DNA from: Bispira polyomma
Taxonomy: Eukaryota
Direction: 5' to 3'
Length of the DNA: 64,000 bases
Assembly (NCBI GenBank): GCA_965649765.1
Contig: OZ287753.1
Span: forward strand, 78,120,001 to 78,184,000
Under the pieces are notes generated by a model, which was not told where the DNA came from, ran no database searches, and was given only the letters and a program-made list of their open reading frames with translations. This document shows, piece after piece, positions 1 through 64,000 of the stretch. Positions within the stretch are counted from its first letter, which is position 1. Every line of letters starts with the position of its first letter. The translations under genes and the position numbers were made by a program.

Positions 1-1618
1 CGCATTTTGTAATATTGCTGTTCTACTGAGAAAAGGGCCATTGATGGATTCCATCCCATTGCAAAACACAGAATCTCTACATCTTTAGGAGTCAAACACA
101 TCACTTTAGAGAATTGTTCTTTGGGAGGAAATACTGCTTTTGTATTCAATGTGTGAAAATAAACGAGTGGAAATTAAGAGAAAAAACTAATTACAAGCGA
201 TTAAGTTTTGGGCACAGAAAAAAAAAACCCTAAAAAGTAATAAAACAGTTTTGGAACTTGATTTTAAAATGTTATGTATGATGAGACATGTTTTTAAAAT
301 TCTTAGTAAAATTGTACAAAAAATACATTACAATAAGGTTGGCATATAAGGAAAACAAGCAGTACTAGCACAAAAAAGAGCATACATTGTAGGTAATAGT
401 AAGATGTTTAATAAGTAAAATATAGTAAAGTAGGAGTGTGGATATATAAAGGTGTTCAATTACAACCGCAGAACATATTCGAATATGTATTAGTGTTGTG
501 TCAGTGACCGATGTTGTTAAAAAGGTGGTAAATATTAAGATGCCAGAATAATAAGTTGTTGGTTGTGATAACTGAAAACAGATGTAGGGTCCTGGGTTTT
601 TGAAGGTATGTGTTTTGGTAAGTTAGAGGCAATTTAGCCTTTGACAGGTTAACATCAAGAAATAGAGAGAGAGAGAGGTCTATGTGTAAATTAGCTTATA
701 ATGACTGCTGATATATAACCAGTTGTGAGTAAAATTATAATTTTTGACTGATGAGTATTTACCTAAAATAAAGAAGCCCTGACCAGTTCTGATAACAAAG
801 TCAGGTCTTGGTCACAGACAATTAATGCAGATACTTCCAAACTATTTTAGACAGCCAACATCAATACCAATTATATTTGTGGAATCTTGGCAAATGTTCC
901 TATTTGTTAATTGCTTAATTATGGTAAATACAATTCAGTGCACAGGTTATCCATTGCACTAGAAAAGAAAACACATTAGTTTTTATTATCTTAGACCAAG
1001 TCACATGATACTTAATACAACCTAATGTTATACCTTTATTGTAAAATGTTATAGACAGTCAACATAAACTTAGAAATTCCATAAATTTGTAAAATATTTT
1101 TGTGACAAATTGTAAACTTTGTACTTTAAATCCGTCAGTCTCCACAGAAATTGAGAAGCAGGTTTTATTGGCTTAGACCAATATAAATATAAAATTTTAT
1201 TAATTTCATAAAAATATGGACAGTTTGAGAAACCTATTGTTATTGTAAACATCCCTGTATCTTAGGATATTTGTAGTGTATGTAAAAATTTAGTGTATAT
1301 GTAAAAGCAAAATATATATTTCATCTTGGAGGCGCTGTAAGGTCGTAAAAATGGCTCTTTGCATAGAGAACATGAAAATGATGTTAGTTACTAACAAGAA
1401 AGCAAACCCTTTTTATATCCATCATCACTTTTGTGGGCCAAAAATGGGGATTTGGAGCAGACGACTAAATACTCCCCTAGGCGAGAAAATACAGACATAT
1501 ACAGATATATGTATACCGTACAGTATTTAATAACCGCCAGCTTGTAATTGTTTTATTTACATCATGCTCTGCATGATCTTTGAAAATTGCATCGCCATTT
1601 AAGAAATGATATGTAATG

Positions 1619-2192
1619 TCCTGGTCCCACCCAATGTACGTTATGTTTGGTTAGTCAGGCAAAGGTTGTGTAAATAGTTGATACAAAAGTGCAAAACTTG
1701 ATGAAGGCATCAACAGACGTTTAAATTAATATATTAGTACGTCAAAACATGTCAGGTCTCGCAGGGGATGCATAAGTTCACGTAAAAGTATGTATTTTAT
1801 CCCTCGTATGACACGTTTTTTCCGTTAAAATACGTTAATTACGTTAAACCACTTCATTTATTACGTTATATCTACGTAATTCCTAATTGTTTTGCATAAA
1901 AAAATGGCTTCAACGTGGCAGTGCATCTATTCACATGATATACGTGCCCTTGCAGCATAATGATGCACATTTACACACTGTCACGCATCTCCACGTTTCA
2001 GTACGTCATATTTTTACATCTCTTGCATGTCCAAATTTTAAACAGTTTAAAACAAAATTTTTTTTGCGAGTCATCTCTCACGCCAGGTTACGTATGTTTA
2101 TGTATATTATGTCAGCTCCCGCAAATACCACGCAAAACCTACGCAAATTAATTTTCAATGGACTGCCAACATGACAGCTGGTGGGACCAGGG
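1619..2192. mobile_element. Non-autonomous TIR element (EnSpm/CACTA-like), nested in another repeat
   Basis: TIRs CCTGGTCCCACC ... GGTGGGACCAGG with ACGT-rich short internal repeats. It interrupts the 'gccatt..gaaat.atatgtaa|ggccttcat' repeat. Confidence 0.65.
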
Positions 2193-2619
2193 TATAAGGC
2201 CTTCATAGTAAGGCCTACTTGGTTGAAATCCATTGACCCGTTTAAACTGAGGGGTGTTTGATTAGTATATGTATGGGGCAGCCAAGCCAATATCAACATA
2301 AGCATATTTCATACTGTACGCCAATGTGTTTCTGTAAAAAAAAAAACTCTTGTTATTACCTCAAACAAGAAGAGGTTATGGTTGTCCCTGTGTCCATTAG
2401 TTTGTTTGTCACCAGGGACTAAATTCACAAAATAAACTCAACTCAAATAAAGGCTATCTCTTATTCAATGTACACCTGGAAATAACCTATACTTGTAACC
2501 ATTCATTTGAATAGAGCTTTGAGCACTGAATTCAAATATGTAGTCAGATTTTACCTAGGTTTACTCTAGCCAGAGATATGTGGACTTTATGTAGTATTCA
2601 CACCTTCATGTTCTCTAGA

Positions 2620-3035
2620 GCCGTTCACTACTGATCTTAAGATCTTGTGTGAACTGGGCATAAACTAGTGAGATCGGCAAGAACGGGAGGTAGAGCCAGA
2701 AGTTTGAGCATGTTCAGAACGTCTATGGGTGGTCAGCTCTAAAAGCACATCTGGAGACAAGGGGATGTGGTCGGGGCTTAAACAGGGCATAAACTGCTCA
2801 GAACTTGTATGATCTGGACCGGACTGGTGGAACCTGGTGGAATCTAGTCCCAACGTTGCAAAAAGGTGTGATGAACTACTAAGATATGGTATGGTCTGGG
2901 CATAAACTGGTGAGATCTGGTAAAACCTGGGCATATCCTTAGCGTAAATTGGGATTAAATAGTGCATATCCTTGATATAAATTGGGAATATACTGGGCAT
3001 GATTTGATGAATGATATACAAATGATATACAAATT
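2620..3035. repeat. Degenerate array with ~10-bp period (ctgggcataa/gatctggtgg-like), probably the subterminal region of a DNA transposon
   Basis: Recurrent ggcataaact / gatctgg units. The overlapping 118-aa ORF is a low-complexity artefact. Confidence 0.45.
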
Positions 3036-4449
3036 TTTTATCAGAAAAAACTTGATGCTGTTTTCATTCTGGAAACTGTGTTGCGATTGAAGAGGAAGCC
3101 ATCATCTAACAAATAATATGTAAGGTCTTCATGGATTGGTTAGAAGCAATCGACCCGTCCAAATTCAGGGGCATCAGATTTGCTTGAGTATATGGTGGCC
3201 ATATCAACATTAGTGTATTTCACACTGTTTGTATGCATCTTTTTTAAAAGACAACTCTTGTCATGCTCTAATATGTCAATATTTAGTGTCCATAGTTAAT
3301 ATATTGTATTTTATAGTATGTTGATACTAATTAACTGGTTTACTGTGGCTACATAACACTAGAGAGAAGTTATCTCAGTGAGTTAAAATTAGGTGTTTTA
3401 CGGTACCAATGGTGAGCTGGTCGCCGTAATTTTACATTACAGCAATAGAATATACACTACTAAACAGTAACAAGTTGTTCCCTGAATATACTCCTAAATA
3501 GATATTTATACAGGGCATTGTAGATGAAGAGTGGGTGGTCTCCAACTCAATTGATAGATCCTTAGGGAGTTTCTGGAATGGGGGCTTTAAATACAATGGA
3601 TGGTGTCCTTATACAAGTTTCGGTCCCATGTATTCTTTTGACACTTCTGAGAATGTTCGGGGATATTTAAATCCTGTGGGGCTCTTTATTTGTGTAACCT
3701 TTTAAAAATGATTTAAAACCTTTGTTAACCAAATATTTTAAAAGCTTAATTTTATTAAATTTACTTCTAAGGTCAATAGTTTTTGCTTATTAAAAACATA
3801 ACTGACTTTGGTTTTAAATATTTGCTTCAGTTGTTTTAGTGGCCACCATCTGCAGTGTTTTGCTTATCTCAATGCAAACCCCTCTCTCAATGTAATTGTT
3901 GCCAAAAGAGCAAGTAGATTAGTAAATAGTCCATAGACACAGATTACCATACATCACAACAGGACTACTTCTACTGTAGCTGGTCCACAATAACAGAGAA
4001 GATGTGTCAATGGCTGTAGTTTACTTTTACAGTTGGGCTCTAGGTGCCAACGATACATGGGACCATATTCTCTACAGAAACTTACGTTTAAACTCAGACT
4101 CAACTCAAAATTAGGACTGCATGGAAATCCCTGTACATGCAAATAACCGATGCTTGTGACTAGTTATCTTAATAGAGCTTTCAGTGCTAAATTCAAACAT
4201 ACAGTCACATTTTAAAGCACTTTACCCTGTCCAGAGATTTAAGCTCCAGTCTGACTTTGAGCTTGTGAACTTTCGAGAATATGGCCCATGAGGCAGTATT
4301 CACAATACGTCTTGGTCTTAACCTAGTCTTAGGCTTTCGATTGATGTGTCTAATGTATTGAGAAATACCTTGTGCTAGTCTTGGTGTATTTAAAGTAAAG
4401 ATAACACTAAGCCAGGAACCAACACCAAAATCTAACTTTGTGCTCAATT

Positions 4450-4650
4450 GAATTTGAATTGACTTGGGTTTTATGTCGCTTTCTACAGCTTTTGTTCATA
4501 TTGTGGTGGCCAGGTTTAGTGGTGGAGAGAACCAGTGCTGAAGCATTGTTAACCACCGACAAACTTTCTCCAATGATGTGGGATTCGATCCCCAGAGGTG
4601 AGAGGCCAGTGATTTTAAAACTAGTGATGCTTATAACCACTTGTCCACCA
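4450..4650 (-). mobile_element. tRNA-derived SINE (V-domain-like family)
   Basis: Reverse strand has a gtggttataagc..aatcactggcctctcacctctg..gatcgaatccc head and an aaacccaa..aattcaa tail, like the other copies. Confidence 0.7.
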
Positions 4651-7600
4651 CGATCCCATCTTTGTGGTCGAAATCTCAGATCAAAAAACCAAGATCAAGT
4701 CTATTTTCAAGCAATACTGACTTAATTGACTACTGTATATAGAGGGCTTTCATGCCCCCCATTGTCAAACTCCAGGTTTTTAGAACCTAGATAATATTCT
4801 ATGGTATGGACACTCTATCCTGATTCAGTTGGTTCAATCCCAAATCCGGGCCAATTAGGATTAGTGTGAACATTTGTATTAGAATAGAGACCCTGCAGTG
4901 AAAAATATATTACAGCATTTACCAGGCTTGTAACTGTTTCCTAAACAACATTAGTAGATGACAAGGGAGTAGTGGTAACTGAAGAAACTACTTAAACGTA
5001 CAATAAGAAAATGGGCTTTGAATTTAATTCAGGACCTATATGTGTCTGCATTGAGATTTCTGTATTTTTTTCATAATTTGCAAGTATTTTATTTCTGAAT
5101 GTTCTATGTTTTATTCATTTGTCTGTTCTGAAATGTACATCACTGTACAAATAATAGAATAAATGAATAAATGTGGCCTTCGGAAAAAGAACAAACAATG
5201 ATACAAAAAAAATCTGTACCCTGGTGAAAGCTCAGGTATCAGTTCTTAGGTTATTAAAGGCAAACCTGTTGCTCTATTCTTCAAAATACTCCAGCTCAAT
5301 TCTTAAGGTCTGAACATCTCTGACCAGAGTCAAGTCAAAGCTCAACTGTACATATTTGAATTCTTCGAAAATAAATAGTTACAAGTTCCAGTTATCATGT
5401 CGTATATTAAAGGGACTTCCACATAGCATTCACCTGAGTTGAGCATGCATTTCATCTTTAGTTTCAGGAATTTGATTGGCTGAAAAAAATTTCTAATCAA
5501 ATCTGATTGGCTGAGAACAATAAAATACTTAGCATTGCATTCTAAGGATGTTTGTGAGTATGGCTCCAGGACTGACAAGCAAGGATTTTTTGTAGTTATT
5601 GTCCACACATATTCCCCGGACAACTCAGTCCATGTTTTATTGTCAGACTTTCCTGATTTATAGCCATCAAACATCAATTTAGTTGCTGGAAAAGCCATTT
5701 TTAAGGCAGGTCTACATTATTACAGCTTTTAGTACAATGTAAGGTCCTGGGACAAAATGAGATTGACAATAATAAAATCAGCCCCCAAATATGTGGAGAA
5801 ATAAAAAGTAGGTAAGCAAAAATATATATTTATACTTTTGGGTTTGAATTCTGATCTAGATCCTGTCCTCCTATGTGACTATTATTTTGCATACTGATTT
5901 GGATATGCTCTGGATTTTAGTGCTATAGCAGTTTAAACATTAATACGTCTGTGACAGTTTTTGTTGGGAGAAGCGGGTGGAGGGGTATGCTCTAGATTAG
6001 TTTTGAAACGTTTTACATCAGTAGCGGGTCATGTTGGCTCGTTCTGGCTACTTTTACAATAGTGTTGATTAGTTTCAGATGGTGAACTTTTGTTGAAATT
6101 GGTAAGGTATTAGTGTGTATTCCTTATTGTAGTTATGTCCTTGTTTCTCATTAGTGGAGGTACCTGGAGGTACCTGTCACTTCTGTGGCAGGTCCATCAC
6201 AGTTTTGTTTCAAACAGACCTTAACTGCATAGCAGTGGGGCTGGGGGAATTTTGGGGTGGTAAAGTTTTGATCTATATGTAGACGACAAGCCACGGCCTT
6301 AACATTAAACCTGATAATATTGAAATAGTGACAATACCCAGCATTATAAAAATTAAAAGTTACAAAATATTACTAATAACACAAGGTGGAGTTATTCAGT
6401 TGGATGAACTTCTACTTAAAGCTATTTTTTTTTAAATATACTATAAAACTAGAGCATGTGTTTTGCAACTAATTATAAATACTTTTGGACAAACTAAACG
6501 GCAATTAAACCCACACATTCCTATCGCCATTGCTATTCAGAGAGAGTAGTATATTTAACATCAGGGGCTTAAATATCATTGTTAATAGACCTTGTTTACA
6601 AATGCAATGGTAATTGGATCAAACAAAGAGCAGTCACCCTGGGGGTAAGGGTTGAGGGGAGAGGGTGGGGGTGGGATGTTTATTTTTAACTTGTAAACTA
6701 ATGCTTTGTTTATTTTTGTAAACTTGCTGTTCCACTAAAAACAGAACAAATTGATAGATTCCATCTCTTTGCAAAATACACAACCTCTACACCTCGGATG
6801 TTGAACATCACTTTAGGAAATTGCTTTTTTTTATTTGGGATACTGATTTTGTATTCAGTGTGTGAAATTAATAAGTCAGTCATTGTAAACAAGTGGAAAA
6901 TTATGAGAAAACTAATTACAAGCATGTTTTTTGTAACAAAAAAATAATAAAAAAACAGCATTTTTCCAACCTGATTATATAATTTTGATGTAAGATGACA
7001 CCTTTTGTTTCAATTTTTCAGTAAAATCATTAACAATAACTTACACAAAAAGGTGATGTATAAGAAAAGCAAGCAATGATAGCATCAAAAGAGCATATAT
7101 TGTCAGTTTTATGGTAAGATGTGCAATAAGTATAATACAACAACAGAACTTATGCAAATGTTTATGTGTGTTGTGTCAGTTAATGACAAGTGACCTACTT
7201 ATTTGTTAAGAAGGTTTTAAATGTCAAGATGCCAAAACATTAGGCTGTTTGGGTGTGATGACTGAAAACAGATGTAGGGTCCTGGGTTTTTGAAGGTATG
7301 TGTTTTTTGTAAGCTAGAGGGAATTAAGGCTTTGACAAGTTACCATCATGAGAGGGAGAATGTGTGCTGTGTGTAAACTGACTTATTATAATCGTTGTTG
7401 TATAACCAGTTACCAGTAAAATGATCATCTTTCACTGATGGGTATATACCTGATTTAAAGAAGCCTGACCAGTTTTGATAACAAAAGCCAGATCTTGGTC
7501 AAAGACAATTAATGCAGATACTTAAGAATAAAAACAATTCCAAACTATTTCAGAGAGTCAACATCAATACCAACATACCATAAATTTGTGGAATCTGGAG

Positions 7601-10600
7601 AAATGTTGCTATTTGCTATTTGCTTAATTATGATAAATACAATTCGATGCACAGCTTATGGATTGTCCTAGAAAAAAAGACTTTAGACAACGTCACATGT
7701 GATTTTATACAACTGAATGTTATACTTCAGTCTAAATGTTATACACAGTCAACATCAACTTGAAAATTTCATAAATTTGTGAAATATTTCTATGACATAA
7801 TGTGAACTTTGACCTTTAAATAAGTCAGACTCCACCAAGTATGTTTTATGAACTGTTCATTTGGTCAAAACATATTTATTGACTGTTGAAAGTATCCCTA
7901 TTATAGTACCAGCAGTCTTAAGATCATTATAAGATCAGTCTGTGAGTATGGTCAACCAGTTCAGATTCGTAAGCATTGGTTTTGCGGATGTCTTGCGAAT
8001 GTGTGAGAAAACAAAGACAGGTTGCAGACCATCGTACATCGATGTTCAAGGTTTTAAAGCTCCTTAGCAGTCTAGATCATTGAAGATCATTAAACAAAGA
8101 AGTTATTGTTTAGGGGTGGAAGTTGGTGTTCGGTCATTGGTGGTTATACTTCGTGCAAGTAGTTACTGTCACTAAACGCCTATTGTTTGTCAAGCGATTC
8201 CTGAGCAGTATCGTAAGAAGTGGCCAGAGGTCTGCCACTGGTTATTACACTTTATGCAAGTAGTTACTGCCATTCGGCAAATACAGTGCAACTACTTTAC
8301 TGGGTGAAAATTAGACTGACTGAAACTAATTTTGATATGCTTATAACATGGCTTGAGCCTCTGTTGACAAATGATACTGAAGAGCAAATCAAGCTGGAGT
8401 AATCTTCTATTACCTTTGGTTACATAACACTAGAGAGAACTTATCCTCAATGAGTTAAACTTAGGTATTTTACGGTACCAATAGTAAGTTGTTTGCAGCA
8501 AGTTTTTAACAGCAAGGGAATATACACTACTAGACAGTAATAAGTTGTTCCCTAAATATGCCCCGAATAGATATTTATACATGGCGTTGTAGATGTAGAG
8601 TGGGCGGTCTCCAACTCAATTGATAGATCTTCGGGGAGTTTCCGGAAGAGGGCTTTAAATACAATGGATAGTGTCATTATAAAAGTTTCAGTCTGATGTA
8701 CTTTTTTTAACACATGTTTCAGGATGCTTAAATCTGGTGGGGTTCTTTATTGGTAAAACCTTTTAAAAATTGATTTAATTTTTCATATTGAAATATGTTA
8801 AAAGCTTATTGTTATTAAATTTATATATGGCTGGTTTTTTTTTTTTTTTTGCTGTATTTGCTCCAGTTGTTTTTAGTGGCCACCATCTGCTGTGTCTGCT
8901 TATCTCTATATATAAAACTTCTTTCAATGTAATTTTTACCGAAAGAGCAAGTAGATTAGTATATAGTCCATGGGAAACCATTACCATACATCACAATAGG
9001 ACCACCCAGCACAGTGCATAAAACGGGATAATTGTCAAAACTCGATGTCTTGGGTTGAATACCATTTTGTTTTTCAAAATGGCTGCCAGTTAAAAAGGAC
9101 TATTGATGGATTCCATGTCGTCGCAACACACAGAACCTCTACACCTCCAGTGGGCAAACACATCACTTTAGGGAATTGCTTTTTTTGGATACTTCTTTAG
9201 TATTCAAAGTGAAATAAATAAGTCAGTAAACGGCTGCCATACAGTTTCCACATATACCCGGACATCATATTTTGGCACCAAAAAGTTCCAAATATTTTAA
9301 TGTGTTTGTTTGCAAACGCCTAAAATTCTTTAAAATTATTTTGTTGATGCAATCTTAATTACACATTATATGTTTGAGTCCATATACTTGCCTATGTTTT
9401 TGGACCTCCCAATTGGTTTATTGAAGCTGTTGTAGCACTTTATTTGACGCCTTGCATCAATGTATTAGTTCACATGATGCTGTTGTAGTATTTGTTTATT
9501 TTAAGAATAACATAATAGTGATGCTAAACTCTTCACAAATTGAGTTTAGCAGTTAGTGTTAAGCTAGTTTTAAAAGTTTCCATGTGTGGTTTGTTAAACA
9601 TTACATGTTTCCAAATTGATTCATTTAAAGGGAGCACACATTGTACGTCTGTTGTAACTGCACAATAACAGAGAATATTTTCAATGCTTTTGTTGATTTT
9701 TGCGGTGAGCTTTATGTGTCTAAGACACCTGGACTTGTATTCTTAACATAAAAAAAGCTAGGAACCAGACCAAACTATAACTTTGTGGTCAAAAAGATTA
9801 TATTAAAAACTAAATAAAATAGAACACATAAGAGTGTATTTTTAAGACTTAATAATTTAACTGACTTTACTGTATGTAGAGCTTATATCTTCCCTAATGC
9901 CAAATGCAGGTTTTTAGAACCCAAATGAAATTTTATAGTCTCCACACTGGATCCAAATTCAGTTTAATTCAGAAACCGGGTAAGTCCAGATTAGTCTGAA
10001 CAGGGTATATGTGCATACTATAGCCTGGAGTGAAGAGAATATCTACCCTAATGAAAGCTCAGTCTTAAATTCTATTTTAACTGTTTGAATTCAGAGCTAA
10101 AAAGTTCTTTTAAAATAAATTGTTACAAGTTATTATATTGTATATACAAGACTTCCACAAAGCCTTGATTTGAGTTGAGTCTACCCTTTAAGCTTCAGAT
10201 TCTTTGGTGAATACAGGCTCTGGGCTGGTATTCACAAAGATTCTATAGCCTTAAATATTTTTGCCTCAGCCAATTTTATGAATATGTTATTTCAGAGATT
10301 CTGATTGGCCGAGACTAAGAACATTCTAAGAATGTTTGTGAAAACGGACTCTGGACCTAAAGGATGTTTGTCGTTTTTCTGGGACAATAGCTCATGTCCA
10401 CACATATTCACTAAACAGCTAATGTTTTATTATCATATTTTTTCTGACATAGAGGCATCAAACTGCGATTCAGTTGTTGGAAAAGCAAATTCTAAGGCAC
10501 GTCTATATTATCACAGCTATTAGTACAATATAACGTCTTGGGACAAAACAAGATCGACAATAATAAAATCAGCCCCAAATATACAGAGAAATAAAAGGTG

Positions 10601-11014
10601 GGTAAGCAAAACTATATTTCAATAAAAAAAATTGCAAAATACAATAATAAATTTGTAATAAATGGTAATTAGATATTTATTTTTCTTTTGGGCAATGCAA
10701 TGTAATGTTTGTGCACTTACATAATTTAATTTAATGTTCAACAAATAAATTCATTTTCAAATATAAGTGTTACAACAAAAGTAATAAAGATTATATATAA
10801 TTTGTATGAAGTGTTGTCAATGTCTGAATATATGAAGATTAATTGAAAAATTGCGGTTCAGAAGCCATTTAAACATTTAATTCAACTGGTGACGACTGAA
10901 CTCTCATCATGAGCATTTTCCTCCTATCAGACTATACTTTTGCATAATGACTGGGATGTGTGCCACAGAGGATGCCTGGTCATTGATTTTAGCACTATAT
11001 TACAATTTTAACGC

Positions 11015-12075
11015 TCCAAGCAGTGGTTCGGTATAAAGGGCAGTGTCCTTGAATGGATCAGATCCTACCTTACTCTTAGGGCACGCAAAAATTAAATTAG
11101 ATGATCACCTTTTATCTTTCACAAACCTACCAGACAGAGTACCCCAGGGATCCGTCCTTGGGCCTCTACTTTTCACCGTTTATACACAGTACCTCAGCAC
11201 TGTCATCAATAATCATAAAATAAAACACCACATGTATGCAGATGACACTCAGGTTTATCTCACTCTCGACCCTCAAAATGCAAATAAAAATATTGACCTA
11301 CTTGACTGTCTGTCCGCCATCCACGCATGGATAAACCACTCTAAACTCAAACTAAACCCGGACAAAACAAAATTCATTCTTATTGGAAACAAGAAAAAAG
11401 TGAATTCTTAAAATCTTTGTTTCCGATTTTTCTTCAGGGAAAAGACATCCTACCTTCTGAAAATGCCAAAAACCTGGGTGTCACTTTTGATTCAGTTTTT
11501 TCGTTTGACACTCACATTGCCAACATCTGTCGCTCCTGCTATTACCACATACGCAACATCAAAAGAATCTGAAACCACCTGTCAATGGACACAGCGATAA
11601 CTGTGGCTAATGCCCTTGTGAGCAGCCACTTCAACTACTGCCACTCTCTTCTGTATGGAGCAAACAAGTCACACATTAAAAAGCTCCAGTTCATTCAAAA
11701 CTACCTTAGCAGGGTTATTTTTCGCCTGGGTTGTCGTGCAGATGCGACTCCTTACCTCAAAAAATTACACTGACTGCCCATTCAGTCTTGTATTTTGTTC
11801 AAGACTCACGTTACCACTTTTAAGCTGTAGTCACTCATCAGCCCTTGTACCTTGCTTCCCTTCTTTCCTTCAGTAACCGGAAAAGAGGCAACAGACTTTC
11901 TGTTTCTTCGGTCAGACTCATCAGGAGGGCGGGATCCTGAGCATTCTTCATTGCAGCTCCTTCGTTATAGAACAGTCTCCCAGTTGACCTCAGATCAGTT
12001 GATACACTTATCGATTTTAGGGAAAACCTAAAACCTACCTTTTTAACCTTGCCTACTCACTTTAGCTTCCCTCAG
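11015..12075 (+). mobile_element. L2-clade LINE, 5'-truncated and decayed
   Basis: RT motifs [18 protein letters not shown] and KLNPDKT, then NALVSS..YC and LH(W)LP. Contains stops and frameshifts. Confidence 0.9.
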
Positions 12076-14199
12076 TTACAGTTATCAATTCACCAATAAC
12101 AATGTGGAGTTATTCAATTGAATGAACTTCTTAGTTACTATAAAATTTGAGCATGTGTTTGCAATTAATTTATAAATACTTTGGACAAATTAAACTGCTA
12201 TTGAATCTACACATTCGTATATTGCTATTCGGAGAAGTACTATACTTAACATCAGGGGCTCAAATATCATTGCAACTAGACCTTGTTTCCAAATGGAATG
12301 GTAATTTGATCAAGCAAAGAACAGTCACCCTAGAGGGAAAGGTGTGGGATGTTTATTTTTAAATTGTAAACTAATTCTTGGATTTTGTTTAACAATGCTG
12401 TTCCACCAACAACAGACCATTGATGGATTTTATCTCATCGCCAAACACAGAACATCCTACCTCCGGGGGGAGGGCAAACACATCACTTTAGGGAATTGCT
12501 TTTTGGGGAATACTGCTATTGTACTCGGTCTGAAATTGATATGTCATTTATTGTAAAAGTAAACTAGTGGAAATTTTTAAATAGATATTTATACATGGCA
12601 TTGTAGATGTAGAGTGGGTGGTCTCCAACTCAATTGATAGAACCTTAGGGAATTATGAAATTGGGCTTTAAATACAATGGAGGGTGGCGTATTTTTCTTA
12701 ACAGTTCTGGAAATGTTCTGGAATACCTAAATACTGTGGGCTCTTTATTGGTCTAATGGGTTAACGGAGGTGATGTGGTGATCTATACGTGCATGAGAAG
12801 CCATGAGCCTGCCTCAATGAATACTGCCAAACATTTGTCTAAATGAGAACGGTCCTCAACATTAAACCTGATAATATTAAAATAGTATCAATACCCAGCA
12901 ATATACTATAAAAAAATAAAATTAAGCTGCTATTAAACCCACATTCAGATTGCACTTGCTCCTTAGAGAAATACTATATTTAATATCAGGTGCTTAAATA
13001 TCATTGTTACTATACCTTATTTACAAATGCAATGGTAATTTGATCAAACAAAGAACTGTCACCCTAGAGGGGAGTGGCAGGTGGGAGAGGAGGTGGAATG
13101 TTGATTTTTAACTTGTAAACTAATTCTTTGTTGTTTTTCTTTCTAATATTGCAGTGCTATTGAAAAAAGACCATTGATGGATTCCATCACATCGCCAAAC
13201 ACAGAACCTCTACACCTCTGGGGGCAAAAACATAACTTTAGAGAATTGTTTTTTTTGTTTTGGTTTGGGGAATTCTTCTTTTGTAGTGGGTGTGTGAAAT
13301 TAATATCAGTCATTGTGAAAATAAACAAGTGGAACTTATGAAAAAAACTAATGACAAGTGAAAAAATTTTGGTACACAAACATATAAGTAAATCAACAGT
13401 TTTATGATTTGATTTTAGAACTTTAATGTAAGATGACACATTTTATTTCTAGTTTTCACTAATCATTCCAAAAAATCTTACAAAAGGATGATTTATATGA
13501 AAATCAGGGTAAAATCTGGCTGTTACTAGACGTTAGGGTTATATTTTACTGTAACTGCATGAATATGAACAAATCCATAAAAAAGGAAAAGGCATATTTG
13601 GAACAATAAGTGTTTCTTAAGGATATTATTTTTAATGACACCATGTACTGTGAGTGTAATTTCTCATCGGAGTGTCAATATCTGTGTGATTAATTTTCTC
13701 TTTAGTAACTGAACCCTTAAGGTAAAGATGGAAATTGTTTTGTCAAATGTCATTTATTATGTTATACTAGTTTAGTATTAATAGTAATTTTACTATTTCC
13801 TCTTTTCAGGCTATTTACTCCTTGAATACATTACCATTGCCTTTTTAAAAGACAACTCTTTTGAATACCTGCTTCCTTATCAGTATGTATGTTTAAACAC
13901 ATTATATCTGTGATCGAAACAGTTTTAATTAGTTCTATTGTCACACTAAGACATTACAATACATTTATATTACCGACATATAAAAAATACAACATCACAA
14001 TTTTACTAAATACAAAAAAAAGCAACACACACAATAACCATATAAGTATAGAAGGAACCTTTTCGATGATTATAGATACCATCTTCCATCTGATCTATTG
14101 AAGCTATATTAATAATTGGTGCTAAAAAGAGAGATATTTTTATAAAATTATGTCTAGGAGTTGACCCAAGGAGTCTCTAAACACATGAAATTCTCCATT

Positions 14200-15760
14200 T
14201 TTACTGTTAACGAAGCAACATTGGCCGGAGTTTTTGCCTAAGTATAATGGTAAATTTTAAAAATAAAAGTAGCTTATTTCGAGATTTTTGGTTATTTATT
14301 CATTTCTCTAGTAAAATCTGATATTTCAATCCAAGTCTGTATTAATTGTTATAAAAGCTATACCAAGTAATATTTCAAACACTGTAAGGCTGAACTGTGT
14401 ATCAATATGTTTAGCCATCCAGGTGTCAAGATTTTTCCAGAAATTAAATGAAGAAACACAATGAAATAAATGGTGTTCTAAGATATCTACGAGGTTCTTG
14501 TCACATTGTGGGTAGATTACAGATTCAGATATGTTCCATCCAACAAGTTTATCCCTGTAATTCAATGTACTGTGCAACACTTTATATTGGAAAAATTGCA
14601 GATAAGGTTCACAAGTTATCATATATGTTAGAGCAAAAATGTCATCCCAGTTTAAAACTTCTAGAAAAGGAAATAGGTCTATCCATGTAGTTAACAAAGT
14701 GGGTACTTTGCATTTCTTATTTACAAATTCTCAATAGATATCTTTGAGGGGTTTTACTCTCCCTGCAATATTTATATACATAACATCTTCAACTATGATA
14801 TCCTTTGGATTACATGTTTTAATTCTCTCTAGCCAATATTTTTGAAATGCCTTTTTAACGCCATAGTACTCTAAAAGTGTTATTTTTAACTGAAGTTTTG
14901 ATCGAAGTGACTCAAACAGTAGCACATCCCATCTGGAATCTAAAATATCTTTAAGTTTAATTATTGTTGACCAATCTTTAATTTTCACAATTGAGCTGTT
15001 GATATACGACTTCTCTTTTCGCAAGAATTGATTATAAAGTAAAAATTCATTTATTATATCATTGGTATTGCTTGATGGCCTTGATTGAAAACCACCCATT
15101 CAGTATTTTCTGATAGAATGTGGTTTTTGCAACCTGATAACTTTTCTTTGGTAGTTTGAAATTAAGCTTTTCCTGTCCCATGTTTAAAAATTCCCGGGAC
15201 AAATATTTCCATTTTCTTACAGTTTTGTCAGTTAGCCTCTTTATCTAGATTATTTTTGTACATCATGAATGCAGTAGATATCTGGCATCTTTAAATCACC
15301 TTTAAATCATCTTAATCTTTTTAAGATCTTTTTAAACATTTATAGAGAACTACAACATCTGTTTTATCTAAAATTAGGTTTTGGCCAGAAATCAATCTAA
15401 AATTATAAAATAAGTTGATTGCTCTTTCTAATGACTTTACATCTTCTTAAAATAAAGTACTGTCATCAGCTAATTGTATTATTTTGTATTTTTCTTCATT
15501 AATTTTAATTCCTTTGATGTTGCAGCTCTCTTTATTGCCAAAAAAAGAGACTATTCAGTTACAAGAATAAAGAGTAATATAGAAATAGGACAACCTTGCC
15601 TTATACCTCTACTTAATTCAAAATCATTTGCTAGGTACCCATTATTAGACACACATGAGAACATATTTTGATATCAAAGTTTGATCCATTTAACAAAGTT
15701 TTCATCAAAGTAAAATACCTGTAAACCTGATCGAAACATACTGAAATTCAAACTTACTGA
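14200..15760 (-). mobile_element. L1/Tx1-clade LINE ORF2 fragment, decayed
   Basis: Minus strand reads NNGY...RGIRQGCPIS and QLADDST, with a C-terminal FQYKVLH...QC...EHHLFHC zinc knuckle. Confidence 0.8.
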
Positions 15761-16589
15761 AACTTAATATCTGTTTTTATGTTTTCTGCATATATATTAA
15801 CTGCATTTTGTATGAAGTTATTCAATGTATCTATTGCCTGGATACGTTTGACTGGAGAAGGTATCTTTGGACCAAACAATGGCCATGGAAATTCTAATCA
15901 TGGCAAATGCAGTTGATGACACAACTTTATGGCCTCATTCTCAAAATATGGGCTTCTTTGGTACAATAAATTATTTAGTTACTCTGTGTTTTGTCACTTT
16001 CAGATGTATAGATTTAGAGTTAAGTAAGTACTGGACACTGTTAGTATTATAAACTGACCAAAATGTGTATTTGTTTTACTTTTTATTTCTAAAACTACTT
16101 TTTGATTTGGTACAGCATAGCAAAGTTAACCATAGTTGTCTTTTTAAGAAAGACACACAGTGTGTGTTTCACTAACATTGATATGGCCATGCAAATCTCA
16201 CACCCCTCATTTTGGTCGATTGCTTCCAACCAATCTATGAAGGTATTACATATTATTTCTAAGATGGCGGCACACTTTTTAATGGCGGTGCCCTTTTTAA
16301 AATAACAAGAACAACAGGCTGCGTCTGATAAAAAATAATCTTTATTTGTCCACTAGTGATCACTGACTAGGTTAAGTACTTAATAGCTATATCAACTTTG
16401 ACAGGATTTTAGCTTATAAGCCATAAGCTAGTAAAATGAGGTTGTTTGTGACAATAGTTCAACATTCTCACAATTAGTGCTGACTTTACACCATTTCACT
16501 GTCTTGTTGTATGTGTCTATATAATATTATGGATTGTCCATAAACAGTATATATAGCTTTGTACCTAAATGTAATTTAAAGTTTGTAAT

Positions 16590-16852
16590 GTTTTTTTGTT
16601 TTTTTTTTAATTTGTATATTTAACGTCCACTCTAGTACCTGTTTAGGTTATATTGGGACAGGTAGTTGGAAACGCTGGAGGAAACACTGCATACAGTTGA
16701 TCAAGGTTCTGCACTGAAACCAGCGGCCCACAATAAGGAACTACCACCTTTCCCACATAGGCATCGACAGGATTTAAACTCACGCAGCCCAGATGTGAGA
16801 GACCAGTGATTTTGAAGCACAATGCTTGCTAACCACTAGGCCACCGCGGCCC
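16590..16852 (-). mobile_element. Full-length tRNA-derived SINE
   Basis: Head GGGCCGCGGTGGCCTAGTGG (A box) and a degenerate B box (GTTTAAATCC), A-rich tail, TSD-like aaa(g/c)tttgtaatgt on both flanks. Confidence 0.9.
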
Positions 16853-16864
16853 AAAACTTTGTAA

Positions 16865-17120
16865 TGTATGCAGGCTTCAACTAAATATAAGATTGAAACT
16901 TGTAGTGTCAGATAATATGTAGCCTTGACCCAAATATAAGGTGAAAGTTTGTAGTGTCAATCAGATAATATATAAGGTTGAATTTTCCAATGTCAAACAG
17001 TATATGGACACATAAACTAAGTATAAGGCACGCTAAAGTTGTAAAGTCAAACAATATGCAGCCTTGTTGCTATAAAAATAAAAAAATATAAAATATAAAA
17101 GTATGATGCCTTGGCCTAAA
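16865..17120. repeat. Degenerate ~40-50 bp minisatellite
   Basis: About 4-5 copies of tataag.ttgaaa.ttgtagtgtca..ataatatg.agccttg. Confidence 0.6.
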
Positions 17121-18003
17121 GGTAAAGTTGTTATTGCCATACACAACCTGATTTTTAATCAAGTTGGTCACATGTTGCCATTCCATACTGTTGTGAACAT
17201 TTGAGGAACAAGTTCCATAATGTTGCAGACAATCCAGAGAGCAAATGGACTATTTCATAACTTCGTGAAATTTTAGTGCATATGACTGTTGGTTGAAATC
17301 CTACATTCTGTCTAGCACAAAAGATTACATCATGTAAATTAAAATGGAAACTAAATCTAATTTTTACCGTCATTTGTGTATTAATTCTTTAGAAATTTGT
17401 TTTCAAAGTATGCTAAAACTGGCCTTGGGATTAACATGTCTCGTACTTTTGATAACTGAAACTACTCCCGTAAATATGAAATACAATCTGGATTCAAGTT
17501 GATCACGATCTAACACAATCTTAGTTAAAACATGAAAGTCAAGTGGGGGCAGCAATACAAAAAGAAAAAGCTTTAAATCCACGGAGAATTTAATTAATTT
17601 CAGTAATATGATTTTTTTTTCAAAGTGGGAGTATCATCCTATTATAAGCACAACTTCAATGAGGATGCGGACGCTTGTTGCATACACGCAACATCCTTAA
17701 TTTTTATTGGTTGAGGCATGGTCACATGACCTGTGACATAATTTGAATGTTACCCTCTTGAGAGGCTGACATTAGTAGTATTCGATTGTCAATTTACCTT
17801 TTTTGTCTGGGTTGTGCACAATTTTCTGAATTTTGTAGCTTCATTCAAAATACGATTTTATTAAGTTATAAACGATAATATGAAAACCTAAGACAAACAG
17901 CCAATCAGATTGCAGCATATGTGGTAAGCACAAATGTTCCCAATATTTTTTGTGTAAAGTTTGTGCTCAACGAAAATCTTTATAGTGAAGAATCGTGCTT
18001 AAT

Positions 18004-18558
18004 GGCCTTGTCACACCTACACTTTCTAACGTCCCACAATGTAGCAAAGCAATATAAACTGAAAATGTGGTAGTTTCATGTCAAAGTGACGTCATTTTCA
18101 AAAAGGTGTAGTCGATTGTGACGATTCGTGACAATGTTGGTACTTTTACACACGGAGCAAGGGCAAAAACACTTTACTGGTAGAATATCACTACCTACTA
18201 GTACGTAGAGCTACTGTACTTCTACTTCCTGCTGCGTTCTGCTACTTAGTGAAATGTTCCGCGAGAAATACAGTTGAGTGGAGACGAAAAGCTATGTTAT
18301 GTTACTTATACAGACAAGCGGGGATATCCTCAAGAAACGGAGAGTTCTGCCACGATTATTTCAAACAGTTTGAAACAATCGTGGCAGCGGACCAAACGAG
18401 GACGTTTCCAGAATGATATCATCCATCAAACAACGTCATGGACCAAACGCATCAGGGATCCTCACATTGTCATTACATTCTACTGCGTTTATACTAACTT
18501 TCAAAACAGTTCAAAAGGTCACACACGTAGCTCCAGCACGTGTAGGTGTGACCGGGCT
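18004..18558. mobile_element. PIF/Harbinger-like MITE
   Basis: TIRs ggccttgtcacacctacac / gtgtaggtgtgaccgggct with TAA/TTA-type flanks. Confidence 0.7.
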
Positions 18559-19178
18559 TTAACGGGGGAAAATTTGCTCAACTGGGAAACATGTGCTTAA
18601 CTAGGAAAATGTGTTTAATTAGGGAAAATGTGCTTAACAGAGGAAAATGTGCTTAACAGCAGAAATTGTGGTTAACAGGGTAAATTTGCTCAACTGGGGA
18701 AAACATGCTTAACAATTAAAATGTGTTTAATAGGATAAAATGTGCTTAACAGGGAAAATGTGCTGAACAGAGAAAATGTGTTTAGGGGGGAAATGTTTTT
18801 AACGGGGAAAATGTGTTTAACAGGGAGAAATGTGCTTAACTACGGAAAATGTGCTTAACTGGGGAAAATGTGCTTAACAGTGGGAAATGTGGTTAACAGT
18901 GGGAAATGTGCTTAACAGTGGGAAATGTGGTTAACTGGGGAAAATGAACTTAACAGTGGGAAAATGGGCTTAACAGGGGAAAATGTGTTTAACGGGGAAA
19001 AATGAGCTTAACAGGGAAAACTTAACAGGGGAAAATTAACAGGGGAAAATGTTCTTACAGGGGAAAATGTGCTTAACAGGGGATGATGTGAAAATGTGGT
19101 TAACAGGGGATAATGTGGTTAACGGGCGAAAATATGTTTAACAGGAAAAAATGGTTAACAGGGAAAAATATACTTAAG
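18559..19178. repeat. ~19-20 bp minisatellite (AAAATGTGCTTAACAGGGG), about 30 copies
   Basis: Tandem units are directly visible. Confidence 0.95.
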
Positions 19179-20684
19179 AGTTCAGCAAATCGAACACACC
19201 TATTGAGAAACTCTTAGCAAATATAAATATGGCAATGGGTGGATTCGATTGGGGCAGTGGGTTCTCTGTTCTCTTGACTGGGACCATTTCTAATCTTCTG
19301 AAGATTCTTATGCTTTCCTAAAGTTTCTGCGAGAAACGTTTACAAATCGCATGGCCAAATATTTTTAACAGTTACTTTTTGAAGTAATAATTATGTATTT
19401 AAATAGGCTAAAATATACTCAAATGAGAACAATTACATAATAAAGGTGTATATTATGTTATAAATATGTATTTATATCTTAAAAAGAAATATTTTCAGAA
19501 CTCTTTTGAAAACATATACAATCTTGTACATACATTTTGAAAGGAGCCATTTCGGTTGGAAGTTTCCGTTTCTAGAAAGACATACACCCACCCCCCCCCA
19601 CCCCCCCCCCACCCCACCCCGATCTAATTTAGCCGATGATCAAATCAAAGTCTTTAAAATATAGAAATATATGCAACAATTGTTATACAGACAGGGTATG
19701 TCGGCTTTGCCACTGGTAAATTATGTCACAAACTATAAGAATTGTTAGACAGTGCATAACATTATATCAACGCATCAACACATTCTATTATTTACATAAA
19801 TTCAAAACAAATGGTAAAAACCACTTTGCTGTTAATTTATTCGTAAGAATCCAGACTTTATCAAAACGAAAACCAACCACAAAAGAGGAGTTCAAAATAT
19901 GGTGGATACAGCCAAAGGGCCTCAATGTAAAATCAGGTTTTGGATCTAGTTAGTATGAATTTAGTTGGTTTTTTAGTTGTTTTTCAACAGTTCAGGTCAT
20001 ATCTTGACAGCCAGATTCAATGGCGAAAGAAACAGGTGGTGAATCCGCTGTAAACGACCGACCCACCACTTTCAAGACTTGGAAACTTTCCTTGGATATT
20101 GCCAGCTTGATGAATGCGCCTTAGAATCTACAAAAATGGAGATTAGGTGCTATAAAAGTTTTATTCGATTGTTAACATGTTAAACAAGTAGGACAATATT
20201 TTGTCCAGATATTAGGGGTATTAATGATTAGTATAATTATACAAGCATTGCGAAAATAAAGATAATATTATTGGATGAACTAACTGCAATACATACAGTT
20301 AATTCAACTTGTCATCTTTTTTGTCTGAGAAATTTTAATTTAATTACTTGAGACCCCAAAGCAACACCGTGATTGCGAGATTGTTATTAAAATGTGCTGC
20401 AGAGGCGACAGTTGTCATTTTTTCCTTGTTTGGCCAATGAGCTTGAACAGTAAAATTTGTGAAATAATTAAAAAGTGAAACTTGATCGTGTCTATTAATT
20501 TTTTTCTTCGTGTAAAAAATGTATAACATTCAAAATTAATTTGAGTTTATTCGTTCTAGAAATATTGTCAAAAATAGTAAAACTTTTACAAAAAAAATTT
20601 TTTTTTTAAAATTTCTACTTAAAAAAAAGCAGTAAAAATAAAGATAAAAATGGTAAAACACCCATCACCAAGTAGCATACTTAC

Positions 20685-20766
20685 CTATCTGTAGTGAAGC
20701 TGTAAAACATAGTAGTGACACCACAAGGGAGGTGTATCCTCTTTGTTCACAATTAACATTAGCCAT
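20685..20766 (-). CDS. Putative first coding exon of a secreted or membrane protein (MANVNCEQRGYTSLVVSLLCFTASLQI+G)
   Basis: ATG at 20766, 27 codons + 1 nt, hydrophobic core LVVSLLCFTA, perfect donor AG|GTAAGT (phase 1). No downstream exon was recognised in the window. Confidence 0.4.
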
Positions 20767-21741
20767 GACTTTGTTTTTATCTGAGTTTTGTATTCAGTCA
20801 ATTTCTTTCTTTTTATCTCTGTCACAAACACACACACACACACACTTTCCCGCCACTAGCTAAATGTCGTCTGCCTGATGATCAAACAAACACCACCAAT
20901 GACATCTCACCCTGCGATACTTTCTCCTGGAGTTTTAGTTTTGTGGCTGCTCTTAAAACAACCCTTTCACGTCTTTTTTAATTTTATGAGGCACAGCCTG
21001 ATAATTTTTATTCTTAACATTGCGCCGCCATCTTTGAAAAGGGCACCCCCATCTTAGGAATAATATTTAAGGCCTTGGCCGATTGGCAGCAATCGACTAG
21101 TCGAAACTTATGGGTGTCGCACTTTGTGACTGTGTCTTTTTAAAAGACAACTTCTTTTCTGCTTTTTTGCCTTAACATTCGTCTGCTGGTTACAACTGAA
21201 CTCTGATCACAAACCTTTTCACCTATCGTACTATTCTTTTATGTATATTGGCTGGGAATTTGTGCCATAGAGGATGGCTTGTCATTGAATTGTGGTGCTA
21301 TAGAAGTAAAACATTAATATTTTTTCCTCCATCTAAATTTTTTGACAAAACTTTTCAGTAAACAATCTTGCATCACAAGAAACTACATATATTTGCTTTA
21401 TCTTCACTTTACTTGTAATCTATTATTAATTATCACATTTTGAAAAAATTTTCAAATTAGCCTTTTCACACTGGGGCCAAATAACACATTCGTGCTGTGA
21501 TGAGCTATTGTAATTACTAACGTAGGACTGTGATTTCAATAGGTGACAACATGTTAATTTAACACATTTGAAATGTCAAGCCTACCACAAAGACACACAA
21601 GCTTAAGCCTTTTAACAGCTATATATTTGTTTATTGTAAATATATATATATATATATGAAATCTAATTTCTAATCTTTGATGTTAGACTAGGAGAAGTGA
21701 GAAATATTCATTAGTAATTGACATTACAACCAGTCATTTAG

Positions 21742-21975
21742 AGGCCGGGGTGCCCAAGTGGTTAAAAGTGCCTGCTTCACAATCACTGGCCTTTCACCAA
21801 TGTAAGTTCAAATCTTGTTTGTTTGTAAATGTAGGAAGGTTTGTTAGGTACTTGATGTAGAGTCGCTGGTTCACACAGCAGCTTCAAGTCTGGTTTCCTC
21901 CACTATTGAGTCTGGTTGTTGTAATCTGACCTAAGCTGTTGAAAGTGACGTAAAACACAACTAAATTCAAATACA
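21742..21975 (+). mobile_element. tRNA-derived SINE (V-like), diverged
   Basis: ggccggggtgcccaagtggtt..gttcaaatc head, tggtttcctccac core, gttgaaagtgacgtaaaac tail. Related copies at ~26575-26730, 44545-44845, 44925-45135 (-), 46975-47160, 47697-47925 and 58170-58350. Confidence 0.8.
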
Positions 21976-22540
21976 ACCAATTATTATAGTACTAAGTACA
22001 AGATATCCATTTCCAGTTAAACTACCAGCTTTGTGCAAAAGTAAAAAAGTTCAATTATATATATATATATATATAAAAATATATGGATCTTGCTCGAAAA
22101 GTGAAACTTGATGCACTAAAACTACCAAATCAGTAATCCAGAAAAAAGTGACCATAACTTTTTTTACGGTTCCAAATTTATGACTATGAATTAAGTTCAT
22201 CCCCCTAGTCGCATTAGTGAATACAAGAAAATGACTGGAACTGTTTTATATTCTAGCATTTCTGAACATTTAGATTTCAAACTTTGAAGACACCTGTCAA
22301 CTGTTCTTATAATAATTAACTATTAAATATTTAGGTACTGTATGTTGAAAATAAACACATTTTGAGTAATTGCAATAAAAATTGATCATTGTATGCCAAA
22401 TAAGGGTTTAGCCATAATGCAACGTACGCACCCAGTAATCCCTTAACCGTATAAGGAGGGGTAAACTGATGCAAGTGGCTTTTCAGGTAACAGTGGACAA
22501 GGTTGAAAACAAACATAAAACCCCTTAGTGGAGTATATAA

Positions 22541-23300
22541 TAATAATAAATCAGACTTTTTAGCGCTTATTTTTGTTGTAACAAATTCTAATGCGCAAAA
22601 AACCACAGCCAGAGCCAAAAATCATTGGTGATAGACAGAAGGAAGTCGTCACCAATAACAGGAAATAGACTATGGAGGGAATGCATCATTGAAGAGATAG
22701 ATCTTTAAACTGCACCGGAAGTAATACAGGGACGGAGCTGTCCTAATGGGATGAGGCAAACTATTTCTTAGGGTAGGGGCATCATTTGCAAAACTTTTAT
22801 CAAAGTGAACCTTTGACCTGTGTACTTTGGACTTATATTTTGGAACAAGAAGGAATCTATTTTTGGGAGCAGCTTTCCTGGTATTGATATTACACTTGTA
22901 GTAACTCAAGTGTGGTTCAAAGTATTTAGGCAAACCTGAATCAAGAAACTTATATACTATTGTAGCAGTTTTAAAAACACACTGATACCTAAGGGAGCCA
23001 GTGGAGTGACTTCAGAATTGGTGAAGCAAGTGAAAGCCGAGCAGAACAACTGACCAGATGTGCCAATAAATTCTGGAGGCATTGCCATTTATTTAGGTCC
23101 TTTTTGGTCAAGCTACGACACAGTGATTTGCCGTAGTCCAGTCTGCTACCAACCAAAGCATTTGCTGCAGTTATTGCAACCGATTTTGGAAGGTACCTCC
23201 TGATTCTCCTAAGGTCTCTAAGACACATGAAGCATGACTTACACACTGACTGAATATGACTAAAACACACCACAGAAATATAAAATTGCAGACAGACATA
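22541..23300 (-). mobile_element. L2-clade LINE 3' fragment (RT remnants continue to ~23640)
   Basis: ANALVGSRLDY, LHWLP, SFANDAP, LKIYLF..AFPP, a gcgc..aagcgcta tail and (TTA)n. Confidence 0.9.
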
Positions 23301-23889
23301 CAAGTTCTGGGAGTAGGAAATGCTGTAGGTCGGCTGCTAATGTACAATGTAGAGGTCAAAAGGGTTTAGACACCGCTACTAAATCTATTGGTAAATTAGA
23401 TTTTAAAAAATTGTTTAACTTATACCCCAGAAGTTTGATGTGACAATCAATTAATCTGTGTGAGTCCAAAAATATCAGCCACATCAGAGTAAAGGTGTGT
23501 TTTTGGTCAACTAGAAGATAAGAATTTGAACATTCTGGCTTCACCCATTATCAAAAGCATTGCTATAAGGTTTCATTTTGTCTGCAACATATTCCTGATT
23601 ACAAAATAACTCATAAATTGTACTACAGATTCAGTAAGGTGCTTGACTTAACATTTTTATGAAGTCACATTTTATGGATCAAACAATGTTTCATATTTAC
23701 TTAAATTTCAGTAAATTAAAACAGAAAATTTGTCTTTAAACAATGTGCACCTAAAAATATAATATTTCTGTTCCACAATGTCTTGTTGAAGAATCAGATT
23801 ATCTAAAGATGTTCCTTTACTTAAAGCAACAACTAATGATATATTTTTATATCAGGCACTGTGTCTGTTGTTGTTTTCACTCTGATCCA

Positions 23890-24135
23890 GGCGCGCCAAT
23901 TAAAAGGGCGCCGCCATTTTAGAAATAATATGTAAGGCCCTTCATGGATTAGTTGGAAGCAATTTACCCCGTCCAAACTAAGGGGTGTGTGATTAATATT
24001 ATCAGGCACAACTGCCATGTTAGAAATAATATGTAAGGCCTTTATAGATTGGTTGTAAGCAATCTACTTGGTCAATCTGATAAAGTGTGAGTCACACTGT
24101 GCAATAATGTTCATTTTAAAAAGACAACTCTTGTT
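23890..24135 (+). repeat. Dispersed ~150-250 bp unclassified repeat (ggcgccgccattttagaaataatatgtaaggcc ... aaaagacaactc)
   Basis: Other copies at ~1585-2355 (split), 3095-3262, 16140-16300 (-) and 21022-21155. Confidence 0.7.
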
Positions 24136-24749
24136 TGCCATTATAACTATCTTTATACTATTCCAAGTATCTGTGTCCAGGACAGAGAAGAAAAACACCC
24201 TCTTTATATCTCCATTAAATACAAAAGCTTTTTGAGTTTCTCTGCTTGTGTTCAGCTCATCTTTTTTACAACTGCTCTTTAAGTGGTACACCTCCCCCCC
24301 CCCCCCCCCCGCCTCTTACAAAGTAAGAGGTACAAAAACTAAGCCTATAAAGACACGGATCTGACATGACCTCATTTTGCCAACAAAACGAGGCTCTGCT
24401 CACTCACGTGACGAAATAGCTGTGGGAAAACCTATCTGGTTACTTGATTGCAAAGCATCAAACAGCAATTAATCCTGTGTGGGTGTATTGACAATGTTTT
24501 TCACAATCTAAGAGGCACTGTGAACGATTTACAACTCTGCTTCAAAGTGGGGGGTTGGGGTGGGGGGGGGGGGGGTAAAGAAGTCCAAATGTGAAAGTCA
24601 AATGGTCTAACATGCTTCTCAACCTTGTATGATTTGCTTCAAATTTATACTCATTTATATTCAAAATGGTAATTAAAGGGCTTATTTCCTTGATTGGCCC
24701 AAGTATAACCAACCAGCACCAGTAACTGTAATTCTCTTAAAGTGAACAC

Positions 24750-24932
24750 AGAGGCTTGTTGATGACCATTTAGTTAACGTACCCCAAGCCACTGGAGATA
24801 TGAAGCAATGATCCAGGATGGGACCATTTTAAGTGGTCATCAAAGCCACAATGTATCTGTATTCACCTGGTGGACCCCCAGGTTGGGATTGAACCCATGT
24901 CCTCTATGGTAAAAAGCCAGTGTGTTACCCAC
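24750..24932 (-). mobile_element. tRNA-derived SINE, second family (Meta-like core)
   Basis: Reverse strand has a ggttcaatccc B box and the gatgaccacttaaaatgg core shared with 48050-48320. Confidence 0.6.
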
Positions 24933-24993
24933 TTGTGTTAATGCTGTCAGTTCTGGACAGTTCTGTCAGTTGTAGACAAAAGTTCCACATTAA

Positions 24994-25212
24994 CCCTTTC
25001 GACACATTTCTGGTGCACTAGCAGTCGACATCATTTATTACTTAAATAGCCTATGTCTGTCGGCAAGCTGTCAACACCCTAAAAATATCATTTTATTTTC
25101 CTTCAGTTCCTCGAAATAGAAAATTGTTAGTAAAGCAGACTGAAATCTGTAACCTGTTGTGGAAAAAATTCCTACATTTCCCGGCATTAGTTTTCTGTGA
25201 GGGTTAAAAGGG
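24994..25212. mobile_element. piggyBac-type MITE
   Basis: TTAA|CCCTTT ... AAAGGG|TTAA. Related inverted copies at ~50930-51184 and ~59340-59570. Confidence 0.8.
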
Positions 25213-25732
25213 TTAATTTCACATCTACGTATATAGAGGCATGTCCCTGAAGTTACATCACAGAATATGTGCTATACCCATAAAATTTATACCATAAAAG
25301 AATAGCAATAAGCATTACATTAATAGTTCACACCAAAGTTTATTAGCACTGCGATTTGAGAATCATATTAAATTTCAAATCAGGGGCCATGCATTTGGCT
25401 ACAGTATGTGGGCATTACATATCTGATTTACAGAAACTATCTTTCCTCGTAGTTAAAACAAGTCGCTTGTGATTGTAGATGTTTTATAAGCAGCTCTGTA
25501 GGCATCATTATAGTGTCAATATTTCAAAAATGAAGGTATTATGTTGAATTGTTTGTGACCAGTACAATGGTTGTTAACATCTAGTATGTGGGAGTGTTAA
25601 TGATTACCTAGACACCGCTCAGGAGCTTCATCTGGATATGTTTGTTTTAAATATCTAGGCTTCTGCCATTCCTATGACTAATGTTAATTTACTATTTAGC
25701 CTGTGGAAACCAATTACTAACATAGTAAGGTA

Positions 25733-25985
25733 TTATTATTATTATATACAAACTTTTTATGCGCTTAAGTTTGATGTGTATCAAATTCTAAGGCGCAATA
25801 AGACATACTGGGTAGAGGCAATGTCATAAGTCCGTGGGAAAAAAGAGGTCGGCATCAGAAAGCGTTTGCGCAACCAGAGGAGAAGGTGCTAGGGAGGGTA
25901 AGCTTCGTAAAACAGGTCAGTCTTGAGCTCACACCTGAAAGATGACAATGTTGGGGCAGATCGTACAACAAGTGGGAGGCTGTTC
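25733..25985 (-). mobile_element. L2-type LINE 3' tail fragment
   Basis: gcgccttagaat..aagcgc tail plus (AAT)n, the same tail family as the other L2 copies. Confidence 0.7.
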
Positions 25986-26036
25986 CAAAGTCTAGGTCCG
26001 TCATTTGCAAATTTGCCAATTTAGTAAAGCAAAACA

Positions 26037-26462
26037 TATGAAATTTCTTTTGAGGGTTTCTTAAAAACTAATCTCGCAATTACGACTTATAAATTTTTAT
26101 TTGGTTTTTAAATAAAACCTATCTCATAATTATAACAGTAATTCGTTAGTATGAAATAAAAAATTTGGTTTTTAAAACTTTATCACATTATTACGACTTA
26201 ATTACGTGTAATTAAAAAATATAATATTCAAAAACAGGAAACTCAATTTTTTTGTCTCTTGTAATTAAAACTTTAGTCATTAGTAATTTATCTTTAAAAA
26301 AGAAACCATATATTTATTATCTCATAATTAGTATCTCGTAATTACGAGGTATTTGTCTCGTTATTACAGCTTACTATCTTACTATTTGCGAAATAGTATT
26401 TTTTTAAATGGGAAAGTTGGAAAAGATTTGTTTTAGTTTTACTTTTGTAATGGGTTTCCATA
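26037..26462. mobile_element. MITE-like element with internal ctcgtaattacgag-type repeats
   Basis: Repeated tctc(g/a)taattacga units and a gggtttccata end. TIR match is weak. Confidence 0.5.
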
Positions 26463-27089
26463 GGGTCTATCACTAGGGTACGTGTCACTATAATATTAGA
26501 TTTCTTTTGACAAAGATTTAGCAATGTGATATTTAAACCGATCAATTTTCACTTATTTTGAGTTCAAATATTGTCTCACCTTTGCAGTTGTAGGTTCGAA
26601 TCTCGGACCTTGCGTGTATGTGCAAAAGTTGGCCAAGTACCCTGCTCTGATTTCCCCCACCACTGAACTGCCCGTCGCGTTATGCCAGAAGACGTTTTAA
26701 AAGTTACATTAACCCCACACTGAATTAAAATACTCTCGAGCAGTCAGTCTTTGAAGAACTGTAATGATTGATTGTGTACTAATACGAGTTTCATTTAATT
26801 ATGGTATTTATAGTAACTTTTTAGTATCCTTCAGTCAGGGATTTGATTATCTGTGTTTTTCACGTGTGAAGTTTCGAAACGCGTCCATTTGAAAGAAAAA
26901 ACACTATAACATTTCTTCAGTTTCAAGTTTACAGTGTTATGGAGGACTTAATAACCAGAATATAGGCGCTTCAGACGAAAATAAAGGAATTTTTTTTTAA
27001 AAAGCCTTATATATGTGTGATTATCTGTGTTTTTCGCCGGTCGTTAATGTTCAGATGATGTAAAAAGAACTCTTTTCTAAAGTTTCTGC

Positions 27090-27520
27090 TGTAATTTATA
27101 CTGTGAACAACTATGGTGTAAATTTAGTAGAGCCTCTGAAAATAAGATTCGTGTAGCTCATAATAAAGGCTTGAGAAAATTCTTAGGCTACGCAAATGGC
27201 AGTTATAGCTACAGCCCTAGCCAAATGTTTGTGGATAACAATATTGATCATTTTAGTTCGATAATCATAAAAACAATGTATGGTTTTGTACAACGTGTCA
27301 CAACCAGTAAAATTTGTTCAGTTAACTGTGTGTCTAGCTGTGTTGATTATTATGCTAGTTCATTCATGACTAAATAAATCAATTGTAACAATTAATATAA
27401 TATAATATTACTAAAACATAATTATTGTACCACAGGTTATACAAAGCCCCATTTTTCTTATTTTTATTTTTTATACATTTATCTAATTTCACATGGACTA
27501 GTTCAGTCTGCAATAAAGGA
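27090..27520 (+). mobile_element. Non-LTR retrotransposon 3' end (RTE-X-like)
   Basis: LYCEQLWCKF...KIRVAHNKGLRKFLG...SPSQMFV followed by an aataaa/A-rich tail. Confidence 0.55.
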
Positions 27521-29699
27521 AATAAAAAAATTCAAAGAGGACTCTGTAGATGTGAATAAAATATTCTACAAGTGGCCTTTATAAGATTATGGAGGAAAAT
27601 CACATATCCTTCTTGGCATCTAGTTCCTGTGTTCATCTGTGTTATCAGGCTTTGACCTTTAAGCTCCTAACGTGATGAACTTTTAGGACACTAAACTGCT
27701 GTGGATTACATAACTTAAGTAAAGCTCCAATGTCAATAACCACATTTCTATCTGAGCCAAAAAATGGATTATGAAATAAATTTACTTCCACAGGCTTGCC
27801 AATAATACGTTATCTACTTCTAAGTTTCTAAAGATGATGTACCAGAATTATTGAACTCTTACAGACATCACCAAACCCAGAAGTTAAGATTTGATCAATA
27901 TTACATCATGCTAAAAGTGGGTGCTAATACCACATCCCAATCACTTTGTAAGCTAGTACATGTCTCACTTATATAACACCCTTGAATAGTAAAAATGTAG
28001 GTGAAATATTCAATGAAAATAATCTTCATCCACATTAAACTACAGGCCAATGTCTTCAATTAGTAGTTTAAGGTTAAACTACTTCAAATATATCTTCAAC
28101 TTTATGAGAGATTATTATTATTATTATAAAACTTTTATGCGCTTATTTTTGAATAGATGTGATAGGTTAAATGGCAATCAGTATCCACAAATAATAATTG
28201 ATACACTGAAAAAAATTTAACAACAAATGATTACCTGATTACCAGGAGACAGATATGTTTTAATCTGTGGTAGAAGCAACGTAAGGTGCAAGAGAAGTGG
28301 CGGCCACTTCATGTAAAACTTTAACATAACTTTTTAACATAACATAATTCTAAAATACTTGAGTCTGTATAAAAATGGAAAAAATAGAATTATCTGAATT
28401 TTCGAACATGGAATAGAAACTTGATATCACTCAGTACATTTAAGATATGGAATTTTTACCAATGCCCTTACAGATTCGATTTTGTCGATAATTTTTAAGC
28501 AAACATGAATTTAAAAATATAACATTTCAGGCAATCGAGCGAAAAAAGCCTTCAAAAATGCTTTTAAACTAGAATATATTGTCTTTAATATAATATATGT
28601 ATTATATCTGCAAGATGTATAGTTTCTGAGACTGGAATATTAAGTCTAATACTTATACCATTGCATCATAAATATGACTTTTTGAAAGATAGTGGAATTA
28701 TATATTTTAGAGATTTAATGCATGGTAACGAATTTTTTGAGTTGAGTGTAACATCTAGTTTAAATATGATATTCTCATCCTGGCCTATAATTTAGTTGTA
28801 TCTTCAATTCCTAAAAGAATGAAAGAATATTGTTTTAACATACACCAAACCAACACAAATAAAACATATGATATACCACACCTGCGAAAAGACATCTCTA
28901 TGTTAAAAAGTAAAGATATAATCCTTAGCATTTACTAGCAAATAATGGGTAGAATACTATCACTTTTTAGACAACTTACATTAGAGGCAAATGTTCATAC
29001 CTCCTTACAAAATATAATGCGATTCAAGATTTCAAAGTTTCCAGTATATCATACCAGAATAGGCAGTCAAAATAGTGATATGGTTGATTTGTCAACATAA
29101 ATATTGACATGAAGTCAGCAATATGACTAAAGAGAAGTAAATAGAAGACACAAAAACCACATATGACAAAAAGACAGATTTTAACTTTGGGGGAAATATA
29201 TACGAAAACAGTTCCTATTTAAGCTTTGACGTGTGCATTATTTTAGGCTCAGGAGTTCCCCTAGGAGGTAACTCGAAAATAGGGACGAATGATGAAGAAA
29301 CAGCAGGAATTGGCTACTAACCAGGAATAATTTCAGTTCACCGACAATCGCCATCAAAATTTGTAAATGTGTGACCAGGTACAGTGGAGAAGACAGACAA
29401 GGAATGGGGACACATAGATATAGGTGATTATCTGTACAAGAAAGCTTCCACATCAAAGAAGCTGCATGCTACCAACCATAGAAAATCTTTGGCGAGGAAA
29501 AATAAGACGGTAAGGTCTTTAAAAACACAACACACACTATCCTGGGCACTATTCTGACCACCTGTGTACCAGCTAGATTTGTAAAACACTAAATATAATC
29601 TAATCTAATGGTACTTTTATAGCACTTAATCTTCGTACAACAAATTGTAAGGCGCGACAAACCTAAGCATTAACAGAAAAAATCAAAAATGGTGGACTG

Positions 29700-30423
29700 A
29701 TTGTAATTGTAATTAATTGTAATTAGACTTTTATTGCGCTTAATCTCCCCTTAACAAAGGGGACTCTAAGGCGCACCAGCACAAAAGACAGTTATCTAAT
29801 TTCCAAAATCAAGGGACAGAAAAAGGGTCAGCAACATAGAGCGCGCCGGGGGATGATTGAAACTAAGGTGGATATGCTTTAGTGTACAAGTGGGTTTTAA
29901 GCTTCTTTCTAAAACAGGCTAGTGAGGGGGAAGCACGAATCACATCAGGAAGACCATTCCAAACAATGGGAGCATCAAAAGCAAAGCTGTGACCAAACTG
30001 TTTTACCGACCTTTGAGTAGATGGGTGGAACTTCGAAACAACAAGGAAATTACTACCACTCTGACTATGTCTGGTATTGTAGGAAATACTGTAAGTGGAA
30101 AGATATGGGGCAAAGTACTTTGGAAACCCAGTGTGGAGAAATTTATAAACAAGTGTAGCTGTCTTAAACACTGAACGCTGTCCAACAGGGAGCCAATGCA
30201 ATTTCTTAAGAACAGGAGTTATACTAGTGTATCGACTGGTGTTTGACACAATTCTAGCTGCACTATTTTGAATGCATTGTAATTTGCGTAAATTAAACTT
30301 TGAGAGACTCCTGAAAAGTGAATTGCAGTAATCCAGTCTACTACTGACAAAAGCATTGGCCACAAGTATAGAAGCATCATAAGTGAGAAACCGTCTGACA
30401 CGTCTAAAGTCACGGATTTGCAA
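29700..30423 (-). mobile_element. Young 5'-truncated L2 copy inserted in the 3' UTR of the older L2
   Basis: 186-aa open frame (SRLDYCN, LHWLP, AYPP), (ATTACA)n tail, aaatggtgg on both flanks. Nearly identical to 46073-46783. Confidence 0.92.
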
Positions 30424-30913
30424 ATGGTGGTCATAACCAGGAAAAGTACCAGATAGGTTGCGACGGCTAAGGTGGAAAGGCCTGTTCGAAAAGGTAGGCC
30501 TTCAGCTTACTCCTGAAAGAGGAGAATGTTTGAGCCAGGCGAATATGATCAGGCAGGCTGTTCCATATGAAGGGGCCATCATGAGCAAGACAATGATTAA
30601 AATGTACTTTGGATTTGTGGATGTGAGGGTCAAAAGTGGGAATATTAAGATATAATTTATCAGGGTTACTGCACCTTGTCCTGACTTAGCATGCTATATT
30701 TGGATAGATGGGGGCTGAAATAGGTGGCTAATCCAGAATTTAGAAATTTGTATAAAATTGTTGTAGTTTCGAAAGCAACACGATATTTTATTGTATTGGG
30801 AGCCAGTGGAGTGATTTGAGTATAGGAGTAATGTGAGAAAATTTAGAAGTTTTGGCCACAATGCAAGCCAGTGAGTGTTTAACGTTCTGAAGGCGTCTGA
30901 GATCACTACAAGA

Positions 30914-31089
30914 GGGGGGGCCGCGGTGGCCTAGTGGTTAGCAAGCATTGCGCTTCACAATCACTGGTCTCTCACCTCTGGGCGGCGTGAGTTCGAATCC
31001 TGTCGATGCCTATGTGGGAACTACCCGTCCCAATATAACCTAAACAGGTACTAGAGTGGACATTAAATATCCCAATTCAAAAAAAAAAA
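30914..31089 (+). mobile_element. tRNA-derived SINE with internal deletion, inserted in L2
   Basis: A box TGGCCTAGTGG, B box GTTCGAATCC, poly(A), TSD actacaaga. Confidence 0.92.
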
Positions 31090-34000
31090 CTACAAGATAG
31101 GGAACAGAACAGAGAGTTGCAGTAATCAAGCCTACTGCTGATCAAGGCGTTAGCAACAGTGATTGCAGTGGATTTGGTGAGATAACGTCAAATTTGCCTG
31201 AAATCACGGAGGCCAACAAAACATGATCTACACACGCATGCAACATGGTTGGAAAAGCCGAATTCAGAGTTGAAAAACACGCCAAGATTGCGTACTTGTT
31301 TGCCAGTGATTTACTATTGCTGTTTTTAGGTAGTATAGTCTGTTTTTTCCGGTGGAGGGTGCTGTCTAATTTCTCTCAAAGTTTCTTTGAGTCACCCTCA
31401 CTTTCTGTGATCATGGTGGTTTAGTAGACACGTTTGGCATCATTGATGGTGTTATTGCACCTGGTGATGCATAGGCGTAGTCGTGCTCTGTTCGCGGTAG
31501 TTTGGTTTCGGCGCCATGTCCCTTCAGCTTGTCTACACAGCATCTTCAACTCCCGGTATCTACCAGTGATTCACCCTGGTGCAGGCTTCTTCAACATCTT
31601 AGATTTGCATGGAGCATGGTGTTCTAGGAGAGATTGTAGATCAGCACAGTACACAGTACTGCGTGTATAGATCAGTCAGGAGACTTGACGAAGGCCGTGT
31701 CGGCCAACGCTCGTCTGAAGTCTGACATATTGATTTTATGAAATTGACGTAAAGTGATTTGTGTGACAGCAAAAGATTGCGGGGAGGGAGCATCAAATTC
31801 ACAGGATATTAAGAAAATATCACTGATGCAACAGATGCTTTTTTTTCATATTGCTGATACCATTGAAATCAGTAGGAGTTAGCAGGCAGTCTAGTGTATG
31901 CCCATAAATATGGGTAGGAAAGTTTATATGTTGGATCAGGTTGCAAAATTCCAGAACTGTAGAGAAACGATTACTATTACTAGATGCGGTGTCCATGTGG
32001 ATATTGAAATCACCACCGAATATAGTAGGAGAGGGTAACAAGCAAATGAACCCAACAAAAGACATGAATTGTTTGAAAAATGTATCGAGATTTGAGCCAG
32101 CAGGCCGATAAACTGTTGCAAAATTTAAACAATGATTTTCCAGTGAGCAGAGACAAGGATGATTTCAAAAGATGTAAAACTAGGTGTAGGTGTAGCAACT
32201 AACTGACATTCATAGTTCTTCTTGATAAAAAATCCCCCCCCCCCCCCCCCCCCTGTTTTCCTACAAGAGGGTTATGGAATAGCTGAAAGTCAGCTGCGGT
32301 AAGATAAGAGAGGAAAGATGGAGTACCATAACTCCTAATATGTGTTTCTGTGATGTTAAAAATATCTAAGGAAGATGAATCGATCAAATCGGCTATGATA
32401 GGGCCTTTATTCGGCAACAAGCGGGGATTTCCAAATCCAAACTGAATTGGGCCAGGTTACTTGCGATATCACCTCCCAGTAAGATAGTAATGAGTTTGAA
32501 TGTTTTAGCCTTTGGTAGGTAATTGACTGGGCAAAATTTAGACCGAAAATAACAGTGTGTATGAAGGGACCACAAGTGTGGAACCGGATCGCAAGACAAA
32601 TTAATATCTTCCAGGTGGTATTGCATTGACAATGTACCATATATTTTGTAGTTGTTGCGGTAGCAGAATGTAAGGAAGGACAGGTATTAGGTGGCAGCCC
32701 TAATGACAAACATATTGTAAGAGAAGAGTGAAAAACAATAATTATCAAGGTAAAGTGTAAACAAAGCGATTTGGAGAGAAACAATAAGTAAAAAATTGCG
32801 TGCGTGAAGGTACAAAAACCGTTCTTAGCACTAAAAGTGAATATGATGGTACAAAAAGAGGGTATTAAGCACAAAAAGACAAAAGATAATATATAGTAGG
32901 AATCGGCGATAATACGGGATAGTTTTCAGTATAACCCCAAGTCCAAAAAATAAAAGTTGTTGTACGAAGACTAAGCATGGAATGGAAAAACTGTTTGTAT
33001 ACTAACACATGAGGATGTGAGTAAAACAAAAGTCGAAATGTGAGTATAAAAGACTAGATTAATTCAATTTTTAAATTTACACAATTGGAAGAATAATAAC
33101 AAATTAATACCCCTCATTTAATGTCCCTACCATTATTTTTTCATAATTAGGCGATTTTTTTCCATCCTCCCAGAGTGTATATTGTATATTCAGCGATTTC
33201 TCACAGAAAGATAGCGTGATTTCTTTTATCGACCTTGAATTGATCACCTCCGAGTTTTAGTAACAACCTTTAGTGGCCGTCTCCATATGCACGGGATGCG
33301 GCAGCGGCTTGCGTTAAATAAATCAATTCATCAACACACCGCTACTTCCGGTTTCGCCTTCAAAAATCGAGCTCGGTGAATACAGTAGATTTGTAGTGAT
33401 CAGCAGATGCCGTGAATAATAATTAAAATTACTACACAAGCCCTGTATTATTTTTCATCTTATTCTGAAATAATGTTGTGTGTAAGCTTGTTTAATAATT
33501 AGAATAAATAACAGAACATTTTACATCATAAGTAGTATTTTGCTTGTAACATGGGCGATAGTACAAGATTTTGGGCTTGGTTAATTTTGGGTTATCCTAA
33601 AAAAAAATTAAATTAATCAAAAATCTGCAACTATTAGTATACTTGAGGTAAAATTTCCGTTTTAGTATCACTGGAAAGCTCTCCTGGTGTGCTTTTGAAG
33701 ATTTGTTACCAATTTAAATTATATTAAATATTAATGAAGTTACTGGTAGTTGAATGTAGAATGTATCTCCAAAATTATTCAAAACATGCAAGTTGGCGGA
33801 GAGGGGTACTCTTATTTCAACTAAAATATCTTCGCTGATTCTGAACATAATTCATTGCAAAAAAAACCACAGTAATCGCAATGAAATAAGCTTTCTCACA
33901 TATTTTTTTTTAAATATTATCGTTATTTTCTGAGTTACAGAGAGAGGGGGGGAAGCAATTTTTGGTGGGACAGTGTTTCGCCGTGAATATGGTTATTGCA

Positions 34001-35245
34001 CCATTCATATAACAATCACATGTCTACAATACAAATATATTGAGTATTATCTGTTGAAAGAATTTTTAAATTAATTAGGTGTACTAACACAGTATAGTAT
34101 ATATTGTAACATAACTTTGTTGTGCTAATATATATATATTAATTCTTTTCTAGGATTCCAACAGCAGTAAATCACCACAAGTATGATGTACAAGTATGAT
34201 CTGGTACAAGGAAGCCAAGTGGAATCCAACCAAGGGCTGTGGAGATTTGTAGTTTCTGAATGAGTTGTGTACAATTAATATAGATACAGGGAAAAGAAAC
34301 AGTTTCTATGATACCAATTATTTAATTAAACAGCGAGGTTGTATGCATGGATAAAATTCCCGGCATCGAACAAAAACGCTTGTGTATGTCGGGAAATCAT
34401 TTAATTTCGGGAAGCACATAGCGGGAAACACCAAATTCATAAAAGTTTGTTTCGGGAAGTTAATTTTAGTTAAATTCGTCCCGAGAACCCTTTTTATTTT
34501 GATTATTGTGCTTTTTTTTTTCATCAACATCCATTTATAAATAGCTAAAATATTTAAGTTTAAAAACAAGTTACATGTGTAGATTATACAGTAATATATG
34601 TCGGTGGTTCTTGCCGAGGGAAAGGTCAGAGACAGTTAAATATCCTTATATGGATGTTGTTATTTCTGGGTACAATGATAGATTACCATACTGGCATGAA
34701 ATTCTTCCATTGAGTCTCATGTACACATGCTTAACTTCTTTTTCTGTCGGTAAAATAAAATGACGGTCGGTAAAATAAAAAGTACTAAAATATAAGGATA
34801 TTGTGGTGTAAAGTATAAAGTTCAATCCACAATCATATTAATCTATATATCTTGTATATCCCTAATGTTATTATATTCATGCATCCAATCACTGTGTTAA
34901 TTAAATATAAAACATTTTCAAGCCTTTTACAAATTTATACTATTTTGGCCAACTTTACTGTTTGTGTTGATAACTGGTAGATATTGTAATATGAAAGATA
35001 GTATTTCTAAGAAAATTGAATCTTAATGAACCTATTTGTGATATGTGTATCCTACATGGAATTTAAGATGAAAAGAATATATTATATCACGTGACACACA
35101 AGCTCCACCCACTTCCATTCATAATTTTAGTGAGAGTACTACGCACCATTGATAAAAAGCCCACACACAACAAACAGCTAGCAGAAAATTGAGGAAACAA
35201 CAGCATTTCAACTTTGTATTACACCCTTTCCATCTTCTTTTATTA

Positions 35246-35860
35246 CAGGGGGTGGGGTGGGGGGGGGGGACAGCGATTCGCCCATTATTTACGGAAATTT
35301 GACAAAAGTAAGCAAAAGGAAATAATGTTAAGTCAACTCAATGTTAATTTGTGAAGGTCATTTTATTGCATACAAATCATACTCGTACCCAGTTACATAA
35401 AGGTATTTCTAATGAATTTTAACAACAATTTAGTAACCAAAGGGACTGGGTCAATATTAATTACAAAGTGGACAGCATTTCGCCATTTTCAAGCAATGGT
35501 AAATATTTGCATTAAAATATTACTTACAAGCTTTGCTAACAATAATAATAATAATTTGAAATAGTTTATCTACATAATGCATAATATGAGAAATAGAAAA
35601 TAATCAGAAGTACAGTCTAATTATTAACCTCACATTTTGAGCAGTACCACTGTTTATTTAGCTGTGTTGGTACTTTAAATTCATTTAAAATTTATTTCGG
35701 CAGACCATACTCTATATATTTGTTATGTAGGCATGTGTATGTTATATGGCTATTATAATAGGATAATAATTCCTTTAAAATGAATTTTATACAGTGATTA
35801 GGTGTAATAACCATATTTATGGCGAAATGCTGTCCACCACGAATCGCTGCCCCCCCCCTG
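35246..35860. mobile_element. Tc1/mariner-type MITE (TA TSD)
   Basis: TA|CAGGGGG..cagcgattcg ... cgaatcgctgccccccccCTG|TA. A partial inverted copy lies at ~33938-34010. Confidence 0.75.
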
Positions 35861-36366
35861 TATATCTAGTTGCATTACTATGTGTTGTAACAATTCTGAC
35901 CTTATATTTAGTCTTGTGTAAACAACCTTCACTTCTGTATTACTGGTGTTATATGTGAGCATAACATTTATATTATATTAGCGTTGTATTATAGAGATAT
36001 TAATATATATTTTATATATCTGTATACACATACAATATTGTGAATGGGATTTTATTATTTCGCCGTATCTCTGTAGGTATGGTAGTAGAATGTTTTATTC
36101 CTACTAATAAATGTGTCGTGCGATATGTCCAAAAATGTGTGTTAATAAATTTTATGAATTTAAATTCATTTGTGTTGTTCTTGGCATTGAATTTTCTTCA
36201 CCATCATGGTCTTTTCATCACCTGTAGTTTTCATTCTCCATCATTGGTATTTATGAACTAGACTCTTAAGCTTAACATCATTTATTTGGGTTTGATTGGT
36301 CTGGTTTTCTGCTATACAAACTATCAACCTTCAGCAAGTGTACTGTCAACTTTCCCATATACCTGG

Positions 36367-36589
36367 ATTTGAATTTGGATATTTAACGTCCACTCTAGTA
36401 CCTTTTAGTAGGTTATATTGCGACGGGTAGTTAGAATCGCTGGAGGAAACACTGCATACAGTCGGTCAAGGTTCTGCACTGAAACCAGCGGCCCATAGTA
36501 AGGAACTACCACCTTTCCCACATAGGCATCAACCGGATTCGAACTCACGCCGCCCAGAGGTGAAAGACCAGTGATTGTGAAGCGCAGTG
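36367..36589 (-). mobile_element. 5'-truncated tRNA SINE, same young family as 16590 and 30914
   Basis: Near identical to 16614-16830. TSD cccatatacctgga. Confidence 0.9.
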
Positions 36590-37732
36590 CCCATATACCT
36601 GGAACACAATTGCTTAGGAATGCAGAGGACCAGATACCGACTGATATGGTGGCGATACACAGGATGACAACTTCTGATGGTGCTCTTCTGTCATTGGGTC
36701 CTATCCCCAGGGCAGGTTAGAGAACAGTGGGACTTTATCAATGGCCAATCTTAAGCTTTTCTCTACAGGTAGGGGAGTGGCAGTTACTGGTGCTAGTTTC
36801 CTGAACTTGAGCTTTAAAAAAAAGTTATAAATAGCACTTTGAATACCAGATAAATCTTAATAAATAGGAGTACAAATTTAAATACAGTATAACACAACTG
36901 CTTGTATACAGTAACTGTTTTGGAAAATTTAGGTGGCTCTGAAAAGAGCCATTTCTTGAACCAGGTTGTAAATCCACTGCAAGCAAGCATATTCCAGGAA
37001 AAAAATTCCTGGATATTAGACTTTTGTACAATATTAAGATTAATGCCACAATGCAGACATACATACGTAGACCATCTGGACAACTCTGTCCTTTTATAAA
37101 CTCGGTCCTTTTATATACTAAGTCCACTAAGTAAGATTTAGTTGCAAATTAAGCAAGTATTTTTTGAGAATAGCTCTTGGATCAAATTATAAGCAAGTTA
37201 AAATTTAAGAAAACATTTAATTTTAGAGAAGTAATTAATTTTCACTTGTTCGAGAATACCACCCCTGGTGAATATTTGCAGTTGCTGGATTTAAAAAAAA
37301 ACGCCGATTATTTATTAATAGCTCAGAAAGTACTGCAGGCAAAAATTTCCTAAAAAATATGGTGTGAAAGCTTATTTTATTGCCGTTACTGTGGTTTTTG
37401 TTGCATCAAAATCCGTTGTGAAACAGTTGAGATATTCAAGTTTAAATAAGGGTACCCCTCTCTCCTGGCTTGTTTGGACTGGGCGAAAATGTAGGATTTA
37501 TTTACAAATAAGTTGTTTAAATATTATGTCATAAAACAAAATTTGTGAGATATAATGAGAATGATATGCTTCGTTTCTTCAAATAGTTTTAATACATATA
37601 AATCACTACATTTAGCTACTTAGGCAAAATTTAAAATTTCATTCTCTCGCATTTCTTTTCACCTAGTTGTCTGGGTTTTCCCCATTTTTCGCCGGAAGTG
37701 ACGAAAGGCCGTGTCGAAGAATCATAAGTAAA

Positions 37733-38065
37733 ATAGAACCGTCTCCATGTGCACGGCTTGCGGTTGCGGCTGCGGCAAAGTTCGCTCTAGGATCGAATTT
37801 TACCGCACCCGCAAGCTGCCGCAAGTCGGAAGTACAAAAAAAAAATACTTACTTTATCTTTGATGTTAATAAGGTTATTTGGTATCACATTTTTCGTCTT
37901 ATTCCACTGATTTAAATGGTGAAAGAATTTTAAAAATCGGACCATAAATAAGAAAGTTATGAATTTCGGAATAAAAATTATATATTTGGTATATCATACG
38001 CCAACAGAATATTAACGCAAGCCGCACCCGCAAGCCGCTTGCCGTGCACATGGAAACGTACACTA
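37733..38065. mobile_element. Harbinger-like MITE just upstream of dNK
   Basis: TIRs ccgtctccatgtgcacggc / gccgtgcacatggaaacg with GCGG-rich subterminal repeats. A related end lies at 33271-33320. Confidence 0.7.
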
Positions 38066-38220
38066 AGTAAACAACTTTTGCCGGGGAGAAAAATTAGCGG
38101 GAAAATTAAACGCGTTTTGATTTGCTTGTCATTATACTGGGTATTTTTAATTTGACGGAGGTAAACTTTTTTCTGTTACATTCATTCAGGCGAATAAACG
38201 TAGCAACACCTTGAGGGAAA

Positions 38221-38269
38221 ATGTTGGATGATTGCACCGATTTGGACTGGGATGACCTAGAAAACATAG
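38221..38269 (+). CDS. dNK candidate exon 1a ([16 protein letters not shown], acidic), phase-1 end
   Basis: ATG at 38221, 16 codons + G, donor G|GTAAT. The phase matches exon 39598-39650. Confidence 0.6.
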
Positions 38270-41200
38270 GTAATATTCATTTTTCGTTTGTTTACATTTT
38301 TTGTGTAGTCACGTGATTAACAATGGCGAAACATGGGCCGTTTAGTTTATGCTGACTTAACAGAAACATGTCTGTCTGGCATATATTATTCACCCATTTG
38401 TATATATAAAGTTATGCTGAGGCAGAGGAAACACATCAGTTGTTTTTTACAGAGCTGACATGAAAGTCTTTTGTTTGAGAAGTTTGACCCTCGGCAGACG
38501 TGGCCTTTCGGATAATCGCCTTTTGTCTCGCTCACTGGCTTACCTTGCCCCCTCTTCTGTTTCTGAAGAAGACGGTAAGTTGCCTAGTTTACCAATTAGG
38601 GTTACCCTGCAAATTAATGACAATTTGTCATGAAAGGTAAAGTATGATGTTCAACAGGGTTTCCGACGTACACGGGTGGTACGAATTCTGGACAGAATTT
38701 GATGTTTTTACTTAAATTTAAGTATGTTGCATAAGATAAAATAAAAAGTCAAATGTACTGAAATAGGTATACATGAAACACTTGTCATACATCAATATAA
38801 ATGAAAAATCTTTTGACAGATTCTTTAAAATAAGGTTTTAAATTTGTTTATATGTCGAGTCAAGTGGTATGAATTCTGGACAGTTTTGCGGCTAGGAGGA
38901 AGTGTAAGGCTGAGTGTCACCTAGGGATTCAATTGTGCAGAAATAGCTTTTCTGTATGCTTCTTTATCTTATTTCCTGTTATTATTATTTTTATTTCCAT
39001 AACTTTCTTATTAAATCTGAAATAAACAATATTTTATCAGGTCACTACATTGCCACCATAAGAAATAAGTAGATGTACTCAAAACACCTATATGCAAATG
39101 CATTATATAGGACTAACTTGTATCTGTAACTATACATTTAAATTATGATTTATTATATATTTTGTCATTTTTTTTAGTAAGAAGACATTCAGTAGTGTAA
39201 AATAAATTACAAAATATTTAGTTTGACATGATAGTTTATGTGTATTTTCTGGTATTTCCATATTTTATTTATTGTCCAGAATTCGTACCAGCCAGAATTC
39301 TTACCACCCGTGTACCTAAAAAAATTACGTTTATCGTAAAATACAATTGATGATCGTTGAGGTTTTCGGCATACTTAATGAAATTACGGTTACTGTAACA
39401 TTTGACACATTAAACATCGGGATCCGTTATGTATCATTTTGATCAGACATCTGTCACCTGACACGTTATTGCTTTGGTTAATTAGCGAAAAGATCCTGTA
39501 CTAAAAATAACATGTCTTTAGAACCATTATTACCGATGCTAACTTTTCCGAGATTTAAAACTGTCTGAGTAAATATTAAAATTACTTTTTGTTTTAGATG
39601 GATTGCAAGGATTGCGGAAATTTTGCTCCAAAAGAAAGAGAAAATTTACAGTTAGTGCTCATTGTAAAATATTCACATTCTTTTTCTTTTATACTGTTAG
39701 GTTGTAATATAACATACCATGGTAAGTTTGATATTCAATATTAACTTTTGAGGCATACTAGTAAGTGTGCTGCCATAGAATACATCCTCACACTTCCAGT
39801 TATTCTGGTTGGTTGGCTGAATTAATATTTTGTCAAATACACCCAAAATGGTCTGTCTAATGAAAACTTACAACAAATAAATTCCAATACATATATATTT
39901 TGCCTTTATTTTCAGTTATACCAGCTTTTAGTCGGTTACATGTTAGATATTAAACAACTATTCACAGCCGATACAAATAATTAAAGGGGACTAACCGACT
40001 TTAAATTTTGAAGACTTCATATCACTCCTGCAAAAGCACTAAAAGTTCATCAAAATCAAGTGTTTAAAAGTGGTTGCGGTTAATTAATAATATAATATGA
40101 CCTAAGCTGTTACAAGCGACAGAAAATCTATCTTAATCCAAAATTCAGAAATAAACAAGCATGTAACCTATGGAAGATAATGACCATTTTGAATCCTTCA
40201 TACGTCGGAAATATTTCTGATTAATCAATCTTGCATACGATGGCTCGAATCCCATGATAACTAATTTTAAAGATGCATGTCAGGTTAAGATATGTTACAA
40301 CTTACAATAGGTTAAGTGTAACCTCTTTTTGTTTCATTAACTTGATTTAAAATTTTATCTTTCAGGTGTCAATTGAAGGGAATATTGGTTGTGGGAAGTC
40401 CACTTTGCTCAACTATTTTCAAAGCTGTCCTTCTGTTGAGGTAACATTAGTTTTTATTGTTTAAAACTTTAAATACTTTTATGTTTTAGGGAACAAAACA
40501 GTAACTGTTTGCATATGGGTCTGCGAACTCAAAAAGGACAAGTAAGCCACAATTCTTACAGTCTTAGCCCAAAAATTCAGTGACTCAACTTAAAACAGAG
40601 ATATCTTGATTGCAGTAAAGTTGCTATTACTGACCTTCCAAGCGATGAGATGTGGCTAGATTTTTAAATGAAAACTATTAGGCCAGTGTTCATCTTGTCC
40701 CATGCACTTTGGAGGGAATATACAAGTTTTCACTTAGTTTAGAGTTTTCTTTGAATATTCTATAGTATAAGAATAATAGTAAGTTATTTATGTATGTGTG
40801 TATTTTATTTTGACATTGCCTTTGATTGGTGTGTTGATTTGATCAGTAAGACGTCATTATACCTAGTGCTGTAAAAACGTAGGTGTGTGGTTCGACACGA
40901 CACAATTTCATTTTCCAAGCAAGTTAGGGAAGTATGCAAGTCTTGTTTCATCCAGATGAGAGATCTCAACAGGGTTAGGCATCATTTGTTAACTAGCAAT
41001 GCTACAATAATCGCAGATGCCTTGGTTACAAGCCCTCTAGATTGCTGTGATTCTCTTGAAAAGTCTATCAAAAGGGGATATCTGTACACTCCAATGTATC
41101 CAAACCTCACTGCCAGAATAGTCGCCAACCGCTCCAAGTACTCTTATATCACTCCGGTCCTCAGAAGTCTTCACTGGTTGCCTATTGAGTTTAGATCTGT

Positions 41201-44200
41201 ATTCAAAACAGCTACTCTAGTTTATAAATTCTTTAACTCTGGTCTTCCACTTTATTTGAGCCCATACCTTACACCTTATACATGCAGTTACAACACTAGA
41301 AGGAGTAATTCAGAAAAAGGATTCCTTACTGTTCTGAGATTTGTCTCAAGCTTTGTCTCAGTTCATAAATTTAAACGTTACTTCAACAATAGTTTTGCTC
41401 ATGATGCCCCAATGCTTTGGAATGGTCTACCTGTAGAAGTTTGTTGTGCATCCTCGCTCACATCCTTTTGGTAAAAACTTACCTATTTGACAATGCTCTT
41501 TCCCTGTAGCCCAAAATACTAACAGTGTCTCCACGGTACTGACCCATGCCTGTCCAATGATAATCCAAAATTAAATAATGATTTTGTTTGCGCCTTAGAA
41601 TCTCCTATTGCGCCTTAGAATCTCCTATTATGGAGAGATTAAGTGCTATATAAGTTAGTTTAGATTAGATTATACCTATATTAGTGGTACAGTAAAAATT
41701 AGTATTACAAATTTCTTATTTTTAAATTACATTTTTTCCCCCTTCTATTTCAGTCATTAAAGGAGCCAGTAGAACAATGGACCTCTCTAAAGGGTCACAA
41801 TCCATTGGTAAGAAATACTAAGCTGTCACATATATATGCCTGATATGTTAAAAATACGACTGCTTTGTAATAAAAAAAAAAAAAAAAGATTCTAAGTTAT
41901 GTTTTAGAGATGTATTTATAAAATAATACAACCCTAATATTGATAGTCATTTAAACTATCTGTAATATTGATACGCAAGGTGTTTAGTTGTTGTGGGGAT
42001 TTTAGGCCACAATTTTGGGTATTCGTGAAAACTTGAGCTGCAGAAACAACAAACCTTGCATCAGTTTTGTAACTTAAACTTCATATTTACAAAAATATAT
42101 AAATATCTCGTCGTTTTAGACTTCTGTCACTGTTATACGTCGCATCAATGTCATCATAGTTCCATATCGCGGAAGACGGTTTTACAGTCATAACTAAAGC
42201 TGCAAGTCAAGAGTAAAACCTATTTCAACTAAATAAAGTGCTAATACAAAACTAAATTGAGCTATTTTGTTCATTTTTCCAGGGTATAATTTCAAATTTA
42301 CATGTTTTTCAATAGATTTTGTTTACATCTGCCGCCATTTTGTTAGACTGGTTTCTGGGATTGGCGCATACTAAATTCGCGGGTACCCGTTTTTGGACCG
42401 GTTAGACGCTAGCGATTATTCGGGCCGTTTTTTAGAGCCCGTCTCACCCCTAAATTTAATAAAGAAAACTTCTTTTGTTTTATTCATTTCTTTCAGAAAT
42501 TACTGTATGAAGACCCAGAAAGATGGTGCTTTTCATTCAACAACTATGCCATGCTGACTCGGTTAGAAATGCATAAATTAAAATCTGTAAGTATAGAATT
42601 TTTGGGAAACTTAACCGAGAGAGTATCTGGGAAATTCAAGTTCTCTATAGAAAAACAGCAACTGTAACAGTTTTTTTTAAGTAGAACCCTGTTAAGTTTA
42701 GTTCCATTATATGTTAAAAAAATTCTGTTATTCCACATAATTTGTAGTACCAATAAAATCGACCTGTTAAGCGGAAATCCAGCTGGAGTGTACATACTAT
42801 TCCCTGCGTCCAATGTCTGGGAGGGGTGTTACGTTAACTCAATCAGTTTCTTAATAAAATTAAATGGCAGCTGTTGTTGCCGATGTGGAATAGCTTTCCG
42901 GCCATTTAAAGGACAAGCGCTGCACATAGCTTCACCAGATTTAATACATGGGTTTATCAGTTTTAGGAAAAAGCTTAAAACCTATCTTTTTAATCTTGCC
43001 TACCCACCTTAGCTTCCCTCGTGCACGCTCACACTTCCTTCCTAACGACTTTGCAATGTCCATGGACTCAATGATTGGACCAATGATTCTGCTGTTGTGC
43101 TTTAGAAGATGCCCAGCATCAATAGAGCGTGTTAGAAATCTATAATAATATCACAGGTATAGCTTGTTTGGGATTGTTTTTTCCGTTCACACATGATAAT
43201 ATGTATGAGTTTTACCGCAGAAACAATGTCCAGTTTCAGACAACCTGCGCCAATCTTGCCTAATTATCCTATCAGCTGCTACATGATATGATTTACAGGC
43301 TAATTGTTGACCTATAAAAACTACGTGCCTTAATCTACTTATTGTTTCTTTTATTTTGCAGCAACTACCAGTAAAAATAATAGAAAGATCTTTGTTCAGC
43401 ACAAAGTATATTTTTGTGGAGAACAGTTATCGACAGTAAGTGTCTTTTTATAAGAAACTGCATAAAATCTCCCAATACCTGAAATTCTGTCACCAGAATT
43501 TTAAATATCAATGCCTTTCTAATTATTTTGATTGGTTATATATTTAGGTTTCAGTAAGTATTTGTTATAGCAAATAGTTTTGTATTAGTAGAGTTCACAT
43601 TTGTAGTACAAATATTGAAATGGATTTATGTTCCCACAGGGACATTATTTTTTGTGAAAGAAAATCACTTAGTTTTGACATAAGTTACCTGGTCTTAAAA
43701 ACAGAGCATCAAAAACAGTTTTCCACAAACAAAACAGTGGATGGAAGGCCTCTTGACTCCTTGCTAAATGTTTTACAAAAAACATCTCCTTGTCGGATTT
43801 GTCTATTAGTAAACTAAAAATTTGGTTTTTATAATTTAGAAGACATCCTGACATCCCAGTGATAATACCAAGATTAATTAACAAATTTGATAGCAACACT
43901 AGGTTTTAACATCTTATTGAAAGCCTTAGGTAATTTGACCTATTACAAATGCTGCCTAGCTGTATGTGCTCGTTTAAGAATTTTACACTTGCAGTAGTCA
44001 TTATTCTCATTGGTCGGTTAGTTGTGACGTCCCTATAGTATGTACGACGTATTCCAATCCTATGATCTCACATTTGTAGGGGACTCCTCACAGATCTGGA
44101 AAATGCAGTGCTCTCAGAGTGGTTTGAACATATCATCAAAAGCAAAGACATTGGGGTCGATTTGTTTGGTATGTTGTCAGTTTTTAGTTTAAAAAGTAAA

Positions 44201-47200
44201 ATTCAAAATTATTAGATTGTAGTGTGCTGGTTCACTATATTTTTAATGTGAAGATAACAGCAGCATTTTTATAACAGTGATCTATCCCATTCTGAGTTTT
44301 AGGCGAAGAATAACATGCGTAAATTTCCAGTTCATAGTTTAAGATGCTGTGTGGATTGTACTAGTACTTCGAATTTTCAACGTTGATAAACTCTTGTATC
44401 CCAACTCGGTTCCCTTGGTACCATCTCGCGGCCCTGCTTTGCAATGCTTCAGCACTGCTTTCTTCCAACATTGAATCTTGCCGACATGATGAGAAATAAG
44501 TTTTCGAAAGTGACGTAAACCAAATTCAAATGGTTTGCCCATGAGACAGTTGCTTAGACCCAGTGGTGTGCAGTACAGAATATTTACCAACATACCTACA
44601 CTACTGTCTAAATTCCCAGCCTTCCATCTCTGAGGTCATGGGCTTGAATCTCGGCCGCGACTTTATGTGTGAAAGTTGGCAATTACTTGCCGATGCCCAG
44701 TGGTTTACAGTGCGAAAAATGGACCAACTTGTATGCACTGCTTTCCCCCACTAATGAAATTATCTGTTGTGATATGACCCATACAATGTGTTAAAGCGAT
44801 ATGACCCATACAATGTGTTGAAGTCAACGATAAACCCAAATCAAATTATTATTTTTTCAATTCAGTGAAGTTCTTGCCATTATAAAATGCATTGCTTTCA
44901 AAAGCAACAATGTGCTAGAACAAGTTTGGTTGAATTTGTTTGGGATTTATGTCGCTTTCAATAGCTTAGGTCATATCGCAATGGCCCGATTCAATGGTTG
45001 GAAAAAAAAACCACCAACCTACAGCAACTACCTTGCAAACTCCCACTATGAAGGAACAAACAGGATTCGAACCCACATTGGTGAGAGACCGTTGATTGTG
45101 AAGCAGACACTTTTAACCTCTAGGTCACCGCAACAAACCAAAATCTATGACAGATGAGTTAGCACAGAATTAATATTGTTACTTTTGTGACTTTTCAGTG
45201 TATTTGAGAGCCCCTCCAGATGTCTGTTACGAGAGATTAAAGAGTCGAAACAGGAAGGAAGAAGTGGGTGTACCGTATGTAAGTACAGAATATGTAACAT
45301 TTTAAAATTGAAGTGGAACGTTTAATTTCACTTCTGAACATTCTAAATAAAGTATGTAGAAGAAGATAAAACAATGCAGTAATCATTCAGGAATACATGA
45401 ATTTCTTTTTTACATTGATTGTAACCTCCCCAATATTTATGTACGCTAGAATGAGAATGGACTTCCTCTCATATTTAGGACCTTATTATGTGTAAAACCT
45501 ACTAGGGATGATTTGAGGTTATTATTAATAAAGTATGTGTCTAGTAAATTTTGTTTATATTGGCCTATAATTTAAAAAAGTAGAGAATGACCTTTATATT
45601 GATTTATAATACAAACCAAACAAATTCAGATAATTATGATTCTCGAGCTTGGGATGAAAACCTGTTAAGGTTCTGTTTTGGGCCCTCTGTTGTTCTCATT
45701 ATACACGGCCCCTCTCAGATTGGTTATTGGCAAATACACAGGAATAAAGTTTCATTTTTATGCAGATGATACCCAAATTTATGTGCACCTATCCCATAAA
45801 AACACATCTACTGTCTTTGAACAGTTGAACAGGTGCCTTGACGATGTGAAAGAGTGGATGTCAACTGGTAAACTCAAACTTAATCCCGACAAGACTGAGT
45901 TCATAATCTTTGGCTCAAAACAACAGAGGGATAAGTTGAAAGCATTGTTTCCAGTTGACATCCTGGGTAGCCCTTTCAGTCCAGCTGATTCTGTCAAGAA
46001 CCTGGGTGTATGGTTTGACTCTGACTTTTCTTTCTCTAAACACGTTCAGAATGTCTGCAAAAGCTGTTTTATGCAATTCTGTGACTTTAGACGTGTCAGA
46101 CGGTTTCTCACTTATGATGCTTCTATAATTGTGGCCAATGCTTTTGTCAGTAGTAGACTGGATTACTGCAATTCACTTTTCAGGAGTCTCAAAGTTTAAT
46201 TTACGCAAATTACAATGCATTCAAAATAGTGCAGCTAGAATTGTGTCAAACACCAGTCGATACACTAGTATAACTCCTGTTCTTAAGAAATTGCATTGGC
46301 TCCCTGTTGAACAGCGTTCAGTGTTTAAGACAGCTACACTTGTTTATAAGTTTCTCCACACTGGGTTTCCAAAGTATTTTGCCCCATATCTTTCTACTTA
46401 CAGTAGTTCCTACAATACCAGACATAGTCAGAGTGGTAGTAATTTCCTTGTTGTTCCGAAGTTCCACCCATCTACTCAAAAGTCGGTTAAACAGTTTGGT
46501 CACAGCTTTGCTTTTGATGCTCCCATTGTTTGAAATGGTCTTCCTGATGTGATTCGTGCGTCCCCCTCACTAGCCTGTTTTAGAAAGAAGCTTAAAACCC
46601 ACTTGTACACTAAAGCATATCCACCTTAGTCTCAATCATCCCCCGGCGCGCTCTATGTTGCTGACCCTTTTTCTGTCCCTTGATTTTGGAAATTGGATAA
46701 CTGTCTTTTGTGCTGGTGCGCCTTAGAGTCCCCTTTGTTAAGGGGAGATTAAGCGCAATAAAAGTCTAATTACAATTACAATTAAGGGGTTTAGTCAGTA
46801 GCACCGATACAAAGTCCAAAGACCATAAAATTCAAACAGAAAGCAGTAACCATGGCAATAGTTTTCATTGGATCCTGCATAAAAACCTAATCGGTTCTAA
46901 TTCTCTTTGGAACACACCTGTACACCAACTTGGTGAAAATGTATGACATTGTTCAAAAGTTATTGCTCCGGTTAAAGTTTTTGGTTAGAAATGCCTGCTT
47001 TACAATCACTGGCTTCTCACCAATGTCTGTTTGAATCATGTTCGTTGTTTCATGTGGGAAAGTTTGTTAGGTACTTACCATATGTCGGTGTTTTACAGTT
47101 CTTCATCACTGGTTTCTGCCATCATTAAATCTGGCTGTTGTAATATGACCTAAGCTGGTAACAAAGAACAAAATATTTTGTATATTAGATTTTGCATTTT

Positions 47201-48488
47201 TTTCTGCCAGGAATTCATTGAACAATTGCACCACTTACATGAAGACTGGTTAATTCACCAAAGAAGTCAAACAGTTCCGGGACCTATACTGGTGAGTGCC
47301 TGTCTCGTCCTTGTATCTGCTAGATTTTTGCAAGAGAAAAGTATTCGCTCTATGTAACTGTTTTATATCTGACTCCATATTCTGTCTCCATATTATTTTA
47401 ATGGACAGCAGTAAGTCAATGTATGTGTGGTTCAGGTTTCATGAAAATTTTGATTGATACTGATTTGGTGGGGAGGTCACAGGATAAGTATAGTGACAAT
47501 TGCTGGGCAGAAATAAATATGTGAAACTCGAGATCCAGAGTTCAAAGAAAAGGTTTTGTTTGGGCTGCAAGTTTATGTCTACATAAAATCGGATGTAGTC
47601 GATTTCTATTCAATTGGGTTTAACTGTATAAGTAAAATGTATTCGAAAAATGACTTCCTTTCTATTGTCCCCAAATTTTGTGTTTCTACTGCTTTAGGCT
47701 GCAGCTTAGTCGTTAGAAGTGCTTGCTAATAATCACTGCCCTCTCATCATAGTGGGTTTGAATCAAGTTTGTTCCTTTATGTGGGAAAGTCTCTCAAATA
47801 CTTGCTGTTGGTTGATGATTTACAGTACTTGAGTACTGGTTTCTTCCACCATTGAATCTGACCATTGTGATATGACCTGAGCTGTTGGAAGCGATGTAAA
47901 ACCCAATTAACTTCAAATTTGAATCCTACTGTTTTAAACGGATATGTCTCTTCTATTTTTATAAACTTAAACATCTTAATTCCTTCCAGCATGTTCAGCA
48001 AATAAGAGGTTTTGTACTGTATATTCAGCAGATTTACAGGTTTTCTTTTGGTGTAATGGTTATGGAGTTGGTCTGGTGATCAGAAGGTCCTGGGTTTAAC
48101 TCCCACACTGGTCGCTAGTTTCATTTGGTGGAATAACCTCCTTGGGCAAGCGGTAAACACAAGTTTATCTAGTGGGTCAGATGACCACTTAAAATGGTGG
48201 TGTCACTGAGTTTTATCTCCAGTGGCAGTTCGAAGACCCTTGTGGACATTGATAAATGGTCAGCCTCGGCACCCATAGTGGCTGCCTATGGGGATCGTAT
48301 ACCGTATAAGTGCGCTATAATTCATATCACATGCTATGTTATTACAGGTTCTGGATGCCAGTCAGGAACTGCCGCGCATGAAGGAGTTGTATGAAGAATA
48401 CAGATCCGAGATCTTGTGTGGTTGTGAGTGTGTGGAGACACAAACTGTAGCAAGCGACACTCTCCCTCTCTCCAGTTTAGCTCATTGA
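38221..48488 (+). CDS. dnk: Deoxyribonucleoside kinase gene (Dm-dNK/TK2/dCK family), spliced. ~261 aa from exon 1a or ~283 aa from exon 1b
   Basis: Hand-assembled GT-AG exons with consistent phases. Motifs: P-loop [28 protein letters not shown] motif (IERSLFS), lid [10 protein letters not shown] and [10 protein letters not shown], colinear with Drosophila dNK as recalled. Confidence 0.93.
38460..38574 (+). CDS. dNK candidate exon 1b, mitochondrial-presequence-like ([38 protein letters not shown]), phase-1 end
   Basis: ATG at 38460, R/L/S-rich with few acidic residues, consensus donor G|GTAAGT at 38575. A possible acceptor ttttttacag ends at 38452. Confidence 0.7.
38671..39312. mobile_element. 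Tc1/mariner-type MITE in dNK intron 1
   Basis: TA|CACGGGTGGTACGAATTCTGG ... CCAGAATTCTTACCACCCGTG|TA. Confidence 0.85.
39598..39650 (+). CDS. dNK exon 2 ([18 protein letters not shown])
   Basis: Acceptor tttttgttttag and donor GTTAGT. Joins in frame to give FT|VSIEGNIG, as in the dNK family. Confidence 0.8.
40366..40440 (+). CDS. dNK exon 3, P-loop ([25 protein letters not shown])
   Basis: tttcag| ... |gtaaca. Walker A motif EGNIGxGKST. Confidence 0.95.
40860..41672 (+). mobile_element. L2-clade LINE 3' fragment in a dNK intron
   Basis: VCKSCF, LHWLP, SFAHDAP..WNGLP, gcgccttagaatctcctat tail (duplicated 20-mer), (TAGAT)n. Confidence 0.9.
41754..41807 (+). CDS. dNK exon 4 ([18 protein letters not shown])
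   Basis: tttcag| ... |gtaaga. Catalytic EP..W motif. Confidence 0.93.
42497..42586 (+). CDS. dNK exon 5 ([30 protein letters not shown])
   Basis: tttcag| ... |gtaagt. Y.DP.RW motif. Confidence 0.93.
42930..43150 (+). mobile_element. L2-type 3' end fragment
   Basis: [16 protein letters not shown] followed by a 3' tail. Confidence 0.7.
43362..43435 (+). CDS. dNK exon 6 ([25 protein letters not shown])
   Basis: ttgcag| ... |gtaagt. ERS motif. Confidence 0.95.
44080..44168 (+). CDS. dNK exon 7 ([29 protein letters not shown])
   Basis: ttgtag| ... |gtatgt. Phases 2/1 match the neighbouring exons. Confidence 0.92.
45199..45278 (+). CDS. dNK exon 8, lid region ([27 protein letters not shown])
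   Basis: tttcag| ... |gtaagt. YLR..P...R...R.R.EE motif. Confidence 0.95.
45667..46783 (+). mobile_element. Young 5'-truncated L2-clade LINE in a dNK intron
   Basis: [35 protein letters not shown]. One frameshift (~46190) and one stop (46531). (ATTACA)n tail with ttaagg on both flanks. Confidence 0.95.
47211..47291 (+). CDS. dNK exon 9 ([27 protein letters not shown])
   Basis: tgccag| ... |gtgagt. HEDWL motif. Confidence 0.95.
48045..48322 (+). mobile_element. tRNA-derived SINE (CORE/Meta-like), ending ~25 nt before the last dNK acceptor
   Basis: ggtgtaatgg A-box-like start, gggtttaactccc B-box-like, ccttgggcaag (CORE-like), and an L2-like tail aagtgcgctataa. Confidence 0.65.
48348..48488 (+). 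CDS. dNK last coding exon ([46 protein letters not shown])
   Basis: ttacag|, VLDA motif, TGA at 48486-48488. Confidence 0.9.
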   Translation, partial: VLDASQELPRMKELYEEYRSEILCGCECVETQTVASDTLPLSSLAH

Positions 48489-51400
48489 TATATAGATCTT
48501 CCTTTGTATTTAGCTGTACAAATGTACCGTATATAATATATGTGAGTCATACAAATGCACTATGTGCAGCACCTGGGCATTTATTACAGAATTGTGTTGT
48601 TGCTGGCTTCCGTTTCAAAGTATCGTTGTTTTGGTACTCGGCTAGTGTAAAATGTAGTTGAGTGACAGATTGTGTAATCAGTACGTTGTTAAAATTATGT
48701 TTTCTTTTGCAATGCAGTTGGAACAAAAAAACCAAACTGTTCTTTCTAAAACCCCAAAATGTGTTTTCATATTTTATTCTATGTGAATGCTCTGTGAAAT
48801 GTTATTAATAATTTAAGCTGGTCTTACGCTAACTGGCTTATATTTTAAATGTACTAAAACTAAACTATGTGGAGTTTCATGTGATCTTTTTGTAAGACAG
48901 ATCAAGTCAATTCAGCAGAATGTATATGTTTAGAGAACAGATTTAAATAATAAGGATCTTTAGGTAGGAGGGGCTGTGGTGGCCTAGTGATTATAACTAG
49001 TACTGCGAGATCGGTGCAATAAAAGAATTCAGTGTTGGGTACTTCCAAACGAACAAACTATTTTATGTCAAAGCCGTGGTGAACTGACATAACCTCAAAA
49101 AGTTATAAAAGCCCTCCAATTGACTTTATATTAATGCATTTCATCATAATTCACCTACAAACGATTTATATACTTTTAATTTTGCACAACATACACCAAA
49201 ACATCGGATATTTATAACTCTTCTATATGTCAAGAACTTGCTCCATATCGGCGATCACAAAGACTAATATAATACTTTGTTGAATTTCTGGAGTTCTCGA
49301 ACATGCAAATTTGACCGAATCGGCTCCAAACCTTGTTTTCAGTCTAATCCGAGCAAACTTTTGATCTTCGGTGAACCAAAGTGAAACTAGCGAATCAGGA
49401 GCTCAAAACCGAGAATGAAAGGAAATATGTCCTCACTGTTCAAAAGCTTTCTTAACATTGCTTTATAATGTTACTTGTCATCATGTACATATATCTATCA
49501 ATATACAGGGAAATAGTTCTATTTTCTTTATGGGTTTGGAGGAAGCAAGCTTTTTGGTGGGAAAATGGAAGCTGTACAAAATAGAAGAGACAGAGTCGGG
49601 GAAACCGCTGTAGCTTTACTTTCTACTGTATTTGGGGTGTTGTTTTTTTATAAAGTTTATATTGGGGTGTGAACGGGTAACTGGTGATTCTGTTACGGTC
49701 TAGTTTTATCTGTAATAGTTGACTACTTAAACATTTATGAAAACTAATATAAACTGCCTGTTTAATATGTTTTCATGACCTACACAATAACTTTGATCTA
49801 ATTTTTGCAGCTAATGTACGCTTTCCTTATAATTTCCAATTGTAGCCCACATATTTACTAGTTTTGGGCTGCAAGACTTCGTTTACATCAGCCGCCATAT
49901 TGGTAGACTGGTTTCTGAAATAGGTGCATACTAAATTCGCAAGTACCTGGATTCGGGACATTTGCAAATACTCTGGCTGCATTTTTGGTACCTGTCCCAC
50001 TCCTAGTATTTACAAAGTCCATTGTATTGTGTTTGTAGAGAAACCATTGTATCTACTCTATTGGGTTAGTGTTTTTTTAATCAAGTTCATACTCTTGTGT
50101 ATTTAAAATCAAATTTAGTTATGGTATTGTCACACAATAGAAAACAGGATAGAATTTAAGGTGTACTTCAATTGTATTTGGTACAGTACCTTGGCTAATG
50201 TGCGTCGCATGTTCAGCTTACTGAAAGTCCTAGTATTTGATTTAATCTCCAAATGTTTTTGATATGTATATAGATATGTATAATAAAATTAGCAATACAA
50301 TATACTGTTACAAGTGCTTGTGTGTTTAATACTCCTCCTAATCACCAAACAACTGTGGTGACGTGTCTTAACATCTCTCTGTGTAAGTGATACAGGTGTG
50401 CTTAACCGAAAGTTGTAATGAATTTCAAGGCGCCATTATTTGCTTGAAATTAGGGACAAACACCCCCCACATGTAAAAAGCTTCTAACATAATTTTATTT
50501 TTTAAATTATACTGTGTTTCATTCCTACTTGAAGTTTAGTTAGCCTTTAGAAAACTTATTAATGGTGAAACTATCTTTTATACTGGAGGAAAGCTTTCTT
50601 ACAAAGAGCGATATTTTGGTGGTCTTATATGATGTGGTTTGAACTAACACATGAACACAACTGAAAATGTAATTTTACAATGTTTTTAAAATGTCGCCGC
50701 ATTGCTTGCAGTCATTTCTTGTGTTCAAAGGAGAGTCTGAATTCTTTGTCGAAGATTCTCATATTGTGATGTAGATCTCATTTTATGGTCTGTTGTAAAT
50801 AGACAAACTGTAATACTATAAGTTGTAAAATGTATATTGTAAGTTATTAAAACACTGCTGTAGTGGGGACCTAGGCTTTAATTAAAAGAATATGTATTTT
50901 AAGAAGATACGCAATAACTAATCATTAATTATCGACCCCAAGAAAAAACTATCGCTGGGAACTGAAGGAATTTTTTCTGTAATAGGTTACAGATAGCTGT
51001 GGTCACTGAAACACACACCAGACTACTTCTGGCATTCAAGAATGATCCGTATAACTTTTGCGACAAACTAAAGGAAATTAAAATAATATTTTTGGGGTGT
51101 CGATTGCTTGCTGACAGACATAGGTTCTGTGAGAACAAAATGTTGTCTGCTGCTAGCCAAACACCTAGGGATTAAAAGGGTTAACGAAATTTCTATATGG
51201 TTTAGCAAATAGTATAAAACCTGTAAGGCATAATTTTTAATTCATAGTAGGAGCTTATTTTGTCCTAGATTTAGTTGAAAATAAAGCCCATTAGCTTTTC
51301 TAATGGAAATGGCTGCCTTATGCAACCTATTTTGCATCAGCTAAACATTTTGTACCATATATAATTACTGACAGTAGTTTTATTCTATCAAGACTTCTAG

Positions 51401-51809
51401 ATAATGTGTTGCTTGTTGTGTGCGTAGTTGTTATCATTGCATGTTTTACCTTCAGCATTTAAATCTATTTGCATATTTTATCTTCTCAAAATAAATAATA
51501 CTGATAAGCAATGCATTTTTTTTCCCCCAGCCATTTTTACCATGCAGTGTAATACGAAACTTTTTCCAGCAAGTACCCTTAAAACTGCATTTTGAGAGTA
51601 GCAAATGTGATCTCTTAATGACCTTTAGTAGTTCTAATGTTCCTGTAAAAATAAGTTAGTTTACTCAGCATTTGTAAATTTATTATTGTTTCATTTGTAG
51701 TGTACTGTATTAGAAACGGTGATTTTTGCAAGAAATCTTGTTTTTGATTTGGTTTATTCCGACTCTTTTACAGCCTTATGTCCAAACATGAGAAATTATG
51801 GGCTACATC

Positions 51810-52560
51810 TAATCCTTTTAACTTGGGATCCATCTTGGGGACTTTCTTATTTATTCTTTACACCTCTCTGAGTTATGTTAGTAACAAACATCACTTTTGA
51901 CTCCCTGTTTTCCTTCGATGACCATATCTCTAATGTACGTCCATCTTGATACCTCAAGAGAATCAAAAAATGCGTATCCCATCAAACTTCCATAGTCCTA
52001 GCAAATGCCCTCTTCAGACTTCCAATATCTGCTTCTTGGACTAAAACAGTACCAGCTGCAAAATATACAATCAATCCAAAATCACCTGTGCAAGTTGTGT
52101 GCAATGTGGGATCTCGCATTCATAAGATTCCTTTTCTCAAAAGGCTACAATGGGTACCTGTCGATACCGCATCATTTACCAGACAGAGGTTACTACATAC
52201 AAAGCTGTAAACCTATGTCGGCCCCCATGTCTTGCCTCATTGTTGTCTTTCAGTAGGCTTACAAGGGGAAACAGAATTTAAATCTGTGATACCAGGACAA
52301 GTAACCGATTTGATCTTATGCCTTCTATGTGGAGGACCTACCCTATGGAATAATTTACCAACCAAATACGATCCCAGGAAATTCTCTCTGGTTTTAGAAG
52401 TAAACATATGACCCATCTCTTCACCCTTGCTTATCCTCGCTAGACATTTCTCTTCCAAGTTGCCCCGATCACGAATTTGTTTGGAAACAGGCTTTGATTT
52501 TTACAACCTTGACAATGATGTTAAGCTTTAGGTGCGTTATAACTCGATCGTATCATATCA
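51810..52560 (+). mobile_element. Highly decayed L2-type LINE fragment
   Basis: Remnants of GSILG, ANAL, LQNIQSIQN, GPTLWNNLP and a tail. Confidence 0.55.
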
Positions 52561-53038
52561 GAGATGGCTAATGAGTTTTTCAATAAAGAAGCTTGAGAAT
52601 AGATTGTTTTTCTACAATAGATTGGCAGTGATATTGATTACCAATGATGAAAAAGTTTCACAGAAAAGCCATTACTTTTGACTGACGTAGCCCTTCAAGA
52701 GTTGTACTGTTGTATTCTGGACACATATCTGGACAAGTGGTAGAACCTCTATTATCCAAACTTCTATTATCCGAAAATTCAATTTTATTGCATAAAAATG
52801 GACTTACCTCGTCCTAACAGACGCCATAGTTGATGGCCGTCAACTAGAACACGGTTAAAAAATAGCCGAAAAAGCTATCATACTACCTTAAACCTGTGAT
52901 TCAGTGGTGTACCTATTAAGTCAATTACGACGTGGTCATGTGATCTCGTTTGAATCCTCACAATAGTTTTGACCGTTACAGTGTGCACACCATATTGGAA
53001 TTTTTTTATAAGGTTTTCGTGTTTTTTTTCTTGATATT

Positions 53039-54876
53039 ATGGCGGATGATGGTTCTTTAGTAGTAAAGGGACAATGTTTTATCTGTAAGCATTGGCTTTT
53101 GTCGTGGGATGACCATAATTCATGTATAAAATGTAGATTTAAAGGAAAATATGATTTGTGTGGGCCAGAAATGGCGGAAGAATGTCGTATTTGTTTGGGC
53201 TTTACTGATCAACAAGTAGATATTGTTAAGTCAAGATTTGCTAACTATACTAAAAAGCTCAAGCTAAAAGCTTGGGAAGATATTTTGCTAGGTGATGATA
53301 ATGAGGGTCAGCAGGATGTAGTGAAATCCCCTGTTGTACCGAGTGTACAGGAATCGTTGTCTTTGTTATTGTTACAAGTTGGTAACCTAGCAACTAGGAT
53401 GGATGAGTACGAAATGCCCTCCTCGTTTAGTAAAAAGCACCCGGCAAAATCCACGAAATCTTCGGGGGGAAAATCGTCACACAAGTCTTCAGGGTCTTCC
53501 AAGTCAAAATATACATCTAAATCTGCAAAATCTGACTCCAAGGCTAAATCGACCTCAGCTGCAAGCCTTGACGAGCCTTCAAAGAGCCTTGAGGTTGAGA
53601 CAGACTCTGAGGGAGGCCAGGATTTGTCTACAGGCCAGGAAGGTCTAGCCAGAGATTTTTTGTCAGGAGGCTGTGGGTTTCAGCATACTGACGCCTCCAC
53701 ACGCCCACACAACCGTGTCAGACCCACTAACCAAGATGATATACCTACTGAAGGATTTTTCTGGTTCTGAGGCAGTGCTAGTGCTAGTCCCACTACAGGA
53801 GGGGGATAAGTCATACACAGAGCCAGAAATAGACCCATGTTACTCAGAGATGTTAGCAGCTATCAGGAAGTTACTTGGACTGTCAGTTCAGATACCTGAG
53901 GTGTCTGCTCCTCTATCTTTGTTTAACAAGAAACCATCTAAAAAAGCGTCAACCTTATCTGCTTTGGTATTTCCTCCAGCTGCCAACATGGAGGACGCCT
54001 GGAATTACAGCCAAAGGAAGGCTTCAGGCAGATTCTACAGGCAGTTTAGAGGCTCAGCCTCTTGGAAAGGGACATTTTTATACCTTTGACAAGCCAGTTA
54101 TGAGATGGTATACTACTATACCCCAGTCTTTTGCCTTTTGCCCTGACACCACCTAAGTTACCAGATGGATTTGCCAACATAGCCAGATCTTCATCGATGC
54201 CTTTGATTTATACTCCAGCAAAACAGTATCTGTCTCAAGAGCAGGCTGCAAGAGAGAACGTACAGATTCTAGGCCATGCCTCATGGTTTAGTCTTGCTTT
54301 ACAGGAAATTAATACCAGGATGGCACAATTGTCTGCGGATATCAGAGCTTGTTCTTCCAGGGATGTTTTGAATGAAAAGCTGGATGAGTTAGACCATAAT
54401 ACCCAGCTTTACTCTTCTATCACCACTTCATTGGACACTGATTTAGATACTATTGTAGCCCACAGTATGACCTTAACATGTAATTTTCTACTAAAGGAAG
54501 GGATAATTACTTGAAAAACTGTCATGATCAGGTCACATCAGAGGACTTAAATTTGTTGAGATCAGCCCCTTTTGTGTCCAAGGAAGTTTTTCCTGCAGAC
54601 TTTTTGTCTAGACTAGAGAAACACTACATACAAAGACTTCATGTACCTAAGAACACGGCTTGTTCGAATACAAAGTCAAGCATTCAGGGTTATGACTCTA
54701 GGAGAGACAATTGTCCGAATAATCAGAAGCCCTACACTAGGCCTAACACCCAGCAGTCTCAGAAGAAGTCCGGGGGTTACAGGCAGTTTAACCAGCAGCA
54801 GTCCACAAAGCCTGTATACCAGCCGAACCCGTCCTTTTTTTGTGGCTCTCGCAGAAGAGGAAGTCGGAGGATTTGA
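53039..54876 (+). pseudogene. DIRS ORF1 (gag-like, N-terminal Cys/His finger), frameshifted
   Basis: CFIC...DDHNSCIKCR...C...CRIC finger, S/K-rich linker, and an RR-rich C-terminus spread over 4 frames. Confidence 0.75.
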
Positions 54877-54889
54877 CTATCGCGCCACC

Positions 54890-56660
54890 TTGTGAGCAGG
54901 GGGACGTTTGGAAGGTTTTTATCAGGTATGGAAACATTTTCAAGTACATCCAAGTGTAGTCCTCATGTTACAACATGGTTATTGCCTAGATTTGGAGAAT
55001 TCGGCCAACTTTGGCACGTTTTCCCACAATAAAAAGCAGTTATTCGGATCCTCAGAAGCAAAAATTACTTCTACAGGCAGTAACAGATATGTTAGACAAA
55101 AAGGAAATAGTTCTGATTGTAAGGAGGGCTTCACTAGATTTCTACAGTCACTTGTTCCTAGTTTCAAAACCTCAAAACAAATGGAGACCAATGATAGATT
55201 TGAGTACAGTCAACAAGTTTTTGAATATTCCGACATTCAAAATGGAAACGGCGGAGTCGATTCAGAAGTTGGTGGTCTAGGGCGAATGGGTAATACCGCT
55301 AGATCTCACAGACTCGTATTCTCACATTCCCATTTATTAAACTTGTCAAAAATACCTGCGTTTTCAGGTAGCAGATCAGGCGTACCAGTTTGTAGCTCTG
55401 CCATTCGGCTTGTCATCAGCCCCTCTAGAGTTTACCAGAGTTGTGAAGGAAGTAAAATTTTTAGCTTTGGCTCACAATCTCAGAATACACCAGTATCTTG
55501 ACGACTGGCCATTAAAAACAAAATCTCAAGTGCTGTGTGTTCAGAAAACGCAGGAATTACTGGTTCTAATTCAGAAATAGGCTGGCTAGTAAAAAAATCA
55601 GAACTCCTTCCAACGCAAAAACTCGATTTCTTGGGATACCATTTCAATCTCGAAAACGGTCTGGTATTTCCAACAAAAAAGAAATGTTCTGTACTCGAAG
55701 ATCACATTGTCTCCATTCAAGGTGCAAAGTTTACAACTACAAGGAAGCTAATGTCCCTAATAGGCACCATGGCTTTCATGGAAAAAACAGATTCCATTGG
55801 CAAGGGTTCACATGAGGCCATTCCAATGGTATCTAAAGAGGTACTGGACGTACCATCACTTTCTAGATTTGAGGATTCCAGTAGAGTCCATTTTGCCAAC
55901 TCATCTGGAATGGTGGAAAGATCCCAAGAACCTTTTGAAGGGTTCTCCACTTTATCCAGAAGAACACAGTGTTCTGTTGTTCACGGATGCCTCAAACAAG
56001 AGTTAAGGAGCTCACATAGAAAACCTAAGTGCAAGTGGTCTATGGAGCCCGTCAGAGATAAATCTCCATATAAATCTGTTAGAGATGAAAGCCATGTTTC
56101 TGGCCCTGAAGAGTTTTTAGTCTCAGGTCCAGAACAAAGTTGTTCTGGTGGCATCAGACAACACCACAGTGGTGTCTTATGTCAACAAGCAAGGGGGGAC
56201 ACATTCCGTGAGTCTGGAGGCTCATGGCATGGACGAATGTCAGGGGCATACAGATAAGAGCCAGACATGTTCCTGGAAGTATGAATGTGATTGCCGACTC
56301 CTTGTCAAGGATGGACAGGACCATTCAGACCGAGTGGCCTCTTTACCCAAAGATGTTCAGTGCAATTTGCAAATAGTGGCACAAACCAATAATAGACATT
56401 TTTGCGACCAAGCTCAATCACAAGCTTCCACTGTATGTATCTCCTGTTCCAGAGAGTCAAGCTTGGGCAGTAGATGCATTGAACATCTCTTGGGAGGGTC
56501 TGGATGGTTGTTTATTGTCCAGTCGCAGTGCTGTCGCAAGTGATTCAAAAGATAATCACTTACGACTGTCGAATGCTCTGCCGCAGTGGGAATTGCTATT
56601 GAAACAGCCATTTAATCACAAATTCCACAGCAATCTGGAGTTTCTGAATCTTCATGTTTG
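54890..56660 (+). pseudogene. DIRS pol: RT + RNase H + adenine-methyltransferase-like domain, frameshifted
   Basis: FYSHLFLV..WRPMIDL..FKMET, ALPFGL, YLDDW, KSELLPTQ..FLG, LFTDAS, HINLLEM, SDNTTVVSYVNKQGGT, NVIADSLSR, DIFATKLN..DALNISW. Confidence 0.9.
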
Positions 56661-56689
56661 GTATCTTCAGTCAGAGGTCAAAGTTCTGG

Positions 56690-57512
56690 AAGATTCTCGC
56701 TTTTGGTGGAAAACAGAATTAAGGCGCCTCAGAGGGAATCTACCAGAAAAATGTATCAGTCAAGGTGGTCCATTTTTGGGAAATGGTGTGGGGAGAACAA
56801 GGTGGATTTCAAAGCACCTACTATTCCGCAAGTAGCTGAATTTTTAATTTTCTTTTTTCAGAGAAAGGCTTAAAACTATCTACTATTGTAGGTTACAGGA
56901 CAGCTATTGTGAATGGCTTGGGTTTATTGGGCGAGGCTATCTCAAAGAGTGTTGAGCTTAATAGACTTTTGGCTAGCTTTTATAGGGACAAGCCTAGGGC
57001 TAACAGGGCTATTCCATCTTGGGATTTGGCTTTGGTACTTTTAGCTCTAACAAAACCAACATTTGAGACTTTACATGAAGCATCCTTGAAATTATTGACT
57101 TTTAAGACTGTTCTTAATGGCTTTGGCTTCAGGGAAGAGGAGTGAGATCCATGCATGGACTCATTCTTCATTGAGATTCAGGGAAGGTTGGACTGAGGTT
57201 ACAGTTTCACGTTCTCCTGCTTTTCTAGGTCAGAACCAGTTAGCTTCAGATGGCCCAGATTCACTCAGGCCAGGGGTTGTTCCAGCCTTAAAGCCTACTC
57301 TTGATAAGTCTTTGGTTGAGGATTTTTTCTTGTGTCCAGTGAGGTCATTGAAGTATTACTTAGATATAACTAAGGATTTGAGGTCAGACAAGAATCTTTT
57401 GTTTGTATCTATGAAACAAGGTTTTTCTATGGATATTTCCAGGTCTACCATTTCTTTGTGGCAAAAACGGACTATTCTGTTTTGTTACAAGAATTGTGAC
57501 CAGTGTAGATAG
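56690..57512 (+). pseudogene. DIRS tyrosine recombinase, frameshifted and C-terminally truncated
   Basis: YQSRWSIF..WC, PSWDL..VL, LLTFKT, ALASGKR(R)SEIHA, CPVRSLKYY, LFVS, ISRSTISLW. No HxxR or catalytic Tyr segment is seen. Confidence 0.88.
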
Positions 57513-57761
57513 TATACACTACAGCCTGTACATATGTTTGCTGTTATTGAGGATTTGATGTTGTGCAGATGACGTGATCTTCAAATCTCTGAGAGAGCAC
57601 ATCGGCACTTCCTCGATCATATTGCCTGGTGATGGGATTGTTTAGAAGTTACTTGTTTTCTACCATCAGACATCATATTTTGTTTGGTGAGTGAAATATT
57701 GGCATATTCTGTACTAACTTATCTCAGTAGTTTTGTATTATGTCAAGTACTTCTTCAAATG

Positions 57762-57764
<3 letters not shown>

Positions 57765-57791
<27 letters not shown>
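57765..57791. repeat. (TA)n microsatellite. Others: (TA)n ~21640 and ~22056, (CA)n ~20829, (AG)n ~663
   Basis: Directly visible. Confidence 0.9.
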
Positions 57792-57795
<4 letters not shown>

Positions 57796-60594
57796 CTATC
57801 TATATATGTTTTATATGTCATTTATATGGGTATTGGATTTGTCATTATGGATTTTCATTGTCTATTTTTCCATAGGTGATGTTATTTCCTGTATATTATT
57901 CCTATATTATTTGTGTTAGTTGATGGCCATCAACTATAGCGTCTATTAGGACGAGGTAAGTATTTTTATTTATAAAAATTATAATTACAAATAAAATTAA
58001 CCAATTTTATTGTTTTCCTATTGTTTTAAACTATAATAAGGCTTCTGTTTTATATATGAACAGTCTTTTATCCAAACAGACTTACTCTCCAAAGAGGTTC
58101 TACTGTACATGTATTTGCACAGTGTGTCGTACATTGCGCAACTTTTTAGGTAGATCTGTGGCCCTTTTTACAGAAATCTCTCCAGTCATGGGTTCCAATC
58201 TCCACCCTGCCATGAGTGTGGGAAAGTTTGCAGTAGGCTTGCCAAAGGCCAGCTGTTTGCAGAGCAGAAAAGCATGACCATCAACCAGGCAATGATTTCG
58301 TCCACAAGTTAACGGACCATCAATATGTGTAGTGAAAGAGATGTTAAAGGTAAACTAAAAGTTCATATTTGACTTGGCATTCTCTTGCATATGTTTTTTG
58401 TGCAGTAATTGAATAGAGAGATTTTGCACAGCTATAAATTGTGGCTTTGGATAATACTTCTTTCCTATGTAGGTTGGATATAGCCTTGTTTGACCCCTGT
58501 TTTAGATTTGGTCCAGCTCATTAACATAGACCTGCTAGTGTTTAAAATTTAATTCTAATATCAGTAGCATATCTAGGATTTCCAAAGGGGGGGGCATGGA
58601 TTGTCTTGTTTTTCAGAAAGTGCACAGGGAGATTGTAAAAGATACAGTTTGATGTTTTAGACTGATTACTTTTACGCAAAAAATACTTTGTTCCTCAGCG
58701 ATATATTATCTTGTATTGTAACCAAATGAAAGAGTTATTTTGGATTGACCTAAAACATATTTCATGAAGCCTTTTCTCTGCTTTTATATATAAACTTATT
58801 CCTAATTCTGGTTCCCAGAGTTGGAAACATTTAAAAGTCGATTCATCAGCACTTAAAATATCATAAAATCTTGACTTTCTTTCTTAGACTTCATTAGAAA
58901 AGGAAAATGACTGTGATAATAAGCTTTTGAGTGAGATTTGCAGTATTTGATATGTCTGAAAGTCAATAGATATATGGTTCAGAACTGGTTCTTAGTTTTT
59001 TCAACAATTAATAAGGACCATCATGATCCAACATACAAAAGTCTGGAGATTAATTCAAGATTAATGTTTCTAGGTGAATCCAATGTGATCCCATGTCAAC
59101 GTGGCCAAGATACCTTAAGACCTTTAATATAACACTTAAGATCAATCAATTTTAATCCTTGTATGTATCCCCTATTGTTTTGATTGATGTTATCTGATTT
59201 ACTAACCCAGATATATTTATATATAATGCTTCTAGCTTTTGTATGAATTTAATTGAAGGGGTTGGGATGGAGATCAAAAAGTGGTTGAACATTTGTAAAA
59301 TCAGATTCTATAACACTGTGATTTCCCCATAGGCGTTAGATACTGTTTTTCCAACTGTTCAATAAAAATTACTACTTTAGCAAATATCTATCCCTGGAAA
59401 CTGAAGGGAATTTTTCAAAATCAGCCTTCCATATAATTTTTAAACAAGGAAATCTGCTGTACTAAGATTTCCTATTGCGAGGAACCGAAGAAAAATAAAA
59501 GAATATTTTTGGGTTGTCGACTACTTGCCAACATAGGTTCCGGGAGTAACAAATGCTGTGAAAGGGTTAATTTCTTTACTGCATCAAATTTATATTTGAA
59601 AATCTCTTTTTACAATTCAAATCTATTTTTATCGATATTTACCTTTAAATCTGACATTCAACCATATGTGTCCAATGTATTCAGTACTAACCTAGGATTT
59701 TTTCCTTTTATAGAGCTGACATTTTTTCTCATAGGAAGCAATATTTTGAACACAAGATACATAAGTATGGTACTAAAGGATCGCATTGTTGACAACCTTT
59801 TTTCATGTTCATAAATTGAGACATTACACCATACTGTATCGCAGTTGCTTTGTGTATTTGTTGAACGTTTGGATCTATCTTATCAGACTCTTGTCAAAAC
59901 TTACATATTTCCCTCCAAAATTTAAGAAATTTTCATGATATAGAATGAAAGGCTTTCTGAAAATCCACAAGCATTAAATGCTAGAATGTTTTCTTGTTCA
60001 GTATGTTCTATTTTATCATAGACAATTAAGTCTGATATATTTTTTACATCTGTACCTTGAAAAATTTTGATATAAATTCATTATAACAAAAACACAGTCC
60101 CAAATTAAATTGTAATATTATACATTGCCAAATTGGAAAAAATATTTACCACTAAAACCTCAATATATATAGTTGGATCATTATTTTCACAATACAAAAT
60201 ATATGGAGCTCCATTGCAGGTAAAAAATAGCTTAAATTTATGCGATTTTCGGGAGTTAATATTTTATGGTCTAAAATCATTATTATTCAACAGATTCACA
60301 AATATACTTAATAAAAACCTTTACTATAACCAAGTTATTTATGTATTCATTTTAGTTTTTTATTCACAATTTCACCAACGTTGTTTCAAACCATTTCCTC
60401 AAACTTTGTAGTTAGGCGATGGTGATATATTTTTAGATATATTTTTAGAAAGAGGTGTAGCCTTTAACTCAATGTAATAGCAACATATTTATATTTTCAT
60501 AAGTCCAAACAATAAAGAATAACCTACATTATAATCAGTACCTGTTGATTTATACATGTCAAGTGTCATATTCAACAGTTATTTCCTATAAATC

Positions 60595-60796
60595 TGTTAT
60601 GCGTGTAGGATAGGAGTAAAGTATACACACAGGTAAACAAAACTTATCACTATTTGTTAAGTATCCATTTCAGTATCAGCACACAGTACTTTATATTTAT
60701 TTTATAATGCACGATCGGTCAAGCGGTCCAAGGTCAACAAGCTACATCCAAAACGAGGCTCCCGGTACTTACTAAAACTCGGGAGGCGATATAACA
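60595..60796 (-). repeat. 3' LTR (202 bp)
   Basis: TGTTAT...ATAACA inverted ends, preceded on the minus strand by the PPT aaagagagggcag. Internal TATAAAAATAAA. Confidence 0.8.
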
Positions 60797-61041
60797 ACTG
60801 CCCTCTCTTTAAAAGAATAAGTCTTTAACTTTTGATGCTCAAAAATTCCTTTTCCCATTAAGCACACTAATATTGTAACCACACAATGTTCAAAAGTCCA
60901 ATGTATAAAACTTAAATACTGTGTTAGTTCCAAAAAAAGTCTGTTAACTAAAAACATCATAACATGAAAATTACACAAAATGTTCACTCTGAGATAGGGG
61001 ATATCTTTTAGTTTTAAACTTTTATTTTTTAAAACACCAAA

Positions 61042-63962
61042 TTAATAAAATCTCTGCGGCGGTCTTCTCTCCCTCTCCGGGTATCTCCTGCCTGCCTCCA
61101 CTGTCACTGAGGGTTTCCCCTGGGTGGTCACGGTATCCGAAACGAGGTTTAATGGTTGTTCTCTGTCATTTTGTTCAGTGTCCTGTGAGCTACTATCACC
61201 GCTAGGTGTATCTCGAGCGTTAATCTCATCTGGGAACATGAGCAACGGTGGCGTGAAACTTTGAGTGATAGGCACATGTTCTTGGACAATCTTTGAACAA
61301 TCAGACTTTGGTATAAAACAAGACCGTAATTGGTCTTCATATCTTTTCCACACAATATCTTCTACTTTAACTTCATAATTTCCGGGACTGACTATTTTAA
61401 GCACCACTCCAGGTATCCAACGAGCGCCTCGTCCAAAATTTAACACAAACACCGGATCGTTCACCTTGAACTTTGCCACACAGTCAATGTTTTCTTGAAA
61501 AATTTTAACCTCTTGTGTTAAACTTTTGGACCTTAATGCACTGAGCCTTATTCTAGGCTGTCTGTTTGTCAATAATTCAGAAGGTGACTTCCCTAATGAA
61601 GTAGGGATAGCTCTGTAGGTTAACAAAAATCTATTCAATTTGGTTTGTAACGACTCCCCTGTGTTCCCAATCTTACTGATTTTTCTTTTAAAATCACCCA
61701 CATATCTTTCAGCAAGTCCATTTGTAGCTGGATGCCCAGGGGAGGTTGTAGTATGGTGAACATCATTTTCAGAGAGAAATTGTTTGAACTCACCACTGGT
61801 AAACTGTGAACCATTGTCTGTGACAATATGTTCAGGTAATCCAAAGTAGCTGAAAATATGTCTAAGTGCAGCAATCGTGTTGGCAGATGTAGCATTGGTC
61901 ATTGGCACAGTATTAACATATTTTGAGTATGCATCGACTAAAACCAGGAACATTTTATCCATGAATGGACCCGCAAAGTCTAAGTGTAAACATTTCCATG
62001 GCCCTCCAGGCCAGGACCAAGATACGGGCTTGGGTGAAGGTGAAGATAGAGATGCTTCCTGACAAGCGACACACATTTTAACAGTTTCCTCAATTTCCTG
62101 ATCCATTTTAGGCCACCACATGTACCTCCTTGCTAATTGTTTCATTTTTACCATCCCCATGTGTGCTGAATGCAAATCCTTGAATAGGATTTCACGCAAG
62201 GAGTCTGGTATAATAACTCTGCTATCCCACAATAAAATGTCATCCTCATTTGCCAACTCGAGCCTTTTCCTATAGAAAGGAAGTAATTCAGAGTCCACAT
62301 CAGATAGCCAGCCCGACTTAACAAACTGTAAAACCTTGTACAAAATGAGATCTCTCTTGGTTTCAGTATGAACAGTTTTTGCCCTCACTGTGTTATCCAT
62401 GTCAACGAATAAAACATTTGAAGTAACACTTTCCAATGGTGTAGGTTTTCCCTCAATAGGTTTCCTAGACAGGAAATCTGCACACACATTGTCCTTACCG
62501 GATATGAATGTGATCGTGTAGTTGTAGGCTGCAAAGATAAGTGCCCACCGCTTAATACGACCTGAAGCCAACTGAGGTACACCTTGGTGTTCCCCTAACA
62601 ATGTTATCAGTGATTTGTGGTCTGTAAACAGCTGAAAATGTCTGCCCAGCAAGTATTGTCTAAATTTAATCACACCAAAAATTATGGCTAGAGATTCCCT
62701 TTCTATTTGTGAGTAGTTACATTCGGCACTGTTTAGAATCCTTGAAGTGTAAGCCACGGGCTGTAGATTGCCACTATCATTTGGTTGTAACACTGCTCCT
62801 ACTCCGACTGAGGAGGCATCACACTTTAAAACCAAAGTTTCCTTTTGATTATAATGTTTCAAAACAGTTTCTGAGCACAGAAGGCCTCTGATTTTTTCAA
62901 AAGCCTCTGACTGTGTTCTTCCCCACTTCCACACAGATTTTCTACTCAGCAGCCTGTACAAAGGGGACATGACTTTTGCAAAATCTGGAACAAATCTTCA
63001 CAGAAAGTTTGCAGTTCCGATGAAAGATTACAGTTCACCCACATTTGAAGGGGGTTTAGCCTCTTTCAAGGTTTTCACCTTGTCTGGTGTAGGTGAAATC
63101 CCTTCGCTGGATATGGTATATCCCAAATATGTGATTTCTGTCATCATGTAATGAAATTTGTCTTCCTTCAATTTTAGTCCACAATCTTGCAATTTGGCTA
63201 GTACTCGGTCCAGATTTTCTCGGTGTTTTTCATCGTTTTCTCCTGCAATCAGAATATCATCCACATACACACAACAACCGGGTAAATCCTGTAATACATT
63301 TTCCATCATTCTCTGGAATATCGACACTGCACTATTGATGCCATATGTAAGTCGGTTGTACTGAAAAAGTCCCTTTATTGTATTAATAGTGGTGTATTTC
63401 CTGCTTTCTGGGGTTAATTCCAATTGATGATAAGCTTGGGAAAGGTCAAGCTTTGTGTACTTCTTCCCACCAGTGAGCCTGTGAAGAAGCTCTTCAATAG
63501 TAGAAATAGGGTACTGTTCCAAATCTGAATACTTGTTTACAGACACAGAGTAATCCCCGCAAATCCTTAAATCTCCACTAGGTTTGAGAACAGGAACGTT
63601 CGGTGAGGCCCACTCGGAAAATTCAACCTTCTCAATAATTCCTTCAGCTTGAAGTTTGTCCAGGGCCTTTTCATACTGACCACGAATTGAGAATGAAACA
63701 GGTCTTGGTTTAAAAAAACTGGTTTGTCATCCTTGACACGCAAACCCACCTGAATATCTTTGAGTTTCCCCACCACATTTGTGTCAAACAAATTTGAGAA
63801 TTTCTGCAACACTTGATCTCTTTCTGAGATACTGATGTTGAATATAGTATGCCATGGAAGTTTAAATTTTGTCATCAAGTCCCGACCAATTAAAGAAGGT
63901 CCTTTAGTCTCAACCACACGAATGACAAGATTATCCCTTTGGTTTCCAATCTGTACTGTCAT
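61042..63962 (-). pseudogene. Gypsy pol (RT-RH-IN); 642-aa RH-IN segment open, frameshifts upstream
   Basis: ORF track 61042-62970, 63028-63546 and 63567-63962. Confidence 0.92.
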
Positions 63963-64000
63963 AACTTTCTCCCCTATGCATTTAATAGTGCTACCAGTGT

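Follow-up and report, generated by a model that had tools for sequence, protein, structure and literature searches.

A deoxynucleoside kinase gene with two candidate first exons, predicted to serve two compartments and likely to prefer purines

Introduction

Can a single deoxynucleoside kinase gene supply both the mitochondria and the rest of the cell? Vertebrates divide these compartments between separate genes (dCK versus TK2/dGK), and the question is raised by one gene in an animal genome of 1.035 Gb, where it lies at C6:78.12-78.18 Mb. We analysed a stretch of 64,000 nucleotides there, called the window below. The original prediction for this locus held that one kinase reaches two compartments through two N-terminal exons, the second of them translated by way of a uORF switch. 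Our analysis supports the two alternative N-terminal exons, one acidic and one presequence-like, and lends little support to the uORF route to the second protein. We consider it rather likely that two promoters and two first exons provide dual targeting of one kinase.

Results

The kinase gene and its two candidate first coding exons

We found a kinase gene on the plus strand of the window, with two alternative ATG-led first coding exons. Exon 1a (38221-38269, 49 nt, donor GTAATA) encodes an acidic start of 16 codons without a presequence, and exon 1b (38460-38574, 115 nt, donor GTAAGT) encodes 38 presequence-like codons. Both end in phase 1. Joined by script to the common exon 2 (39598-39650) and to eight further AG/GT-bounded exons, 1a opens a stop-free frame of 261 amino acids and 1b one of 283, both through ten-exon models; the coordinates, phases and protein lengths put forward originally are all borne out. 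The further exons are exon 3 (40366-40440, with the P-loop), exon 4 (41754-41807), exon 5 (42497-42586), exon 6 (43362-43435, with the ERS motif), exon 7 (44080-44168), exon 8 (45199-45278, the lid region), exon 9 (47211-47291) and exon 10 (48348-48488, which ends at the stop codon). The junctions 38269>39598 and 38574>39598 are those of a predicted gene model. The KRKRK stretch that had been reported in exon 2 is likewise present, at 39630-39644, where it adjoins the first beta strand on its N-terminal side; since exon 2 is common to both forms, so is this basic patch. Downstream of the 1b ATG the frame contains no further Met until past the P-loop, so that a presequence-less form would need exon 1a.

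The first-exon region (38124-38640) is a single-copy island between two high-copy repeats in three genomic contig runs. Just upstream of the promoter region lies a MITE-like high-copy element (37735-38065, unstranded) with inverted arms at 37740-37763 and 38035-38058 (24 nt, 88% complementary). Genomic contigs of run X1 reach a summed depth in the thousands over this element and of about 15 over 38228-38539. Most of intron 1 is filled by a second high-copy repeat (38644-39371, unstranded), delimited by depth bins of genomic contigs. Genomic contigs are identical to the window across 38025-38671, and 38070-38640, used as a DNA query against its own genome, returned the self-match only.

Exon 1a and its upstream region

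Judged by its peptide, which is conserved in annelid-clade orthologues, exon 1a is real. A 1a-like acidic segment, with a WDDLE-type motif before the junction Asp, opens 11 of the 15 annelid-clade rows and stands behind a basic extension in two others; the remaining two have another first segment. A TGGGA within exon 1a encodes conserved W-D residues. The 1a donor is weak (score 4.4), with one of the 28 true donors of the gene and its paralogues scoring lower. The 1a ATG has an A at -3, a context that limits leaky scanning.

We then investigated the region upstream of exon 1a; here as at exon 1b, all promoter patterns were chosen after seeing the sequence. An E2F-like site at 38094-38104 (plus strand) lies 127 nt before the 1a ATG and is likely part of a 1a promoter. 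Its pattern, picked after seeing the site, has one match in the window against 0.05 expected. An E2F-like motif is also found 120 nt before the ATG of one close orthologue transcript (L013) from a metagenome scan in which 80 of 333 loci were kept, and the C3 paralogue described below has such motifs 111 and 85 nt upstream of its own ATG. We read this motif as a possible cell-cycle promoter for presequence-less forms. A strong acceptor-like sequence (38167-38189, plus strand; score 11.3) also stands upstream of 1a: 25 of 33 true acceptors score lower, and 16 of the 7209 AGs in the window score as high. A TGA at 38212 keeps any coding frame from passing from there into exon 1a. A 49-nt 5'UTR intron ending at 38189 was not accepted; its donor scores below all 28 true donors.

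Exon 1b and its candidate promoter

Exon 1b is probably real. Its donor scores above all 28 true donors of the gene and its paralogues under leave-one-out scoring, and only three of the 7425 GTs in the window score as high. The first 30 residues contain five R, one K and one D (net +5), 63% R/L/S/A and a helical moment of 0.50. In a survey of 314,000 strand-bases (the window plus 10 loci), 57 phase-1 segments begin with ATG, contain no stop and end in GTRAG; exon 1b is the only one of them that is presequence-like, by a filter (net charge at least +4, at least three Arg, at least 40% R/L/S/A) whose thresholds were set after seeing 1b. Presequence likeness is judged here on composition and helical moment, and in net charge, R/L/S/A content and moment the 1b peptide equals or exceeds the leaders of mollusc rows annotated as mitochondrial. 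A phmmer search with this peptide against 1.84 billion representative proteins gave no match at E<=0.001, and among the annelid proteins from the homologue searches none begins with a segment homologous to 1b. Conservation was looked for in both first exons: it held for 1a, whereas these searches gave no homologue of 1b.

A TATA box (38405-38410) and an initiator-like TCAGTT (38436-38441) on the plus strand make up a candidate promoter (38405-38441) that ends 19 nt before the 1b ATG. Its predicted start, 38438, is 22 nt before that ATG, with no other ATG between. The TATA box is at -33, the edge of the usual spacing. The window contains three such pairs against 1.24 expected, and 16 of 100 shuffles reach three; because the pair is not enriched window-wide, only its placement is informative. 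By arithmetic from the window density, a pair within 100 nt before a given ATG has a chance of about 1-2 in 1000, for a pattern defined post hoc. An E-box, GTCACGTGA, at 38308-38316 (plus strand) is a possible proximal element of the 1b promoter; its pattern has three matches in the window against 0.12 expected.

First segments in related proteins

We then investigated how related proteins begin. The nearest are about 70% identical, the named ones being from the annelids Capitella, Paralvinella, Ridgeia and Lamellibrachia, and the window protein falls with these annelid proteins within a 12-row clade (support 99/98); the gene is therefore likely that of an annelid worm. First segments are swapped at one shared junction, which precedes the F of FTVS by 16 residues, in Lineus and in the siboglinids: between the Lineus RefSeq forms X1 (basic) and X2 (acidic), and between Lamellibrachia (basic) and Ridgeia (acidic), together with a further row of their cluster. 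Neither basic segment passes the presequence filter, that of Lineus X1 having a net charge of +1 in 30 residues and that of Lamellibrachia, a gene model with uncertain support, a net charge of +3. The first segments of Liolophura X1/X2 and X3 differ as well. Of the 66 distinct long N-termini of the clade, many of them near-copies, 52 have a basic leader and, behind it, a conserved internal M[LI]G start, and for this reason the making of both forms looks like an old trait of the clade. In molluscs, Lingula and one annelid-clade row (P0010), the leader lies upstream, in frame with the internal M[LI]G. The TGA at 38212 blocks this route in the window, so that an intronic exon would be the available way to gain a presequence. 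As for the basic patch of exon 2, at least four K/R occur in the matching seven residues of 13 of the 15 annelid-clade rows, and the pattern K[KR]x[KR] occurs in only six of the 15 within the stretch tested.

Enzyme lineage and active site

The window protein carries the P-loop, ERS and lid motifs of the deoxynucleoside kinase fold (Pfam PF01712). We searched PDB chains with a profile of 15 orthologues, to which the window protein is 70% identical. Dm-dNK was matched with E-values of 1e-74 to 5e-73 and dCK/dGK with 1e-53 to 1e-45, about 20-28 orders weaker. Because the profile matches Dm-dNK far better than dCK/dGK, we place the kinase in the TK2/Dm-dNK lineage; on profile score, and with a tree that contains no dCK/dGK, it does not qualify as an orthologue of vertebrate dCK/dGK.

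At the Dm-dNK positions Q81, V84, M88 and A110, a gap-free alignment places N92 (codon 42539-42541), A95 (42548-42550) and R99 (42560-42562) of exon 5 and T121 (43401-43403) of exon 6, numbered in the 1a form. The Q/V/M(L)/A signature of TK2 proper and pyrimidine kinases is absent. From 195 proteins, 189 in the length range and 187 with a P-loop, we obtained 191 rows by adding four genome models; the rows, which are not independent, divide into 115 with N/A/R/T, 40 with Q/V/M/A and 36 others. The N/D..R..T rows form one clade (27 of 48 rows, support 98/94) in a tree built without the four signature columns and without long-branch rows (including Macrostomum, Mesocestoides, Tetranychus and bacterial-type rows). 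This clade comprises annelids, nemerteans, molluscs, Lingula and Bugula and stands apart from the Q-type paralogues; members of the spiralian N/A/R/T clade are mostly labelled 'TK2-like'. A quick tree of 73 of the 191 rows, which gave long-branch warnings, was replaced by the 48-row tree.

Several of these residues have been altered in Dm-dNK. According to the work cited in PMC11357392, V84A has a lower thymidine affinity, Q81N favours purines, many dGKs natively carry Arg88, V84S+M88R+A110D mimics dGK, and V84A+M88R+A110D takes purine analogues; in that account, Q81N, V84A and M88R shift Dm-dNK away from thymidine or toward purines. Pocket residues of deoxynucleoside kinases are also treated in PMC5360312. 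In the window protein, position 110 holds T where the purine-switch triple mutants have D, and position 81 is Asn and not Gln. The Arg of the dCK/dGK purine pocket (Arg88 plus Asp110) is present, and its Asp is replaced by Thr. Because N/A/R/T occupy the four base-binding positions, a preference for purine deoxynucleosides, either by themselves or together with dC, over thymidine is likely. The vertebrate parallel is closer than the one drawn in the original prediction (dCK versus TK2/dGK): with a purine-type active site the fitting pair is dCK/dGK, and not TK2.

Paralogues and other salvage kinases

The genome contains three Q/V/M/A paralogues, on C3, at C4:54.9 Mb and at C4:42.06 Mb. The C3 paralogue has an MLG start, E2F-like motifs and the basic patch, and no presequence; a presequence-like exon 3 kb upstream of it was rejected, lying in LINE-like sequence with a weak donor. 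The paralogue at C4:54.9 Mb has a short basic leader (net +5) and no basic patch. The copy at C4:42.06 Mb is 95% identical to it, and a search of the corresponding position yielded no first exon for this copy. A TK1 gene is also present. No dCK/dGK-like gene appeared among 23 scored PF01712 candidates, from an exon-by-exon search that scored the best candidates only and can miss such a gene. An otherwise unexplained multi-exon match, the C12 pair, reads in translation like NDUFA10, which is treated in PMC9226000. Pyrimidine salvage is likely served by separate genes (the C3 paralogue, the C4 paralogue and TK1) and purine salvage by the dual-addressed gene. Since the paralogues keep TK2-type residues and no dCK/dGK was found, this one gene may fill both the dCK and the dGK roles.

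Discussion

A two-promoter model and its alternatives

In the model that we favour, the shorter kinase (261 aa, no presequence), which is likely cytosolic or nuclear, would come from an upstream promoter, likely of E2F type, and the internal TATA and initiator motif would start a second mRNA for the longer kinase (283 aa), whose predicted destination is the mitochondria. Both first exons would be spliced straight to exon 2, so that the model requires neither a uORF nor reinitiation. The cytosol and nucleus of dividing cells would be supplied by the 1a form and the mitochondria by the 1b form, the main substrate of both being presumably purine deoxynucleosides. What the sequence shows directly is the exon anatomy, the motifs, the pocket residues, the clade and the paralogues, from which we predict the start sites, the use of both junctions, the targeting, the cell-cycle control and the specificity. 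The claim of two exons draws on the conservation of 1a, on the same-junction swaps in Lineus and siboglinids, and on the donor and presequence features of 1b; the 1a conservation, the rank of the 1b donor and the survey result for 1b exceed what chance would give.

The original prediction instead let a single promoter serve the locus, with exon 2 and the AG at 38451-38452 as alternative splice partners of 1a, and the 1b protein arising by leaky scanning or by stop-restart at an AUGA. Its description of the sequence is correct: the AG is there, the junction 38269>38453 would create a 19-codon uORF, and the TGA of this uORF (38461-38463) overlaps the 1b ATG, the acceptor and overlap together spanning 38430-38463 on the plus strand. 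A strong 1b donor with a weak 1a donor could define 1b as a cassette exon, and both out-of-frame frames stop no more than 4 nt from the 1b AUG (at 38456 and 38461). These two donors favour some use of the 1b donor by transcripts from the 1a promoter, and some splicing of 1a to 1b may occur, although we think a detectable 38269>38453 junction rather unlikely. The acceptor is weak (2.5 bits): two of 33 true acceptors score lower, 896 of the 7209 window AGs score as high, and a better-scoring AG at 38363 leads to a different uORF. It also falls inside the 5'UTR predicted for 1b from the start at 38438. Nine AGs lie in 38310-38459, five placing a 1a-frame stop at 38456 or 38461 and four reading through in frame, so that the overlap is not specific to the 38452 AG; given the ATG-A start of 1b, an overlap is automatic in one frame of three. 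The 38452 acceptor and the stop adjoining the AUG are not beyond chance. The A at -3 of the 1a ATG speaks against leaky scanning. PMC10275272 describes short-uORF reinitiation as resuming at a start that lies 3' of the stop and assigns AUGA overlaps to a viral, TURBS-dependent class of termination-reinitiation, which argues against stop-restart here. We regard a working uORF switch as very improbable.

A simpler alternative is that exon 1b is unused and only the 1a form is made, the 1b ATG, donor and composition being chance features of a promoter-proximal intron. An intron this long is expected to hold 0.24 ATG-led phase-1 GTRAG segments by chance, which together with the want of a homologue for the 1b peptide and the 1a-type start of most annelid-clade rows would agree with this. 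But a top-ranking donor, a presequence-like make-up and a TATA and initiator pair all fall at one place, relatives exchange first segments at the same junction, and the usual leader-bearing form would be missing, the in-frame extension of molluscs and P0010 being blocked at 38212; we give this alternative a small chance. Smaller still is the chance we give to a 1b that is a true TATA-type first exon, perhaps tissue-restricted, with a peptide that is not mitochondrial or with a 1a form that is cytosolic and not nuclear. Here it counts that 1b was assessed by composition and helical moment, and that the basic patch, which both forms contain, adjoins the first beta strand and fits K[KR]x[KR] in a minority of rows; against it, the 1b peptide is at least the equal of the mollusc leaders annotated as mitochondrial in net charge, R/L/S/A and moment. 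The two-promoter, two-exon model remains our preferred reading.

A possible purine kinase of spiralians

Because alternative first exons are a well-known means of dual targeting, that part taken alone would be a further example, and the purine-type clade is the more interesting part. A wider reading, which we hold tentatively and with slightly more doubt than belief, is that spiralians (annelids, nemerteans, molluscs, brachiopods and bryozoans) possess a dual-addressed purine deoxynucleoside kinase that arose from the TK2/dNK lineage independently of vertebrate dCK/dGK and does the work of both. Its N/A/R/T pocket would have been mislabelled 'TK2-like', its MLG start with a cell-cycle promoter would be conserved, and its presequence would have been re-invented repeatedly, as an upstream in-frame leader in molluscs and, in Lineus and at our locus, as an alternative first exon. 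Should the N/A/R/T clade prove to be a purine kinase, it would represent a natural form of the pyrimidine-to-purine switch that was engineered in Dm-dNK, made partly with other residues (N81, T110). If true, this reading would account for purine salvage for nuclear and mitochondrial DNA in spiralians without evident dCK/dGK, correct a widespread 'TK2-like' annotation and provide work on nucleoside analogues with a natural enzyme. Our full-text searches, with most subscription papers outside their reach, found no literature on spiralian dNK paralogues, their isoforms or the N/A/R/T class. A phylogeny of metazoan TK2-like kinases was reportedly published by Konrad et al. in 2014 and may include such spiralian sequences.

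Comparison with known systems

The AUGA stop-start overlap would resemble the TURBS systems of caliciviruses and influenza B if the 38269>38453 splice occurs; as described in PMC10275272, those systems need a structured rRNA-pairing element after a long ORF, whereas the upstream frame here has 19 codons. Dm-dNK and TK2 are the best PDB profile matches and share the P-loop, ERS and lid motifs with the window protein. They differ at Q81/V84/M88/A110, which are N/A/R/T here and which the three paralogues keep as Q/V/M/A. The protein resembles dCK/dGK in its Arg 88 and in the small residue that it has at 84, both also features of the dGK-mimicking and purine-switch mutants covered in PMC11357392; it differs in Asn 81 and in having Thr and not Asp at 110, and one gene would serve both compartments, dGK being described as the mitochondrial purine kinase in PMC12493167.

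Mouse dGK has a cytosolic isoform that is likewise presequence-less. A cytosolic TK2-like form in rat tissues, whose origin PMC7189545 states as unknown, is similar in that a mitochondrial deoxynucleoside kinase has a presequence-less form; here, by contrast, both first exons are identifiable and the presequence-less form is the conserved one. The closest parallels in gene structure are mammalian UNG1/UNG2 (bioRxiv 2020.12.22.424012) and DUT-M/DUT-N (PMC10181998), which are described as dually targeted through alternative promoters and first exons: two first exons, two addresses and one enzyme. Like them, our locus offers two first coding exons in frame with exon 2, and one of the two has the features of a presequence. 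It differs from UNG and DUT in the kind of enzyme, a deoxynucleoside kinase, in the position of the basic patch within the shared exon, and in being a prediction from sequence.

Sequence features of the deoxynucleoside kinase gene and its surroundings

A strong acceptor-like site lies on the forward strand at 38167-38189, ending 31 nt 5' of the exon 1a ATG, and is crossed by no coding frame. It could mark the end of a 5'UTR intron, serve in trans-splicing or be left over from a leader exon that once lay upstream. Exon 2 opens with an out-of-frame ATG (39598-39600) whose 44-codon frame spans exons 2-4, and this ATG could give rise to wrong gene predictions. ORF translations revealed LINE-like reverse-transcriptase fragments in the introns of the gene (40875-41474 and 45669-46533) and upstream of it (29863-30501), and, downstream of the gene (53012-57512 and 61042-63726), a DIRS-like element together with Gypsy-like pol sequence.

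Related sequences in the genome

The intron between exons 4 and 5 (41807/42497) is present in this gene and absent from all three TK2-type paralogues (L007-L012). One TK2-type paralogue occurs as a recent duplicate pair on C4, at 42.05-42.06 Mb (L011, L012 and L099) and 54.94-54.95 Mb (L009 and L010), with cores 95% identical. In the 42-Mb copy, an ATG-led first exon was not found at the matching place. Two intronless, stop-ridden dNK-like pieces (L002, C6:522466-522804; L004, C4:25473899-25474252) are related to one another and are possibly decayed copies of viral or mobile origin. Another dNK-like gene, on C12 (42.107-42.117 Mb; L093 and L094), has an N-terminal leader and reads like NDUFA10.

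Leader motifs in molluscs

Among the 66 distinct long N-termini of the kinase clade, which include many near-copies, an xNQ motif is kept in 32, about 40-53 residues ahead of the internal M[LI]G start of the short form, and FGG[KN] in 23, about 24-33 residues ahead of it. Both motifs occur in mollusc proteins such as P0020-P0045 and P0157-P0195, where, judged from the protein sequences alone, they could correspond to CCAAT and E2F promoter sites that lie within coding DNA and serve the short form.
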